Positions 1 through 64,000 of a stretch of 64,000 nucleotides of DNA are shown piece after piece (the first letter of the stretch is position 1; the number at the start of each line of letters is the position of its first letter). The notes beneath the pieces are model-generated. The model was not told the origin of the DNA. It worked only from the letters and a program-made list of their open reading frames with translations, and made no database searches. The position numbers and the translations under genes are program-made. The stretch comes from Octopus vulgaris (Eukaryota). The stretch covers positions 67,828,001-67,892,000 of the forward strand of contig OX597831.1 of assembly GCA_951406725.2 (NCBI GenBank), given 5' to 3'.

Positions 1-232
1 GTTTGTGACTGAAAACAGCAGGAGCATAGTACTTGCTACCAGTCAAACTAATTGATGTGAGACAGCTAAGTGTTTTTTTGTTTTTTTGGTAATGTAAATC
101 ATTTCAGTTTTGAAAATATATCATCCCAATTTTCAAGTGAGATGTTGATTCACATGTAGCAACTATAGATGGAAAACATTAAGCAACTTAACACAGCTCT
201 TTCTCTCTCTCTCTCTTTTCCTCTCTCTCCCT

Positions 233-263
<31 letters not shown>

Positions 264-899
264 TTACACTTTCCTGCTTCCCACTTGATATTTTCTAGCC
301 AGTGTACATATTGAGTTTGTGTGTGTATATTTGTATGTTGTACATTTATTTCCCTTCATAAATCTGAATTGGAGACCCTGTTGCACCAGCGTTTCAATTA
401 TAGAAGAAAAACTGATTTTCAAATACATACAAATAGTTCCAGAAAATATTTTAATGTATTTTAATGCTTTATATGAAAATTTTGGAACCAGATTAAGATT
501 AATATTATTTTGAATTCATTTCAAATCTTAATTTCTCAGAGGTAAATAGGGTGACTGAACTTTTAACTGTGTCAGAAAAAAAGTTGATTCACCAACTTTC
601 TAGTTGGATTAAAATTTTTTTAATGCTATTTCATCTGGGGATAAACTGCTGTAGATTTTATGTTTCGCTATTACATCTACTGAAAAGCACTCAAACATGC
701 AAGTATGATTATATGCATGCAATAGCTCACTCTCACACACATGCAAATGCAAAATACATCTGCATGTGCACACATGGGACATAACAAATGCAAATACATG
801 CATGCCCATGTGCACATGGTCACATGTCTGCAGCCCTATCCACTCATACGATCTCACATGCACAAATGCACATATGCAAAGGTAAGGACTCTTGAACAC

Positions 900-3800
900 T
901 ATTAGTCTTATAAATTCCAGTGATTATATTTAAATATATAAATAACTAGTCTACAACCCAGGTTGTAATATCTTCTAGTTCCTTTTAAGTGTTTGAATTT
1001 GATAATACTAGATTATATGGGATATTGACTTGATTGTATTTTGGGTGATATGAAAGTAAATATTGTTTTGAGTTTGTTCATTTATAACACATCTGTTTCA
1101 AACTAGTCTAAATCCATAGCTTATGTAAATTGTGTGTGCACAGCAAACAGTACAACTTATTTCTTATATGTCACTGAGATACCTACTAGCCTCGTGTCTT
1201 CCACCATCTTCCATTTTGTCCTTAATATTATCCAAACAACCTCACTTTGTAGTCTTCTTGTATCTTTTTTTACTGTAAGCTTGTCTTTGTATGATGTTAT
1301 TCTTGTGTAGTAGATTTAGTCTGTTGTCTAGTTTAGCACCATTATCTGGCCCTATGGTTGACTTAGCTGAGTTTATGCTGTTGCAAGCTTTCAAGCAGGT
1401 TTCTTGTCTGAGAATAGTTTTTTTTCTTTTCTTTTTGTGATTTTGTAGTCTTCTCAACAGCTTCTGTGTTAACACTTTCATTAGAATCTCTTTCTCTCTC
1501 TCTCACACTCACACACACACATACACGCGCATGCACACATGGGAAGATTTATACTGTAGCTTCAAAATACCATAATCCGTATTCAAAAATAGATTATCCT
1601 AATCAAATTATTTCGAAATAAAGATATCATATATTCAAAATACATTACTACTATAAAATTATTTTAAGATTAATTATTCTAAAGTACGTTTTCACATTTA
1701 AATTCTAGTTCCTTTTAAGGGTTTGGATTTGATAATACTAGATTGTATGGGATATTGACTTGATTGTATTTTGGGTGGTATGAAAGTAAATATTGTTTTG
1801 AGTTTGTTCATTTATAACACATCTATTTCAATCCTATTCTGCTTTTTTTATAACTAATATCTCTGAAAAGTACAATTTATCCTTGCTGTATTCCATAGTA
1901 TCCTGAAGGTTATGGTTAATGCCATTTGTGAGAATCTTAAGTTCAGTGAGTCTATCCAAACTGTCTTCGCATAGGATAAAGCAATCATCTAAGTACCTTT
2001 TCCAGTTTTCTATCAAGTAATTATGAGAATGCTTTACATATTTCTGCCTTAATTTTTCTTATATTTTTATCTTAAGATATCCCATTGCTAAATTTGCATA
2101 TGATGGGACTACCTTGCCATTCCAAATTTTTGTTTATATATTACATGGTTAAAATTTTAAAAAGTTGTTTTGTAGAAGACCTTCAATAATAAATTCTCTT
2201 TATATGTGATCTGTTGACTCATGAGGTCATTTATTAAGCCAGAAATGTATTACTTTTATTCCATATTCATAATAAACATTTGAATACAGGTTAACCACAT
2301 CAAAAGAAACTATTAATATTTCTTCATTCACTAAGTCGAAGGTGGTTTAACATATCCCAAGTTATATTTTAGTTGCTCTGTGTATGCTTCAAATATAGTT
2401 TCAGTAATGTGCCTCAGTAGGTTTCACACTATAGGTCCTACCACTATTCGTTATAATTTTAAATCATTTAAGTGAAGCACATTTAAACAAGAAACTGAGG
2501 ATTTCCTATGGTCATCATTTATAAAATTACTTTTATGGACTTTTAGCATTCCATATAAATTTCTTGTTTTACATTTTAAAAAGTAGTCTTTATCAGTTAA
2601 GCCGGTATTGAATGAATTGGCTTGGACATTAAGCTTTTGCATTATTTTCTACTGATTGCAGTTAATTTTTCATAACATTGTAAAGACTGTAATGGAGGAA
2701 AATATTCATTTGAACTTTTAGGGAAAAAAGGAAAAATAAATAAATTTTGTAAATGCTCAATGTACAGGTTACCAAAATGCCTTTTAGAATATTGAAATAA
2801 ACATTTGGTAGTTTAAAAAAAGGAAAAATAAGGGATCTTTTCGGTTTGAACGACAGTTTCTTCTAGCAGTGTCATATGAAATTGTCACCCATAATTATGA
2901 CCCTAGTATCAATCTATCACATTTCAATCAGCTTTAGGGTTAGGGTTAGTTAAGGTCAGGGTTAGGGTTAGGGGTGGGGGGAAGGGTATCTTTTTTCTTC
3001 ACAAATATAAATAAACCCAATCTGTTTCTTAAACGAGGGACATTTTCATATGGCACAGAATGTTTTTTTTACCTCAATACACGTCATTGATTGGTTGAAA
3101 TTGCAGAAATTGAAGAAAAACAAAACTACAACTATCTTACAAACTATAGAATTTTCTCAATAAAGCCAAGAGAAAAAGATGTTTTATAAACACATTCTAC
3201 CAGTATACGAAGTTTAAAATATTTTAGTTACCTAGAAATTATGTTAAAAACTGCCATTCAAACCGAAAAGATCCAGTGAAGGAAATCTAAAGTAGTCTGT
3301 GCCCATTACAACTATAGCACTTCCTTTATCAACTTCTTTTAGAATCAGTTTTGAATCAGTTTATTTACTTCTATTCCTGGCTAAATATTCATCATTGTTG
3401 TCTTTATGAAACAGCTCTTCTGTAAGCCTTAGTTTTCAGCAGGTTTGTAACATTATCTTTGATTTCATATAGATTCAAATTTTGTGGTGTTGGTGTAAAT
3501 TTAAGCCTGTTTGCAAGTGTGTTTATTTATTCTAATGTTAATATTTTATTGGACAAATTTAAAACTTGTTTTTTTTGTGTCTTAGCTGTTCCATCTGCTG
3601 TCTGTGTTCCTTTTGACAGGGTCTAACAAATGATTATGAACGTTTTGAAGTTTTGATTAGCTAGAGTTGTTCTTTTCATATATTCATGTAATAATCAACA
3701 GAATTATGTTACCTGTTATAAATATTTGCAAAGTTCTTTCTCTGTTTCTTTGTTGTTTCGAAATTCTCTCTCTCAGAATGATTTCCAAATTTGTTTCTTC

Positions 3801-3950
3801 TGTAATTGTTCTGTACTTGTCGCAAAAACAGATCTTGAGTTACCTGTTGTTCCCTACCTAGATTGGTTTCTGTTAAATTCACTCTCAAATAATTTTCTTT
3901 TAAAATTCAGTATTTGTGTTTTTGTTGAATATTTGGCCATTGTTTTGAAT
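900..3950 (-). pseudogene. Degraded Penelope-like element (PLE) reverse transcriptase relic
   Basis: Minus-strand fragments read RNLYGMLKVHKS (2451-2642), WKRYLDDCFI...TMEYSKDKLYFSEILVIK (1834-2016) and SKQYLLSYHPK...NIPYNL. These match PLE RT palm/thumb motifs. Many stops and frameshifts; interrupted by a MITE. Confidence 0.8.
2833..3274. mobile_element. Non-autonomous TIR element (MITE) with GGATCTTTT termini
   Basis: TIR GGATCTTTTCGGTTTGAACGACAGTT / AACTGCCATTCAAACCGAAAAGATCC; internal TTAGGG-like run; no clear TSD. Confidence 0.8.
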
Positions 3951-4383
3951 TTTTAATGCATCGTAAATTTTATATTATATGTGTGTATGCATGCATGTGG
4001 GTGTGTGCAAATTCTCACACACATATATGCATATATACATATGCATACATATATATACACATACATCATCATAATCATCACCATTTTCCTCATTTTTATG
4101 TCCGCTCTTCCATGCTGGTATGAGTCAAACAAAACTTATGGAGGCAGTTATTCTATGACCAATTGTTCTTCCTGTTGTCAATACTTTCTTGTTTCCAAGT
4201 AAGGTAATATTTCATCCTACGCCTTTGATTGCCAAACGACAGCTCAATGGTTAGACATGTTTTTGAGACAGATTGCAAACAATGATACCATTGCATAGAC
4301 TGTGGCATTGTTCTCACTCAGTAGGCAGTAAATGTCAATGAGAATGTTATAAAGAGAATGAGAAGCCATGAACACAAACAAAT

Positions 4384-4985
4384 TTGTACACACACACACA
4401 CACACACACATACACACACGCACACACACACACATTTACATATATATACTATACACGCACACACACATACACACGTACAAACACACACAAACTCACATAC
4501 ACACTGACAGATATACATACACAATATACACCTATCCGTGCATGCACACATACACATAAACACATACAAACGCACACATACACGCACACACATACACGTA
4601 CATACATACACACTCACACAAATGAACCCACACATACATCCCTACACACACACACGTACAAGCACACACACACATACACTAGGTTAAGCACAGTTACTCG
4701 CCACACACCCAAACTCTACGCATACACACACGAACACACACATGCACACACACACACTACAAACAATACACACACATGATACATATACTTACACGCACAC
4801 ACATATACCCCTTTGTTTTTTTACCTGGTTTTGACCTGGCTGGATACAAACAAGTGCCACTCCTTTATGACAGCTAGCTTGCCATGCCTATTATTCACCA
4901 TACATACACACACACACACACACACGCACGCACAAACACACTTGTCATCCTTGCACACACACACACACGCACCGACACACATTAC
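4384..4985. repeat. Degenerate (CA)n low-complexity tract
   Basis: About 600 bp of interrupted CA/TACA repeats. Confidence 0.9.
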
Positions 4986-5128
4986 TTGTCTTTGAAACTC
5001 TCTTGTTTTTAAAAATCATGATTTATCTACCTCTCAACTTCTGTTCTTTCAACATGTGATCTCTTGAGCACCACCAGCAAAAATATTTTTTCCTCTGTCT
5101 TCCCTTCTCGGGATCTTTCCTTCTCCTT

Positions 5129-5163
5129 GTTTCCGACGAAGAGCTCCACTCGAAACGTTAAAC
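5129..5163 (+). ncRNA. Putative minimal type-I hammerhead ribozyme (U4C core variant)
   Basis: GTTT-CCGACGA-A-GAG(CTCCA)CTC-GAA-ACGT-T-AAAC: stem I GTTT/AAAC, stem II GAG/CTC, palindromic stem III ACGT. Confidence 0.55.
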
Positions 5164-5279
5164 CCTCCTTCCCTTCTTTCCTGAGCGTCAAATAATACTT
5201 TAATTGTTCCACGTCCTCGCATTGCTGTGTTTTTTTCTGTGTTTTCTTGTTTGGATTAACTATATATATATATATATAT

Positions 5280-5337
<58 letters not shown>

Positions 5338-5999
5338 TTGTATCTCTGTTGTAAGGTTTCATTTCCACACATGCCAGCTGAATTCAGTTCGTCTCCAGTC
5401 GAAAGACACCTGTTGTTATGTCCTGTTATTATTATTTTTATTGTATTTATATTTGTGTAACATTGTTTTTCCGTCCTTGTTTTCGTATACATTCGATGCT
5501 TTCTTCCAAGGAATCTAATTCTCTTAGCTTAGTTTTTCCTTGGGGCTGGTCAGATTGGAGCAAATGAAGAGGTAAAAAATTTGTTGTGATATAAGAAAGT
5601 CCCACTTTGACTGTCTCTTCTTCAACTCCATCACTTGTACCTATGGAATTAGGGAATCACTATGTAATCACTTAGCCAGGTAGAAATAACAGTGAAATAC
5701 CTCTTAAATCATATTCTCTTATCTTGTGTAAGAACAAGACAGTTGAGATAGTGTAATGCGACATACCACTATGATAACAGAAAGTGGTAAACAGAATGCT
5801 TTGTGTTACAGATGTAATCAGTCAGTGTTGACAGTATCAACTAAAATAGAATCTTTATTACGATCATGACGATCTTATATAGAATGGGACAAAACAGGAC
5901 AAACAAAAGATAAAAATGTTATATGAGTTCAAATGAGTTACATATTAAAAATTTACTTAAATATTTTATACAACGATTAAATTTTCCTTTAACTAGAAT

Positions 6000-6275
6000 T
6001 CTTTTTTTTATAATAAAATGAAAACAAAGAAAGAAAAACGACCTAAAAATATTAAAAGATCGAACCCGGCAGCCTATAAGGCCCAGCAACGATCTTTTCC
6101 TTTCATCAATGATTAAGCTGGGTTACTAACACCCACTTTTCTCATCACATCCTTCCATCGTTTCTCGTATTCTCTCGGTGGCAGGGTCCTCCTCTCCAAC
6201 TCCATCTTGCTCTTCAGGTGGTATCTGAAGTAAGACAGCGAACCGGGGCCAGAGATGAAGGACCCTTTCACCGAA
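6000..6275 (-). mobile_element. Tx1/L1-like LINE 3' fragment
   Basis: Translation GSFISGPGSLSYFRYHLKSKMELERRTLPPREYEKRW aligns with the C-terminus of the LINE ORF at 14430-14804 (FLSGQSLINFFKYHLKRKVRVERQVLSSECFKKRW). Confidence 0.65.
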
Positions 6276-6931
6276 CATTTTACATTTGCTAACCAATCAA
6301 CTGACATTTTAAATTCAAGCCAGCAAAGAATTGTTACTGTTTGTATTATAGAATAATAAAATAAAGGCAGACTGAAACAGTAGAACAGAACGAAGGTATA
6401 AAACCATTGTTGAATGGTTTGCTTTAAATACACATAAGAGCTAACAAAATTTACCTCAAAGTGGAAATATATTTCTCATCCATATTCATGTTACTTTAAA
6501 AAATGTAAAACTTGAAGACATCATTAGATGATTTGTAAATTCAATTTCTTTTATTGAAAGTATTTTATTTCCATTCCCATTCTATTAGCAGTGTTTAAGG
6601 AAAATGATAAACTTATTAAAAACTCTATTGCTAAATTCAACACTCTTCTGCTAAAGTGTTGCCTCGTGCATATTTAAAATTGAATACAGCATGTATGTAT
6701 CAATTTCTTGCATTCCATCTGTCATGTAAAGACTGCAGAGTGTAAGTTCAAATCATTTGAGCACTACTATGTGTTTTCTATACTGAGCATTTCTAGACCT
6801 CACCTGGTGGCTCCATACACACACATACACACACACACACACATATATATGTATGTATTTATACACACACACAGACACACACACACACACATGTATATAT
6901 TTGCACATACACACACACATGCACACATATG

Positions 6932-6977
<46 letters not shown>

Positions 6978-7183
6978 TCATCATCATCATCGTCATTATC
7001 ATCATCATTTAACATCAGTTGTCTATGCTAGCATGGGTTGGACAGTTTGACAAGAGCTGGGGAGCTGGGGAGCTGCATCAGCTTTGGTCAATCTGTTTAA
7101 CTCACACCAGCATAGGCAATCGACATTAAATGATGATAATGATGATATACATGTAAGACATATATATATAATCTATCTGTCTA

Positions 7184-7247
<64 letters not shown>

Positions 7248-7366
7248 CCTACCTACCTGTCTGTCTGTCTGTCTGTCTGTCTATCTGCCTGCCTGCCTGC
7301 CTGCCTGTCCGTCTGTCTATCCATGTGTGTGTGTGTGTGTGTATATGTATTGTACATATATGTGTG

Positions 7367-7407
<41 letters not shown>

Positions 7408-7822
7408 CATACAAACTTGTTACTAGTTGAAATATGCTTGGGGCAAACTTGAACCTGTATGAAAGCCATTCATTGTATTTTGTCAAGGAGAAAATTCCTT
7501 GCTGTAGACAGACAGGTAGATGACTTAGTGTGTTTACACCTATTTGTCTATAGTGAAAAATTTTCTGCAATACAAAATACAGTGAATGGCTTTCAAGCAG
7601 GTTTGAATATGTGACAAACTTAATTTAATTGGTAGCAAGTTTGTATTTATTCACATCACTACTTAGCACTTCTACTATGTGTGCACATATATATATAATT
7701 GAGATTCAGTTGAATGGTTGAATGAGGTACTTAAGTTGAAGCACCAAATCAGTGCGGTATTATCCGTACAACTCAAAGTAAGGTGAATAAAATCAAAATA
7801 AGCAACAGGATATCAAGAAGTA

Positions 7823-7910
7823 ATGCAGTACGACCATTTCAATCGGTTCCATTTAATTGAACAATGTAATCATTACATCAATTTAAATGCAGAGCTATCC
7901 TCAGCTGCAT
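7823..7910 (-). ncRNA. Putative hammerhead ribozyme with long stem II (copy 1)
   Basis: Minus strand ATGCAG-CTGAGGA-[long stem II/loop]-GAAA-TGGTCG-TA-CTGCAT; perfect 6-bp stem I. Confidence 0.5.
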
Positions 7911-8691
7911 AAATAAATAAATAGAATTTTTAATCAGTTGGACACATTAATATAATTTGACTTAAATGTTCTAATAGAGCAAGAAGACAGAAAGCGTCCA
8001 TGTTGCTACTAATGTAGCTAAGTGTATACTACACTTCTAAGAAATGTATGAAGTTTGTTGGGGTCATATCTTGTAAAGGATTGTAGTTCATTTTTAATTT
8101 ATTAGTCTTTTTATCGACTACCAAATCTAAGGCTAGAGAACTGTGTCTGTTTAGAATGGAGGGCAGGAGTGAGTTGACAGCACATAACTTGGTATTGTCA
8201 TAATATTGTGACGATTAGTATAAAGCAACTGTCATTAAAGGAGGCTGGGTAGGGGAAGACCCCAAATCAAGATGTTAATTACAAGTTATAGGGGCAAGAC
8301 GCTAATAGAAGCTATGATATTAATACAGAGGAAACTATCATGGGGTACTAAGGAAGATTGTATATAAACAATAGTGTTATGTTGTATAAAGATAAAATTT
8401 AAGATTATTAAAAATGATATTATAACCAAAATAGATAAAATGTGTATATATACTAATTTTCAACATTAAAAAGGGAAGATTACATAGAATTTGTTTAATA
8501 TTCATTCATGTACATAATTATTTACTTATAAGGTGGTTTTTATAAAGACTCTTCTGCATATTTACTTATAGAATACTGGGACAATAAATCATGCTCTGTA
8601 TATATTGATTTTTGTCTTCTTGCTCTATTAGAGCATTTGAGTAAAATCATATTAATGTGTCCAACTGATTAAAAATTATATTTATTTATTT

Positions 8692-8779
8692 ATGTAGCTG
8701 AGGATAGCCCTGCATTTAAACTGATGTAATGATTGCATTGTTCAATTAAATAGGGCTGCTTGAAATAGCCGTACTGCAT
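8692..8779 (+). ncRNA. Putative hammerhead ribozyme with long stem II (copy 2)
   Basis: ATGTAG-CTGAGGA-TAGCCCT...AGGGCTG-CTT-GAAA-TAGCCG-TA-CTGCAT; canonical CUGANGA/GAAA core, GUA cleavage triplet. Confidence 0.55.
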
Positions 8780-8845
8780 CATCTCTTGATATCCTGTTGC
8801 TTATTTTGATTATATATATACACAAATATATACTTATATGTATGC

Positions 8846-8901
<56 letters not shown>

Positions 8902-8912
8902 GTGTGTGTGTG

Positions 8913-8995
<83 letters not shown>

Positions 8996-9060
8996 TATGT
9001 ATGTATATATACACACACATCTACAAATATATACATGTATATGTCTGGATATATATATAT

Positions 9061-9100
<40 letters not shown>

Positions 9101-9876
9101 GTATATGTATGTATATCAAATACAAATATAAATACACATCATCATCAATTTAACATCCGCCTTTTCCATGCTTGCAGACGGAATTCATTGAGGCAGATTT
9201 TTACAGCCAGATGCCCTTCCTGTCACCAACCCTCACCTGTTTCCAAGCAAGGTAATAATCCCCAAGTCTATCAAACCACGAGCCTTTTAATTACAAAGAT
9301 CGCACATATCAAAACCTGTGAAGGAGACTTGCAGTGAACAGCAAGCAAAGAAAACTATTTTCATTGACAGCAAGTTATCATCTAGACTCAAACCAACACA
9401 TGGATATGGAAATTACTATCTCAATATGAGCTCACCTGGACTCCTCTTGTAGCCACTCTCTATCCTGCAGGCTTTGTCCTTGATAAAGACTACAGAGTGT
9501 AAGCTCAAATATTTTGAGCACTACTATGTGTTTTCTATACTGAGCATTTCTAGATCTCACCTGGTGGCTCCATACACACATACACACACATATATGTATG
9601 TATTTATACACACACACACACAGACACACACACACGCACACACACACGATGGAGTCACACAAGTACACTCACACAAACACACATGTTGATATAAAGCCAC
9701 CTGCGTATTGTACTTAATGTAAATGCAAATTGAAAGGAAATTTACTGGAGTACTCATCCAGAGATAGCATTTTACGGATGTTTTGTGTTTAAAAACGCTG
9801 GTCTTGTCAAATCCATGTTCTTACAGCCTGTTACTTGTTTAAATGAGATTTGTTACCATTGATATTTAATAGATAA

Positions 9877-10266
9877 AGGGAGGCGCAATGGCCCAGTGGT
9901 TAGGGCAGCGGACTCGCGGTCATAGGATCACGGTTTCAATTCCCAGACCAGGCGTTGTGAGTGTTTATTGAGTGAAAACACCTAAAGCTCCACGAGGCTC
10001 CGGCAGGGGATGGTGGTGATCCCTGCTGTACTCTTTCACCACAACTTTCTCTCACTCTTACTTCCTGCTTCTATTGTACCTGTATTTCAAAGGGCCGGCC
10101 TTGTCACTCTCTGTGTCACGCTGAATATCCCTGAGAACTACGTTAAGGGTACACGTGTCTGTGGAGTGCTCAGCCACTTACACGTTAATTTCATGAGCAG
10201 GCTGTTCCGTTGATTCAGATCAACCGGAACCCTCGTCGTCGTAACTGATGGAGTGCTTCCTATTCC
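9877..10266 (+). mobile_element. tRNA-derived SINE, head family B
   Basis: A-box TGGCCCAGTGG, B-box-like GTTTCAATTCCC; 10-bp TSD TAATAGATAA (9867-9876 / 10267-10276). Confidence 0.85.
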
Positions 10267-10661
10267 TAATAGATAACGTATCTGTTATATGAGGCCAAAA
10301 TGTATCTGACATTTATACTAGCTGCTGCTGCAGATAGTTTTTCATCTACTGTTATATATTGTTTCTAGACACATCACGTCCATTAGAGATGTTATGTCTA
10401 GACCAATGGCTACTGTAAATTGACTTTTAACAATGTATTTACATTAAGTATAATACATAGAAGGTTATTACAATTTAATATTGCTTCTACTGCATATAAC
10501 AGATTTTTGTTCAGCTTGATGGCTATTTGCAATATCAGTGAATATTTTCTATATTTAAGAGTCAAAATTTCACTCTGCTCTTACTGTTGCTTTTCCAAAT
10601 AATGCATGCATTACCAATGCAGACCATCACTGGTCTTTCCAAATTCTTTTACATCCTACAT

Positions 10662-10700
<39 letters not shown>

Positions 10701-11894
10701 AACACACACACATGTATTTATTCATAGAAATAAAGAAAAGTCATCAAATTCCAATCACATGTATGTATTTCAATCTCCTTATCATGAGAATGAAATGAGG
10801 ACAAAATAGATCTGGTGCCAAATTTCAAATTATTCATGAGAATCAAGATATAGTTTTTCAAGTTGGAATGGTAGTGGAAGAATACAGGTAAAGAAAGTAA
10901 TTACAAAGTCATTTTTCTTCACAGGTCAGAAACATAACTTGAAAAAGATTCATTTGTTTTTCACACTATAGGTTGTGATCGCAGTTCCTTCCAGATTTCA
11001 AATCAAACTTTTTATTTTCTCTGGTCAAGACTTTTGCTCCTATGCACAAAGCAAGCAAAACAGTTGTATCAATCAAACTGATGCTTGATGAAAGAACGAA
11101 CCCCCGGCCTTTTATCAACTTAATTAGCAGTAGGTTCACTTATATAAAATGATGTTTCTGTCATGAGAGTGATGACCAAAAGAGTATGAAGATCTATATC
11201 TGGCTTACCTTAATAGATACACACCCACACACTGAATTATAATTATAATCAAGAACCAACAAGAAACACGTTGAAGAGAGAAATGAAGAAATATTCTGTA
11301 AACATTTGAATCATGGGAATGATTTTTATTAAATACAAAATAAATACAAAATTAAGTACAATTGTAAAACTGTACAATTCTATAACTGAATTTCAATTAT
11401 TATTGCTGTAATGTAAGTGAAAAGATTTTCTCTTGACTAAAATAAAATGGATGAACATCATTTAGGGACTATTTGAATTACATCGTCATTTAGAGCTATT
11501 TTTCAAAAATATTTTAAATCACAGTTTTAAAATATGGACATTCTGAACCTGAAATTTGTTCCTGTTTATAATTTCAAAATAATTTTCAGACAAAAAGGTG
11601 TGTGATTTAAAGGAGATTTAACTGGTGTTTATAACACATTCCGTGACCATTGGGTACCTTCCTTGTTTCTTTGTCATTCTGACATGTATTGATGTGTTTC
11701 AATATCTTTATCCCCATAAACACATTTCATGGAATGATGATGTGGGGATCCATTGCTGGGATATAAACAACAACAAAAATTTGTTATTTAAATCTTTAAC
11801 TCCACCCTACATCTAGCGAGTCTGTGTGTGTTACTGTCACAATGCAATTTGGTAAACAAATGCTAACGGTGTAGAAGCCCATCGTACTAATATG

Positions 11895-12295
11895 ATGCCA
11901 GTGCTGTCTAGACTGGCTTCCGTGCCGGTGGCACGTAAAAAGCACTATCCAAATCGTGGCCGATGCCAGCGCCGCCTTGACTGGCTTCCGTGCTGGTGGC
12001 ATGTAAAAAGCACCATCTGAATCATGGCCGATGCCAGTGTCGCCTTGGCTGGCTTCCGTGCCGGTGGCACATAAAATGCACCAATCCGATCGTGGCCGTT
12101 GCAGGTGGCACGTAAAAAGCACCCACTGCACTCACGGAGTGGTTGGCATTAGGAAGGGCATCCAGCTGTAGAAACACTGCCAGATCAGACTGGAGCCTGG
12201 TGCAGTCTCCTGGCTTCCCAGATCCCCGGTCGAACCGTCCAACCCATGCTAACATGGAAAACGGACGTTAAACAATGATGATGATGATGATGATG
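11895..12295 (+). mobile_element. RTE-associated 3' tail element with tandem ~68-bp hairpin units
   Basis: Repeated CGTGCCGGTGGCACGTAAAAAGCAC units, then GGAGTGGTTGGC..AGGAAGGGCATCCAGCTGTAG and a (GAT)n tail. The same tail follows the RTE relic at 21570-22035. Confidence 0.75.
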
Positions 12296-12569
12296 TATGT
12301 ATGTGTATGTGTGTGTGTGTGTGTGTGTGTGCACTAATGAGTGTTTCTAGGTTTATATTGGGTCAAAAATTAGTGTTGTGTTTATGTTTTGTCCATTTAT
12401 GTCTTGTAACTTAGAAGTTTGATAAATAAGATCGATAAAATAAGTACCTGTCTGAAATGAGCCTGCTTCAATACGATTGACTATATCTTTGAAGTCAGTG
12501 CCTCAGCATTCTCACAATTCCCTGACTGATACCAGACACATTGAACAGTAATAAATTTACAGTAACAAA

Positions 12570-13260
12570 GCAAAATTTGCTCTGTTGTATTGTGCCAAGT
12601 CATGGAAAATGTATGAAGATCTCAGAAATGCTAAAAATTCATGAACAGATATTCCAGAAATAACCTAAGCATTATATTTCGTTTTTGGGTTGGTTTGCAA
12701 GATTCTTTATATGAGTTCGTGTGTTGAAGCATATTCTGTTGTGTCTGGGGAGAGTCATTCTCTTTTAATGCCTTATTATTTAACATACTCACCGGTAAAA
12801 TTTCCACTTATTTCTTATTTTTTATTTTCTAAAATTTTCAAAGGTTGCAAGACGCAATGAAAATTTTAGAAAATAAAAAATAAGAAATAAGTGGAAATTT
12901 TACCGGTGAGTATGTTAAATAATAAGGCATTAAAAGAGAATGACTCTCCCCAGACACAACAGAACCTAAGCATTAAATATCCAGAAATTTTGAAGAACAA
13001 AGACCTTTGGGGTGAAGCCATGCAAACATGATTGACAAACAAATAGCTAAATGTAAATGGAAATGGGTAGGCCATGCATTATGAAAACAGAAAGTTGTTT
13101 GTCAAAGCAGGCCTTGGATTGAAATACAAATAGCAAAAGAAAAGTAGAATATCTGAGGATTGCCAGGCATAGACCAGCAAAGAAAGAATTCTAAATGACA
13201 TGGAACCAAATGTAGAGGAAAGCACAGCATAAAATGTGTTGAAAGATTGCTATGGATAAA
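12570..13260 (+). pseudogene. RTE-type LINE ORF 3' relic, interrupted
   Basis: TGGAAATGGGTAGGCCATGCATTA = WKWVGHAL, followed by a QALD*N...KRK motif typical of RTE C-termini. Confidence 0.55.
12675..12962. mobile_element. Fold-back retro-insertion with 13-bp TSD
   Basis: Arms 12734-12840 / 12858-12964 are reverse complements; direct repeat AACCTAAGCATTA at 12662-12674 and 12963-12975. Confidence 0.75.
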
Positions 13261-13616
13261 ATCATCAACAATCCAAACAGGCTACGATATTGATGATATA
13301 TAAAATATATATTTATATTTTTGCATATAAAATAGATACATATTTTATATACAAACATATTTCAGTATGTGTATATGTAATTTCAAAGTATAAAATGAAT
13401 TTGTCATTACAGAAAATATTCTGCAAGGCTAATAGTTGTGAAAGTTTTTATACAAGGTTAATAATTGTAGAGCTAAATTTGAATGCAAGGACTTAGATTA
13501 AAACCATACAATGACAAGTAAACAAACCCAGTGATTGAGAAATAGAGTTATGGTTCATAGAATATGATAATAAAGAAACAAAGAGTGTGTATAATGAACA
13601 AACAACCAAAGAGATA

Positions 13617-14022
13617 GGAGTGGCTGTGTGGTAAGTAGCTTGTTTACCAACCACATGGTTCCGGGTTCAGTCCCACTGCGTGGCACCTTGGGCAAGTATC
13701 TTCTACTATAGCCTCGGGCCGACCAAAGCCTTGTGAGTGGATTTGGTGGACAGAAACTGAAAGAAGCCCGTCGTATATATGTATATATATATATATATAT
13801 ATGCGTGTGTGTGTTTGTGTATCTGTGTTTGTCCCCTTAGTATTGCTTGACAACCGATGCTGGTGTGTTTATGTCTCTGTCACTTAGCGGTTCGGCAAAA
13901 CAGACCGATAGAATAAGTACTGGGCTTACAAAGAATAAGTCCCGGGGTCGAGTTGCTCGACTAAAGGCGGTGCTCCAGCATGGGCGCGGTCAAATGACTG
14001 AAACAAGTAAAAGAGTAAAAGA
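13617..14022 (+). mobile_element. tRNA-derived SINE, family A
   Basis: A-box TGGCTGTGTGG, B-box GGTTCAGTCCC, internal (TA)/(TG) microsatellite, 3' GGCGGTGCTCCAGCATGG...CTGAAACAAGTAAAAGAG tail; more than 12 copies in the window. Confidence 0.9.
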
Positions 14023-14061
14023 GAGTATAGATAGACAGGTCAGTAAATAGAATGAAGATAT

Positions 14062-15178
14062 GTTTCTTTATTATCCACACAGGGCTGCACACAGACAGAA
14101 CAAATTACAAGGTAGAGCTTTTCTTTTGGGGGTAAAAAAAAAGGGGGTTGGTTTTCGATCAAAAGGGATCGTAAAAGGAAAGAAAGAGGACAAAAAAAGC
14201 GGGGGATTTAAAAAAAAGGGGGAGAGGAAAAAAAGTTGATCAATAGGGATCGTAATCACAGAAATGTCAATATGAAGTGTAAAGGGGAGGACAGGTGAGG
14301 TTTACCCGTGGAAAGAAAAGCCTACGTAAAAGACCACGGTAACCTCGGTCAATGAAGTCACATGTTATATTTCTTATATTTTTATTTTTTTTTTGCAAAT
14401 AAGCAACTCTCTGTATTAATTTTTACAGTTCATAGAATCATAGTCAAGGTGGCTTCGTCATTCATACGTGCCATCCTTGCTACATTCACCCATCTTTTTT
14501 TAAAACATTCACTAGACAAAACTTGCCTCTCTACTCTCACTTTCCTCTTCAAGTGATACTTGAAGAAGTTGATGAGAGATTGACCAGAGAGGAAAGTGTT
14601 TGTCTCTAATCCTTTCAGGCGCGTCCACCAGATACATTCTTTCGCCATAGCCACAAGTATGATAAAAATAGCCCTTCCTTCCCGTTTGAAGGAAGGAGGC
14701 GTGACGATATTAATGATAGACTCGGCTGATAAACCGACACGTCCCACATGTGACAGCAGTTGTTCGACATAAGCCCACAGGTCGGAAATTGCTGGACACT
14801 GCACGATTGCGTGCAGAGCGGTTTCGTCGCTCTGCTCGCATCTCGGGCAGGTCGGGCCTGTGTTTCTCGAGCCATGCCTATAGAGCTTATCCTGAACAGG
14901 TAGCGCTTCTCAGTAGCACCGCCAGGCCAGGGATCTCTGGAAGTTGTCCATAGGTCCCAGGCCGAAAGTCATTTGAAACAGGCGGGTCAGGTATTCCTCG
15001 TCGACACCCAGGTTTGCCCCGAGATCGTCGTCGTACCTCCCCTCCACTAATCCCCTATAGAATGCTTTGGTTGTGTTGAAGTCACTCAAGGTCGACCCGG
15101 GATGGCAGAGTTGCTTGAGAGCAACACGACACTCACGGTGCCATTCGCCCTTCCTCGGCCACTTTTCTGATCCACGAG
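14062..15178 (-). mobile_element. 5'-truncated Tx1/L1-clade LINE (ORF2 C-terminus and 3' UTR)
   Basis: CPRCEQSDETALHAIVQCPAISDLW zinc-knuckle (zf-RVT-like) leads into ORF 14430-14804; the 3' UTR ends AATAAAGAAAC. Confidence 0.8.
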
Positions 15179-15447
15179 GTAAATAGATAGATAGATAGAT
15201 ACAGACAGACTGGCAAATATTCTGTGCATGGAATAGCATTCAATATATTGTGCTCGGTTTGTCATTGAATACACAAAATGGTATGTTTTTTAATTGGGTA
15301 GTCTTATTTAAGAGCTTTATATCAAGAAGATTGAGATCTTTGTTATTTGTTTTCTTAGTCTCTTGTTAAAAGTTTATCTGTCTTGATAACATAACAAATG
15401 CATGACAGTTCAAAATTTCTTGCTTGAAAAAAAAAAAAGAGTTGTAT

Positions 15448-15859
15448 ACTCTTTACTCTTTTACTCTTTTACTTGTTTCAGTCATTTGACTGCGGCCATG
15501 CTGGAGCACCACCTTTAGTTGAGCAAATCGACCCCGGGACTTATTCTTTGTAAGCCCAGTACTTATTCTATCGGTCTCTTTTGCCGAACCGCTAAGTGAT
15601 GGGGACGTAAATACACCAGCATCGGTTGTCAAGCAATGCTAGGGGTACAAACACAGACACACAAACACATACACACACATATATATATATATATACATAT
15701 ATACGACGGGCTTCTTTCAGTTTCCGTCTACCAAATCCACTCACAAGGCATTGGTCGGCCTGGGGCTATAGCAGAAGACACTTGCCCAAGATGCCACGCA
15801 GTGGGACTGAACCCGGAACCATGTGGTTGGTTAGCAAGCTACTTACCACACAGCCACTC
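15448..15859 (-). mobile_element. SINE family A
   Basis: Reverse complement of 13617-14022. Confidence 0.9.
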
Positions 15860-16345
15860 AATGTTTACATACAAAAACACAGATGTCTAAAGGCACCCGT
15901 GGACAGATACAAACATACAAATAAGACACACTCATACAATATATAGAGAGCCTCATAAACTAAGAAGTAAAATGACATGTTTAGGTGGAATATCAAATCC
16001 TATCTAACACAAGTCTCTAATATAGGCGCACTTGTGCAAGGTTATGGATCCTTAGTTAGGGGTAAATAGTCTCATTACCTTGTGAAAAAAGAGGCTAGGG
16101 AGCAAACTTTGTTATGAATTGTAAGGTTTAGTTTTTGACTCTTTTGTGTTATTCCGTAAACCAAACTGGTACTAAACATACTGCACACAAGCCGGGTAGA
16201 AAGAGGAATGCTGACATTTAGGTAGCTCGGAGTCTCCATACAACCTGCCTAAGCTTGCACCTGGGAGAAGTCACTGACCAATGATGAAGGCTTCATTCAA
16301 TTGGCCTGCTATTGGGTTGACAGATGCCAGTAATAAAGTTATGTC

Positions 16346-16420
16346 AATGTATTAATTGTACCATAATGCATTAATTGTACTATAATGTATTTATCGTACC
16401 ATAATGTTTTAATTGTACCA
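16346..16420. repeat. 19-bp minisatellite x4
   Basis: AATGTATTAATTGTACCAT-like unit repeated four times. Confidence 0.8.
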
Positions 16421-16663
16421 AAATCTTTTTTTAATAGCTTATGGGAACATTCATATTTGGTTGATCAGCCTGCTAGAAATAATAATCAAATCTCCCTTAC
16501 ACACTATCATTTTAAAAATGAAGAAGATATTGGATAATGTAGTTTCAAATACAGTATGCCAGAATAAAAGGCAGGCTGATTACAGTTGAAATATTTTTTA
16601 CCATAGCTCTGCTTGATTAGAGCTGATGTAGGCACAATTCAGTGAAGAAATATCTACATGCTT

Positions 16664-17063
16664 GGAGTGGCTGTGTGGTAAGTAGCTTGCTTACCAACCA
16701 CATGGTTCAGGGTTCAGTCCCACTGCATGGCATCTTGGGCAAGTGTCTTCTGCTATAGCCTCGGGCCGACCAATGCCTTGTGAGTGGATTTGGTAGACGG
16801 AAACTGAAAGAAGCCTGTCGTATATATGTATATATATATACGTGTATGTGTGTGTGTGTATGTTTGTGTGTCTGTGTTTGTCTCCCTAGCATTGCTTGAC
16901 AACCGATGCTGGTGTGTTTACGTCCCCGTCACTTAGCGGTTCGGCAAAAGATACCGGTAGAATAAGTACTAGGCTTACAAAGAATAAGTCCCGGGGTTGA
17001 TTTGCTCGACTAAAAGGTGGTGCTCCAGCATGGCCGCAGTCAAATGACTGAAACAAGTAAAAG
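16664..17063 (+). mobile_element. SINE family A
   Basis: Full-length match to family A. Confidence 0.9.
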
Positions 17064-17643
17064 AAAGTAAGAAAGAAATCTCCCTGAAATCATATTTTCT
17101 TTGATCATAAATCTTCATGATCAGGACTGATTCCAAATTAAACAGCAATAACCACAAAGATCTTATTCAAACTGAGAGTTAAACTTCTTCCTACGATAGA
17201 TTGGATTATTATTTAAATTAATTTGCTCCCAGATTTGATCCTAAATTTCATATAAACAGAACTTGTATATTTGTTATAAGGCCAAAAATTGTGGAGAAAT
17301 GGTCTAATTAATTTGATCAACTTTGAAAGGGTAAATGACTAAACCAACTTTAACAGAATATGAACTTAGTGTGTAGAGTGAAATAACTTAGTACTCAATG
17401 ATATTTAGTATCAATCATTTCTTCTCCTGTCTTTCTTTATTATTTGCAATAGTAGATAAGAAATTTTCCTGATTAGAATTTGCACACACAGTTCATCAAG
17501 GATTGACTTGATTTCTCAAGACATAACGACTTTCAACTATTCAATCTTATCATTAAGAATTAAATTCTTAATTATCAGCTACAGAAGATTTATTTAACTC
17601 ATACTTCCTGTTTGAGCAAATATAAAAAAATAATAGAAATAAT

Positions 17644-18064
17644 AGGCGCAGGAGCAGCTGTGTGGTAAGTAGCTTGTTTACCAACCACATGGTTCCAGGT
17701 TCAGTCCCACTGCATGACACCTTGGGCAAGTGTCTTCTACTATAGCCTCGGGCCGACCAAAGCCTTGTGAGTGGATTTGGTAGACGGAAACTGAAAGAAG
17801 CCCATTGTATATATGTATATATATATATGCGTTTGTGTGTATGTGTGTCTGTGTTTGTCCCCCTAGCATTGCTTGACAACTGATGCTGGTGTGTTTATGT
17901 CTCCGTTACTTAGCGGTTCAGCAAAAGAGACCGATAGAATAAGTACTGGGCTTACAAAAAAGAATAAGTCCCAGGGTCGAGTTGCTCGATTAAAGGCGGT
18001 GCTCCAGCATGGCCGCAGTCAAATGACTGAAACAAGTAAAAGAGTAAAAAAAGAGTAAAGAGTA
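17644..18064 (+). mobile_element. SINE family A
   Basis: Full-length match to family A. Confidence 0.9.
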
Positions 18065-18279
18065 ATACCTACAATTATTTCTGCATGGTTGTTGAAGTTG
18101 CTGGAAGTAGCAGCTATGTTCTACCGTCTTAAGGGACACATTCATTGGATAATGTAGGCTTGAAAAAGTATAAGGTGATCACAACTGAAATGCATTTGAA
18201 CATAAATCTAATTGATTATGTTTAACCTAAACATAATTATCATACATAATTATTATGCATAATAAACATAATTAACAAT

Positions 18280-18280
18280 A

Positions 18281-18333
<53 letters not shown>

Positions 18334-18598
18334 CATGAAATTATTGTATACAGTGCTCAGGTGCACCACAACTTGTCAGAAAGTGCGTATAAAGTGTATG
18401 CAGTAATGTACAAATGCCTGGAAAGCGAACAGTGTATGAGTGAGATACATGCGTGTATGTGTGTGTATGGAGGGGAGAAAATCAGGTGTAGTGTTGGCGA
18501 ATCTCAGGAAGCATGGAAGTTTTGAAGGATGCAGTGCTCCGACAACTAACAACTGATGCCGGCAGTCTGTTCCATGCTTCAGCAACTCCAGCAACTCT
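18280..18598 (-). mobile_element. CR1-like LINE 3' end with (ATT)n tail
   Basis: Minus strand VAEAWNRLPASVVSCRSTASFKTSM; same family as 51410-51760. Confidence 0.75.
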
Positions 18599-19267
18599 TG
18601 GCGTATTATAACTAAACTATTATTATAATTAAAATTAACAATACTTTCACTTTCTTAAATGTAACTGAAAAATAGAACCTAATTTTCAACATGGACAAAA
18701 AAGCAAAGCAAAAGTGCTCGAAAAATCATTGTTACACAAATTTATTTCCTCAATCTTTAGAGCTTCTAAATGGTTACTTGACTTCTGATGATGATGGTCA
18801 AATCTTTCACAACTAACACTACATTGTATCAGAAAAGAAAGGATAGATCAGGTAATGTAGAATTATATACACTAAATATGACTGAAGGACAAAATGGTCA
18901 TGGCTGGTCAAGGTTGACTTGACCACAACTGCATCTTAAAAGACATACTAATAAATGACATTAAACACTCTACCAGTCAGAACCTGGTTCTGTACACCTT
19001 TTTAGTCCAGCATGGAAATTAAGAGTTTCCAGCATAAAAGGAGACTAACAGAAATCATTGCCTTTTGAAAAATAAGAAATTTGATATTTAACATTTTTGT
19101 TAAGGATAAAGCAATAAAAGGTGATACCAAATGATGAGGTGAGGGCCATCCTGCATTTGTTTGTACCTAAATACAATGAAATACTTAAAAACATACTTTA
19201 AATGAGAAACATACAAAGATAAAGGAAGTTATATTTATAATGTTGCTTTATACTGGTTTTTCCTATT

Positions 19268-19284
19268 CACATCATCATCATCAA

Positions 19285-19336
<52 letters not shown>

Positions 19337-19930
19337 TTCATCATCATTGTCATCGTCGTCATCGTCATCGTCATCATCATCATCATTATTTAACATCCGT
19401 TGTCCATGCTGGCATAGGTTGGATGGCTTGACCTGAGTTGGCAAGCCAGAGAGCTGCACCAGGGGTCCAGCCTGATTTAGCATGGATTCTATAGCTGGAT
19501 GCCCTTCATAATGCCAGGATTGACCTGCAAGGGTCCTGTGCTGGTGCCCACATGAAAAGCACTCATGGTACTGCACAAGTATTTTTATGTGACACTGCAT
19601 GGGCACTTTTACATGGCACCCCATGGACATTTTTATGTGACACTGCATGGGTGCCTTTGCATTGCCACGAGTGCTTTTTATGTGGTACTGGTGCAGGTCT
19701 CTTCCAGATCACTCCTCTTCCCCAGGGAGACTGGACTTAACACTTCTGCTGTGGAGTATGGGTCTTCTTGAGTACAGCAAGGTACCAGGCATCCTGGCCC
19801 TTTGTCATCTTACCTGAAAGATTCAGTGTCCTGAGGTCATTTTTCATTGCTTCCTCCCAAGTCTTCCTGGGTCTCCTACTTCCACATGTTCCATCTACAT
19901 TGGAAGATTGATAGTTCTTTATGGAGCTGT
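19268..19930 (-). mobile_element. RTE-type LINE 3' end with (GAT)n tail
   Basis: Diverged reverse complement of the 21400-22035 RTE end, with a long (CAT)n tract at 19268-19388. Confidence 0.7.
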
Positions 19931-20707
19931 CAGGGAGAGCCTACAAAGATCAGGGATAGGTATTGCCTTTCTTCATCACTATTGCTCAATGACAACACTC
20001 TTTCATAATCTTTTTCACTGGGGGAAGGGGCCTTCTAAATTCTGTGGTGTCTGCTCTTTTTTTTGTTTTTCTTTTTTTCCTGAGGGAAAGGGGGTAGGTG
20101 GGTCTGAGTGGTCTTGGGTGGGATGGAGTTGGACTGGGGTACCACATCACACTGTGTTCTTTCTTTTCTTCCTCTTCTTCCTTCTACTCTCTGTTACTAC
20201 CCATTCTTCCTCCTTTCCAATGAGGACAGCTGCCGTAACCCAAGCCACTTCTATATCAGGTGGGATTGCTCCCACCTTTACCTTGGAAGTGTTTCCTTAG
20301 AGCTTTTTCTATTATTTTCGCTTCCACCTGTTCAGCCTTTTTGTTCTTCAGCGAGTGCACCATATAGGTGATAGTTTTCCTCTCCATTTGCTCCATGATT
20401 CTTTTGGGTGGTGACAACTTCACACCACCACCCACCGTATTCCTTTAGTCTAGCCAGGTCCACATCCTTTCTCTTCACTTCCACTGTTCTCTCCAATATT
20501 CCATCCATTCTTCTCACCACCTTCACCAGCTCCTCCTCCACTGAAGACAATTCAGACCCATTAATGTCTGAATATATTTTCTTTAAACCACTGCCAAGCA
20601 ACACAAAAATCCTGTCCGACTCTCAAAAAAACAAACCAGCAACTGAATCAACACATGCACAGTAACCAGAAACAGGCTTCTTACCACAGGAATGGCTACT
20701 CCTGTAC

Positions 20708-20744
<37 letters not shown>

Positions 20745-20747
<3 letters not shown>

Positions 20748-22035
20748 CAAAGTCTTAGTAAATAGGAAAGCAGATAAATCACAAATCCTTTCAGACTGAT
20801 GGACCTGCTTCATATGTAGGAAAGGCATAGGTAGAAACTCCATAAGTACCCAGTGCACGTTATGGACACGTAAAAGGTCCTGCAATCTCAGAAGAAGGTT
20901 TATAGGGAAAATAGATTTTGTGTGTGGCAAATGCGCAAGTACAATAAACACTAGAAATATGCAGAAAATAGACTCCATCAAATGCTAGTAGTCGATAGCT
21001 TTCATTATCTAAGTGACTAAGTCAGCAGTGGAGATAGATGCTTTGAGAGTATAGCTGCTAGAAAAAGAATAGGCTGGGCAAAGTTCAGAGAGTTTCTATG
21101 TTTGTTGGCAAAAAAGGCTTCTCCCTCAGAGCGAAAGGCAAATTGTATGATGCCCGTGTGTGAACAGCCATGCTACACAGCAGCAAAACATGGGCTGTGA
21201 CTGTAGAGGACATGCAAAAGCTTTGAAAGAAATGAATTTAGTATGCTCTGCTGGATGTGCAGTGTCAGTGTGCACATACAATAGAGTGTAAGTATCTTGA
21301 GAGAAAAATTGGGCATAAGAAGCATCAGATGTGTATGCAAGAGAGGCAACTACACTGGTATGGTCATGTGATATATATAGATGAGGACAGCTGCATAAAG
21401 AAGCGCTGATTTCTAACTGTGAAGGGAACTGTGGAAGAGGTAAACCCAGGAAGACATGGAACAAGGTAGGGAAGCATGATCTTTTGAATGAAGGGTCTCA
21501 TGGAGGCAATGACAAGTGACCATGACATTTGGCGATTTAATGTGCTTGGGAAGATTTGTCGAGCCAAGTGAAATTGTAGTTGTGGCCAGTGCCATTGATA
21601 TATAAACGCACCTGTGCCAGTAACACATAGAAGCATCCATGCTGGTGACCTGTAAAAGCACCTGTGCTGGTGACTCGTGCAAGGCACCCAGTAAACTCTG
21701 TGGAGTGGTTGGCATTATCAAGGGCATCCAGCTGTAAGAACCAAGCCAAAATCAGACTACAATTTGGTGCAACTCTCTAGGTTACCAGTTCCAGTCAAAC
21801 TGTCTAAGCCATGCCAGCATGGAAAGCAGATGTTAAATGATGATGATGATTATGATGATCGTGCCAGTGGCACGTAAAAGCACCCACTACACTCTCGGAG
21901 TGGTTGGCGTTAGGAAGGGCATCCAACTGTAGAAACTCTGCCAGATCAGATTGGAGTTTGGTTCACCAGACCTCAGTCAAATCGTCCAACCCATGGAAAG
22001 TGGACGTTAAATGATGATGATGATGATGATGATGA
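20745..22035 (+). mobile_element. RTE-clade LINE 3' portion (degraded RT C-terminus and tail)
   Basis: VVDSFHYLSD*VSSG..ESIAARKRIGWAKFREF, LHWYGHV and GRGKPRKTW motifs, followed by hairpin-repeat tail and (GAT)n. Confidence 0.8.
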
Positions 22036-22424
22036 TATATCCCAGAATGTGTCTACTAGAATATATTAATACACACTCTCATATTCACACTCTATAGAAT
22101 ACCTTACTTAACATGATTAATTAATCTCTTTAAAATGCTGTGGTAAGTGAAGTAGCATGGTTTAGTAAAAAGAAAAAGTGATACATCCAACTCTTTTTCA
22201 AAATAGTTCTTTTTTTAAGTATTTCTCTTTAACTATCTACTAAAATGAAAGGAATTCAAGTTGAAATATTATAAAACATATATATCTATTCTTCTAACAT
22301 GTCATTCTTTTTAAAGAAATTAATATCTGAAGATATGAATATATTCTTTTGCATTTACTTCTCTTCAAACTCTTTTCTGTTGCAGCTCATTGTATTGTCT
22401 ATCATTCAGTAAACTTGCATGTGT

Positions 22425-22620
22425 CTTTAGCAAGGAAAGATTTTGTGGGAATATGCTTCCAAAAGAAAATGGTCTCATCAGCTTCGAAAATCTGCTTGAC
22501 ATTATCGCTTTCTTTTTCTATGAGCCTTTAAAATTCTATTTTAAATTTTTATGCAGCATCTTTATTAGCGCTATCAGATTTATTTTGTATTCTCATATTG
22601 TGAAACCCAGATGATATTGA
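22425..22620 (-). pseudogene. pogo/Tigger (DDE_1) transposase relic
   Basis: Minus-strand GFHNMRIQNKSDSANKDAA*KFKIEF*RLIEKESDNVKQIFEADETIFFWKHIPTKSFL matches the Tigger FNADETGLFWK motif. Confidence 0.7.
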
Positions 22621-22756
22621 AGTATTCAAATCACCCAGAGCTATATATATATATATATATATTTATATAAATAAGGATAAGATCGATATTTAAATACCGA
22701 TCCTATCAGGTGGCCAGCATTGGAATAAAAACCTTTCAAAGGTAACAATTATTTTA

Positions 22757-23034
22757 AATTATAATATAGGGTATCTAAGAGCTACCACCACGCTGGAAAT
22801 AGCAGTCAAAACTTGACTCTAAAATCATATTAAATGTTCATACAGCACCAGGAGAGAAGACAAAGAGACAAAATAAACTAGCAAAAAATTACTAAATTAT
22901 CCAGTAATTTTTTGCTAGGTTATTTTGTCTCTTTGTCTTCTCTCCTGGTGCTGTATGAACATTTAATATGGTTTTAGAGTCAAGTTTTGACTGCTATTTC
23001 CAGCATGGTGGTATCTCTTAAATACCCTAAATTA

Positions 23035-23039
<5 letters not shown>
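22757..23039. repeat. Near-perfect fold-back palindrome (137-bp arms, 9-nt loop)
   Basis: 22757-22893 is the reverse complement of 22903-23039; lies between (TA)n tracts. Confidence 0.9.
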
Positions 23040-23075
<36 letters not shown>

Positions 23076-23076
<1 letters not shown>

Positions 23077-23382
23077 GGAGTAAACACATAAATGTGAAAC
23101 AAGGTGGAAAAAAGAGTACTCAAATACCAATGGTAGAGTAATATGCTTTATTTAAAGTAGTGGAAAATTCAACAAAACCTGTTACTTTGAGTTTCACGTT
23201 CCCGTTCGTTGGACAGTATTTTTGTTTGTTTTTTAACAAAAACTGTCCGATGAACGGGGACGTGAAACTCAGAGTAACAGGTTTTGTTGAATTTTCCGCT
23301 GCTTTAAATAAAGCATATTACTCTACCACTGGTATTTGAGTACTCTTTTCCCACATTGTTTCACATTTATGTGTTTACTCCG
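23076..23382. mobile_element. Fold-back PLE-type pseudo-LTR pair in (TA)n
   Basis: 23076-23217 is the reverse complement of 23242-23382; hammerhead motifs at the inner ends of the arms. Confidence 0.75.
23243..23280 (+). ncRNA. Putative minimal type-I hammerhead ribozyme (U4C variant)
   Basis: CTGT-CCGATGA-ACG(GGGA)CGT-GAA-ACTC(A)GAGT-A-ACAG: three stems intact, GUA cleavage triplet. A degenerate mirror copy lies at 23179-23216 on the minus strand. Confidence 0.7.
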
Positions 23383-23389
23383 TATATGT

Positions 23390-23459
<70 letters not shown>

Positions 23460-24260
23460 ATATATATATATGTATGTATATATATGTATTTATAAATATG
23501 TATATATATTATACTTCTGCTTCATTGTCTCATTTCAAGGTAGAAATGTCCAAAGTTTTTATTTATATGCTTCAGGTGCTTAAGGAATTGTGGTTTTGAT
23601 TATAGGTTTCAATCCATATGAGTTATAAGTGTTCAATTTCATTTCGTTTTCTGACTTCAAATGAGATGAAGCCATCTGATCTTTTAACTTATGATCTTCA
23701 GCTTGTTTTGAAATGGCACATGCAGTCCAAAATGAACAGGTGATCTTTGACTTACTATTACTATTACTATAACTTTCAATTGTTTCAAGGCTCTTCACCG
23801 CAATAAAAGTTTCTTGCCTGTTCTTTCAATGTAGATTTCCTCGCTTTCATTTTCCCTCTTATTCATTGCTAAATGGCAAAAATATTCTTAATAAAAAAGA
23901 AAAGTAAGCAGGATTATTAAAAGTAAAAAGCTGAAACAATGAGGCCTTCTACTGCTGGTTGCCAACATTTCCTGTAGCAACAGAATATGACTACTATTAG
24001 ATTAAATTTCTTTTTCATATAGAATTAGGTTGTATGAAATTTATTGTGTGTTGAATAAAAACAGATTGCAATTTATAAACAGTAAACTTGAAAAAGTTGG
24101 TTAATCAGATCACTATTAAACAAAGGGGTTTTGTATATACAGATATAGTGTGTGTATGTATGTGTGTGTATGTATATGTATATGTATATAAGTAGATAAA
24201 TGGTACAACAAGGCACCAATATTTACTGCAAAATAGCAGTCGATATAAATACGGTTGTAT

Positions 24261-24520
24261 ACTCTTTACTCTTTTACTCTTTTACTTGTTTCAGTCATTT
24301 GACTGTGGCCATGCTGGAGCACCACCTTTAATTGAGCAACTCGACCCCGGGACTTATTCTTTTGTAAACCCAGTACTTATTCTATCGGTCTATTTTGCCG
24401 AACCGCTAAGTTACGGGGACATAAACACACCAGCATTGGTTATCAAGCAATGCTAGGGGGACAAAGACAGACACACAAACACACACATGCATATATATAC
24501 ATATATACGACGGGCTTCTT
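24261..24520 (-). mobile_element. SINE family A, 5'-truncated
   Basis: 3' half of family A. Confidence 0.85.
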
Positions 24521-24524
24521 TTTG

Positions 24525-25100
24525 CCATCTCATGCATCTGAATCTGTACATATATATATTGCCATATTGAATGGGATATTTTACTTTTGGTATGGAATAG
24601 ATAGCAAGAACTAAGTCTAAATATAGAGGTGTGTCCATGTTTTTGTACTTAAGATCAATTGTAATAGTCTCATTTCTTCAATTATCAATATTTCCAGGAA
24701 TATTCCCTTACATTAATTTCCATCGGTTTGTGAATATTATTAATTAATTTAGGGAATCTTGTAAGGTCTCTCATATTTCTATTTCAAAATATGAAACAGT
24801 TACCCAGGAAGTTTTACTAATTTTCTTTTAAATGAAATTGAAAATGTTGACAAAATAATCCCTGATTGGACACAAATTGTTTTTCTTCTAAAATTCAATA
24901 ATTAGTGCTGTTAAAGTGGGTGAAACTGTTGTGCCCATTGCTGTCTGGTTTATTTGTAGGTAAAGTTGATTTTCAAAAAAGAAGTAGTTGTTTTCTAACA
25001 CTAATCATTCAAGCATGTATTCTTTAGAGAATCTCTCTTGAATTATGGGTGAATTTATCCTGAATTTTCCTGCTTCAGGTCCTAATCCAGTGGAGATATA
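24525..25100 (-). pseudogene. Second PLE reverse transcriptase relic
   Basis: QTAMGTTVSPT, FLGNCFIF*N (degenerate YLDD) and NIPFNMA motifs appear in the expected order. Confidence 0.6.
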
Positions 25101-25634
25101 TATATGAATAAGGTGGTTTCATCAAAACTAATTAGTATTTACCTTTCTGAAATTAAAGATTTTACAGTTTTTTAAATATAATTGTTGAATTTTAGTTTTC
25201 AGAAAATTCTTTCTTAAATATTTGACTATATGAACAAATTTATATAATCTGTGTGTGAGTGTGTACATGTATGCATGTGTGCGTGTGTGCATGCATATGT
25301 TTGTGCGTGTGTGTGTGCATATATGCACTGCATAACAGCTTTCTGACCTTGTTAAGTCTAAGAGCCTGCACTATCCTAGGTAATTAAAATGAATTTTTAC
25401 AGGTTTGTATCAACAAATACGAACCTTAATGTGGACCAAAAAACCATATTGAACACAATTGGGGAACTCACCTCATCAGCTACCTCTTGAATATCAAAGT
25501 AATTTCTACACCTAAAGGCAGGATCATTATTTCCTGTAGGTGAACAGTCTTAGAAAATATAGTCTAATAATATCTGGAATACACAAACAAAATGCTTGTG
25601 CCTGAACTACAAATCACAAAACTATAAATGTTAA

Positions 25635-25855
25635 CCCTTTTGTTACCAACCCAGCTGAAACCGATTCTGGCTCTGTTGTACAAATGTCTTGTTTTCATAA
25701 GTTTTGAATTAAATTCTTCCACCAAACCTTAGTCACAATTTATGTTCCTAACACAAGCTGAATGATAACTGAGTTATTTTACTAAATTCTTTGCTATACT
25801 GCAAGTAATTGAAAGAAACACATAGCATCTCAAAATAAATACAGTAATGAAAGGG
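25635..25855. mobile_element. piggyBac-like MITE
   Basis: TTAA|CCCTTT...AAAGGG|TAAA; reverse copy at 54083-54297. Confidence 0.75.
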
Positions 25856-26242
25856 TAAACACCAATATATAGAACAAAATAAAACTTATAAATGATTAAT
25901 AATTACTAAATCAACTTATATGAAACATACAAATAATTAATTATAATTAGTAAATCAAATTATATGACAAACTCAAAAGTTGTTATAAATACTAATATAT
26001 AAGATGAATACTAAAACCAATTAATGAATAAAACCTAAGAACTTATATGAATAAGTTAAATAGTAATAAATAATGTATTAAGAGACATACTTTGATTCAA
26101 CTGAAGGCAACATGAAGGCAACATGAATGATCAGCAGAGCCAAATTTTATTTGTCTACTTCCTTCAAGCATTTGCATATACAAGAAAGACTATTCTTTGA
26201 GCCAGAACTTATACTTCCAAAGTGGAATTTTGCATCATTAAC

Positions 26243-26530
26243 CAATGAAATGGGAAGAGAAAAGCAACCCATGGATAACCAGAGATGTACAACCCAAACA
26301 TGCATTCTTGAATTAACATCATTAAACCAAACATTCGTTTGTTCGTTATTGAAATGCCTGTTTTTTTCCCCATGCTAACATGTTATGTAGGAAGATATGT
26401 GAGACAGAATCTTACAGCAGGAAGATCATCCTATTGCCAACACAATACGAGTATGTTGAGTGTTTTTCTCTTCTCTGTATATCCAAAGACACGTGCATGC
26501 AAATCCACACATCTGTGTATGTCTGTGTGC
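26243..26530. repeat. Left arm of ~288-bp inverted duplication flanking the LTR element
   Basis: Reverse complement of 32641-32928, one mismatch seen. Confidence 0.95.
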
Positions 26531-26559
26531 ATATATATGTATGAATATCATATATGTAT

Positions 26560-26591
<32 letters not shown>

Positions 26592-26595
<4 letters not shown>

Positions 26596-27191
26596 AGGAA
26601 TATGTGAATATCTCCGCTTGCACTTTTGGGGTGCAAGTTGGTGCAATCACTTTCCGTTGCTTTTATATCCAGACTCTACCAGTCAAAGAAACACAAAACG
26701 CAGACGTAAAAAATAGATATACTTTATTGTTTTATACCGGTGAGAAATCAGTGGTATATCTGATGTCCTTGGTTCTGGGCGCGCAAGGCTGAAAGTTAAT
26801 CGATTGTAATATTTACAATGTTCAGCCGCTAAAAACAGAACGGGTCAAAATGGCGTCCGGAGGAAGAAGATGATGTCTGCAACAATTCAGGTTAAAAGTC
26901 TTCGGCCAAAAGACTGCTGCTATCAAAACCGGAGAGAGAGCGAATTAAACGTCTGCTTTGGTGAAATGCCTGCCGCTGTCTGTCGGACGCTAATGGTCAA
27001 CGCTTTATGCTCCCTTGCCTCTTTGTTAAGGCTCACGCTCCCTTGCCTCTTTGTTAAGGCTCGCGCTCCCTTGCTAAGGCCACGTCAGCAAGGCCACGTC
27101 AGCTAAGGCCACGTCAGCAAAATTCCCTCTTTCGGACTTCGTGTATTCGCGAGAGGGCGTTGCGCGCGCGCTGTTGTATAGGATCACTACA
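26592..27191 (-). repeat. 3' LTR (600 bp)
   Basis: Matches 31773-32372 except at 26616 (G/T) and 26820 (G/A); AATAAA on the minus strand at 26723-26728. Confidence 0.97.
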
Positions 27192-27194
27192 AAG

Positions 27195-27203
27195 CTCCCC
27201 TCC
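27195..27203 (-). other. Polypurine tract
   Basis: Minus-strand GGAGGGGAG just upstream of the 3' LTR. Confidence 0.85.
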
Positions 27204-27408
27204 AGTGCCTAAGCACGAACAACAATTCCTTGTAGTGACCATAAAACTCAAGGTGGACACCAGATAACCAAAAATAGCACACAATATAATACATTAAACA
27301 GCAAAAAAAAAAAAAAAATTCACCTTAAAGGTAAAAAAAGAGAAAAGTACTCAAAATGAGCAAAATTCAATGAGTACTGAACTGTCACTGGGAAGTCAAT
27401 TGAAAATG

Positions 27409-30400
27409 TCAAATATAAATAGTTTTGGAAAGTTTTTTCGGCCAGTGAACAGTTCTGCCTGACCTCGTAACATAAGGTCTGTTCGAGGCAGGCTGCGACG
27501 ACGAAGGTGGTGTTGTCGATGTTGGTGTTGATAATGGTGCATGTGTAAATAGTGGTGTTGTCAAAGGTGCATGTGAAGGTTCAACGATGGTTGTAGCAGT
27601 GGGGTCATTAAAAGATGTTGACACCTCAAAATATGCCCCTTTAAGACGATCTACGGAGACGGTCTCCGAACGACCGTTAATTTCAAGTTTGAATACCTTC
27701 GGCGTGCGAGAAATCACACGAAAAGGTCCTTTATAAGGAGAAACAAGAGGTCCTTTGACAGAATCATCACGAATAAAAACATGCGTCCAAGAATTAAGGT
27801 CTGATGGCACACTAGAAGGAGGATTTTGGTGTCGAGGATCCATAGGAGGAAGGGCAGAAAATATCTGCGTAATCGAGCAACATAAGACTCTAAATTAAGA
27901 GACTGTGACTTGTCTGGCACCAACATCGTACCAGGCAATGCCAGTGTGGTACCATACAAGAGCTCGGCAGACGAAAAACCAAGGTCTGCTTTAATCGCAG
28001 TCCGGCATCCAAGCAGGACGATCGGTAGAAATTCAGTCCATGACTGTGGATTCGGCGAGGCACGCAAAGCGGCCTTAAGTTGCCTATGGAAACGCTCCAC
28101 CATCCCATTAGAAGCGGGGTGGTAACTTGTGGTGCGTATATGATGCATCCCCAGGATACGTGATAACTCACAAAACAATGCAGACTCAAATTGTCGACCA
28201 CAATCTGTGGTTAAACTGTACGGTACACCATACCTCGAAATCCAATTAGATACGAAAGCCCTCGCAACAGTTTCAGCTGAAATGTCTGCTATAGGAATAG
28301 CTTCCGGCCAGCGTGAAAAACGATCAATACAAGTTAAAATGTATGAGAACCCGCGACTCACAGGCCATGGTCCAACCAAATCAAGGTGGATATGGCGAAA
28401 ACGGGCTTCAGGAGAGGAAAATTGTCCAAGTGGAGCACGAACGTGTCTATGGACTTTAGCACTCTGGCACCTCAAACAAGAGCGTGCCCAAGAGGTAATT
28501 GATCGTCGCATATTGGGCCAGAAGAACCAAGCAGTAACAAGCTTTACTGTGGCAGAGATACCTGGATGTGACAGTGAATGAAGAGCATCAAACACGGAAC
28601 GTTGATGTTTCTCAGGTACTAATGGTCTAGGTGAACCGGTAGAAACGTCACAAAGAATAGAGCCTTCCGCTGTAGGGAGCGGAAGGTAGTTAAACTTACA
28701 GTTAATAAACTTAGGCGAAGTTAAATCCAACTCCTCTAAAGGTGGTTGATCCTGCGAAATAGCAGTTAAATCAATTGCTGCAGGAGAGGAAATGGAATTG
28801 ACAGGGAGTCTAGAGAGAGCATCTGCAGGGACGTTCTCACTGCCTGGCACATGCCGAATGTCACTTGTAAATTGAGAAATATAGTCCAGGTGACGGAAAG
28901 CACGAGGAGAGAGTTTATCCGTTTTAGAAGATAATGCAAAAGTAAGGGGCTTGTGATCAGTATAAATCACAAACTCTCGTCCCTCGAGCTGGTGTTGAAA
29001 ATGCCGAACTGACAGATAGATCGCTAGTAACTCTCGATCAAAGGTACTATATCTGCGTTCAGCTGGCTTTAGCTGACAAGAAAAGAAAGCTAAAGGTTTA
29101 ACTTCACTCTCTACGGTGTGCTGCAAAACAGCGCCAATTGCAGACTCTGATGCGTCCACAGATAAAGTAAGTGGAGCATTAGGAGCCGGATGTGCCAAAA
29201 TAGGGACTGAAGCTAGTTCCTTTTTAACCAACTCAAAGGCAGACAGTGCTTCAGCCGAAAGAGTAAGACGGGCGTCCTTCTTGGAATTGCCCTTTAGCAT
29301 TTGTGTTAAAGGTAACAACTTGTCCGCACACCGATCTATGAAACGTCTATAGAAATTTACTATGCCTAAAAAATGGCGAAGTTGACGCAAAGAAGAAGGT
29401 GGTGCGATGCGCTGAATAGCATCGACTTTGGATGAGAGTGGTTTGATTCCTCTCGAGTCAATATAATGACCGAGAAAATTAAGAGATGGTTGCCCAAAAA
29501 CACACTTGTCTGGATTAATGCGAACACCATAGTCGTGAAGACGCTGAAAAAGCTGAGACAAGTGCAGGAGATGATTTTCATGCGTATCACTTGCGATTAG
29601 AATGTCATCGACATACGCGAACACAAAATCCAGTCCGCGAACAACTTCATCTATAAACCGTTGGAAAGTACTAGTGGCATTCCTCAAACCAAAACTCATA
29701 AATAAAAATTCGAAACAGCCAAAAGGAGTAGTAATTGCTGTTTTAGGAATATCGTCTGAGTTGACCGGTATTTGATGGTAGGCACGTATCAGGTCAACCT
29801 TAGAAAAAATAGTACAGCCATGTAAATTTGCCGAAAAATCGTTTAAAACCCTTATGGGATATTTGTCCGGAATCGTTACCGCATTTAGACGCCGATAATC
29901 TCCCACCGGGCGAAAATCTGTATCCCCTTTTCTTACTAAATGAAGGGGAGATGCCCATGGACTGGTGGAGGGGCGTATCAGACCGAGCTGGAGCATATGC
30001 TCAAACTCAGCCCTAGCAGTTTTAAGTCGATCAGGTGCAAGACGCCTTGGACGTGAAAAAACAGGAGGTCCAGTTGTTGTTATAAAGTGTCGTGTCGAAT
30101 GCAATGGCTTAGCCACCCTAAAGGTAACATCATATAGCTCTGGAAAAGAAGCTAAAAGAGAGTGAAAGACATCTCCAGATGTACCGACAAAAAATGTCGG
30201 GCTAAGAGCTAAATTGGTAGATTCTCCGGTCGGCGTGGAGAGTGTAGTCGAACTATCGACCAACCTCCGACGTCTGACATCTACCAACAAATCAAATTTA
30301 TCCAGAAAATCCGCACCTAAAATAGGATGCGGAATGTCGGCAATGACAAAAACCCATTGAAAGTCTCGTCGAAGACCAATATCAAGGCGCAACGACATCT

Positions 30401-30620
30401 GACCGAATGTGGCTATTGGTGACGAGTCAATAGCGTGCAAGATGACGTTAGATCGCTTTGGCCTGTCAGTTGTGCAACGCAGAGGCCAAATACTGCAACA
30501 AGAACCAGTGTCCACCATGAAGTTTTTCTTCGACACTAGATCTTTAACAAAGAATGCACGATAACCAGAAAATGTTGTGGAGGAAGTTGACGTGCTCAAA
30601 TTCTCCGAATCTAGTTTAAA
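27409..30620 (-). CDS. pol: Pol polyprotein (protease, RT, RNase H, integrase with GPY/F domain); one frameshift near 27860
   Basis: VDTGS (PR), YVDD (RT), DAS/ELLA/TDHKPL/ADALSR (RNase H), HHCC plus D-D-E (IN) in ORF 27714-30599. The C-terminal SPYKGPFRV...VSVDRLK is in ORF 27409-27843. Confidence 0.95.
30579..30620 (-). promoter_or_regulatory. Putative -1 ribosomal frameshift cassette (U UUA AAC plus hairpin)
   Basis: Slippery heptamer at 30620-30614 directly before gag TAG; 7-nt spacer; hairpin GGAGAATTTGA-GCACG-TCAACTTCCTCC; the -1 frame is the pol frame. Confidence 0.75.
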
Positions 30621-31329
30621 GACTTATAAGTGCATGGCTGTGTGCACCTATGTGCATTCTCTCCATACTTGGAGTGGTACCAACACAGTCCAGACTTAGA
30701 CTGTTTTGATCTCGAGGATGAACGACTGCGACTTCGCGATTTTGAAGATCGCTTACCATCGCGTCTATCCTTTTAGTGAGGGTTTCTATTAGTTTAGAAA
30801 GCCCCTCAATTGAGGCCGAAGAGGTCTGTAAACAGGCACAAGCAGACCGTGACGATGGTTGAACGGCAAATTCAACCATCTTATCAGCCATCGTTGCTAT
30901 TTGGTCCACTGTATTTGTCTCTAAGCCGGTTGCCAAAACGGTCTGTATATAGGCGGGCAACCTCGAAAATAAGATCTTCCGAAGGAGGGGGGCGTCTGAT
31001 GCATTACCACTTAACTCCCTCAGTCTTCGTAAAAATTCTGACGGAGTTCTGTCCCCTAGTTGCTCATCTGCCATTAACTCGTTGAAACGACTTTCCTCGC
31101 TTCGTGTATTTCTTTTTTCAACCTCTAATTTAACAGACGCATAAGTAGCGCCTGGACTAGGGTCTGTAATAAGGTCCCTTGCTGAAGATGCCAGTTGCGG
31201 CGGCATGCAACCATAAAGGATTTGCAACTGCTGCTCGGGAGTAATACTTTGTGCACGAAATTGTGCCTCTAACTGTGAAAACCACAGTGTGGCATCACCT
31301 GTAAAAGTAGGTAACGAACCCATAAACAT
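30611..31329 (-). CDS. gag: Gag; frameshift near 30765 relative to the Cys/His motif
   Basis: [17 protein letters not shown] and [16 protein letters not shown] are typical gypsy Gag. RSRSRS and [18 protein letters not shown] continue in the -1 frame to TAG at 30613-30611. Confidence 0.9.
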
Positions 31330-31759
31330 TTTGTAGCCTTTTATTCACTAGATGACTCTGTCAAATGGAAAAAAGAAAACTGACAACGAACCAACGCTGA
31401 ACAGACGCAACAAGGAAAAACAAAGGGAAAAAAGAAAGGAAGAAAGAAAGAAAGACCAACAATTGAACCAATAAATTTTGAATGTGCAATTTACAAAAAA
31501 AAAGTTTTTTTTTTTGGTTTTTTTTTTGTACTGTGTGCACAGAGAATAGAAAAAAAATTCTTTTCTTTTTTTTGTTTTTACCAACCTTCGTCGCGTTTTA
31601 ATCGAGAAAAAAAAAATTTCTTCTCTTTTTTTTTTTTTTCCGTGCGTGAGTGCAGATGAAGAAACAAACTGTTGAAAGGGACTGGAAAACAGGTTGGTCG
31701 TGTTTCAGACTTGGCAGAAAAACTGGATTTTTTCTTTTTGTTGAGTGTTCTCTGGAACT

Positions 31760-31771
31760 TCGGGGTCACCA
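31760..31771 (-). other. Primer binding site complementary to the tRNA-Trp 3' end
   Basis: TGGTGACCCCGA 1 nt inside the 5' LTR; matches the 3' end ...TCGGGGTCACCA of animal tRNA-Trp. Confidence 0.85.
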
Positions 31772-31772
31772 C

Positions 31773-32365
31773 TGTAAGGAATATGTGAATATCTCCTCTT
31801 GCACTTTTGGGGTGCAAGTTGGTGCAATCACTTTCCGTTGCTTTTATATCCAGACTCTACCAGTCAAAGAAACACAAAACGCAGACGTAAAAAATAGATA
31901 TACTTTATTGTTTTATACCGGTGAGAAATCAGTGGTATATCTGATGTCCTTGGTTCTGGGCGCGCAAGGCTGAAAGTTAATCGATTGTAATATTTACAAT
32001 ATTCAGCCGCTAAAAACAGAACGGGTCAAAATGGCGTCCGGAGGAAGAAGATGATGTCTGCAACAATTCAGGTTAAAAGTCTTCGGCCAAAAGACTGCTG
32101 CTATCAAAACCGGAGAGAGAGCGAATTAAACGTCTGCTTTGGTGAAATGCCTGCCGCTGTCTGTCGGACGCTAATGGTCAACGCTTTATGCTCCCTTGCC
32201 TCTTTGTTAAGGCTCACGCTCCCTTGCCTCTTTGTTAAGGCTCGCGCTCCCTTGCTAAGGCCACGTCAGCAAGGCCACGTCAGCTAAGGCCACGTCAGCA
32301 AAATTCCCTCTTTCGGACTTCGTGTATTCGCGAGAGGGCGTTGCGCGCGCGCTGTTGTATAGGAT

Positions 32366-32372
<7 letters not shown>
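31773..32372 (-). repeat. 5' LTR (600 bp)
   Basis: TG...CA termini; adjacent to the PBS. Confidence 0.97.
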
Positions 32373-32420
<48 letters not shown>

Positions 32421-32455
32421 GGTATATATATGTATATCGTATATGTATATGTGTA

Positions 32456-32531
<76 letters not shown>

Positions 32532-32552
32532 TATACGTATACATATATATAC

Positions 32553-32640
<88 letters not shown>

Positions 32641-32644
<4 letters not shown>

Positions 32645-32928
32645 ACAGACATACACAGATGTGTGGATTTGCATGCACGTGTCTTTGGATATACAGAGAA
32701 GAGAAAAACACTCAACATACTCGTATTGTGTTGGCAATAGGATGATCTTCCTGCTGTAAGATTCTGTCTCACATATCTTCCTACATAACATGTTAGCATG
32801 GGGAAAAAAACAGGCATTTCAATAACGAACAAACGAATGTTTGGTTTAATGATGTTAATTCAAGAATGCATGTTTGGGTTGTACATCTCTGGTTATCCAT
32901 GGGTTGCTTTTCTCTTCCCATTTCATTG
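32641..32928. repeat. Right arm of inverted duplication (mate of 26243-26530)
   Basis: Direct sequence comparison. Confidence 0.95.
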
Positions 32929-33380
32929 TGCATGTTTGTGCATATGTACACATAAGGACATTTTTATACATGCATAAGACTCTTAAAATACATATTTTCA
33001 TTTCTAATGAAATGAAAAAGATGTACAGCAGCCTAGAAGACTGAGGTGAACAAGTTTGAAACAATCACTGAAGCATCAATTTTTGCAATGGAGTACACTT
33101 TATTTAATTTTTTTCATACAGTCTAGATTGGTGGGTGTTGCTCATTTTTATGTAACCATGTCTAAGTGTGTGTGTGTGTGTGTGTGTGTGTACAGAGAGA
33201 AAGTGCAAATAAAAGATATACATAGATATAAAAGATACATATACAGATGGATATCATTTTTTGCTTATATGTTTAATGAATAAACACTTATTTTGATAGA
33301 ATTTTCACTCAACATATAGCTGCCACTCGTTTCTATTTCTGATCTCTCCCCTTTCTCTCTCTCTATACATGTATATATAC

Positions 33381-33431
<51 letters not shown>

Positions 33432-33458
33432 CGTATATATGTATATATGTATATATAC

Positions 33459-33500
<42 letters not shown>

Positions 33501-33663
33501 GTATATATACATGATGCTTCAGTGGTTGTTTCAAACTTGTTCACCTCAGTCTTCTAGGCTGCTGTACATCTTTTTCATTTCATTAGAAATGAAAATATGT
33601 ATTTTAAGAGTCTTATGCATGTATAAAAATGTTCTTATGTGTACATATGCACAAACATGCACA
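32927..33663. repeat. Second inverted duplication (32927-33078 / 33512-33663)
   Basis: About 150-bp arms, near-identical reverse complements. Confidence 0.9.
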
Positions 33664-33666
33664 TAT

Positions 33667-33881
33667 ACTCTTTTACTCTTTTACTTGTTTCAGTCATTTG
33701 ACTGCGGCCATGCTGGAGCACCGCCTTTAGTCGAGCAAATCGACCCCAGGACTTATTCTTTGTAAGCCCAGTACTTATTCTATCGGTCTCTTTTGCCGAA
33801 CCGCTAAGTGACGGGGACGTAATCACACCAGCATCGGTTGTCAAGCAATGCTAGGGGGACAAACACAAACACATACACACG

Positions 33882-33929
<48 letters not shown>

Positions 33930-34089
33930 TACGACAGACTTCTTTCAGTTTCCGTCTACCAAATCCACTCACACGGCATTGGTCGGCCCGGGGCTATAGC
34001 AGAAGACACTTGCCCAAGATGCCATGCAGTGGGACTGAACCTGGAACCATGTGGTTGGTTAGCAAGCTACTTACCACACAGCCACTCCT
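33667..34089 (-). mobile_element. SINE family A
   Basis: Full-length match. Confidence 0.9.
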
Positions 34090-34424
34090 AGCCTATATAT
34101 GTATACATTTCATGCACCATGTGTATAGAAGCTTTGTGTTTCTGGAAATCGTACTGTAATTTAGGATTTCAAAATGCAACATAAGTTTCACATCATGGAG
34201 TTCCATGTCATGGCTGGATTTTGTATGTGATCTAATTAACAGTGGTGTGGATGCTTGGGTGGCATAATAGCCAGAAAAAGAAAACTATTAGGAAGTTGCT
34301 ACCTTTGCTGACAACAAATGACTTCTACCTCAGAGTGAAAAGTAAATTGAATAATGTTTATGTGTAAAGTGCAAAGCCAAGGGGTAGCCAACTGGAACTT
34401 GGATGCAGAAGATTTGCAAAGATA

Positions 34425-34825
34425 TCGAGAGTTACACAAATGCCAGAACTGGGCGCCACTGAATAGTGCCAAGGACTCCAAATTTGCCATCAAGATGTAG
34501 GACAAGATACTGTGATAGCCTGGGCTTCCGAGGCCCACAGCTCTTCAATCTCCTCCCGAAGAACCTAAGAGACCTGCATGGGGTGGATGCAGATGTCTTT
34601 AAAATGAAACTGGATCTCTTCTTCTCAGGTGTCCCAGATGAACCAACTTCACGGCAGGAGGTGCAGATGAGGGCAGCTGCATCGAACTCTCTCATGCACC
34701 AGATGGCATTTGCTAAAAAGCATTCGTGAAGTAAAATCATGTAGCAACACCAAATGGCGGTGCCCCAGCATGGCCTCAGCTTGTGAGCTGAAACTAAATA
34801 AAAAATAAAATAGATAAATAAAAAA
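34425..34825 (+). mobile_element. LINE 3' fragment (CR1/Jockey-group-like)
   Basis: SLGFRGPQLFNLLPKNLRD...FKMKLDLFFSGVPDEP is a typical LINE ORF2 C-terminus; A-rich tail follows. Confidence 0.8.
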
Positions 34826-35981
34826 ATATGAAAGAAATAAATTGTATATATTTCTCTGGATGTGTAATGTTAGTGTGCATGAACTATGAAGTATAAATGA
34901 ACTGAAAGAAAATCTGTTTTGGAGGAATCAGATATTGTAAAAAGAGAGAAGATTGTTGGTATAGGAATGTGGTGCATATGAATAACAACAGCTGCATAAT
35001 AATGCTGGATGCTCAAATGGATGGTGCTTGTGGAAGAAGACTTAAATGTAGGATGAAATTTTGAAAACCAATCTCAAGGTGCTGAACATCACAAAAGATG
35101 TGACAAGGTAACATAACAAAGGGCAACATACTATACTTGGAAAATCCACACTCTCATACAAGTATAGTGGAAAATCCACTCTCATATAAGATGGGTAGTA
35201 ACAGTAGCATAGCTGCTCTTTCAGCATTGATCCCCTGCCATCTCCTGTCCATCTCTATGATACACTCCACTCTCCATTTCTCTCACTCTTATTTCTGTAT
35301 TCATTCACTGTCCCACTGGCCTTACCCCTTTTTCTTTCACTGTGCTTTCTCTACAGCCTCTCCAGCACTTCAACATCTCCTGCTCTTTGGTTCACTTCCC
35401 TAACACTCACTGCTCAATTTCATTCATTGCTCTTTCCTCAAAGCTTCTCTGGCCCCACTTCACCCTCATCTCTCTTTAACACACCCCTTTGCCCATATTC
35501 ATTCTTAGGACATAGGATAACATAGGATCCCTACTATTCAACTATTCAACTTGGTATCTAAATCTGTTTTCTCTGGAATCTTTTGTTATTTGAATATATT
35601 TCGAAATATCATCTGAAATTTATCAAGGGAATATTTATCTTTATGTTTAAAAAAAAAAACAGCAACAAAAATCTTGCAAGCAATACGTGCAAAAACTTTT
35701 GTTTCAAGCTCTTATTTTTCATTTTATTTCTGGCTCTCATAGTAATACAAACATCTTAAAACTCATACAAGGGAAGTCACTCTGAGAAACATCCTCGTTA
35801 AATTGCATTATGCTATATTAGCACCTCATTATAATATCTAGTTGTCTTCATGAAGGCATTTTCATGGTAGATAAGTGGATACCTGTTTACTACCATTATC
35901 AATTGAGTCCCTCAAGGTGCTGGGTGAGTGATTTGATTACCTATGGATGTACACTTATTTGTCATTTGGTTTGTAGTATGA

Positions 35982-36214
35982 CAGGCAGCGAGCTGGCAGA
36001 AACGTTGGCACGTTAGGTGAAATGCTTTGCGGTATTTCGTCTGCTGTTATGTTGTGAGTTCAAATTCCGCCGAGGTCAACTTTGCCTTTCATCCTTTTGG
36101 GGTCGATTAAATAAGTACCAGTTACGTACTGGGGTCGATGTAATCGACTTAATACCTATGTCTGTCCTTGTTTGTCCCTTCTATGTTTAGCCCCTTGTGA
36201 TTAATAAAGAAATA
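35982..36214 (+). mobile_element. tRNA-derived SINE, family C
   Basis: B-box GAGTTCAAATTCC; 14-bp TSD GGTTTGTAGTATGA. Confidence 0.85.
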
Positions 36215-36427
36215 GGTTTGTAGTATGATAGTTATTACTATTGCGTCTCAAGTTTCTGTCTAGAAAATTATCAGTAATAAGGTTACTATCTGTGCTAACT
36301 CTAAGTCGTATTTTCTGGAATACTTCAATCTAACTTTTCCCTGTAACAGTTTCTTGATAGAATCAGATCATCATTACAATATACATCTCAGTTTATTTCT
36401 GGAAATATTTTTCAATACATCTGGAAT

Positions 36428-37553
36428 GAAGTCCAGATCCCACCCCTAGGACAACACCCTCTAGGTCAGAACCCCCTAAGTTGAAGTATGAAATAAGACA
36501 AAACTCTCTCAGTTATATTTTTTAAGCTTTTACTTTTAAATTTATTAACAAATAAAAAATATTTTGTGGTATAAAAATTTTTATTGAATAAATTAATTAC
36601 TATTTAAGAACTTTTTTTAATCCCAGCAGGATTATTGTATTTTCTTTTAAATATAAATTCAAATAAATATGTTTGAAAATGTGAATTGTTTGTTCCATAT
36701 TGGTGTTTGTAATTTTCTTTGACCACAATGTTTCAATATCTTTTTGATTAATTATATTTCCTAATATTTCCTTTCTCCAGTTTTTGAGTGGGACTAAAAG
36801 AGCATTTTTTGTTTCCTCTTTCTGTACCACCAAAAACCCATTGATTGTTAATTCTCCTTCCATGAGTATATTTTAGCTTGAAAAAGATACATCAATTTTT
36901 ACTTTTTTTTGGTGTACCAGCTTCATTAACCCAACCTAAAGATTCTTCTTTGCCCAATACATGAGGCATACATAAGTTTTTTTTATATGCACTCAAATAA
37001 GATTTTACCCCAATTTTTATAACCACTTTGAAAGTCACAACTTCAGACAGTGGCTGAAGTGGAACTGATGCCTCATGAGATCTAGCAGCCTTATATACTC
37101 TCACCTGACTTGCCCTCCCCAGCAATCTCTGGCTGGTGACCTGACTGTGTCAGATTACTTTTGGAGGATTTCCATAAAGACCCTTGAATTTCCAAAGTGG
37201 ATTATACACAGAAACAGGCCAGTGTTTTATTTTACCCTTATCTGTTTGCATTCTTTCCATGGTAGCTGGTTGCATTATTGGTCTTCCAATGGTTTTTTCA
37301 GGAAGATATGTTTTACCTTTTCATGGGGAATTTCAAAACACTGATCATGTAGAGTGAACCAACACAAAAAAAGATTATAATCATTTTCATGATTGCTTCA
37401 GTAATAAATTACTTAAATTAATTTTTTTTTTCTGGTATTAAAGTTCAAAATCAGAAAAAATATAACTCAGTGGATTTTGTCATATTTCATACTTTAACTT
37501 AGGGGATTTTGTCTTAGTTGGTTTTGCCCTAGATTTGTTTTGTCCTACACTCC
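36428..37553 (-). mobile_element. TIR DNA transposon carrying a Merlin (IS1595-like DDE) transposase relic
   Basis: Inverted subterminal blocks (CCCTAAGTTGAAGTATGAAATA / TATTTCATACTTTAACTTAGGG); imperfect 9-bp TSD ATCTGGAAT/AACTGGAGT. Frameshifted VKID...KYTHGRRINNQWVFGGTERGNKKC-LLVP...IETLWS...YLFEFIFKRKY at 36630-36915. Confidence 0.7.
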
Positions 37554-38299
37554 AACTGGAGTTTTATATTTCTACTCAGCTCCAGCATATATGCTGCTAT
37601 GGACACATTGAACAATTCGTTATTGTTATTCTAAAATAGAAATAATTTTCTTGCATTCATAATCATATTACGGTACACGTAACTAAAATCAGGGATTATT
37701 TTTGCCAAACTGCATGAAACTACATTTTTTTTTTTTGGTTCTGCAAAACTATTCTGGTACATCTAAAGTGTTGCATCATAATCTTAAAAAGGAAACTGCT
37801 TTTTATTCTGGAAACTTCGACCGTAAGCCTACTCTAGTATAACCAGAGTTAAGTGTAGTCAGTAAAAGAATATTATTCTGAAAATTATTGTTTTCTAATA
37901 TTTTTTTACTTCTAAACATAACTCACATTTTGCTGAGTTGATTAATCTACACTTAGAGTTAATCACATAGTTTACTTTTTGTTCCTTAAGTCTTATAAAA
38001 GGGAACCAAGGTGCCATATGTTTTAGCTTATCCTCTATCTTTAGTTTTGATGTTAACATATTAGCTTGTGAATTAATAGAGCCATAAGCCACGTTTCTAA
38101 ACTTCTTATGGATTATTTGTTATATTATTTGATAAAAGCATTTTGTATGTGCTAGCATAGATGCTATACAAATTCCTTGTTTTATCAGAGAAAACATACA
38201 ACTTGTATGATTTGTGTAGTGAGAGATCCAATGTTTATTGAGTTACTTTGGAAGTTTTTTGTGCACCTTACAGAGCTTGAATTTTTTAGAAATGTTTAA

Positions 38300-38520
38300 C
38301 CCTTTAGCATTCAAACCGGCCATATCCGGCCCAAATATTCTACTTGTTTTATGCTCAAATTGACCAAATCCAACCTTTCATACCTATCCCACAATGTGAT
38401 TCTGAAAAATAAGCAATCACATTATTGAAATCTTAAAGCTATGAGACAGTTCAGGGTTGATTCAAAACAATGTGAATAAATAAGCATTAGATTTGACAAA
38501 GTAATCTGAATGCTAAAGGG
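38300..38520. mobile_element. piggyBac-like MITE
   Basis: TTAA|CCCTTTAGCATTCA...TGAATGCTAAAGGG|TTAA. Confidence 0.9.
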
Positions 38521-40179
38521 TTAAAAGGTCTTCTTCAAATCTTGTTATGTTTTTGTCATATGGTGGATTTGTATGTATTCTGAAGCCTAATTTGTTACCT
38601 TTATGGCATCAAGATTCTCTGCTTTCAAATAAATAACCACACCACCTGAATCTTCATATAAAGTTTACTATTTTTTCTCCAACATACATTTCATATATAT
38701 AACTATAATGCTTTTGGCTGAGAAGTCAAACTGGTGTTTATCCTTAACCAGGTGTCTACTTTTAGCAAAATAGCAATATAAATTTATTTTGATTCACTGA
38801 AGGAGATAAATTACAGAACTCAATACGTAAACACAGAGTATTCTTCAAAACTTACAATAAATGAAAAGTTCATAATTTCCAATATTCCGATTTGCACAAT
38901 TCTGATCATTTATCTGTTAATCCAAACCTGTTTCCTCTTGAATGTTCTGTTTGAATATATTTTGAAATATCAGATGAGTTATCAAGAAAACACTTATCAT
39001 TGTGATTTTTGGGTTATTTTACTGATAAAAATACCCAAAAATTTGCATGAGCGACAATTGCAAAATCAGTTATTTTAAGTTTGCATTTTTCAATTAATTT
39101 CTGGCTTTCTTGGTAATACTAAAACCTCATATAAAGGATGTCACTCTAAGAACTGTCCTCATTGAATTGAGTTGCTAAGGTAATATTTTAAAAGCAAGTT
39201 TTTAAAAACATTTTGAAACTACTGTTTTTATTACTGGAACTTGATTGGAACTCAAAGAGGCTGACATACAATATTTAGCTCTGTATACAAAGTGTTAATA
39301 TTTTAGTTATTTTGTTCACATCTTTACTCCCTAGAAACATACTTTTAAAAAAAATATTTTGCTCAAACAAAGGTCCACATTACATATTTGGTTTGAATTT
39401 ACCATTCCTTTATGGCTGTGCCATGTCGACAACCAATCTGGTGATTTTGTATTCATGAGAGTTTACTTCAAATAAGAATTACATAAATTTCAACAAGGCC
39501 ATAGTGTTTTTTTGTTTTATTTTGTCAAAGCTGATGAATGAGAATTTATGTTAACTTTCTGCAAACCAAGGTTTCATGCTGACAAAAATTAGCAATATTT
39601 CAATCCAGAATTCAAATTACAAAAAACATTCTGCTAATAAATTTGTGCATGCATTTCTGAGACATGATGGCAAAGCACATCAGGTGTAAGATAGCTTCAA
39701 GCCATAGAAAGATACTCCATCAACCACACACAGCTTGCATATCATGCTGGGAATATTATCAGAAGCCCCTTGCAATCAATAAACAGTAATTAATTTTGCT
39801 GCAAAAGTTGCAGAACGTTTCAAACAATAGATCACTACTAACAGATTAACAAGGCAAAACCTATACTTTTCTTTATACCTCAATATGGGCCATAGCTTGG
39901 AGTTCATACATGTATTATCTGAGAACCTACCTCCTCCTAATATTCATTTGCTCTTGAAAACCCAAGATGGCATTTTCAGTCACTCTCATCAATTATAATA
40001 CTGGGGTGACATTTGAGATTTTAGAATTATGGTTGGAAAGATACCAATTATAGTTAGCATCAAACGTTTGATTGGAGAAAGTTAAGATAATTTTATTAAG
40101 CATATTTGTTTATCTACCACTAGCATGCATATACAGCTAGTGCATGCATATACAGCTGCGTGCATGCGCACATACACGC

Positions 40180-40465
40180 AAGTACTGTCCAAATCTCCAA
40201 CCAATCACATACAGCTAGCTGGCATTCAATTGGTGTATCAAGTTTTGGGCAATTTAATTGGGTTTTGGATAGAAAATTCACAAAAAAGTCACTTCTATTG
40301 ATTTTTTAATGGCTTTGTGGGTTGACTGGGGAAATGTAAAGATGTACACAACCGTTCTCGGACGGTTTTGAATGACCATAGAAAGTGCGAGCCCTCTAAC
40401 TGAAAAATCGTGGTTTTGTATAAAGGATACACACACAGACATTTTGCCGTTTATATATATAGAGA
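40180..40465 (-). mobile_element. Helitron-like 5' end
   Basis: Minus strand TCTCTATATATATAAACGGCAAAATGTCTGTGTGTG resembles the start of the 46446 element; 3' end not located. Confidence 0.5.
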
Positions 40466-41744
40466 TACTGGTGTTAAGTAGTAATTCTTCTCATTCATTA
40501 CCTCGATATCTGTTCATTCAACTTTTTAAATGTCCATTGTTCTGTGCAAACATTTGATGGACATGAGAATTATATCTAAGGCAAGGTTTTATTGCTGGAT
40601 GCTTTTCCTGTTACCAACTTTTAACCAGTTTCCAAGTAAAGGGTTGTTTATTCCACAGGTCTTTGATAATGCAGAATGAGCCCATGTAAAAACAAAAATG
40701 AATGCAAATCTCACCATCATTTTGATCAAACGGGGACAAGTGTGGAATATCAGCATTCACACATATTCACATGCACACACACACACACACACACACACGT
40801 ATATCCTATGTCTCCAAAAATGATCCGTTGGATCACCAATAATTCAAGGTACCAGGAAAGTCTGAGTTTCACAGCAATGGAGTTTTGTTTCGTGGTTTTT
40901 TTCTTTTACAGGTTATTTCACATGCTTTCAGTGAATGTGACATCAAAATCACGCATAAACAGCTCCTTTCTCTAGAAAAAGAAAGACTTGGCTGCTATTT
41001 CTTGCCTGCCCTGCTACCACGTAACAGGTATTTCAGGTCCTTTAGAGCATGATAGAAATAGCAGCGAAATCTTTGTAAGTGAGATATGTTGAATGCACTT
41101 GAAACCTATGAAAAATAACTATTTCATACTAACGTTACGAATGGGTCTTTTATGATATATTTACCGTATTTTAAAATCATTTTCAGTTTTAAATATTTGA
41201 CCCATCATAATGTATCTGATGGAAAGGTTAGAGTTTCTTCTCTTTCAGGGTTAAGCTATTTTTGGAGTATTTTCCCATTATGCACTGCTTTGGGTATTTA
41301 TACCTCCAAGAGCCCAAATATCTCAATAACCACTGGTCTGATTTACATGAAACTTGTTTTATTCCGTTTGTATTCACATTTCAGGGGCGCTTTACTTTCA
41401 AAATATTTTCCCATTATGTGCCGGTTTTGCTGTGTAACATTGCAAGCAAGCAAACAAACATACATACACATATATGTATGCATATGTTGTATTGGTGTCA
41501 GAGGCCAGTGAATACCAGGCCTCAACTGAATACACACCATATTGGATAGTGTAGATATATTTATTATCAGTCAGCCCTATGAAATTCTCAATTTGTTTGG
41601 CAGGTTTAGAAAGTTACCCTCTGAAATGTTTGAAAATACACACACACACACACAAAGGTCAGGTGTTCATCAGTCAGAAAAAAGCACACCCTAAAAGAAA
41701 TTTTGAGTAGTTATAACTTTATGTGTTCAAGTAGTAGCTCCTTG

Positions 41745-43200
41745 ATTCTGGCATTTAACTGCTCAGAAAGTTACAATTTGTTTTGCATCTACTATTGCAC
41801 TGGACAATACAGACAACTCATCAAACATGCTGACTGGAAGCTCATAACTTCTTTTCTGATGGAGGTAAATATACAGTCTTGGTCAGTGTAGTATTGAAAA
41901 AAAAGAAAAGAAATCAAAACAGAATGAAACAATCATTGAGAGCTGTGGCTGAAATGGGTCAGCTATGTCTGCATGTGTTTTTTCGTTCTCATGTCCACAA
42001 ACAAGGAAGACTACATCTCCAAAATGAATTTTATGTTATGAGAGCAGCAACTAAAAATCTCACTTAATGAAAAGCTGTTGTATATCAACAAAACCTCCTA
42101 CTACCTGCCTATAGGGCTTATAAATCTTGTGAAGTGTGTCAGTAAGAGGATTTCAAATTTATCCTCGAATAAAGATGATTTAGGTGCAGCCACCCCTTAT
42201 TAAAATGACACTCTTGCAGCCAACAGATTTAGGGACTGCATCACCTATATACCAGGACCTAGCATCCAGGAAAAAAAGTGCCACTGTTAAGTCCTCTGGC
42301 TTGCGCCAACATTCTCATTCAACATCAAAATCTGCAGGAGGAGGGTCTCTCTTAGATTAGTAAATAGCCATTTCACACAGTCCCATAGGTAGAGAAGATT
42401 ATTCAACTTAAGGGGTTCATTCAGCTGTGTGCATAGTGTAAAAAATTTAGTGAATGTCTCTGAACCCCGTACAGAGGTAGGATGATCATATAGGGTTAGG
42501 AGTGAGTACCCTGTGAATGGTCTATGTACCACTGTAGCTATGGTGTAACAAAGCAGAGGTGGTGTCTAACAACAACAGCAGCATCAAAAGGACCCATACA
42601 CATGGAAATATGTTGGAGCAATGGAGGGCCCATTTAAGGCCTGGCTAAATAACCACAGGTCCTCTTTTAGGATCTCAGGGAGGCACAGCATTTCAACATT
42701 AGTCAGCTATATATGGCAATTAAAAGAGGAGGAAAAGCTATATAAAATTAACTTGAGTTATACATCAACAGAAGTAGATGGTATAAACTTTGCTTAGCCA
42801 AAAGGATAAGGATCCTAAAAAATTTGTGTGCTCCAGGCACCTTTTTGAATTCAAAAAGTGAAATTTTTAGCCACTGCCCTCAAGACAGAAAATTTGTTTT
42901 GGAAACATAGTCTTCCCTGATTGTGGACTAGAGAACATAAAAAACATATGCAGGCACAGCTAACCCACTTCAGCCATAGTTGGAATCATACAAGTGGGAG
43001 CAACTCTTCTTATCCTCTCAGAAAGTGTTTTGTTTTTCATTTCATTTTATTTTTTTCACTACCAAAACTGACCAAGATTGTATATTTACCTACATCGGTA
43101 AAGAGGCTTCTAGTGAGCATGTCTTATCAGTCATTTATATTTCCCAGGTCAATAGTAGACACAAAATCAAAGGTAACTTACGAAACAGTTAAATGCCATA
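41745..43200 (+). mobile_element. 5'-truncated Penelope-like element: RT thumb and GIY-YIG endonuclease relic with inverted pseudo-LTR
   Basis: KRISNLSSNK; YVGAMEGPFKAWLNNHRSSFR...TLVSYIWQLKE; LCLAK...LNSKSEIFSHC. Region 41745-42066 is an inverted copy of 42856-43200. Confidence 0.8.
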
Positions 43201-43245
43201 ACAAAGGATATACTATTATACATGTGAATTCATATTCATAATATA

Positions 43246-43635
43246 GGTGCAGGAGTGGCTGTGTGGTAAGCAGCTTGCTTACCAATCACATGGTTCCAGG
43301 TTCAGTCCCATTGTATGGCACCTTGGGCAAGTGATTTCTACTATAGCCTCAGGTCGACCAAAGCCTTGTGAGTGAATTTGGTAGACAAAAACTGAAAGAA
43401 GCCCATCGCATATACATATATATGTATATGTATATGTTTGTGTGTCTGTGTTTGTCCCCCCACCATTGCTTGACAGACAATGTTGGTGTGTTTACATCCC
43501 TGTAATTTAGCAGTTTGGCAAGAGAGGCTGATAGAATAAGTACTAGGCTTAAAAAAATAAGTCCTGGGATCGATTTATTCAACTAATAGGTGGTGCTCCA
43601 GCATGGCTGCAGTCAAATGACTGAAAAAAATAAAA
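43246..43635 (+). mobile_element. SINE family A
   Basis: Diverged full-length match. Confidence 0.85.
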
Positions 43636-44245
43636 AAATACCAGTAATAACTGGAGCAAGAGGTTTTGTTAGTAAATGCTTGAAGGAGAATCTGATAAAC
43701 TGGGATTTTCAGAAAGAGAAATCAACTGGCTGATTTGTACATTACAAGTGCAATCTGTGAGAGGAACAGTAAAAATATGCAATACTTTTCTCAAGTTCCA
43801 AATGTGAATTTGTGTTAACTACATCCCAAAGATGGAGCCTTGTATCTTTGTTGGAAACCAGCTCCCTTCTCAGTGGAAGTTGTATAATAATTTTAAAAAA
43901 TAGAAGAGACATACATACATACAAACAAACAACCGATCAAACAAAGTTCCTATTGAAAATCTGTACCATGGATAGAGTTATGGAATGAAGAATCTTATTT
44001 GTTATTTGCTTGTACATTTTTTCTTGCTGTTTATTCAGATGATCATTGAGTTTTAGCTTTCCTGATGATGTGTAATATGAAGTTGGAGAGCTAACAACAA
44101 AAAACCCACTTGTTCATATGCGTGTAATGACATGAAATGCAGATTTTTGACCAAAATGTTATTGCATTTGCAGCGTGGAAGGTGTTTACAAGCCATTTAA
44201 GAAACACACAAAAACCGTTAGATTCACTTCAACATTTAAGTTTAA

Positions 44246-44296
44246 TTTGTCAAAATATTTTCGTCGCTTTGAGACCGTGACCTGTTCACTGACAAA
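44246..44296 (-). ncRNA. Putative minimal hammerhead ribozyme with G3-C8 swapped core
   Basis: TTTGTCA-GTGAACA-G-GTCAC(GGTCTCAAA)GCGAC-GAA-AATATT-T-TGACAAA: 7-bp stem I, stem II 4/5 paired, palindromic stem III. Confidence 0.6.
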
Positions 44297-45359
44297 ACTC
44301 CGTGCTGCATCTGAGAAAGTAACAGTTAGTTCATGATATATATGTACATATGTATGTGTGCATGTATGTATGTATGTATTTATTTATGTATGCATGTATG
44401 TGCGTATGTATGTATGTGCATATGTATGTATGTGCGCATGCATGTGTGCATGCCTATACGCATGTATGTATGTGAGTATTTAGGAGTGTTGGTAGACGTG
44501 TCTGTGTGTTTGTACATGTGTATGTATATGTGAATGTATGTTTATGTAATGATATGTGACAGTTCAAGTTGTATACATGACTGTTACATTGTTGAAGGTT
44601 GTATATATACACACATATTCATTTATATAGACACACACACACATATATATATATGTGTGTGTGCATTTGTCTCTCTCACCACCGTCTAACGGTGAATGTT
44701 ATTGCATGTTATAGAGAAAACCAGGATTTTGCAGTTAAATTGCCTTATATTAGGTTAAGAAACAGACACTTACGTATGTCAAGAAGAGAAGGCTAAGTAG
44801 ATATCATTGTAAATGAAAGCATGAAGATAATATGAAAGACTGATAAAACAGTAGATGACATTGCAGAAGGAAAGTTGCAGCTAATATGTGAAAAGAAGAA
44901 GGCAATTAATAATGTTAATAAAATACTGAAGTGAGCATGTAAAAACTGAAGATAGGAAGCATAATTGTATAAAATATGGAAGGGAGTATAAAATATAAAA
45001 TTGGAAAAGGTAGTAATATTGTAAAAAAGGAAAACAGTTGATAATATTATATCTTGAAGAGGTGGAAGATGATATTGTAATATGAGAAAAATATCCAGAC
45101 AGTAGAAATTGAATGGAGGAGACAGTATCATATAAAGAAAACAATTGTCAATATATTAAACTATAGAAGGTATTATAGGGGGGGAGGGATGCAGAGTAGT
45201 AGAAAAGCAGAGCACTAGGTTTCTAAATACTTTGTGCTTTTCACTTTCATTTATGTATTGAGATCCCACTGCCATCACTGGTATTATCTTCCATGTCTGA
45301 GATGTTGGTGAAATATGTACCAGTTATATATTACAGATATATTAAATGATCAATACCTA

Positions 45360-45590
45360 TTTCTTTATTACCCACAAGGGGATAAACACAGAGGGGGACA
45401 AACAAGGACAGACAAACGGATTAAGTCGATTACATCGACCCCAGTGCGTAACTGGTACTTAATTTATCGACCCCGAAAGGATGAAAGGCAAAGTCGACCT
45501 CGGCAGAATTTGAACTCAGAACGTAACGACAGACGAAATACAGCAACGCATTTCGCCCGGCACGCTAACCATTCTGCCAGCTCGCCGCCT
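45360..45590 (-). mobile_element. SINE family C
   Basis: Reverse complement of 35982-36214; TSD-like AATGATCWATACC on both sides. Confidence 0.85.
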
Positions 45591-46445
45591 TAATGATCTA
45601 TACCAACATCCTATATATTTATGATTAGAAAAAGAAAGAAAAGTAGCAGATGTTAAAAGTAGAATATGGCAGGTAGTATGAAATGAAAACTTAAGCAAAA
45701 ATTATTGTTAAAGAAAAAATTGTGTTGAAGTATTGGACTAAACTCATTGCAGTATTCAGTCGTTATATTCTGTTGTTGATAAAAGAATTATCAAACAAGT
45801 ACTCAGATATGTTTCTTTGAATATGCCTCTCTTTATATGGATTTAGACCTGGTGTGCATGAGAGAAATCAGTATAGTAAAACAGCAGACGACATTGTCAA
45901 ATAAATAAATAAGTGAACAAACAAATACATAAATAAGCAAATGATATTGGATCTCGTAAAGTGAAGACAGCAAACTACGTTTTACAGGGAGAAGACAACA
46001 AACAATATTTTAAGCAGACGATATTGACAACTGCTAATATTAGGAAATAGAGAAGGTAGGAAACAATATTATAAACAATATTATAAATGCTGGAAGGCAG
46101 CAGACAACATTATAAAGTGATGAAAAGTTATGAGTAACTTAGTGCAAAACCAGTTTATTACAACAATATCAAAGAAGCATGATATCATGTCTACCCAAAC
46201 AACAGAACATTTGGCATCAAACGTAGAACCAAGAACTGGGGGCAGGAGATTACAATTTATAAAGAACTTGCATTACAAAGAAATAAAGAATCAGATTTCA
46301 AACTCTGCCTAAGAATATATGCATATGGCTAAATATCTAAAGACGAAAACTGAGCAGATGGAACTCAGGATATAAAAATCTCAAAAATCAGGCTAGGAGA
46401 ATTAAATTAATTTAAAGTAGTATAAATCTATTAATGGGATATAAA

Positions 46446-46818
46446 TCTCTCTCTATATAAACGGCAGTTTGTCTGTGTGTGTTTCTGTGTGTCTGTTAGG
46501 TTGTACCCTCACCCTGACCACGGCTTTCAACCGATTCTGATGAAACTTGACACACACATAGCCCAATGTCATAATTCAAAACTAACGCAGCGAAAATTTT
46601 GAAAAGTTCCCCCAGTTCTGAAAAAAAATCGATAAATTCGACATGGGGTCGAGAATCAGAAACACAAACCACAGACTGTCTAGGGGATGCAACTCGACCT
46701 TTTTAACTAAAAAAAAAATTTGCCATCACTTTTTTTCCATTTTTTGGCTATAACACTCTAAAAATGCTTTATAGTTATTTCCCTTACAAACCCGAGCAAC
46801 GCCGGGCGATACTGCTAG
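46446..46818 (+). mobile_element. Non-autonomous Helitron
   Basis: 5' TC, 3' hairpin CCCGAGCAACGCCGGG then CTAG; inserted between A and T, no TSD. Confidence 0.85.
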
Positions 46819-46837
46819 TAATTAATAAATTAAGAGA

Positions 46838-47262
46838 GAGTGGCTGTGTGGTAAGTAGCTTGTTTACCAACCACATGATTCCAGGTTCAGTCCCACTGCA
46901 TGGCACCTTGGGCAAATGTCTTCTACTATAGCCTCGGGCCGACCAAAGCCTTGTGAGTGGATTTGGTAGACGGAAACTGAAAGAAGACCGTCGTATATAT
47001 ATGTATATATATATATATATGTATATGTGCGTGTATGTTTGTGTGTCTGTGTTTGTCCCCTTAGTATTGCTTGACAACCGATGCTGGTGTGTTTATGTCC
47101 CCGTTACTTAGCGGTTCGGCAAAAGAGACCGATAGAATAAGTACTGGGCTTACAAAAGAATAAGTTCTGGGGTCAAGTTGCTCAATTAAAGGCGGTGCTC
47201 CAGCATGGCTGCAGTCAAATGACTGAAACAAGTAAAAGAGTAAAAGAGTAAAGAGTAAAGAG
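46838..47262 (+). mobile_element. SINE family A
   Basis: Full-length match. Confidence 0.9.
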
Positions 47263-47661
47263 TATAGTAAAACAATATAAAATATTTGGAAGAGGAAAAG
47301 ATTAGTGTTAATTGTTTCAGTGTCTTGCTTCTCTCCAGAATTGAACTCAGGGTCAATAAGAGATAAATCAACTTTGTTAAGATTTGTACTCAGAACTGAA
47401 GAGGCCAAAAATGCATACAACAAAGTCCAGTTGATTTTGAGACTCATATGTGCTTGCTGCAGAAAGGTGGAGTGCATAAAAGTTGACAACAGTATATTAT
47501 TAGCAGTTATTTTAGCACTTCAGATTGGCTGGAAATCAAAACTGACTTTGGTATAATGCATGTCTAAATACCTTAAGTTGTAATTTTGGGAATTATGTGC
47601 CTCGTTTACAATCTGTCTTTTATATTTAATATTTTAATTTAGTGTCCCAGCATGACCACAG

Positions 47662-47875
47662 CAGTGAGCTGGCAGAGACGTTAGCATGCCGGGCAATATA
47701 CTTAGCAGTATTTTGTCTGTCTTTATGTTCTGAGTTCAAATTTTGCTGAGGTTGATTTTGCCTTCCATGCTTTCGGGGTCAATAAATTTAGTATTAGTTG
47801 TGCACTGGGGTCGATCTAATCAACTGGCCCCCTCCCCCAAAATTTCTGGCCTTGTGCCTAGAGTAGAAAAGAATA
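47662..47875 (+). mobile_element. SINE family C (diverged)
   Basis: GAGCTGGCAGA...GAGTTCAAAT...CTGGGGTCGAT match. Confidence 0.75.
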
Positions 47876-48120
47876 CTTTACTTTACATATTTCATTCGTA
47901 ATACTGTAAATATGCTGGGGCAGAGCCTTGAAGAGTTTAGCCAAACAAATCAACCACAAGTACCTATTTTTTTATAGTCTGGTATTCGGGTATTTATTTT
48001 CTCAGTCTCCTTTGACAAAACCACTAAGTTACAGGGATGGAAAACCAACACTGGTTGTCAAACAGTGTGTGTGTTATGTGTGTGCATTTGACAAACATAA
48101 AGACATACATATATATATTT

Positions 48121-48715
48121 ACTCTTTTGATCTTTACTCTTACTCTTTTACTTATTTCAGTCATTTTGACTGTGGCCATGCTGGGGCACCGCCTTTAATC
48201 GAGCAACTCGACCCCGGGACTTATTCTTTGTAAGGCCAGTACTTATTCTATCGGTCTCTTTTGCTGAACCGCTAAGTTACGGGGACATAAACACACCAGC
48301 ACTAACGGTTGTCAAGCAATGCTAGGGGGACAAACATACACGCACATACATATATATACGTTTATATGATGGGCTTCTTTCAGTTTCCGTCTACCAAATC
48401 CACTCACAAGGCATTGGTCAGCCTGGGGCTATAGCATAAGACACTTGCCCAAGATGCCATGCAGTGGGACTGAACCCGGAACAATGTGGTTGGTTAGCAA
48501 GCTACTTACCACACAGCCACTCCTGCGCCTACATACATATATATATATATATTTACAGGCTTGGCTGTGTGGGTGAGAAGCTTGCTTCCCAACCACATGG
48601 TTTTAGGTTCTGTCCCACTGTGTGACACTTGGGTAAGTGACTTCTACTATAGCCCTGGACTGACCAAAGCCTTGTGAATGGATTTGGTAATAAATACAAA
48701 CTGAAAGAAGACCAT

Positions 48716-48763
<48 letters not shown>

Positions 48764-48990
48764 TGTGTGTCTGTCTTTCTGTGTTTGTCCTTCACCACTG
48801 CTTAAACAATCAAACTAATGTTTCACTGTCTATATCATGTAACTTAGTGGTTTCACAAAGTGATCAATAGAATAAGGACTTGGCTTTAACAAATATGTAA
48901 TGGGGTTAATTTGCTCAACTAGGACCCTTCAAGGCAGTGTCCCAGCATGACCACAGTCCAGTGATTGAAACAAGTAAAAGATAAAAGATA
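48121..48990. mobile_element. Two head-to-head SINE family A copies (48121-48530 minus; 48558-48990 plus, older)
   Basis: Family A matches in opposite orientations. Confidence 0.85.
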
Positions 48991-49576
48991 TATGATGTGT
49001 CATTTGTGTCTACCAAATTAATTCACAAGGTACCATTTAACCTGGGTCTAGAGTAGAAAACTTTTGTACAGGGTGCCACACAGTTGGCCTGAATTCCAAT
49101 ACTATGAAGTCGCAAAGTGCTCCTATCATTCTGAGGTATCTTATACCTATCATCATGATCATCGTTGCCATCTTCACCATTATCGATTTTATGTTTACTT
49201 TTCTCATTCTGCCAGGGTTCGATAATAGTTCTTGGGATGCTGTTCAACAACCAGATAATTCTTCCTGGGGACAATGCCTTATTTGAAGGCATCATTGCAT
49301 GTTAAATTGCTGCTAAATATTTTGTGTATGACTTAGAAATTAATGTCACTCTTACTGAAATGGTGTCATTACAAATACACACACACACACACACATAGGT
49401 GCTAGTTTGGGTGTGTGGTAAGAAGATCAGTTCCCAATCATATATAGCTTTGGGTTCAGTCCCAATGTGTGCATCTTAGGCAAGTGTCTTCTATTTATGT
49501 CTCAGTAAAGTTCCTGGAATAAATCTATGGATGACAACAGGGAACCTAAACTGTGCCAGTGCTTTACTCATCATCT

Positions 49577-49967
49577 ACTCTTTTTACTCTTTTTACTTGT
49601 TTCAGTCATTTGACTGCGGCCATGCTGGAGCACCACCTTTAGTCGGGCAAATCGACCCCAGCACTAATTCTTTGTAAGCCTAGTACTTATGCTAGCGGTC
49701 TCTTTTGCCGAACCGCTAAGTTACGGGGACGTAAACACACCAGCATCGGTTGTCAAGCGATGTTGGGAGAACAAACACAGACACGCAAACATACACACAC
49801 ACATACATATATATATATATACATATATACGACGGGCTTCTTTCAGTTTCCGTCTACGAAATCCACTCACAAGGCTTTGGTCGACCCGAGGCTATAGTAG
49901 AAGACACCTGCCCAAGGAACCATGTGGTTGATAAGCAAGCTACTTACCACACAGCCACTCCTGTGCC
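49577..49967 (-). mobile_element. SINE family A
   Basis: Match with a small deletion in the head. Confidence 0.9.
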
Positions 49968-50581
49968 TGTATATATATTTTGTATAATTTTTCTATTTTA
50001 TATATATATATATATATAGTGGCTGCCCCCTCGTTATCGAGTATGGCCATTGCACGAAGCTTAATCAATGTTGTTATCGTGCAATGCCTGTACAAGAAGA
50101 TTTTTTGTTAAAGTGAGGAAAGGCTGTGCACTGAGTCAATCCCACTCACTAAGCAACAGCAGCCATATTCTGAAAAGAAGAACAAGTCAACATCATCGGT
50201 AACCACTGAGCTGCAGGTTTTATGTCAGAATTATCCCAGTTACCTGAGTTACCTTCTAGAAGGATGCCCTAACAAAGGCTATAGGAGTCCTTCACTCCCA
50301 ATGGTTTAACCGCGCAATCGGGTATTCAGTCCGATTATTTCTATATCCCCGCGCATGATACATCCTTAAGACATTTATTGGATAGCCGTTGACTCTCAAG
50401 AGTTCCTCCGCCCTTTGATGGGTTTTGTTTTTCATCCCGCAGGGTGTCCAATAAACACCCTCCTCACCAAGCATCATCATCATTATTGTTTAACGTCTGC
50501 CTTCCATGCTGGCATGGGTTGGATGGTTTGACAGGAGCTATCCAGGCAGGTTCATAGAACGCTTAAATGTGGTATATAGAT

Positions 50582-50779
50582 CAGTGGTTCCCAAACTTTT
50601 TAGAGTCGCGACCCACTATCTATCACACCAGTTTATGACGACCCACTTATAAGTCTTGAACTATCTCGATAGACAGAAGTTAATCAAAGCTAATGCATAA
50701 TTTTATAACTTTTTGCGACCCACTAAGATTCCGTTCGCGACCCATCTGTGGGCCGCAACTCATAGTTTGGGAACCACAA
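50582..50779. mobile_element. hAT-like MITE
   Basis: TIR CAGTGGTTCCCAAACT / AGTTTGGGAACCAC; 8-bp TSD-like ATATAGAT/GTATAGAT. Confidence 0.8.
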
Positions 50780-50789
50780 GTATAGATTA

Positions 50790-51400
50790 TACCCAAGTTG
50801 CTTGAATGCATCCCTTAGAGCTACTGTGAAAAATACAATGTGGGTGACCAATGAGCAGGCAGGAAAAAAGAAAGGAGTTTGGAACCCTGCCAAACAATTT
50901 CTCATCAACAAAGTTTTTCTTTAAGGATGCAAAACAGCATCACAGAAACCTGTTACTTACATGGCCTGTCATTAAGAAGCTGAAAAGATAGTCCAGAGAG
51001 CTAATAAGAAGTAAAGCTACTGTTATAGCCATTAACAGAATTAGGCTGTGAACAGAAATATTTCAGAGTGACAGTCTATCCATCTGTAATGCTTTTCATC
51101 TTAGCTGTGAATTCTTTGTCAGCCATGTTGGTAAGATCTGTGGATGAAAGAAAAATGAATATCACCCACACCTATTTTTGTTAATGACCTTAAGCTTAAC
51201 TTGAGTAATACTCATGACACCATGAGATAGTTGAAACTGGTCACAAAATTCTCATGGGATGCAGAAATGTAGTTTGGTTAGGAAAATGAAGGAAGATTAT
51301 TGACCAAGCAAAGAATATTATGTTAGTGCTGCAAAGAGAGTTAGAGGGATAGACCTGATAGCTTCATTGAAGCCTTAACAGAAATAAAAATTCTCTCATA
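50790..51400 (+). pseudogene. Non-LTR RT relic (R4/R2-group-like)
   Basis: IFQSDSLS..MLFILAVNSLS and ITH..FVNDLKL correspond to degraded QGDSLSP and DDLKL motifs. Confidence 0.5.
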
Positions 51401-51409
51401 AGTTTAAAT

Positions 51410-51760
51410 AATAATAATAATAATAATAATGAAATTATTGTATACAGTGCACAGGTGCACTACAACTTGTCAGAAAGTGCATATAAAGTGTATGCAGTAA
51501 TGTACAAATGTCTGGAAAGCGAACAATGTATGAGTCAGATACATGCTTGCGTGTGTATGGAGGGGAGAAAATCAGGTGTAGTTTGTGTTGGCGAATCTCA
51601 GGAAGCATGGAAGTTTTGAAGGATGCAGTGCTCCGACAACTAACTACTGATGCCAGCAGTTTGTTCCATGCTTCAGCAACTCTCAGCGTGAAAAAATGTT
51701 TCCTAAAGTCATGGGAGCTGCGCTATTTTCTGATTTTGTAAATATTCCCACGGGTGTTTC
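51410..51760 (-). mobile_element. CR1-like LINE 3' end
   Basis: Minus strand RKHFFTLRVAEAWNKLLASVVSCRSTASFKT plus (ATT)n tail. Confidence 0.8.
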
Positions 51761-52111
51761 TTACACAACACACAAAATCAGATGAAGTACTTTGAGATAG
51801 AAAATAAAGAGATTATATTTTAAACCACAGAAAAAAGATAGAATACTTGTACAAACATATAGACTGATCCAGAGGATATGAGTTCTTACTTACTCATTAT
51901 AACCCAAGAGCACCGCACAGATTTTGGAATCTACACTTGTCAGCAATACAGAGAAGAAATATATTGGAAGTTATATAAAGAATGTGGATATTCTGATCAA
52001 TGCTTTCATCCTTTCAGAGTCAATAAAATAAGTACCATTTGAACACTGAGGTCAATGTAATTGATTTACTCCATACTCCAAAACTGCTGGCCTTGTGCCA
52101 AAATTTGCAAC

Positions 52112-52115
52112 CATT

Positions 52116-52159
<44 letters not shown>

Positions 52160-52206
52160 TATTATTATGATTATTATTATTATTATTATTATTATCGTCA
52201 TCATCA

Positions 52207-52261
<55 letters not shown>

Positions 52262-52308
52262 CATTATTATTATTATTATTATTATCATCATCATCATTAT
52301 TATTATTA
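52112..52308. repeat. Compound (CAT)n/(TAT)n trinucleotide tract
   Basis: Direct observation. Confidence 0.95.
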
Positions 52309-54082
52309 GTTATGACGTAGTCATGTTCTTCAAATGCAAAATAACTCCATTCCAAAATTTTTTTGTATAGCCAACAAGTTGAGGGAATCCATAGTAAAGA
52401 CCCTACCATAGGTATGAGGATATGTTGAAACAATTACTAAAATACTCACAGGTTAGTTTAATATCTTGGAAAAAGTTATAGCCTAGATCGATCTGAGTGG
52501 TGTTAAACGTTTCCTTATGCATTTAAACAAATTAAATTGAAGAAATCCTTATCATAACTATTATGAATATTATTATCAAGATTTATGCTGATAATATATA
52601 GCTTATGTAAAGAGACAGTAAAACATTATGCTAAATGGCTTACAATATAGTTATGATCTTCATTTTCAGTGCATAAATCCTGCTAAAATTCACAATGTTG
52701 TTTATCTGCCAGGGTTTATTAAGCTAATACTAACCTTAACTAGAATTCAATCAACTATATCCATTCCTCAAGTACTCATAATTCTTAAAATAATTATTAC
52801 TTCTTTCTATCTTTTTAAAATTTACATTTTATTAAATTTGTTTTCCTATATTTCTCATTCCATTCTTAAAAATTTATTTTAGAAAATTATCCATTTATTT
52901 ACCCTTTCACTTAAATGTCAGCCAGTTCATCCATATCCAAAAACAAATTTCATATAATTTTTTTCTTAGATTATTCCAATACATACTGCATAGAAACTAT
53001 AAGTCTATCATAAACTGTACCATTTATCATCATATGTAAACAATGTAAAAATAGATGCATATTTTATAACAAAACTAAAAAACAAAATATTGGAATCAAT
53101 GCTTTAAATTGTTAGTTCACTTATTTGATAAACATTTAACCATGCTCAGTTAAATTAAGAATGAAAAGAAAGAAATATGCAAACATTATTTATTTAAGGG
53201 TATAATTCTATTTTATAATGCCAGGATCTAGTCTTCCTCATTCACAAAATGAGCCCCGCTTAATTTTGCTCAGATTGCTTTCAATTTTGGTGTAGTGTAT
53301 CAATGCAACTCTGAATTTTGATTATGGTCAACCGATTACTTTATTTCACGAATTAGAGAATCTGATGTTATTTGGCTTTAAAGTTGGCAAATTTGGGTAA
53401 TTTTAGCCAATCAACAGAGAGCATGGCATTAGCAGCTTGTTACCATAACAACCCCATGCTGTGTTGTGGTTTACTGTTGTCTGTGCTGCTGGTGTCTATG
53501 TTGATTTTTCACACTTAATTCTTCACACTACGAGATTCTTTTCACCCACATGTTTTGTTTTAATTTTTCTGTGTGATAGTATATTACATATTTTTCAGTG
53601 CTTCTGTGTGTCAGTATTTTTACATATGTTTTATTTCATATACTTTTGAGACTCATTGACTCAGATAGCTGGATTTATAATTTCCCTGGGTTAATTCTGT
53701 TCATAAACATTTTAATTAGGAGTATTTCTTAAACTGTTAGCTTCACATTTCAAAAGCTTAACTGAAATTTAGCTCAAGCAACAGGAACTGCGAGGGATAT
53801 CATAGAACAGAGAAACTGGGTGATACAGATAATTTGACATTATTTTTGAATTCTGCATGCAAAAACATATAAGATACAGGTATTCTTTTCCTTGAGACAA
53901 ATTTTTTGTTGACCAGTGTTATTCTTATAGCTTACAAATCCAAGCATAAAAATATTACTCAACTTTAGAGTTGTGGAGACAGACGCTCCCTTCACACACA
54001 CACACACACACACACACGAATGCATAAATGTACATATAAACTTATACATGAATACATACATCCACATGCACTTATTTATTAA

Positions 54083-54297
54083 CCCTTTCGTTACTGTATT
54101 TATTTTGAGATACTCTGTGTTTCTTTCAATTAATTTTAAATATAACAAAGAAGTTAGTAAAATAACTTAGTTATCATTAAGCTAGTGACTAAATTGTGAC
54201 TAAGGTTTAGTGGAAGATTTTAATTCAAAATTTAGGAAAACAAGACATTTGTACTACAGAGTCAGAGGCGGTTTCAGCTGGGTTGGTATCAAAAGGC
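54083..54297. mobile_element. piggyBac-like MITE (family of 25635-25855)
   Basis: TTAA flanks; reverse-complement similarity to 25635-25855. Confidence 0.75.
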
Positions 54298-54892
54298 TTA
54301 ATGATGTACACAAATACATGGCAGGTATACATAATACTGAAATGCACATAAAGTAAACACATGCAGACAAATATATTAATATAACAAATTTAAAAAAATA
54401 ATAAAACCGTACAATCAATGAAGAGACAAAAGAAACAGTAAGATGATACATGTTGATTTTATTAGGTATTTCTGTTTATTTAGAAATCTACAATGAACAG
54501 GTCAGACGCTAAATTCTAAATTTCACAGGGCACAACCTTAAAGTTGACACTGCTCTGCTAAATGCAGAAAATTTCTGTCTTGCTATTGGTTAAAAATATA
54601 CAGGTTTTTCGATTTTTAAACCTCTGTAACGTTTTTCTCCAATTTTTTTCTCCATAACATCGTACCTTCAAGGCAATGAGACTGGAAGGCTACATTATTA
54701 TAGCCGATTTTCAGATTTTTTACTGTCTTTTAAAAAATGCATATTTTGCAAATGGAAAAAACTAGATCCTAATGCCACTTTTATAGTTAAGAATTTGATT
54801 AGCATTCTGCAATTTTTAGCAATTTTTACAAAATGAATGAGTGTTTATTTTGAAATATAAAATCTATGGTTTTATACAAACTTTATATATAT

Positions 54893-55160
54893 AGGTGCAG
54901 GAATGGCTGTGTGGTAAGTAGCTTGCTTACTAACCATGTGATTCCAGGTTCAGTCCCACTGCATGGTACCTTTGGCAAGTGTCTTTTACTATAGCCTTAG
55001 GTTGACCCAAGCCTTGTGAGTGGATTTGGTGGACGGAAACTGAAAGAAGCCCATTGTATATATATGTATATGTTTGTGTGTGTGCTTGTCCCTCCACCAT
55101 CGCTTGACAACCAATACTTGTGTGTTTAGGTCCCCGTAACTTAGCGGTCTGGCAAAAGAG
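54893..55160 (+). mobile_element. SINE family A, 3'-truncated
   Basis: Head and middle match; abuts the mariner relic. Confidence 0.85.
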
Positions 55161-55162
55161 GT

Positions 55163-56160
55163 TTCAAGGCAATGGAAGCATTCCATGTCATCATGCCCCC
55201 AAAAAGCATATCAAGTGAAGTCCAATATCAAGACAATGCTGGTTTGTTTCATTGATGCAAAAAAAAAAAAATTGTCAACATAGACGCAGGAGTGGCTGTG
55301 TGGTAAGTAGCTTGCTAACCAACCACATGGTTCCAGGTTCAGTCCCACTGCGTGGCATCTTGGGCAAGTGTCTTCTGCTATAGCCCCGGGCCGACCAATG
55401 CCTTGTGAGTGGATTTGGTAGACAGAAACTGAAAGAAGCCTGTCGTATATATGTATATATATATATGTATATGTGTGTGTGTGTGTTTGTGTCTGTGTTT
55501 GAGCCCCTGGTGTGTTTATGTCCCCGTAACTTAGCGGTTCGGCAAAAGAGACCGATAGAATAAGTATTGGGCTTACAAAGAATAAGTCTCGGGGTCGATT
55601 TGCTCGACTAAAGGCAGTGCTCCAGCATGGCCGCAGTCAAATGACTGAAACAAGTAAAAGAATATAGAATTTGTTTCTCTTGGTCAAACTGTCAGCCAGA
55701 TGTTTTACTTGGTATTTCTGAAGTGTTTGTGAGACACAGTGAGATGAAAATGCCCTGACCTGCGGTGAAGTGGAGGGTGGTGGTTTCATCACGGCAATGT
55801 GCCTGTGCCCACCACCTTGAATGTGAGATAGATTTTGACCCAAAATGGCACGACTCTGCTTAACCACTCTCCCTATTCATCCAATCTTACTCCCTGCAAC
55901 TTTTTTTTGTACTCCTGAATGAAAAGTCCTTAGAGGAAAACGTTTTGTAGATGTGGAAGAGGTGAAGAAAAAGCGATGGAGGCATTAAAAGGCATCACTT
56001 CGCAAGAGTTCCATGATTGCTTTGAACAGTGGAAATTGTATCTGGACCAATGCATTGCTTCAAATGGTGAATACTTTGAAAGCGATAAAAGTGTAAACAT
56101 GTAAATCAAAGTGAATAAAATCATATCGTAAAATTCTGGTTTCTTTTGGGTAACCCCTCA
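55163..56160 (+). pseudogene. mariner transposase relic (3' half), interrupted by a SINE
   Basis: SRQWKH...KSNIKTMLVCFID; WWFHHGN; HSPYSSNLTPCNFF; LRGKRFVDVEEVKKK...CFEQWK..LDQCIASNGEYFE; ends ...CCCCTCA|TA. Confidence 0.85.
55283..55660 (+). mobile_element. SINE family A inside mariner
   Basis: Family A match. Confidence 0.9.
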
Positions 56161-56355
56161 TATATTCTGTTCCATACACAGTAAATGTGAGTAATGATTT
56201 TATATTTCATCTCAGTGAACAATACTAATGTTTTCCATCTCATTTAGTGAAGTTTATTAATGTTTAAGATCAACATTAATCAATCCACATGGTGTACATT
56301 GTGCTTTGTGAGTTTATTTAGAAAGTGACAGGAAGCATTTTAATTCTTCCTTATA

Positions 56356-56749
56356 CGCAGGAGTGGCTGTGTGGTAAGTAGCCTGCTTACCAACCACATG
56401 GTTCCGGGTTCAGTCCCACTGCGTGGCATCTTGGGCAAGTGTCTTCTGCTATAGCCCTGGACTGACCAATGCCTTGTGAGTGGATTTGGTAGACGGAAAC
56501 TGAAAGAAGCCTGTCGTATATATGTATATATATATGTAAGTGTGTGTGTATGTGTTTGTCCCCCTAGCATTGCTTGACAACCGGTGCTGGTGTGTTTATG
56601 TCTCCGTCACTTAGCGTTTTGGCAAAAGAGATCAATAGAATAAGTACTGGGCTTACAAAGAATAAGTCCTGGGGTCGATTTGCTCAACTAAAGGCGGTGC
56701 TCCAGCATGGCCGCAGTCAAATGACTGAAACAAGTAAAAGAGTAAAAAA
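56356..56749 (+). mobile_element. SINE family A
   Basis: Full-length match. Confidence 0.9.
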
Positions 56750-57229
56750 GTATACACACAGAATTAAGTAAAATGTTTATACTCTGTTTCCTTTTATTGC
56801 TACATTTTATTACTTCCTTTTGTTATATTATTCCGTTTTATTTCATCATTTCATAACAAATCATTGTATTATGTTTTTTTCCATAAATCTCTTTAGATGA
56901 AATTATAAACAATCAGATAAGTCTAGTTATACAAATTCATTATCTTAACAACTAAATACTCTTCAGCTTTTATTATGGATCTCTCTGGACAAATTTATAA
57001 ACAACCAATGTATTATCTTAACGATTATGCACTCTCCAGCTTATCCTCCAACTTTCTTTTCTCTTTGCATCAGTTCTTTAATCTGATGGATGCTGTCTTT
57101 ATTCAAGGAGAAAGCTTCAAACAAAACATATGAGATGAATTGAATACAAAAAATTAAAGAACCCTGTTATTTTTATCAGCATGCAAATTATCTGATAGTG
57201 TTCCATCCAACAATTTGACTGCTGAATTA

Positions 57230-57535
57230 GAAATTTGTAGCTGTGATACCAGTGCCGGTGGCACGTAAGAGAACCATCCGAATGTGACCGTAGCCAGCGC
57301 CACCTTGACTGGCCTCCATGCCGGTGGCACATAAAAAAAGCACCATCCGATCGTGGCCGTTTGCCAGCCTCGCCTGGCACCTGTGCCGGCAGCACGTAAA
57401 AAGCAACCACTACACTCACGGAGTGGTTGGCGTTAGGAAGGGCATCCAGCTGTAGAAACACTGCCAGATCAGACTGGGCCTAGGGCAGCCTTCTGGCTTC
57501 CCAGACCCCAGTTGAACCGTCAAACCCATGCTAGA
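57230..57535 (+). mobile_element. RTE-associated tail element with hairpin units
   Basis: Same as 11895-12295. Confidence 0.75.
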
Positions 57536-58057
57536 AATTTTTGACTTCCATAGATAAATGATGCAAATAGAAAGAAAAAGTTAAGAATTAATTTGTTCTG
57601 ATATAATTGTGAAGCCATATATAAGTCTAATGGACTTCTTGATGGAGATGAAGCAAGAAACCAGCAATCAAGATTCCTCCCTCTTCTCTGTTAGGAGGCA
57701 CAAGCACTTTCATACACATGGATACACACGATGGCAACTTCTGCCTTTCAAATTCAGTCACAAGTCTTTAGTTGGCCCAAGATTATAGCAGAAGACTCTT
57801 TCCCAAGGTGCCATGCAGTGGGATTGAACCTGAAGCCATGTGGTTGAGAAGCAAGCTTCCCAACCACATGTGTTGTAATGAAACCAGCCAGTCATTTGGC
57901 TATTATGAATTATTATAATGTATTTCATTATTTAAAATAACCTGAACCACTAAAATTTCTAAAGATCTCATATATATGTAAGTTTGCAACTCATGACCTA
58001 TGCTAAAGGAGGATAGCATTGAGGAAGTTGATCACACAATGATATGTCACACTCTTG

Positions 58058-58362
58058 TTTGTTGTTGTTTGTTCCTTCTCGAGCCATGCCTGGCTCATAA
58101 GGGCCGGTTTCCCGGTTTCTTGGCGTATAGGTTCCCCACCTGGATGGGACGCCAGTCTGTTGCAGGTGAGCTGCAAGATGCAGTAGGAAAGAGTGAGGGA
58201 AAGTTGTGGCAAAAGAGTCAGCAGAAATTACCTTCTGCTGGAGCCGCGTGGAGCTTAGGTGTTTCGCTCATAAACACACACATCGTCCGGTCTGAGATTC
58301 GAACCCATGATCCCTCGACTGCGAGTCCGCTGCTCTAACCACTAGGCCATGTGTCTCCACAC
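58058..58362 (-). mobile_element. SINE head family B, alternative tail
   Basis: B-type head; 12-bp TSD GTCACACTCTTG (58046-58057 / 58363-58374). Confidence 0.85.
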
Positions 58363-58601
58363 GTCACACTCTTGGTATAGTTGGCAATCAAGGAGATAAC
58401 TGAATGACTTTTTAAAAGTAGGAGTCAGGCTGCTGCAGCTAACAACCCACTCTCATAAGAGACATCAGTTCCAAGTGGAGCCCCTCCTGGGCCCATCCTC
58501 ACTAACTAAGTGACAATACAAAAGTATCACAGGTAGTCAAGAAGCAAGATGATAATGTGAAACTAAAGAAAGACCTGACCAGAATATACATGTTGCAACA
58601 T

Positions 58602-58935
58602 ATCATCATCATCATCATCATCATTGTTTAACGTCCGCTTTCCATGCTGGCATGGGTTTGACGGTTCAACTGGGGTCTGGGGAGCCAGAAAGCTGCACCA
58701 GGCCCAGTCTGATCTGGCAGTGTTTCTACAGCTGGATGCCCTTCCTAATGCCAACCACTCCATGAGTCTAGTGGGTGCCTTTTACGTGCCAGTCACGGCG
58801 GTGCTGGCTACGGCCACATTTGGATGGTTCGCTTACGTGCCACCAGCACTGGTATCACAGCTACAATTTCCATTGATGTTGATCGATTTCGATTTTGATT
58901 TTGATTTTGATTTTCACTTGCCTCAACAGGTCTTA
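58602..58935 (-). mobile_element. RTE-associated tail element
   Basis: Reverse complement of 57230-57535 plus (GAT)n. Confidence 0.75.
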
Positions 58936-59162
58936 AGCATGTTTGTAGATTTTTATAGTATTTGAGACATACATGTTGCAGTATAGCAGGAATAGCCTTC
59001 AGTTAATAACACTATAAACAGGTTTGTCATTCAAAGTCACTTGCAGTCTGTGTGACTATGCATATACATGCAAACACATCTGCCAATTTAACATGTTCAC
59101 AGACCCCTAGTACAACCTTTGCAGACCATAGGTTAGGAACCACTGGTATATACATACTATAT

Positions 59163-59482
59163 CACCGTGACCGTGACCGTGACCGTGACCGTGACCGACC
59201 AGACTATCAGATGTTGCTACACATCGCTGGTCACAATGCACTTCGCATTGTTTCAGCCTTCAGATGACGCCACCCCGCTGGCTAAGCGAGCAGGCCAACA
59301 GAAGAAAGAGTGAGAGAAAGTTGTGGCGAAAGAGTACAGCAGGGATCGCCACCTGCCGGAGCCTCGTGGAGCTTTTGGTGTTTTCACTCAATAAACACTC
59401 ACAATGCCCGATCTGGGAATCGAAACCACGATCCTACGACTGCGAGTTCGCTGCCCTAACCACTGGGCCATTGCACCTCCAC
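59163..59482 (-). mobile_element. SINE head family B, third tail type with (GGTCAC)n end
   Basis: B-type head; 11-bp TSD ACATACTATAT. Confidence 0.85.
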
Positions 59483-60261
59483 ACATACTATATATGTATA
59501 TTTATATATGTGTGTGCATGTGAGTTATATAAATGTACACACACATACACACACACACACACACATATGGGTTACATATATCATATCTTGATTCTGTGTG
59601 GACTGAGAGCCCCATTGACAGGCCCCTGATATTTATATTCAATATTTACGATATGCAAGGTAATAGCACCAGTTTTCTATAGCTACTGGGATTGTTGAGT
59701 ATATATGTAAGTTTGCAACTCATGACCTATGCTAAAGGAGGATAGCATTGAGGAAGTTGATCACACAATGATATGTCACACTCTTGTTTGTTGTTGTTTG
59801 TTCCTTCTCGAGCCATGCCTGGCTTTGACTGCTTATTTCTCTGGGATTAGACAAAATGATTTAGATGTCTCTGGTGAGAATCCAATGAAATTTTAAAACT
59901 GATTAAAGTTGATCATCATTTTTCCAATGTATGTTAGAAATAGCTAAATTATCCCTGTTTATAAATCCGCTATATAGGCTGCATATATGTAGTGGTTTCA
60001 AACTTTGACTCAAGGCCAGCAATTTTGGAGGAGATGAAGTCAATTACATTAATCCAAGTGCTCAACTGGTACTTATTTTACTGACCCTGAAAGGATGAAG
60101 GACAAAAATCAACCTCAGCAGAATTTGAATGCATAACATAAAAACAGATGAAATGCCACTGAGCATTTTACTTGGTTTGCTAGTGATTCTGGTAGCATAT
60201 ATACTGACACACACATACCTATCTATCTATTTCTTTGCCTCTGTCTCTGTTTGTCTGTCTG

Positions 60262-60307
<46 letters not shown>

Positions 60308-60363
60308 TATATATATATGTGTGCGTGTGTGTGTGTGTGTGAACAGATAAGAGAAATTATGTG

Positions 60364-61364
60364 GGATCTTTTCCATTTGGCTGCCAGCATTTCAAAAATT
60401 AAATTCATCAAAAATTTTTTAATTTGGTGCATTAATGTACTTTTCCAAGCTGAAAAGCTGGAGTTATATCACTTATTCCAGAAGAATGTTTTCAAAAAGT
60501 TATAGAGGTTTAAAGTTTGATCATTTTCACCTAGTCAGGAAACAAGGTTTGGAAGCTGTCATTTTGTGCGTGACAGCACATTTTGTCAACATCCTGAAAA
60601 TAGCATTTGTGTTTTTATATGAAACCATAAACAAATGAATTATGCATGACATATAACCCCTCGTAAGGTTTTTTTATTTTTGGGAGTTTTCAGGAATTTT
60701 TTTGTGGATTTGTATTCTACACGTGGGACTTCATATGGTTATGCAAAAAAAAAAAAAATTGTGGGTGTGCATGATTTAAGGCCTATTTAGCTGTTATTTT
60801 TAGCACACATCAATGACAAAAAAAAAAAGAAAGAGTAAATAACGTCTTTTGTAGTTTTCAGTATTCAATATGCATTTAATGCACGAACATAAAAGATTTA
60901 TCTAAAATAAAAAAATAGCACATTACAAATAAAATATTTAAAAATAAATAAACATTCTGTTGACCAGTTCATTGAAAACAAAAGTTAGAAATGCATTCAA
61001 TCAATTACTTGAACAAATCACAGTTTTCATATCTCCTGCACCACATAAATTTACAAGCTCAATTGTCAACAGATAGGTAAAACAAGTGTTTTCAATATAT
61101 TTGTCAATATGTGCTTTCTCGCAGACAAGTGAGTTCTCATGTTCCGCTTGTTACTATGGAAACAGGCATGAATGTGTCTGTGGCTTACAATTGACTAAAA
61201 TTACCCAAAAATTTTCAAATTTCAATTACTAATAACTCTTTATTTATTGATTTATAGCAAAAATGATTTTCATGTCATTCATTAGCCTATAAAAATGTAT
61301 CATTACACTGAATATGAAATCAATTTGAACAGAAATTGATGCTGGCAGCAAACCAAAAAGATCC
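60364..61364. mobile_element. GGATCTTTT-terminated MITE with 8-bp TSD (Merlin-like)
   Basis: TIR GGATCTTTTCCATTTGGCTGCCAGCAT / ATGCTGGCAGCAAACCAAAAAGATCC; TSD ATTATGTG. Confidence 0.85.
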
Positions 61365-62585
61365 ATTATGTGAGAGAATATAGATGTTTATTATATTAGT
61401 TTACAGCTTTTGCATAATCTTGTTAGGTATATAATAGATATTAGATAACTGCAAATACGTACGTCCATATACACAAGCGTGCTGAAAATTTAACTAACAG
61501 ACTTAACCTTCTGAAAGGTTTATGGTAGTTCAAAACATCAAACAGGCCCAGTGTAAATCACAGGCAATAGATGTATTCAGTAGGTTACCATATATGGCTT
61601 GCTTTAAAGAAATAATGCTGGCAGATCAATTCTATTCAGAGAGGAAAGCAGAAAATAAACACAATAGAGTATACATACATATATACATCCTACATATATA
61701 TACATACATATATACATACATACATGCATACATACGTACATACACACACACACACGCACGCACGCACTCACACACACACACATACACACACACATGCATA
61801 TATATAAGACTCAAAAAGTCAAAGAATGAGAAAAAATATAAATGTAAATAAGCAAAATAGGTTTATCAAAGAATTGGTCTCTGAAGAGGATATGCTTACT
61901 AAAATAGATCCATTTTCTAAAGGAAATGAGTTGACCATCCCCATAGCATCTAAATGAATAAAGCATATGGTAAAGGAAGAAAATAAGATAAATAAACAAA
62001 ACAGACAAATGAATAGAATTGAAAGTATGGAGTAAAAAAGAAAAGAACAAGATAAGGCTTAGAAATAAAATAGTGGGGCTTAAATAGCTGTTGAAATTTC
62101 ATGCACTGTTGATTTTGAAGAATAGTAATTTTATTTCAAGACCACTGAGATGGTATGAACATACACATTATATGAATATTCACAAGCATATTAACACACA
62201 CATACATACATTCATATATATATATACACATATATACATTCATACACATACACACATTCATATATGCTAACAAACACATTCATACACATTTATACACATT
62301 CATGTGCATGCACATAAACACATTCTAGCACAAAACATTAATGTTGAACTAGCAATTTAAAAATAGTTGGTCAGTAATTAGTTTAATTGACCAAAACATA
62401 GTATTTGAACAGACATATAGAAAGAAATGATATCCATGCAAATATTTTCAAACATTCATTCAGACTTTATCAAACTACTGTTTTAAGAGTTACTCATACT
62501 CTTTTACACATTTCAGTCATTTGACTGCAGCCATGCTGGAGCACTACCTTTAGTCATAGAAATTGCCTCCAGGACTTATTCTTTG

Positions 62586-63787
62586 GGATCTTTTCATTTC
62601 CAAGGCCTGTTTTTTCAGATTTTTCCTACTTAACCAAACAATTTGAAACTTCGTATACTGGTAGAATGTGTCAAAAGAAAACATAATTGTAAACCAGAAT
62701 GAAAACGGAATAGTAATTTCAAAGTTTAACGTTGTTTAATAATTAGAATTTTAACCAATGGTATTTGGTCTTTCGGCTTCATATTATTTACTCCGTCTCA
62801 ATAGACATAAACGGCTATTTTGCTGACGTATTTAACATACGTGAAATGTAAACACTCGGTTACCGTATTCCTTCAGTTTCTATTCATATTTTTTTAATAT
62901 ATTATTAACTAACTTATATATTAAACTTATATATTATATAACTAACTTAGTTTTTGTAAATTTTCGTATATTTTTTGTGATTTTTATTCCTTACTTTATT
63001 CGTGTAACTTTTATTTCTGTAACTTTTTATCTTTGGCAATCTTTCGTATGTGTGTGTATGTATGTGTGTGTGTGTATGTATGTATGGCCGATTCAGTGTT
63101 TACATTATTTCGAGTTAAAACGAAAGATTACCTTTGCTATGTAGAAAATAATGAGGTTGACTCAATGGAATAATGACAGTGATCGAAGATATAGACAACA
63201 TTTTTTTTGGTAATCTTTCGTTTTAACTCGAAATAATGTAAACACTGAATCGGCCATACATACACACACACACACACATACATACACACACACACATACA
63301 TACACACACACACATACATACACACACACACACATACATAGATACATACACACACATACATACATACATATACACATACACCGAGTAAAAAATTTCAGTT
63401 ATCTCTCTCTTTCACACATTACTCTCTCTGTCTCTTCACAAACACTAACAGAAGTACTTCACTTACACAACATACTTTCTGTCTCCCACACCCCATCAAA
63501 CACACACGCACACAAAACACAGACCTATGCACAGCTGTCTAGGTCACAAAATAGCTTTCTACGTCACACTAAGATAATGCAGTTAATTATTTCAAATGAA
63601 AACAACAATACGATTGGTTAAAATTCGCAGATTTAATCTACCCTTAAAGTTATAAAATACATTTTTCTCAAATAAACAAGTTGAAACTAGTGTTTTCTTT
63701 TGAGACACTCTACTAGTATACGAAGTTTCAAATTATTTAGTTAACTAGAAAAATCTGACAAAACAGGCCTTGGAAATGAAAAGATCC
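62586..63787. mobile_element. GGATCTTTT-terminated MITE with 8-bp TSD (Merlin-like), inserted in a SINE A
   Basis: TIR GGATCTTTTCATTTCCAAGGCCTGTTTT; TSD ATTCTTTG; SINE halves at 62497-62585 and 63788-63876. Confidence 0.9.
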
Positions 63788-64000
63788 ATTCTTTGTAAGC
63801 CTAATACCTATTCTATCGGTCACTTTTGCTGAACCACTAAGTTTCTTGGGATATAAGTATATCAACCTCGGTTGTCACTATTTATAATTTTGTTCCAATT
63901 GTCTTCAAATTTGGTATATGGATTAAGTTTTGTATACTAATTATGAAAATAAAATTAATTTTCCATGTAAGTCCATAATTGAAAAGTTATTAGCCTTTAA

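Follow-up and report, generated by a model that had tools for sequence, protein, structure and literature searches.

A hairpin with two hammerhead motifs in Octopus vulgaris is very probably a head-to-head pair of truncated pLTRs from an abundant Hydra-clade PLE

Several described systems come close to the locus studied here. The C-terminal EN+ PLEs of the Hydra clade (Craig et al. 2021, PMC8557442) are defined by RWK, by DKG changed to DKT, by a CxCX5C linker, CxxC and CxH. They carry a hammerhead in the pLTR, target (TA)n, form partial tandems and leave an inverted 5'-truncated copy with a tail at one end; the tail is described there as "optional" and as "often" present at one end only. Both PMC8557442 and PMC3846280 report pLTR copies that are inverted, 5'-truncated, tailed at one end and biased toward microsatellites, and the latter proposes self-priming at palindromic junctions. 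Minimal PLE hammerheads (Cervera and de la Pena 2014, PMC4209133) are of type I and sit in the pLTR. They have a short stem I and a small palindromic helix III and can come in twos, one motif on each strand at a distance of 100-700 bp, mostly in truncated copies. Poseidon_Ac of the green anole makes a protein that cleaves AT-rich DNA on both strands (Frangieh et al. 2024, PMC11167929); two internal start sites define the tail, uncleaved RNA is the main template and hammerhead cleavage is not needed. Finally, the animal non-LTR retrozymes (Li et al., bioRxiv 10.64898/2026.07.22.740005; also the subject of PMC7229834) are non-coding and PLE-related, and they are built of head-to-tail units, each with a complete type I hammerhead. 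The octopus locus and its family resemble each of these in part; judging from genomic ends, the cutting of both strands of an AT-rich target and the use of uncleaved RNA as template would be shared as well. The supplementary files of PMC8557442 may already list the family described here. Our literature search, which covered few subscription journals, gave nothing specific on the present family or on twin priming in PLEs.

The window, by which we mean the whole 64-kb stretch of octopus DNA that was analysed, contains at 23076-23382 an inverted repeat of 307 bases, whose arms are separated by an 8-nt spacer and are identical in 144 of 157 aligned columns (Table 1). As had been claimed from the letters, this is a non-coding hairpin element: its arms are inverted, (TA)n borders it on both sides and no ORF of at least 120 aa was found in it. 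Over 145 positions, the two arms show 10 differences, 8 of which are transitions, and they have two minority variants in common, which fits an origin from one template followed by neutral decay. For a read-through RNA of the hairpin, a duplex of about 150 bp is predicted (-233 kcal/mol). A duplex of this kind would be expected if the PLE remnant now served the host as a source of long dsRNA, be it as a small-RNA precursor or as an editing substrate. We regard this as extremely unlikely, however, as the arms have drifted by 10 substitutions with no compensation, as in neutral decay, and as similar hairpins number in the hundreds; the first 100 matches of one tag include 15 pairs.

Table 1. Parts of the hairpin and its borders, in positions of the window (+ and -, strand;., no strand assigned).
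Feature	Positions	Strand	Remarks
(TA)n target microsatellite, left	23039..23075	.	
Inverted arm	23076..23226	-	5'-truncated Hydra-clade PLE pLTR, about -41 to +107 from the hammerhead cut site, with tail; the same arm flanks the ORF in L116-L126
Tail of inverted arm, 70 nt, beyond the +37 end site	23076..23145	-	51/52 sampled pairs have one tail
Decayed hammerhead motif	23179..23216	-	U4C, G5A (23210), stem III mismatch (23187); predicted inactive
T-rich spacer, head-to-head junction	23227..23234	.	both arms end within the family hotspot -48..-38
Direct arm, 5'-truncated pLTR with tail	23235..23382	+	93-96% to the RT-bearing copies L063, L127, L116
Minimal type I hammerhead motif	23243..23280	+	core with U4C; stem II with a GNRA loop; stem III palindromic; cleavage predicted after 23276
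Tail of direct arm	23314..23382	+	between the fixed 3' end sites +37 (23313) and +106/107
(TA)n-rich target microsatellite, right	23383..23513	.	

Exact tags taken from the arm occur at 3,883 and 5,113 places of the 2.8-Gb genome, and at none when reversed controls are used. Copies extend more than 1.5 kb upstream of the arm into RT and GIY-YIG-type endonuclease frames, and a search with the RT/endonuclease frame returned many copies with an open frame of 727 codons. Of the 12 loci fetched, 11 combine a frame of 726/727 codons with the arm (91-92%), and the remaining one is an older copy. The full-length unit measures 3.35 kb, with the arm flanking the ORF on both sides (about 92%), and the 11 loci are laid out as single pLTR-ORF-pLTR units, as tandems of 3.35-3.43 kb (L120, L125, L126) or in inverted arrangements (L121, L122, L124). 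These data show that the arm is the pLTR of a PLE that encodes RT and endonuclease. Its protein, read at L118, has RWK, DKT, YRDD, the CxCx5C linker, CxxC and CxH, lacks DKG and CX2-5CxxC, and contains a GIY-YIG-like motif that we recognised by pattern. The ORF gave no match in Pfam or among PDB sequences; homologues of about 700 aa carry PF26215 and PF28514, and one of them (P0002) carries PF01541. The family thus appears to belong to the Hydra clade, a placement that is based on motifs and homologues rather than on a tree. Compared with the description in PMC8557442, the unit is longer (about 3.35 kb against generally <3 kb), the tail measures about 70 nt instead of the 30-40 bp given for PLEs, copies number in the thousands, and the window copy is tailed on both arms.

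The family is young. Intact frames at seven loci are 99.4-99.8% identical, and the youngest copies have the canonical CUGAUGA core, while the window copy falls within an older U4C subfamily that includes the RT-bearing L063 and L127. In the young pLTR at L125:4811-4910, an ATG in the hammerhead core opens a frame of 29 codons that ends before the long ORF, and many older copies have ACG where the young pLTR has ATG. No splice joint was found in the contigs of four runs.

The plus motif consists of a 4-bp stem I, the core CCGAUGA, stem II, GAA and a stem III with a 1-nt loop. In the hammerhead numbering (U4, G5, N7, H17, 10.1, 11.1), H17 is A23276, and the cut is therefore predicted after this base. 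With a relaxed type I descriptor, the plus motif is the sole match in the 64-kb window, and the same descriptor gave a mean of 0.03 matches on 100 composition-matched simulations; with stricter stem lengths, 0 of 100 such simulations matched. The core deviates from CUGANGA...GAAA...UH by U4C, every other core base being present. The mirror-image motif of the minus strand differs from the plus motif by four changes: G5A (23210), N7 (23208), loop 2 (23200) and a G>A in stem III (23187). It fails the relaxed type I descriptor, and its core and stem III are not intact. In the folding predictions, stem I of the plus motif has a probability of 0.89-0.99 alone and of 0 within the whole hairpin, and the minus motif reaches 0.32-0.36 at most even when isolated. 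The stem III dimer is predicted at -8.0 kcal/mol for the plus and at -0.7 kcal/mol for the minus motif. We predict that the minus motif is inactive and that both motifs are buried in the long duplex of the read-through RNA. Dimer-dependent cleavage through the palindromic stem III would agree with the literature on PLE hammerheads. Rfam gave no match to the hairpin at gathering thresholds. At E<=10 it returned 71 weak matches, none of them to a hammerhead family; these hairpin-driven hits of the miRNA type lie below thresholds and we rejected them as chance.

How damaging the two core changes are can be judged from other hammerheads. U4C is a natural variant with lowered activity in vitro, yet it supported a viroid in vivo (PMC3088659). 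G5A has been used as an inactive control, and a more than 100-fold loss is cited for changes of G5 (PMC4075628). Of the picture that the earlier note had drawn, the two mirror-image hammerheads are real as motifs, but the minus one is decayed by G5A and the stem III mismatch, and the "two substitutions" given for it fall short of the four counted. The letters of the plus motif and its predicted cut are as claimed there, but the core is non-canonical owing to U4C. The A-U pair read as the base of stem II does not hold for the family either: across 124 arms, position 11.1 is G in 58, A in 39, T in 18, C in 6 and a gap in 3. This differs from the minimal PLE hammerheads of PMC4209133, in which G10.1-C11.1 is conserved; here 10.1 is A and 11.1 is free. 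Additionally, stem II has 2 firm pairs and a GNRA loop instead of the 7-8 bp of Schistosoma, and the older subfamily carries U4C. In the young subfamily (L116-L126) and in a neighbouring family (L287), A10.1 and A11.1 flank stem II in place of the usual G-C, which may be a trait shared by these PLE hammerheads.

The copy census drew on contig C1 (chromosome 1), where the first 100 matches of each tag together gave 180 arms; positions were counted relative to the hammerhead cut. The samples span the first 76-132 Mb of one chromosome, or are similarity-ranked matches, and both tags under-sample the youngest subfamily. Because the bases that follow the first end site resemble TATATA, alignments run about 5 nt beyond it, and printed ends of 42-43 are read as +37. 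In the 100 arms of one tag, the 3' end lies at +37 in 57 cases, at +107 in 40 and at another position in 3; a TA-type repeat stands at the end of 171 of the 180 arms. The sample contains 52 adjacent head-to-head pairs. Of these, 51 combine one tailed with one untailed arm (p=1e-14 against 0.5), and in the remaining pair a tail is partly lost; two-tailed or tailless pairs were found in 0 of 52 cases. All 10 arms that are preceded by an inverted tail fragment are untailed. The 52 pairs have 44 distinct junctions, and they are therefore mostly independent truncation products rather than copies of a self-copying unit. Six junction types recur 2-3 times, at least one of them by local duplication (L181), and short pairs may on rare occasions have been re-mobilised.

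The 5' ends are clustered as well. The stretch -48..-38, which holds a CTAG palindrome and the foot of an extended stem I, receives 38 of 100 ends, i.e. 5.3% per base versus 0.2-1.4% elsewhere. Paired arms use this hotspot in 53 of 104 cases and microsatellite-flanked solos in 9 of 44 (p=5e-4), with local alignment blurring the ends by a few bases. Of the arms that reach the foot of the extended stem I, 53/65 paired versus 9/28 solo arms stop there. The start lies no more than 48 nt upstream of the cut in 73 of 100 arms. Just 1 of 100 starts within -2..+2 of the cut site, with no excess at this position. That the -48..-38 peak reflects transcription starts is made less likely by its much greater strength in paired arms than in solos. 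A splice acceptor just upstream of stem I found no counterpart either: the contigs of four runs have no joint there, and 0 of 44 arms starting at -44..-37 are joined to upstream element sequence, 7 matches being TA repeats.

Within pairs, the arms agree at U4 (28/28) and N7 (31/31) and mismatch at 11.1 in 5 of 39, at +5 in 4 of 49 and at the loop-2 site, read by eye, in 2 of 31 cases. The agreement at U4 and N7 and the occasional mismatch at 11.1 and +5 indicate that most pairs come from one template lineage and that a few may not. At L221, L237, L076, L005 and L017, the arms of a pair differ at linked subfamily sites, which suggests that a minority of insertions drew on two distinct template RNAs; an account with a single template for every pair fails on such cases. 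We also considered the variation at N7 as a signal of selection and rejected it, this being a CpG site.

We consider it very probable that the element is a head-to-head pair of short pLTRs from this abundant Hydra-clade PLE, likely formed by one abortive insertion into (TA)n. The pLTR identity, the two fixed 3' ends that are each used once per pair, the TA target and the variable junctions support this directly. In analogy to the anole PLE in vitro, the PLE protein would nick both strands of the TA tract, and reverse transcription would start at two internal sites of the uncleaved element RNA. The two target-primed cDNAs would then halt just past the hammerhead and be joined head to head via the short palindrome and T/A runs. 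Poseidon_Ac (PMC11167929) belongs to a different clade, and the octopus family further differs from it in that its start sites lie 70 nt apart, before the first Met of the long ORF. The second ribozyme would be a by-product of the inversion that has decayed since, and the window locus is likely inert.

The window copy itself is an exception within the family, with a rare symmetry: both of its arms begin in the hotspot and both are tailed. The tail on the inverted arm is unusual because pairs are normally tailed on one arm only. From the two tails it seems likely that the +107 site was used twice or that one cDNA folded back and copied itself. This departure from the family rule (0/52) counts against the exact route of our preferred explanation at this locus. 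With the whole 307-nt hairpin as query, 3 of the best 40 of 2,185 candidates scored are both-tailed, namely the window copy, L219 and L220. The latter two have junctions and subfamily markers different from those of the window copy, one being of the young U4 type, so that this symmetry arose three times or more. A MITE or foldback DNA transposon, derived from the pLTR and moved by a TA-targeting transposase via long terminal inverted repeats, would likewise have symmetric arms, TA on either side and no coding capacity. Such an origin is hardly credible: symmetric copies are rare, L219 and L220 arose independently of the window copy, the bulk of copies are solo or asymmetric, and both hairpin ends coincide with the PLE's own +107 end site. 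Many copies with shared termini and a shared interior, as a MITE would leave, were not found among the best 40 of 2,185 candidates, the 3 both-tailed ones differing in their junctions.

The earlier note had offered two readings of the locus. One was a minimal, PLE-mobilised retrozyme-like element; spelled out, it would be a non-autonomous 300-bp hairpin whose two strands each have an active ribozyme and which the PLE machinery excises and re-inserts. Short copies do far outnumber long ones (73/100 start 48 nt upstream of the cut or closer), 21 of the 52 pairs have both cores intact if U4C is allowed, and mobilisation of pLTR sequences in trans is possible according to PMC3846280. Nevertheless, we judge this reading very unlikely. 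The window locus has no tandem array. Where the retrozymes of Li et al. (bioRxiv 10.64898/2026.07.22.740005) line up head to tail, it holds a head-to-head pair of pLTRs of a coding element with one arm decayed; two or more head-to-tail units with complete hammerheads were not found there. The both-tailed form makes up 3 of the best 40 of 2,185 loci, with differing junctions and subfamilies, and the 52 pairs are spread over 44 junctions. Moreover, the minus core has G5A, the hammerhead helices are predicted to remain unfolded inside the hairpin (pairing probability about 0), and cuts at 23276 and 23183, on opposite strands, would yield no unit-length RNA. The same arrangement recurs in the adjacent hairpin, which belongs to another family and has lost its hammerhead. 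The other reading, an extreme 5'-truncated inverted PLE, is supported: the arm is the pLTR of an RT/endonuclease PLE, and inverted pairs have many junctions. In the chromosome-1 sample and at the fetched loci, inverted pairs are routine, tandems occur too and ORF-linked copies are present.

The neighbouring hairpin (22665-23039) adjoins the one studied. Its arms, 22757-22892 and 22904-23039, are identical at 130 of 136 positions, and only the left one has a tail, of about 90 nt. The hairpin represents the end of a second abundant family (2,242 candidates). In the other copies of this family, the hammerhead has the canonical CUGAUGA core and a longer stem II; the copy in the window is truncated past the ribozyme. 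As this hairpin lost its hammerhead, the ribozyme is unnecessary for such hairpins. Elsewhere in the window, an LTR-type retroelement lies on the minus strand at 27009-32300; its 969-codon frame encodes RT, integrase and RNase H domains, a second frame of 242 codons contains DUF7041, and matching repeats lie near 27009 and 32190. Around it, two inverted arms of 306 nt (26243-26548 and 32623-32928) are 99% complementary and are possibly another inverted insertion, split by the LTR element. An abundant interspersed repeat of about 450 nt with internal (TA)n occurs in both orientations in at least 8 copies, among them 13590-14035, 15454-15859 and 16637-17084.

One may also ask what the hammerhead does in the family as a whole. 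Its main role could be structural, halting reverse transcription and placing the joint between two cDNAs, rather than that of a nuclease. A subfamily whose core is weakened by U4C has multiplied into the thousands, and position 11.1 varies freely. Starts at the cut site are seen in only 1 of 100 copies. Among the arms that reach the foot of the extended stem I, far more of the paired ones end there (53/65) than of the solo ones (9/28). These observations speak for the idea, which we put forward as a doubtful one; under it, the short pairs, which number in the thousands, would be a genomic record of two-site priming.

The window hairpin is an ordinary transposon footprint and not a new ribozyme device, since one of its two ribozyme motifs has a known inactivating change. 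As a locus it is minor, one among hundreds of similar footprints. The PLE family, in turn, is a useful resource: it is young and very abundant, and its short insertions give counts on the PLE mechanism: the start sites are fixed, two in number and each used once, joints gather in a hotspot, and copies beginning at the ribozyme cut are not in excess. These counts fit the in vitro result of an uncleaved RNA template and carry it over to another clade. At the level of the family, they bear modestly on what PLE hammerheads do.
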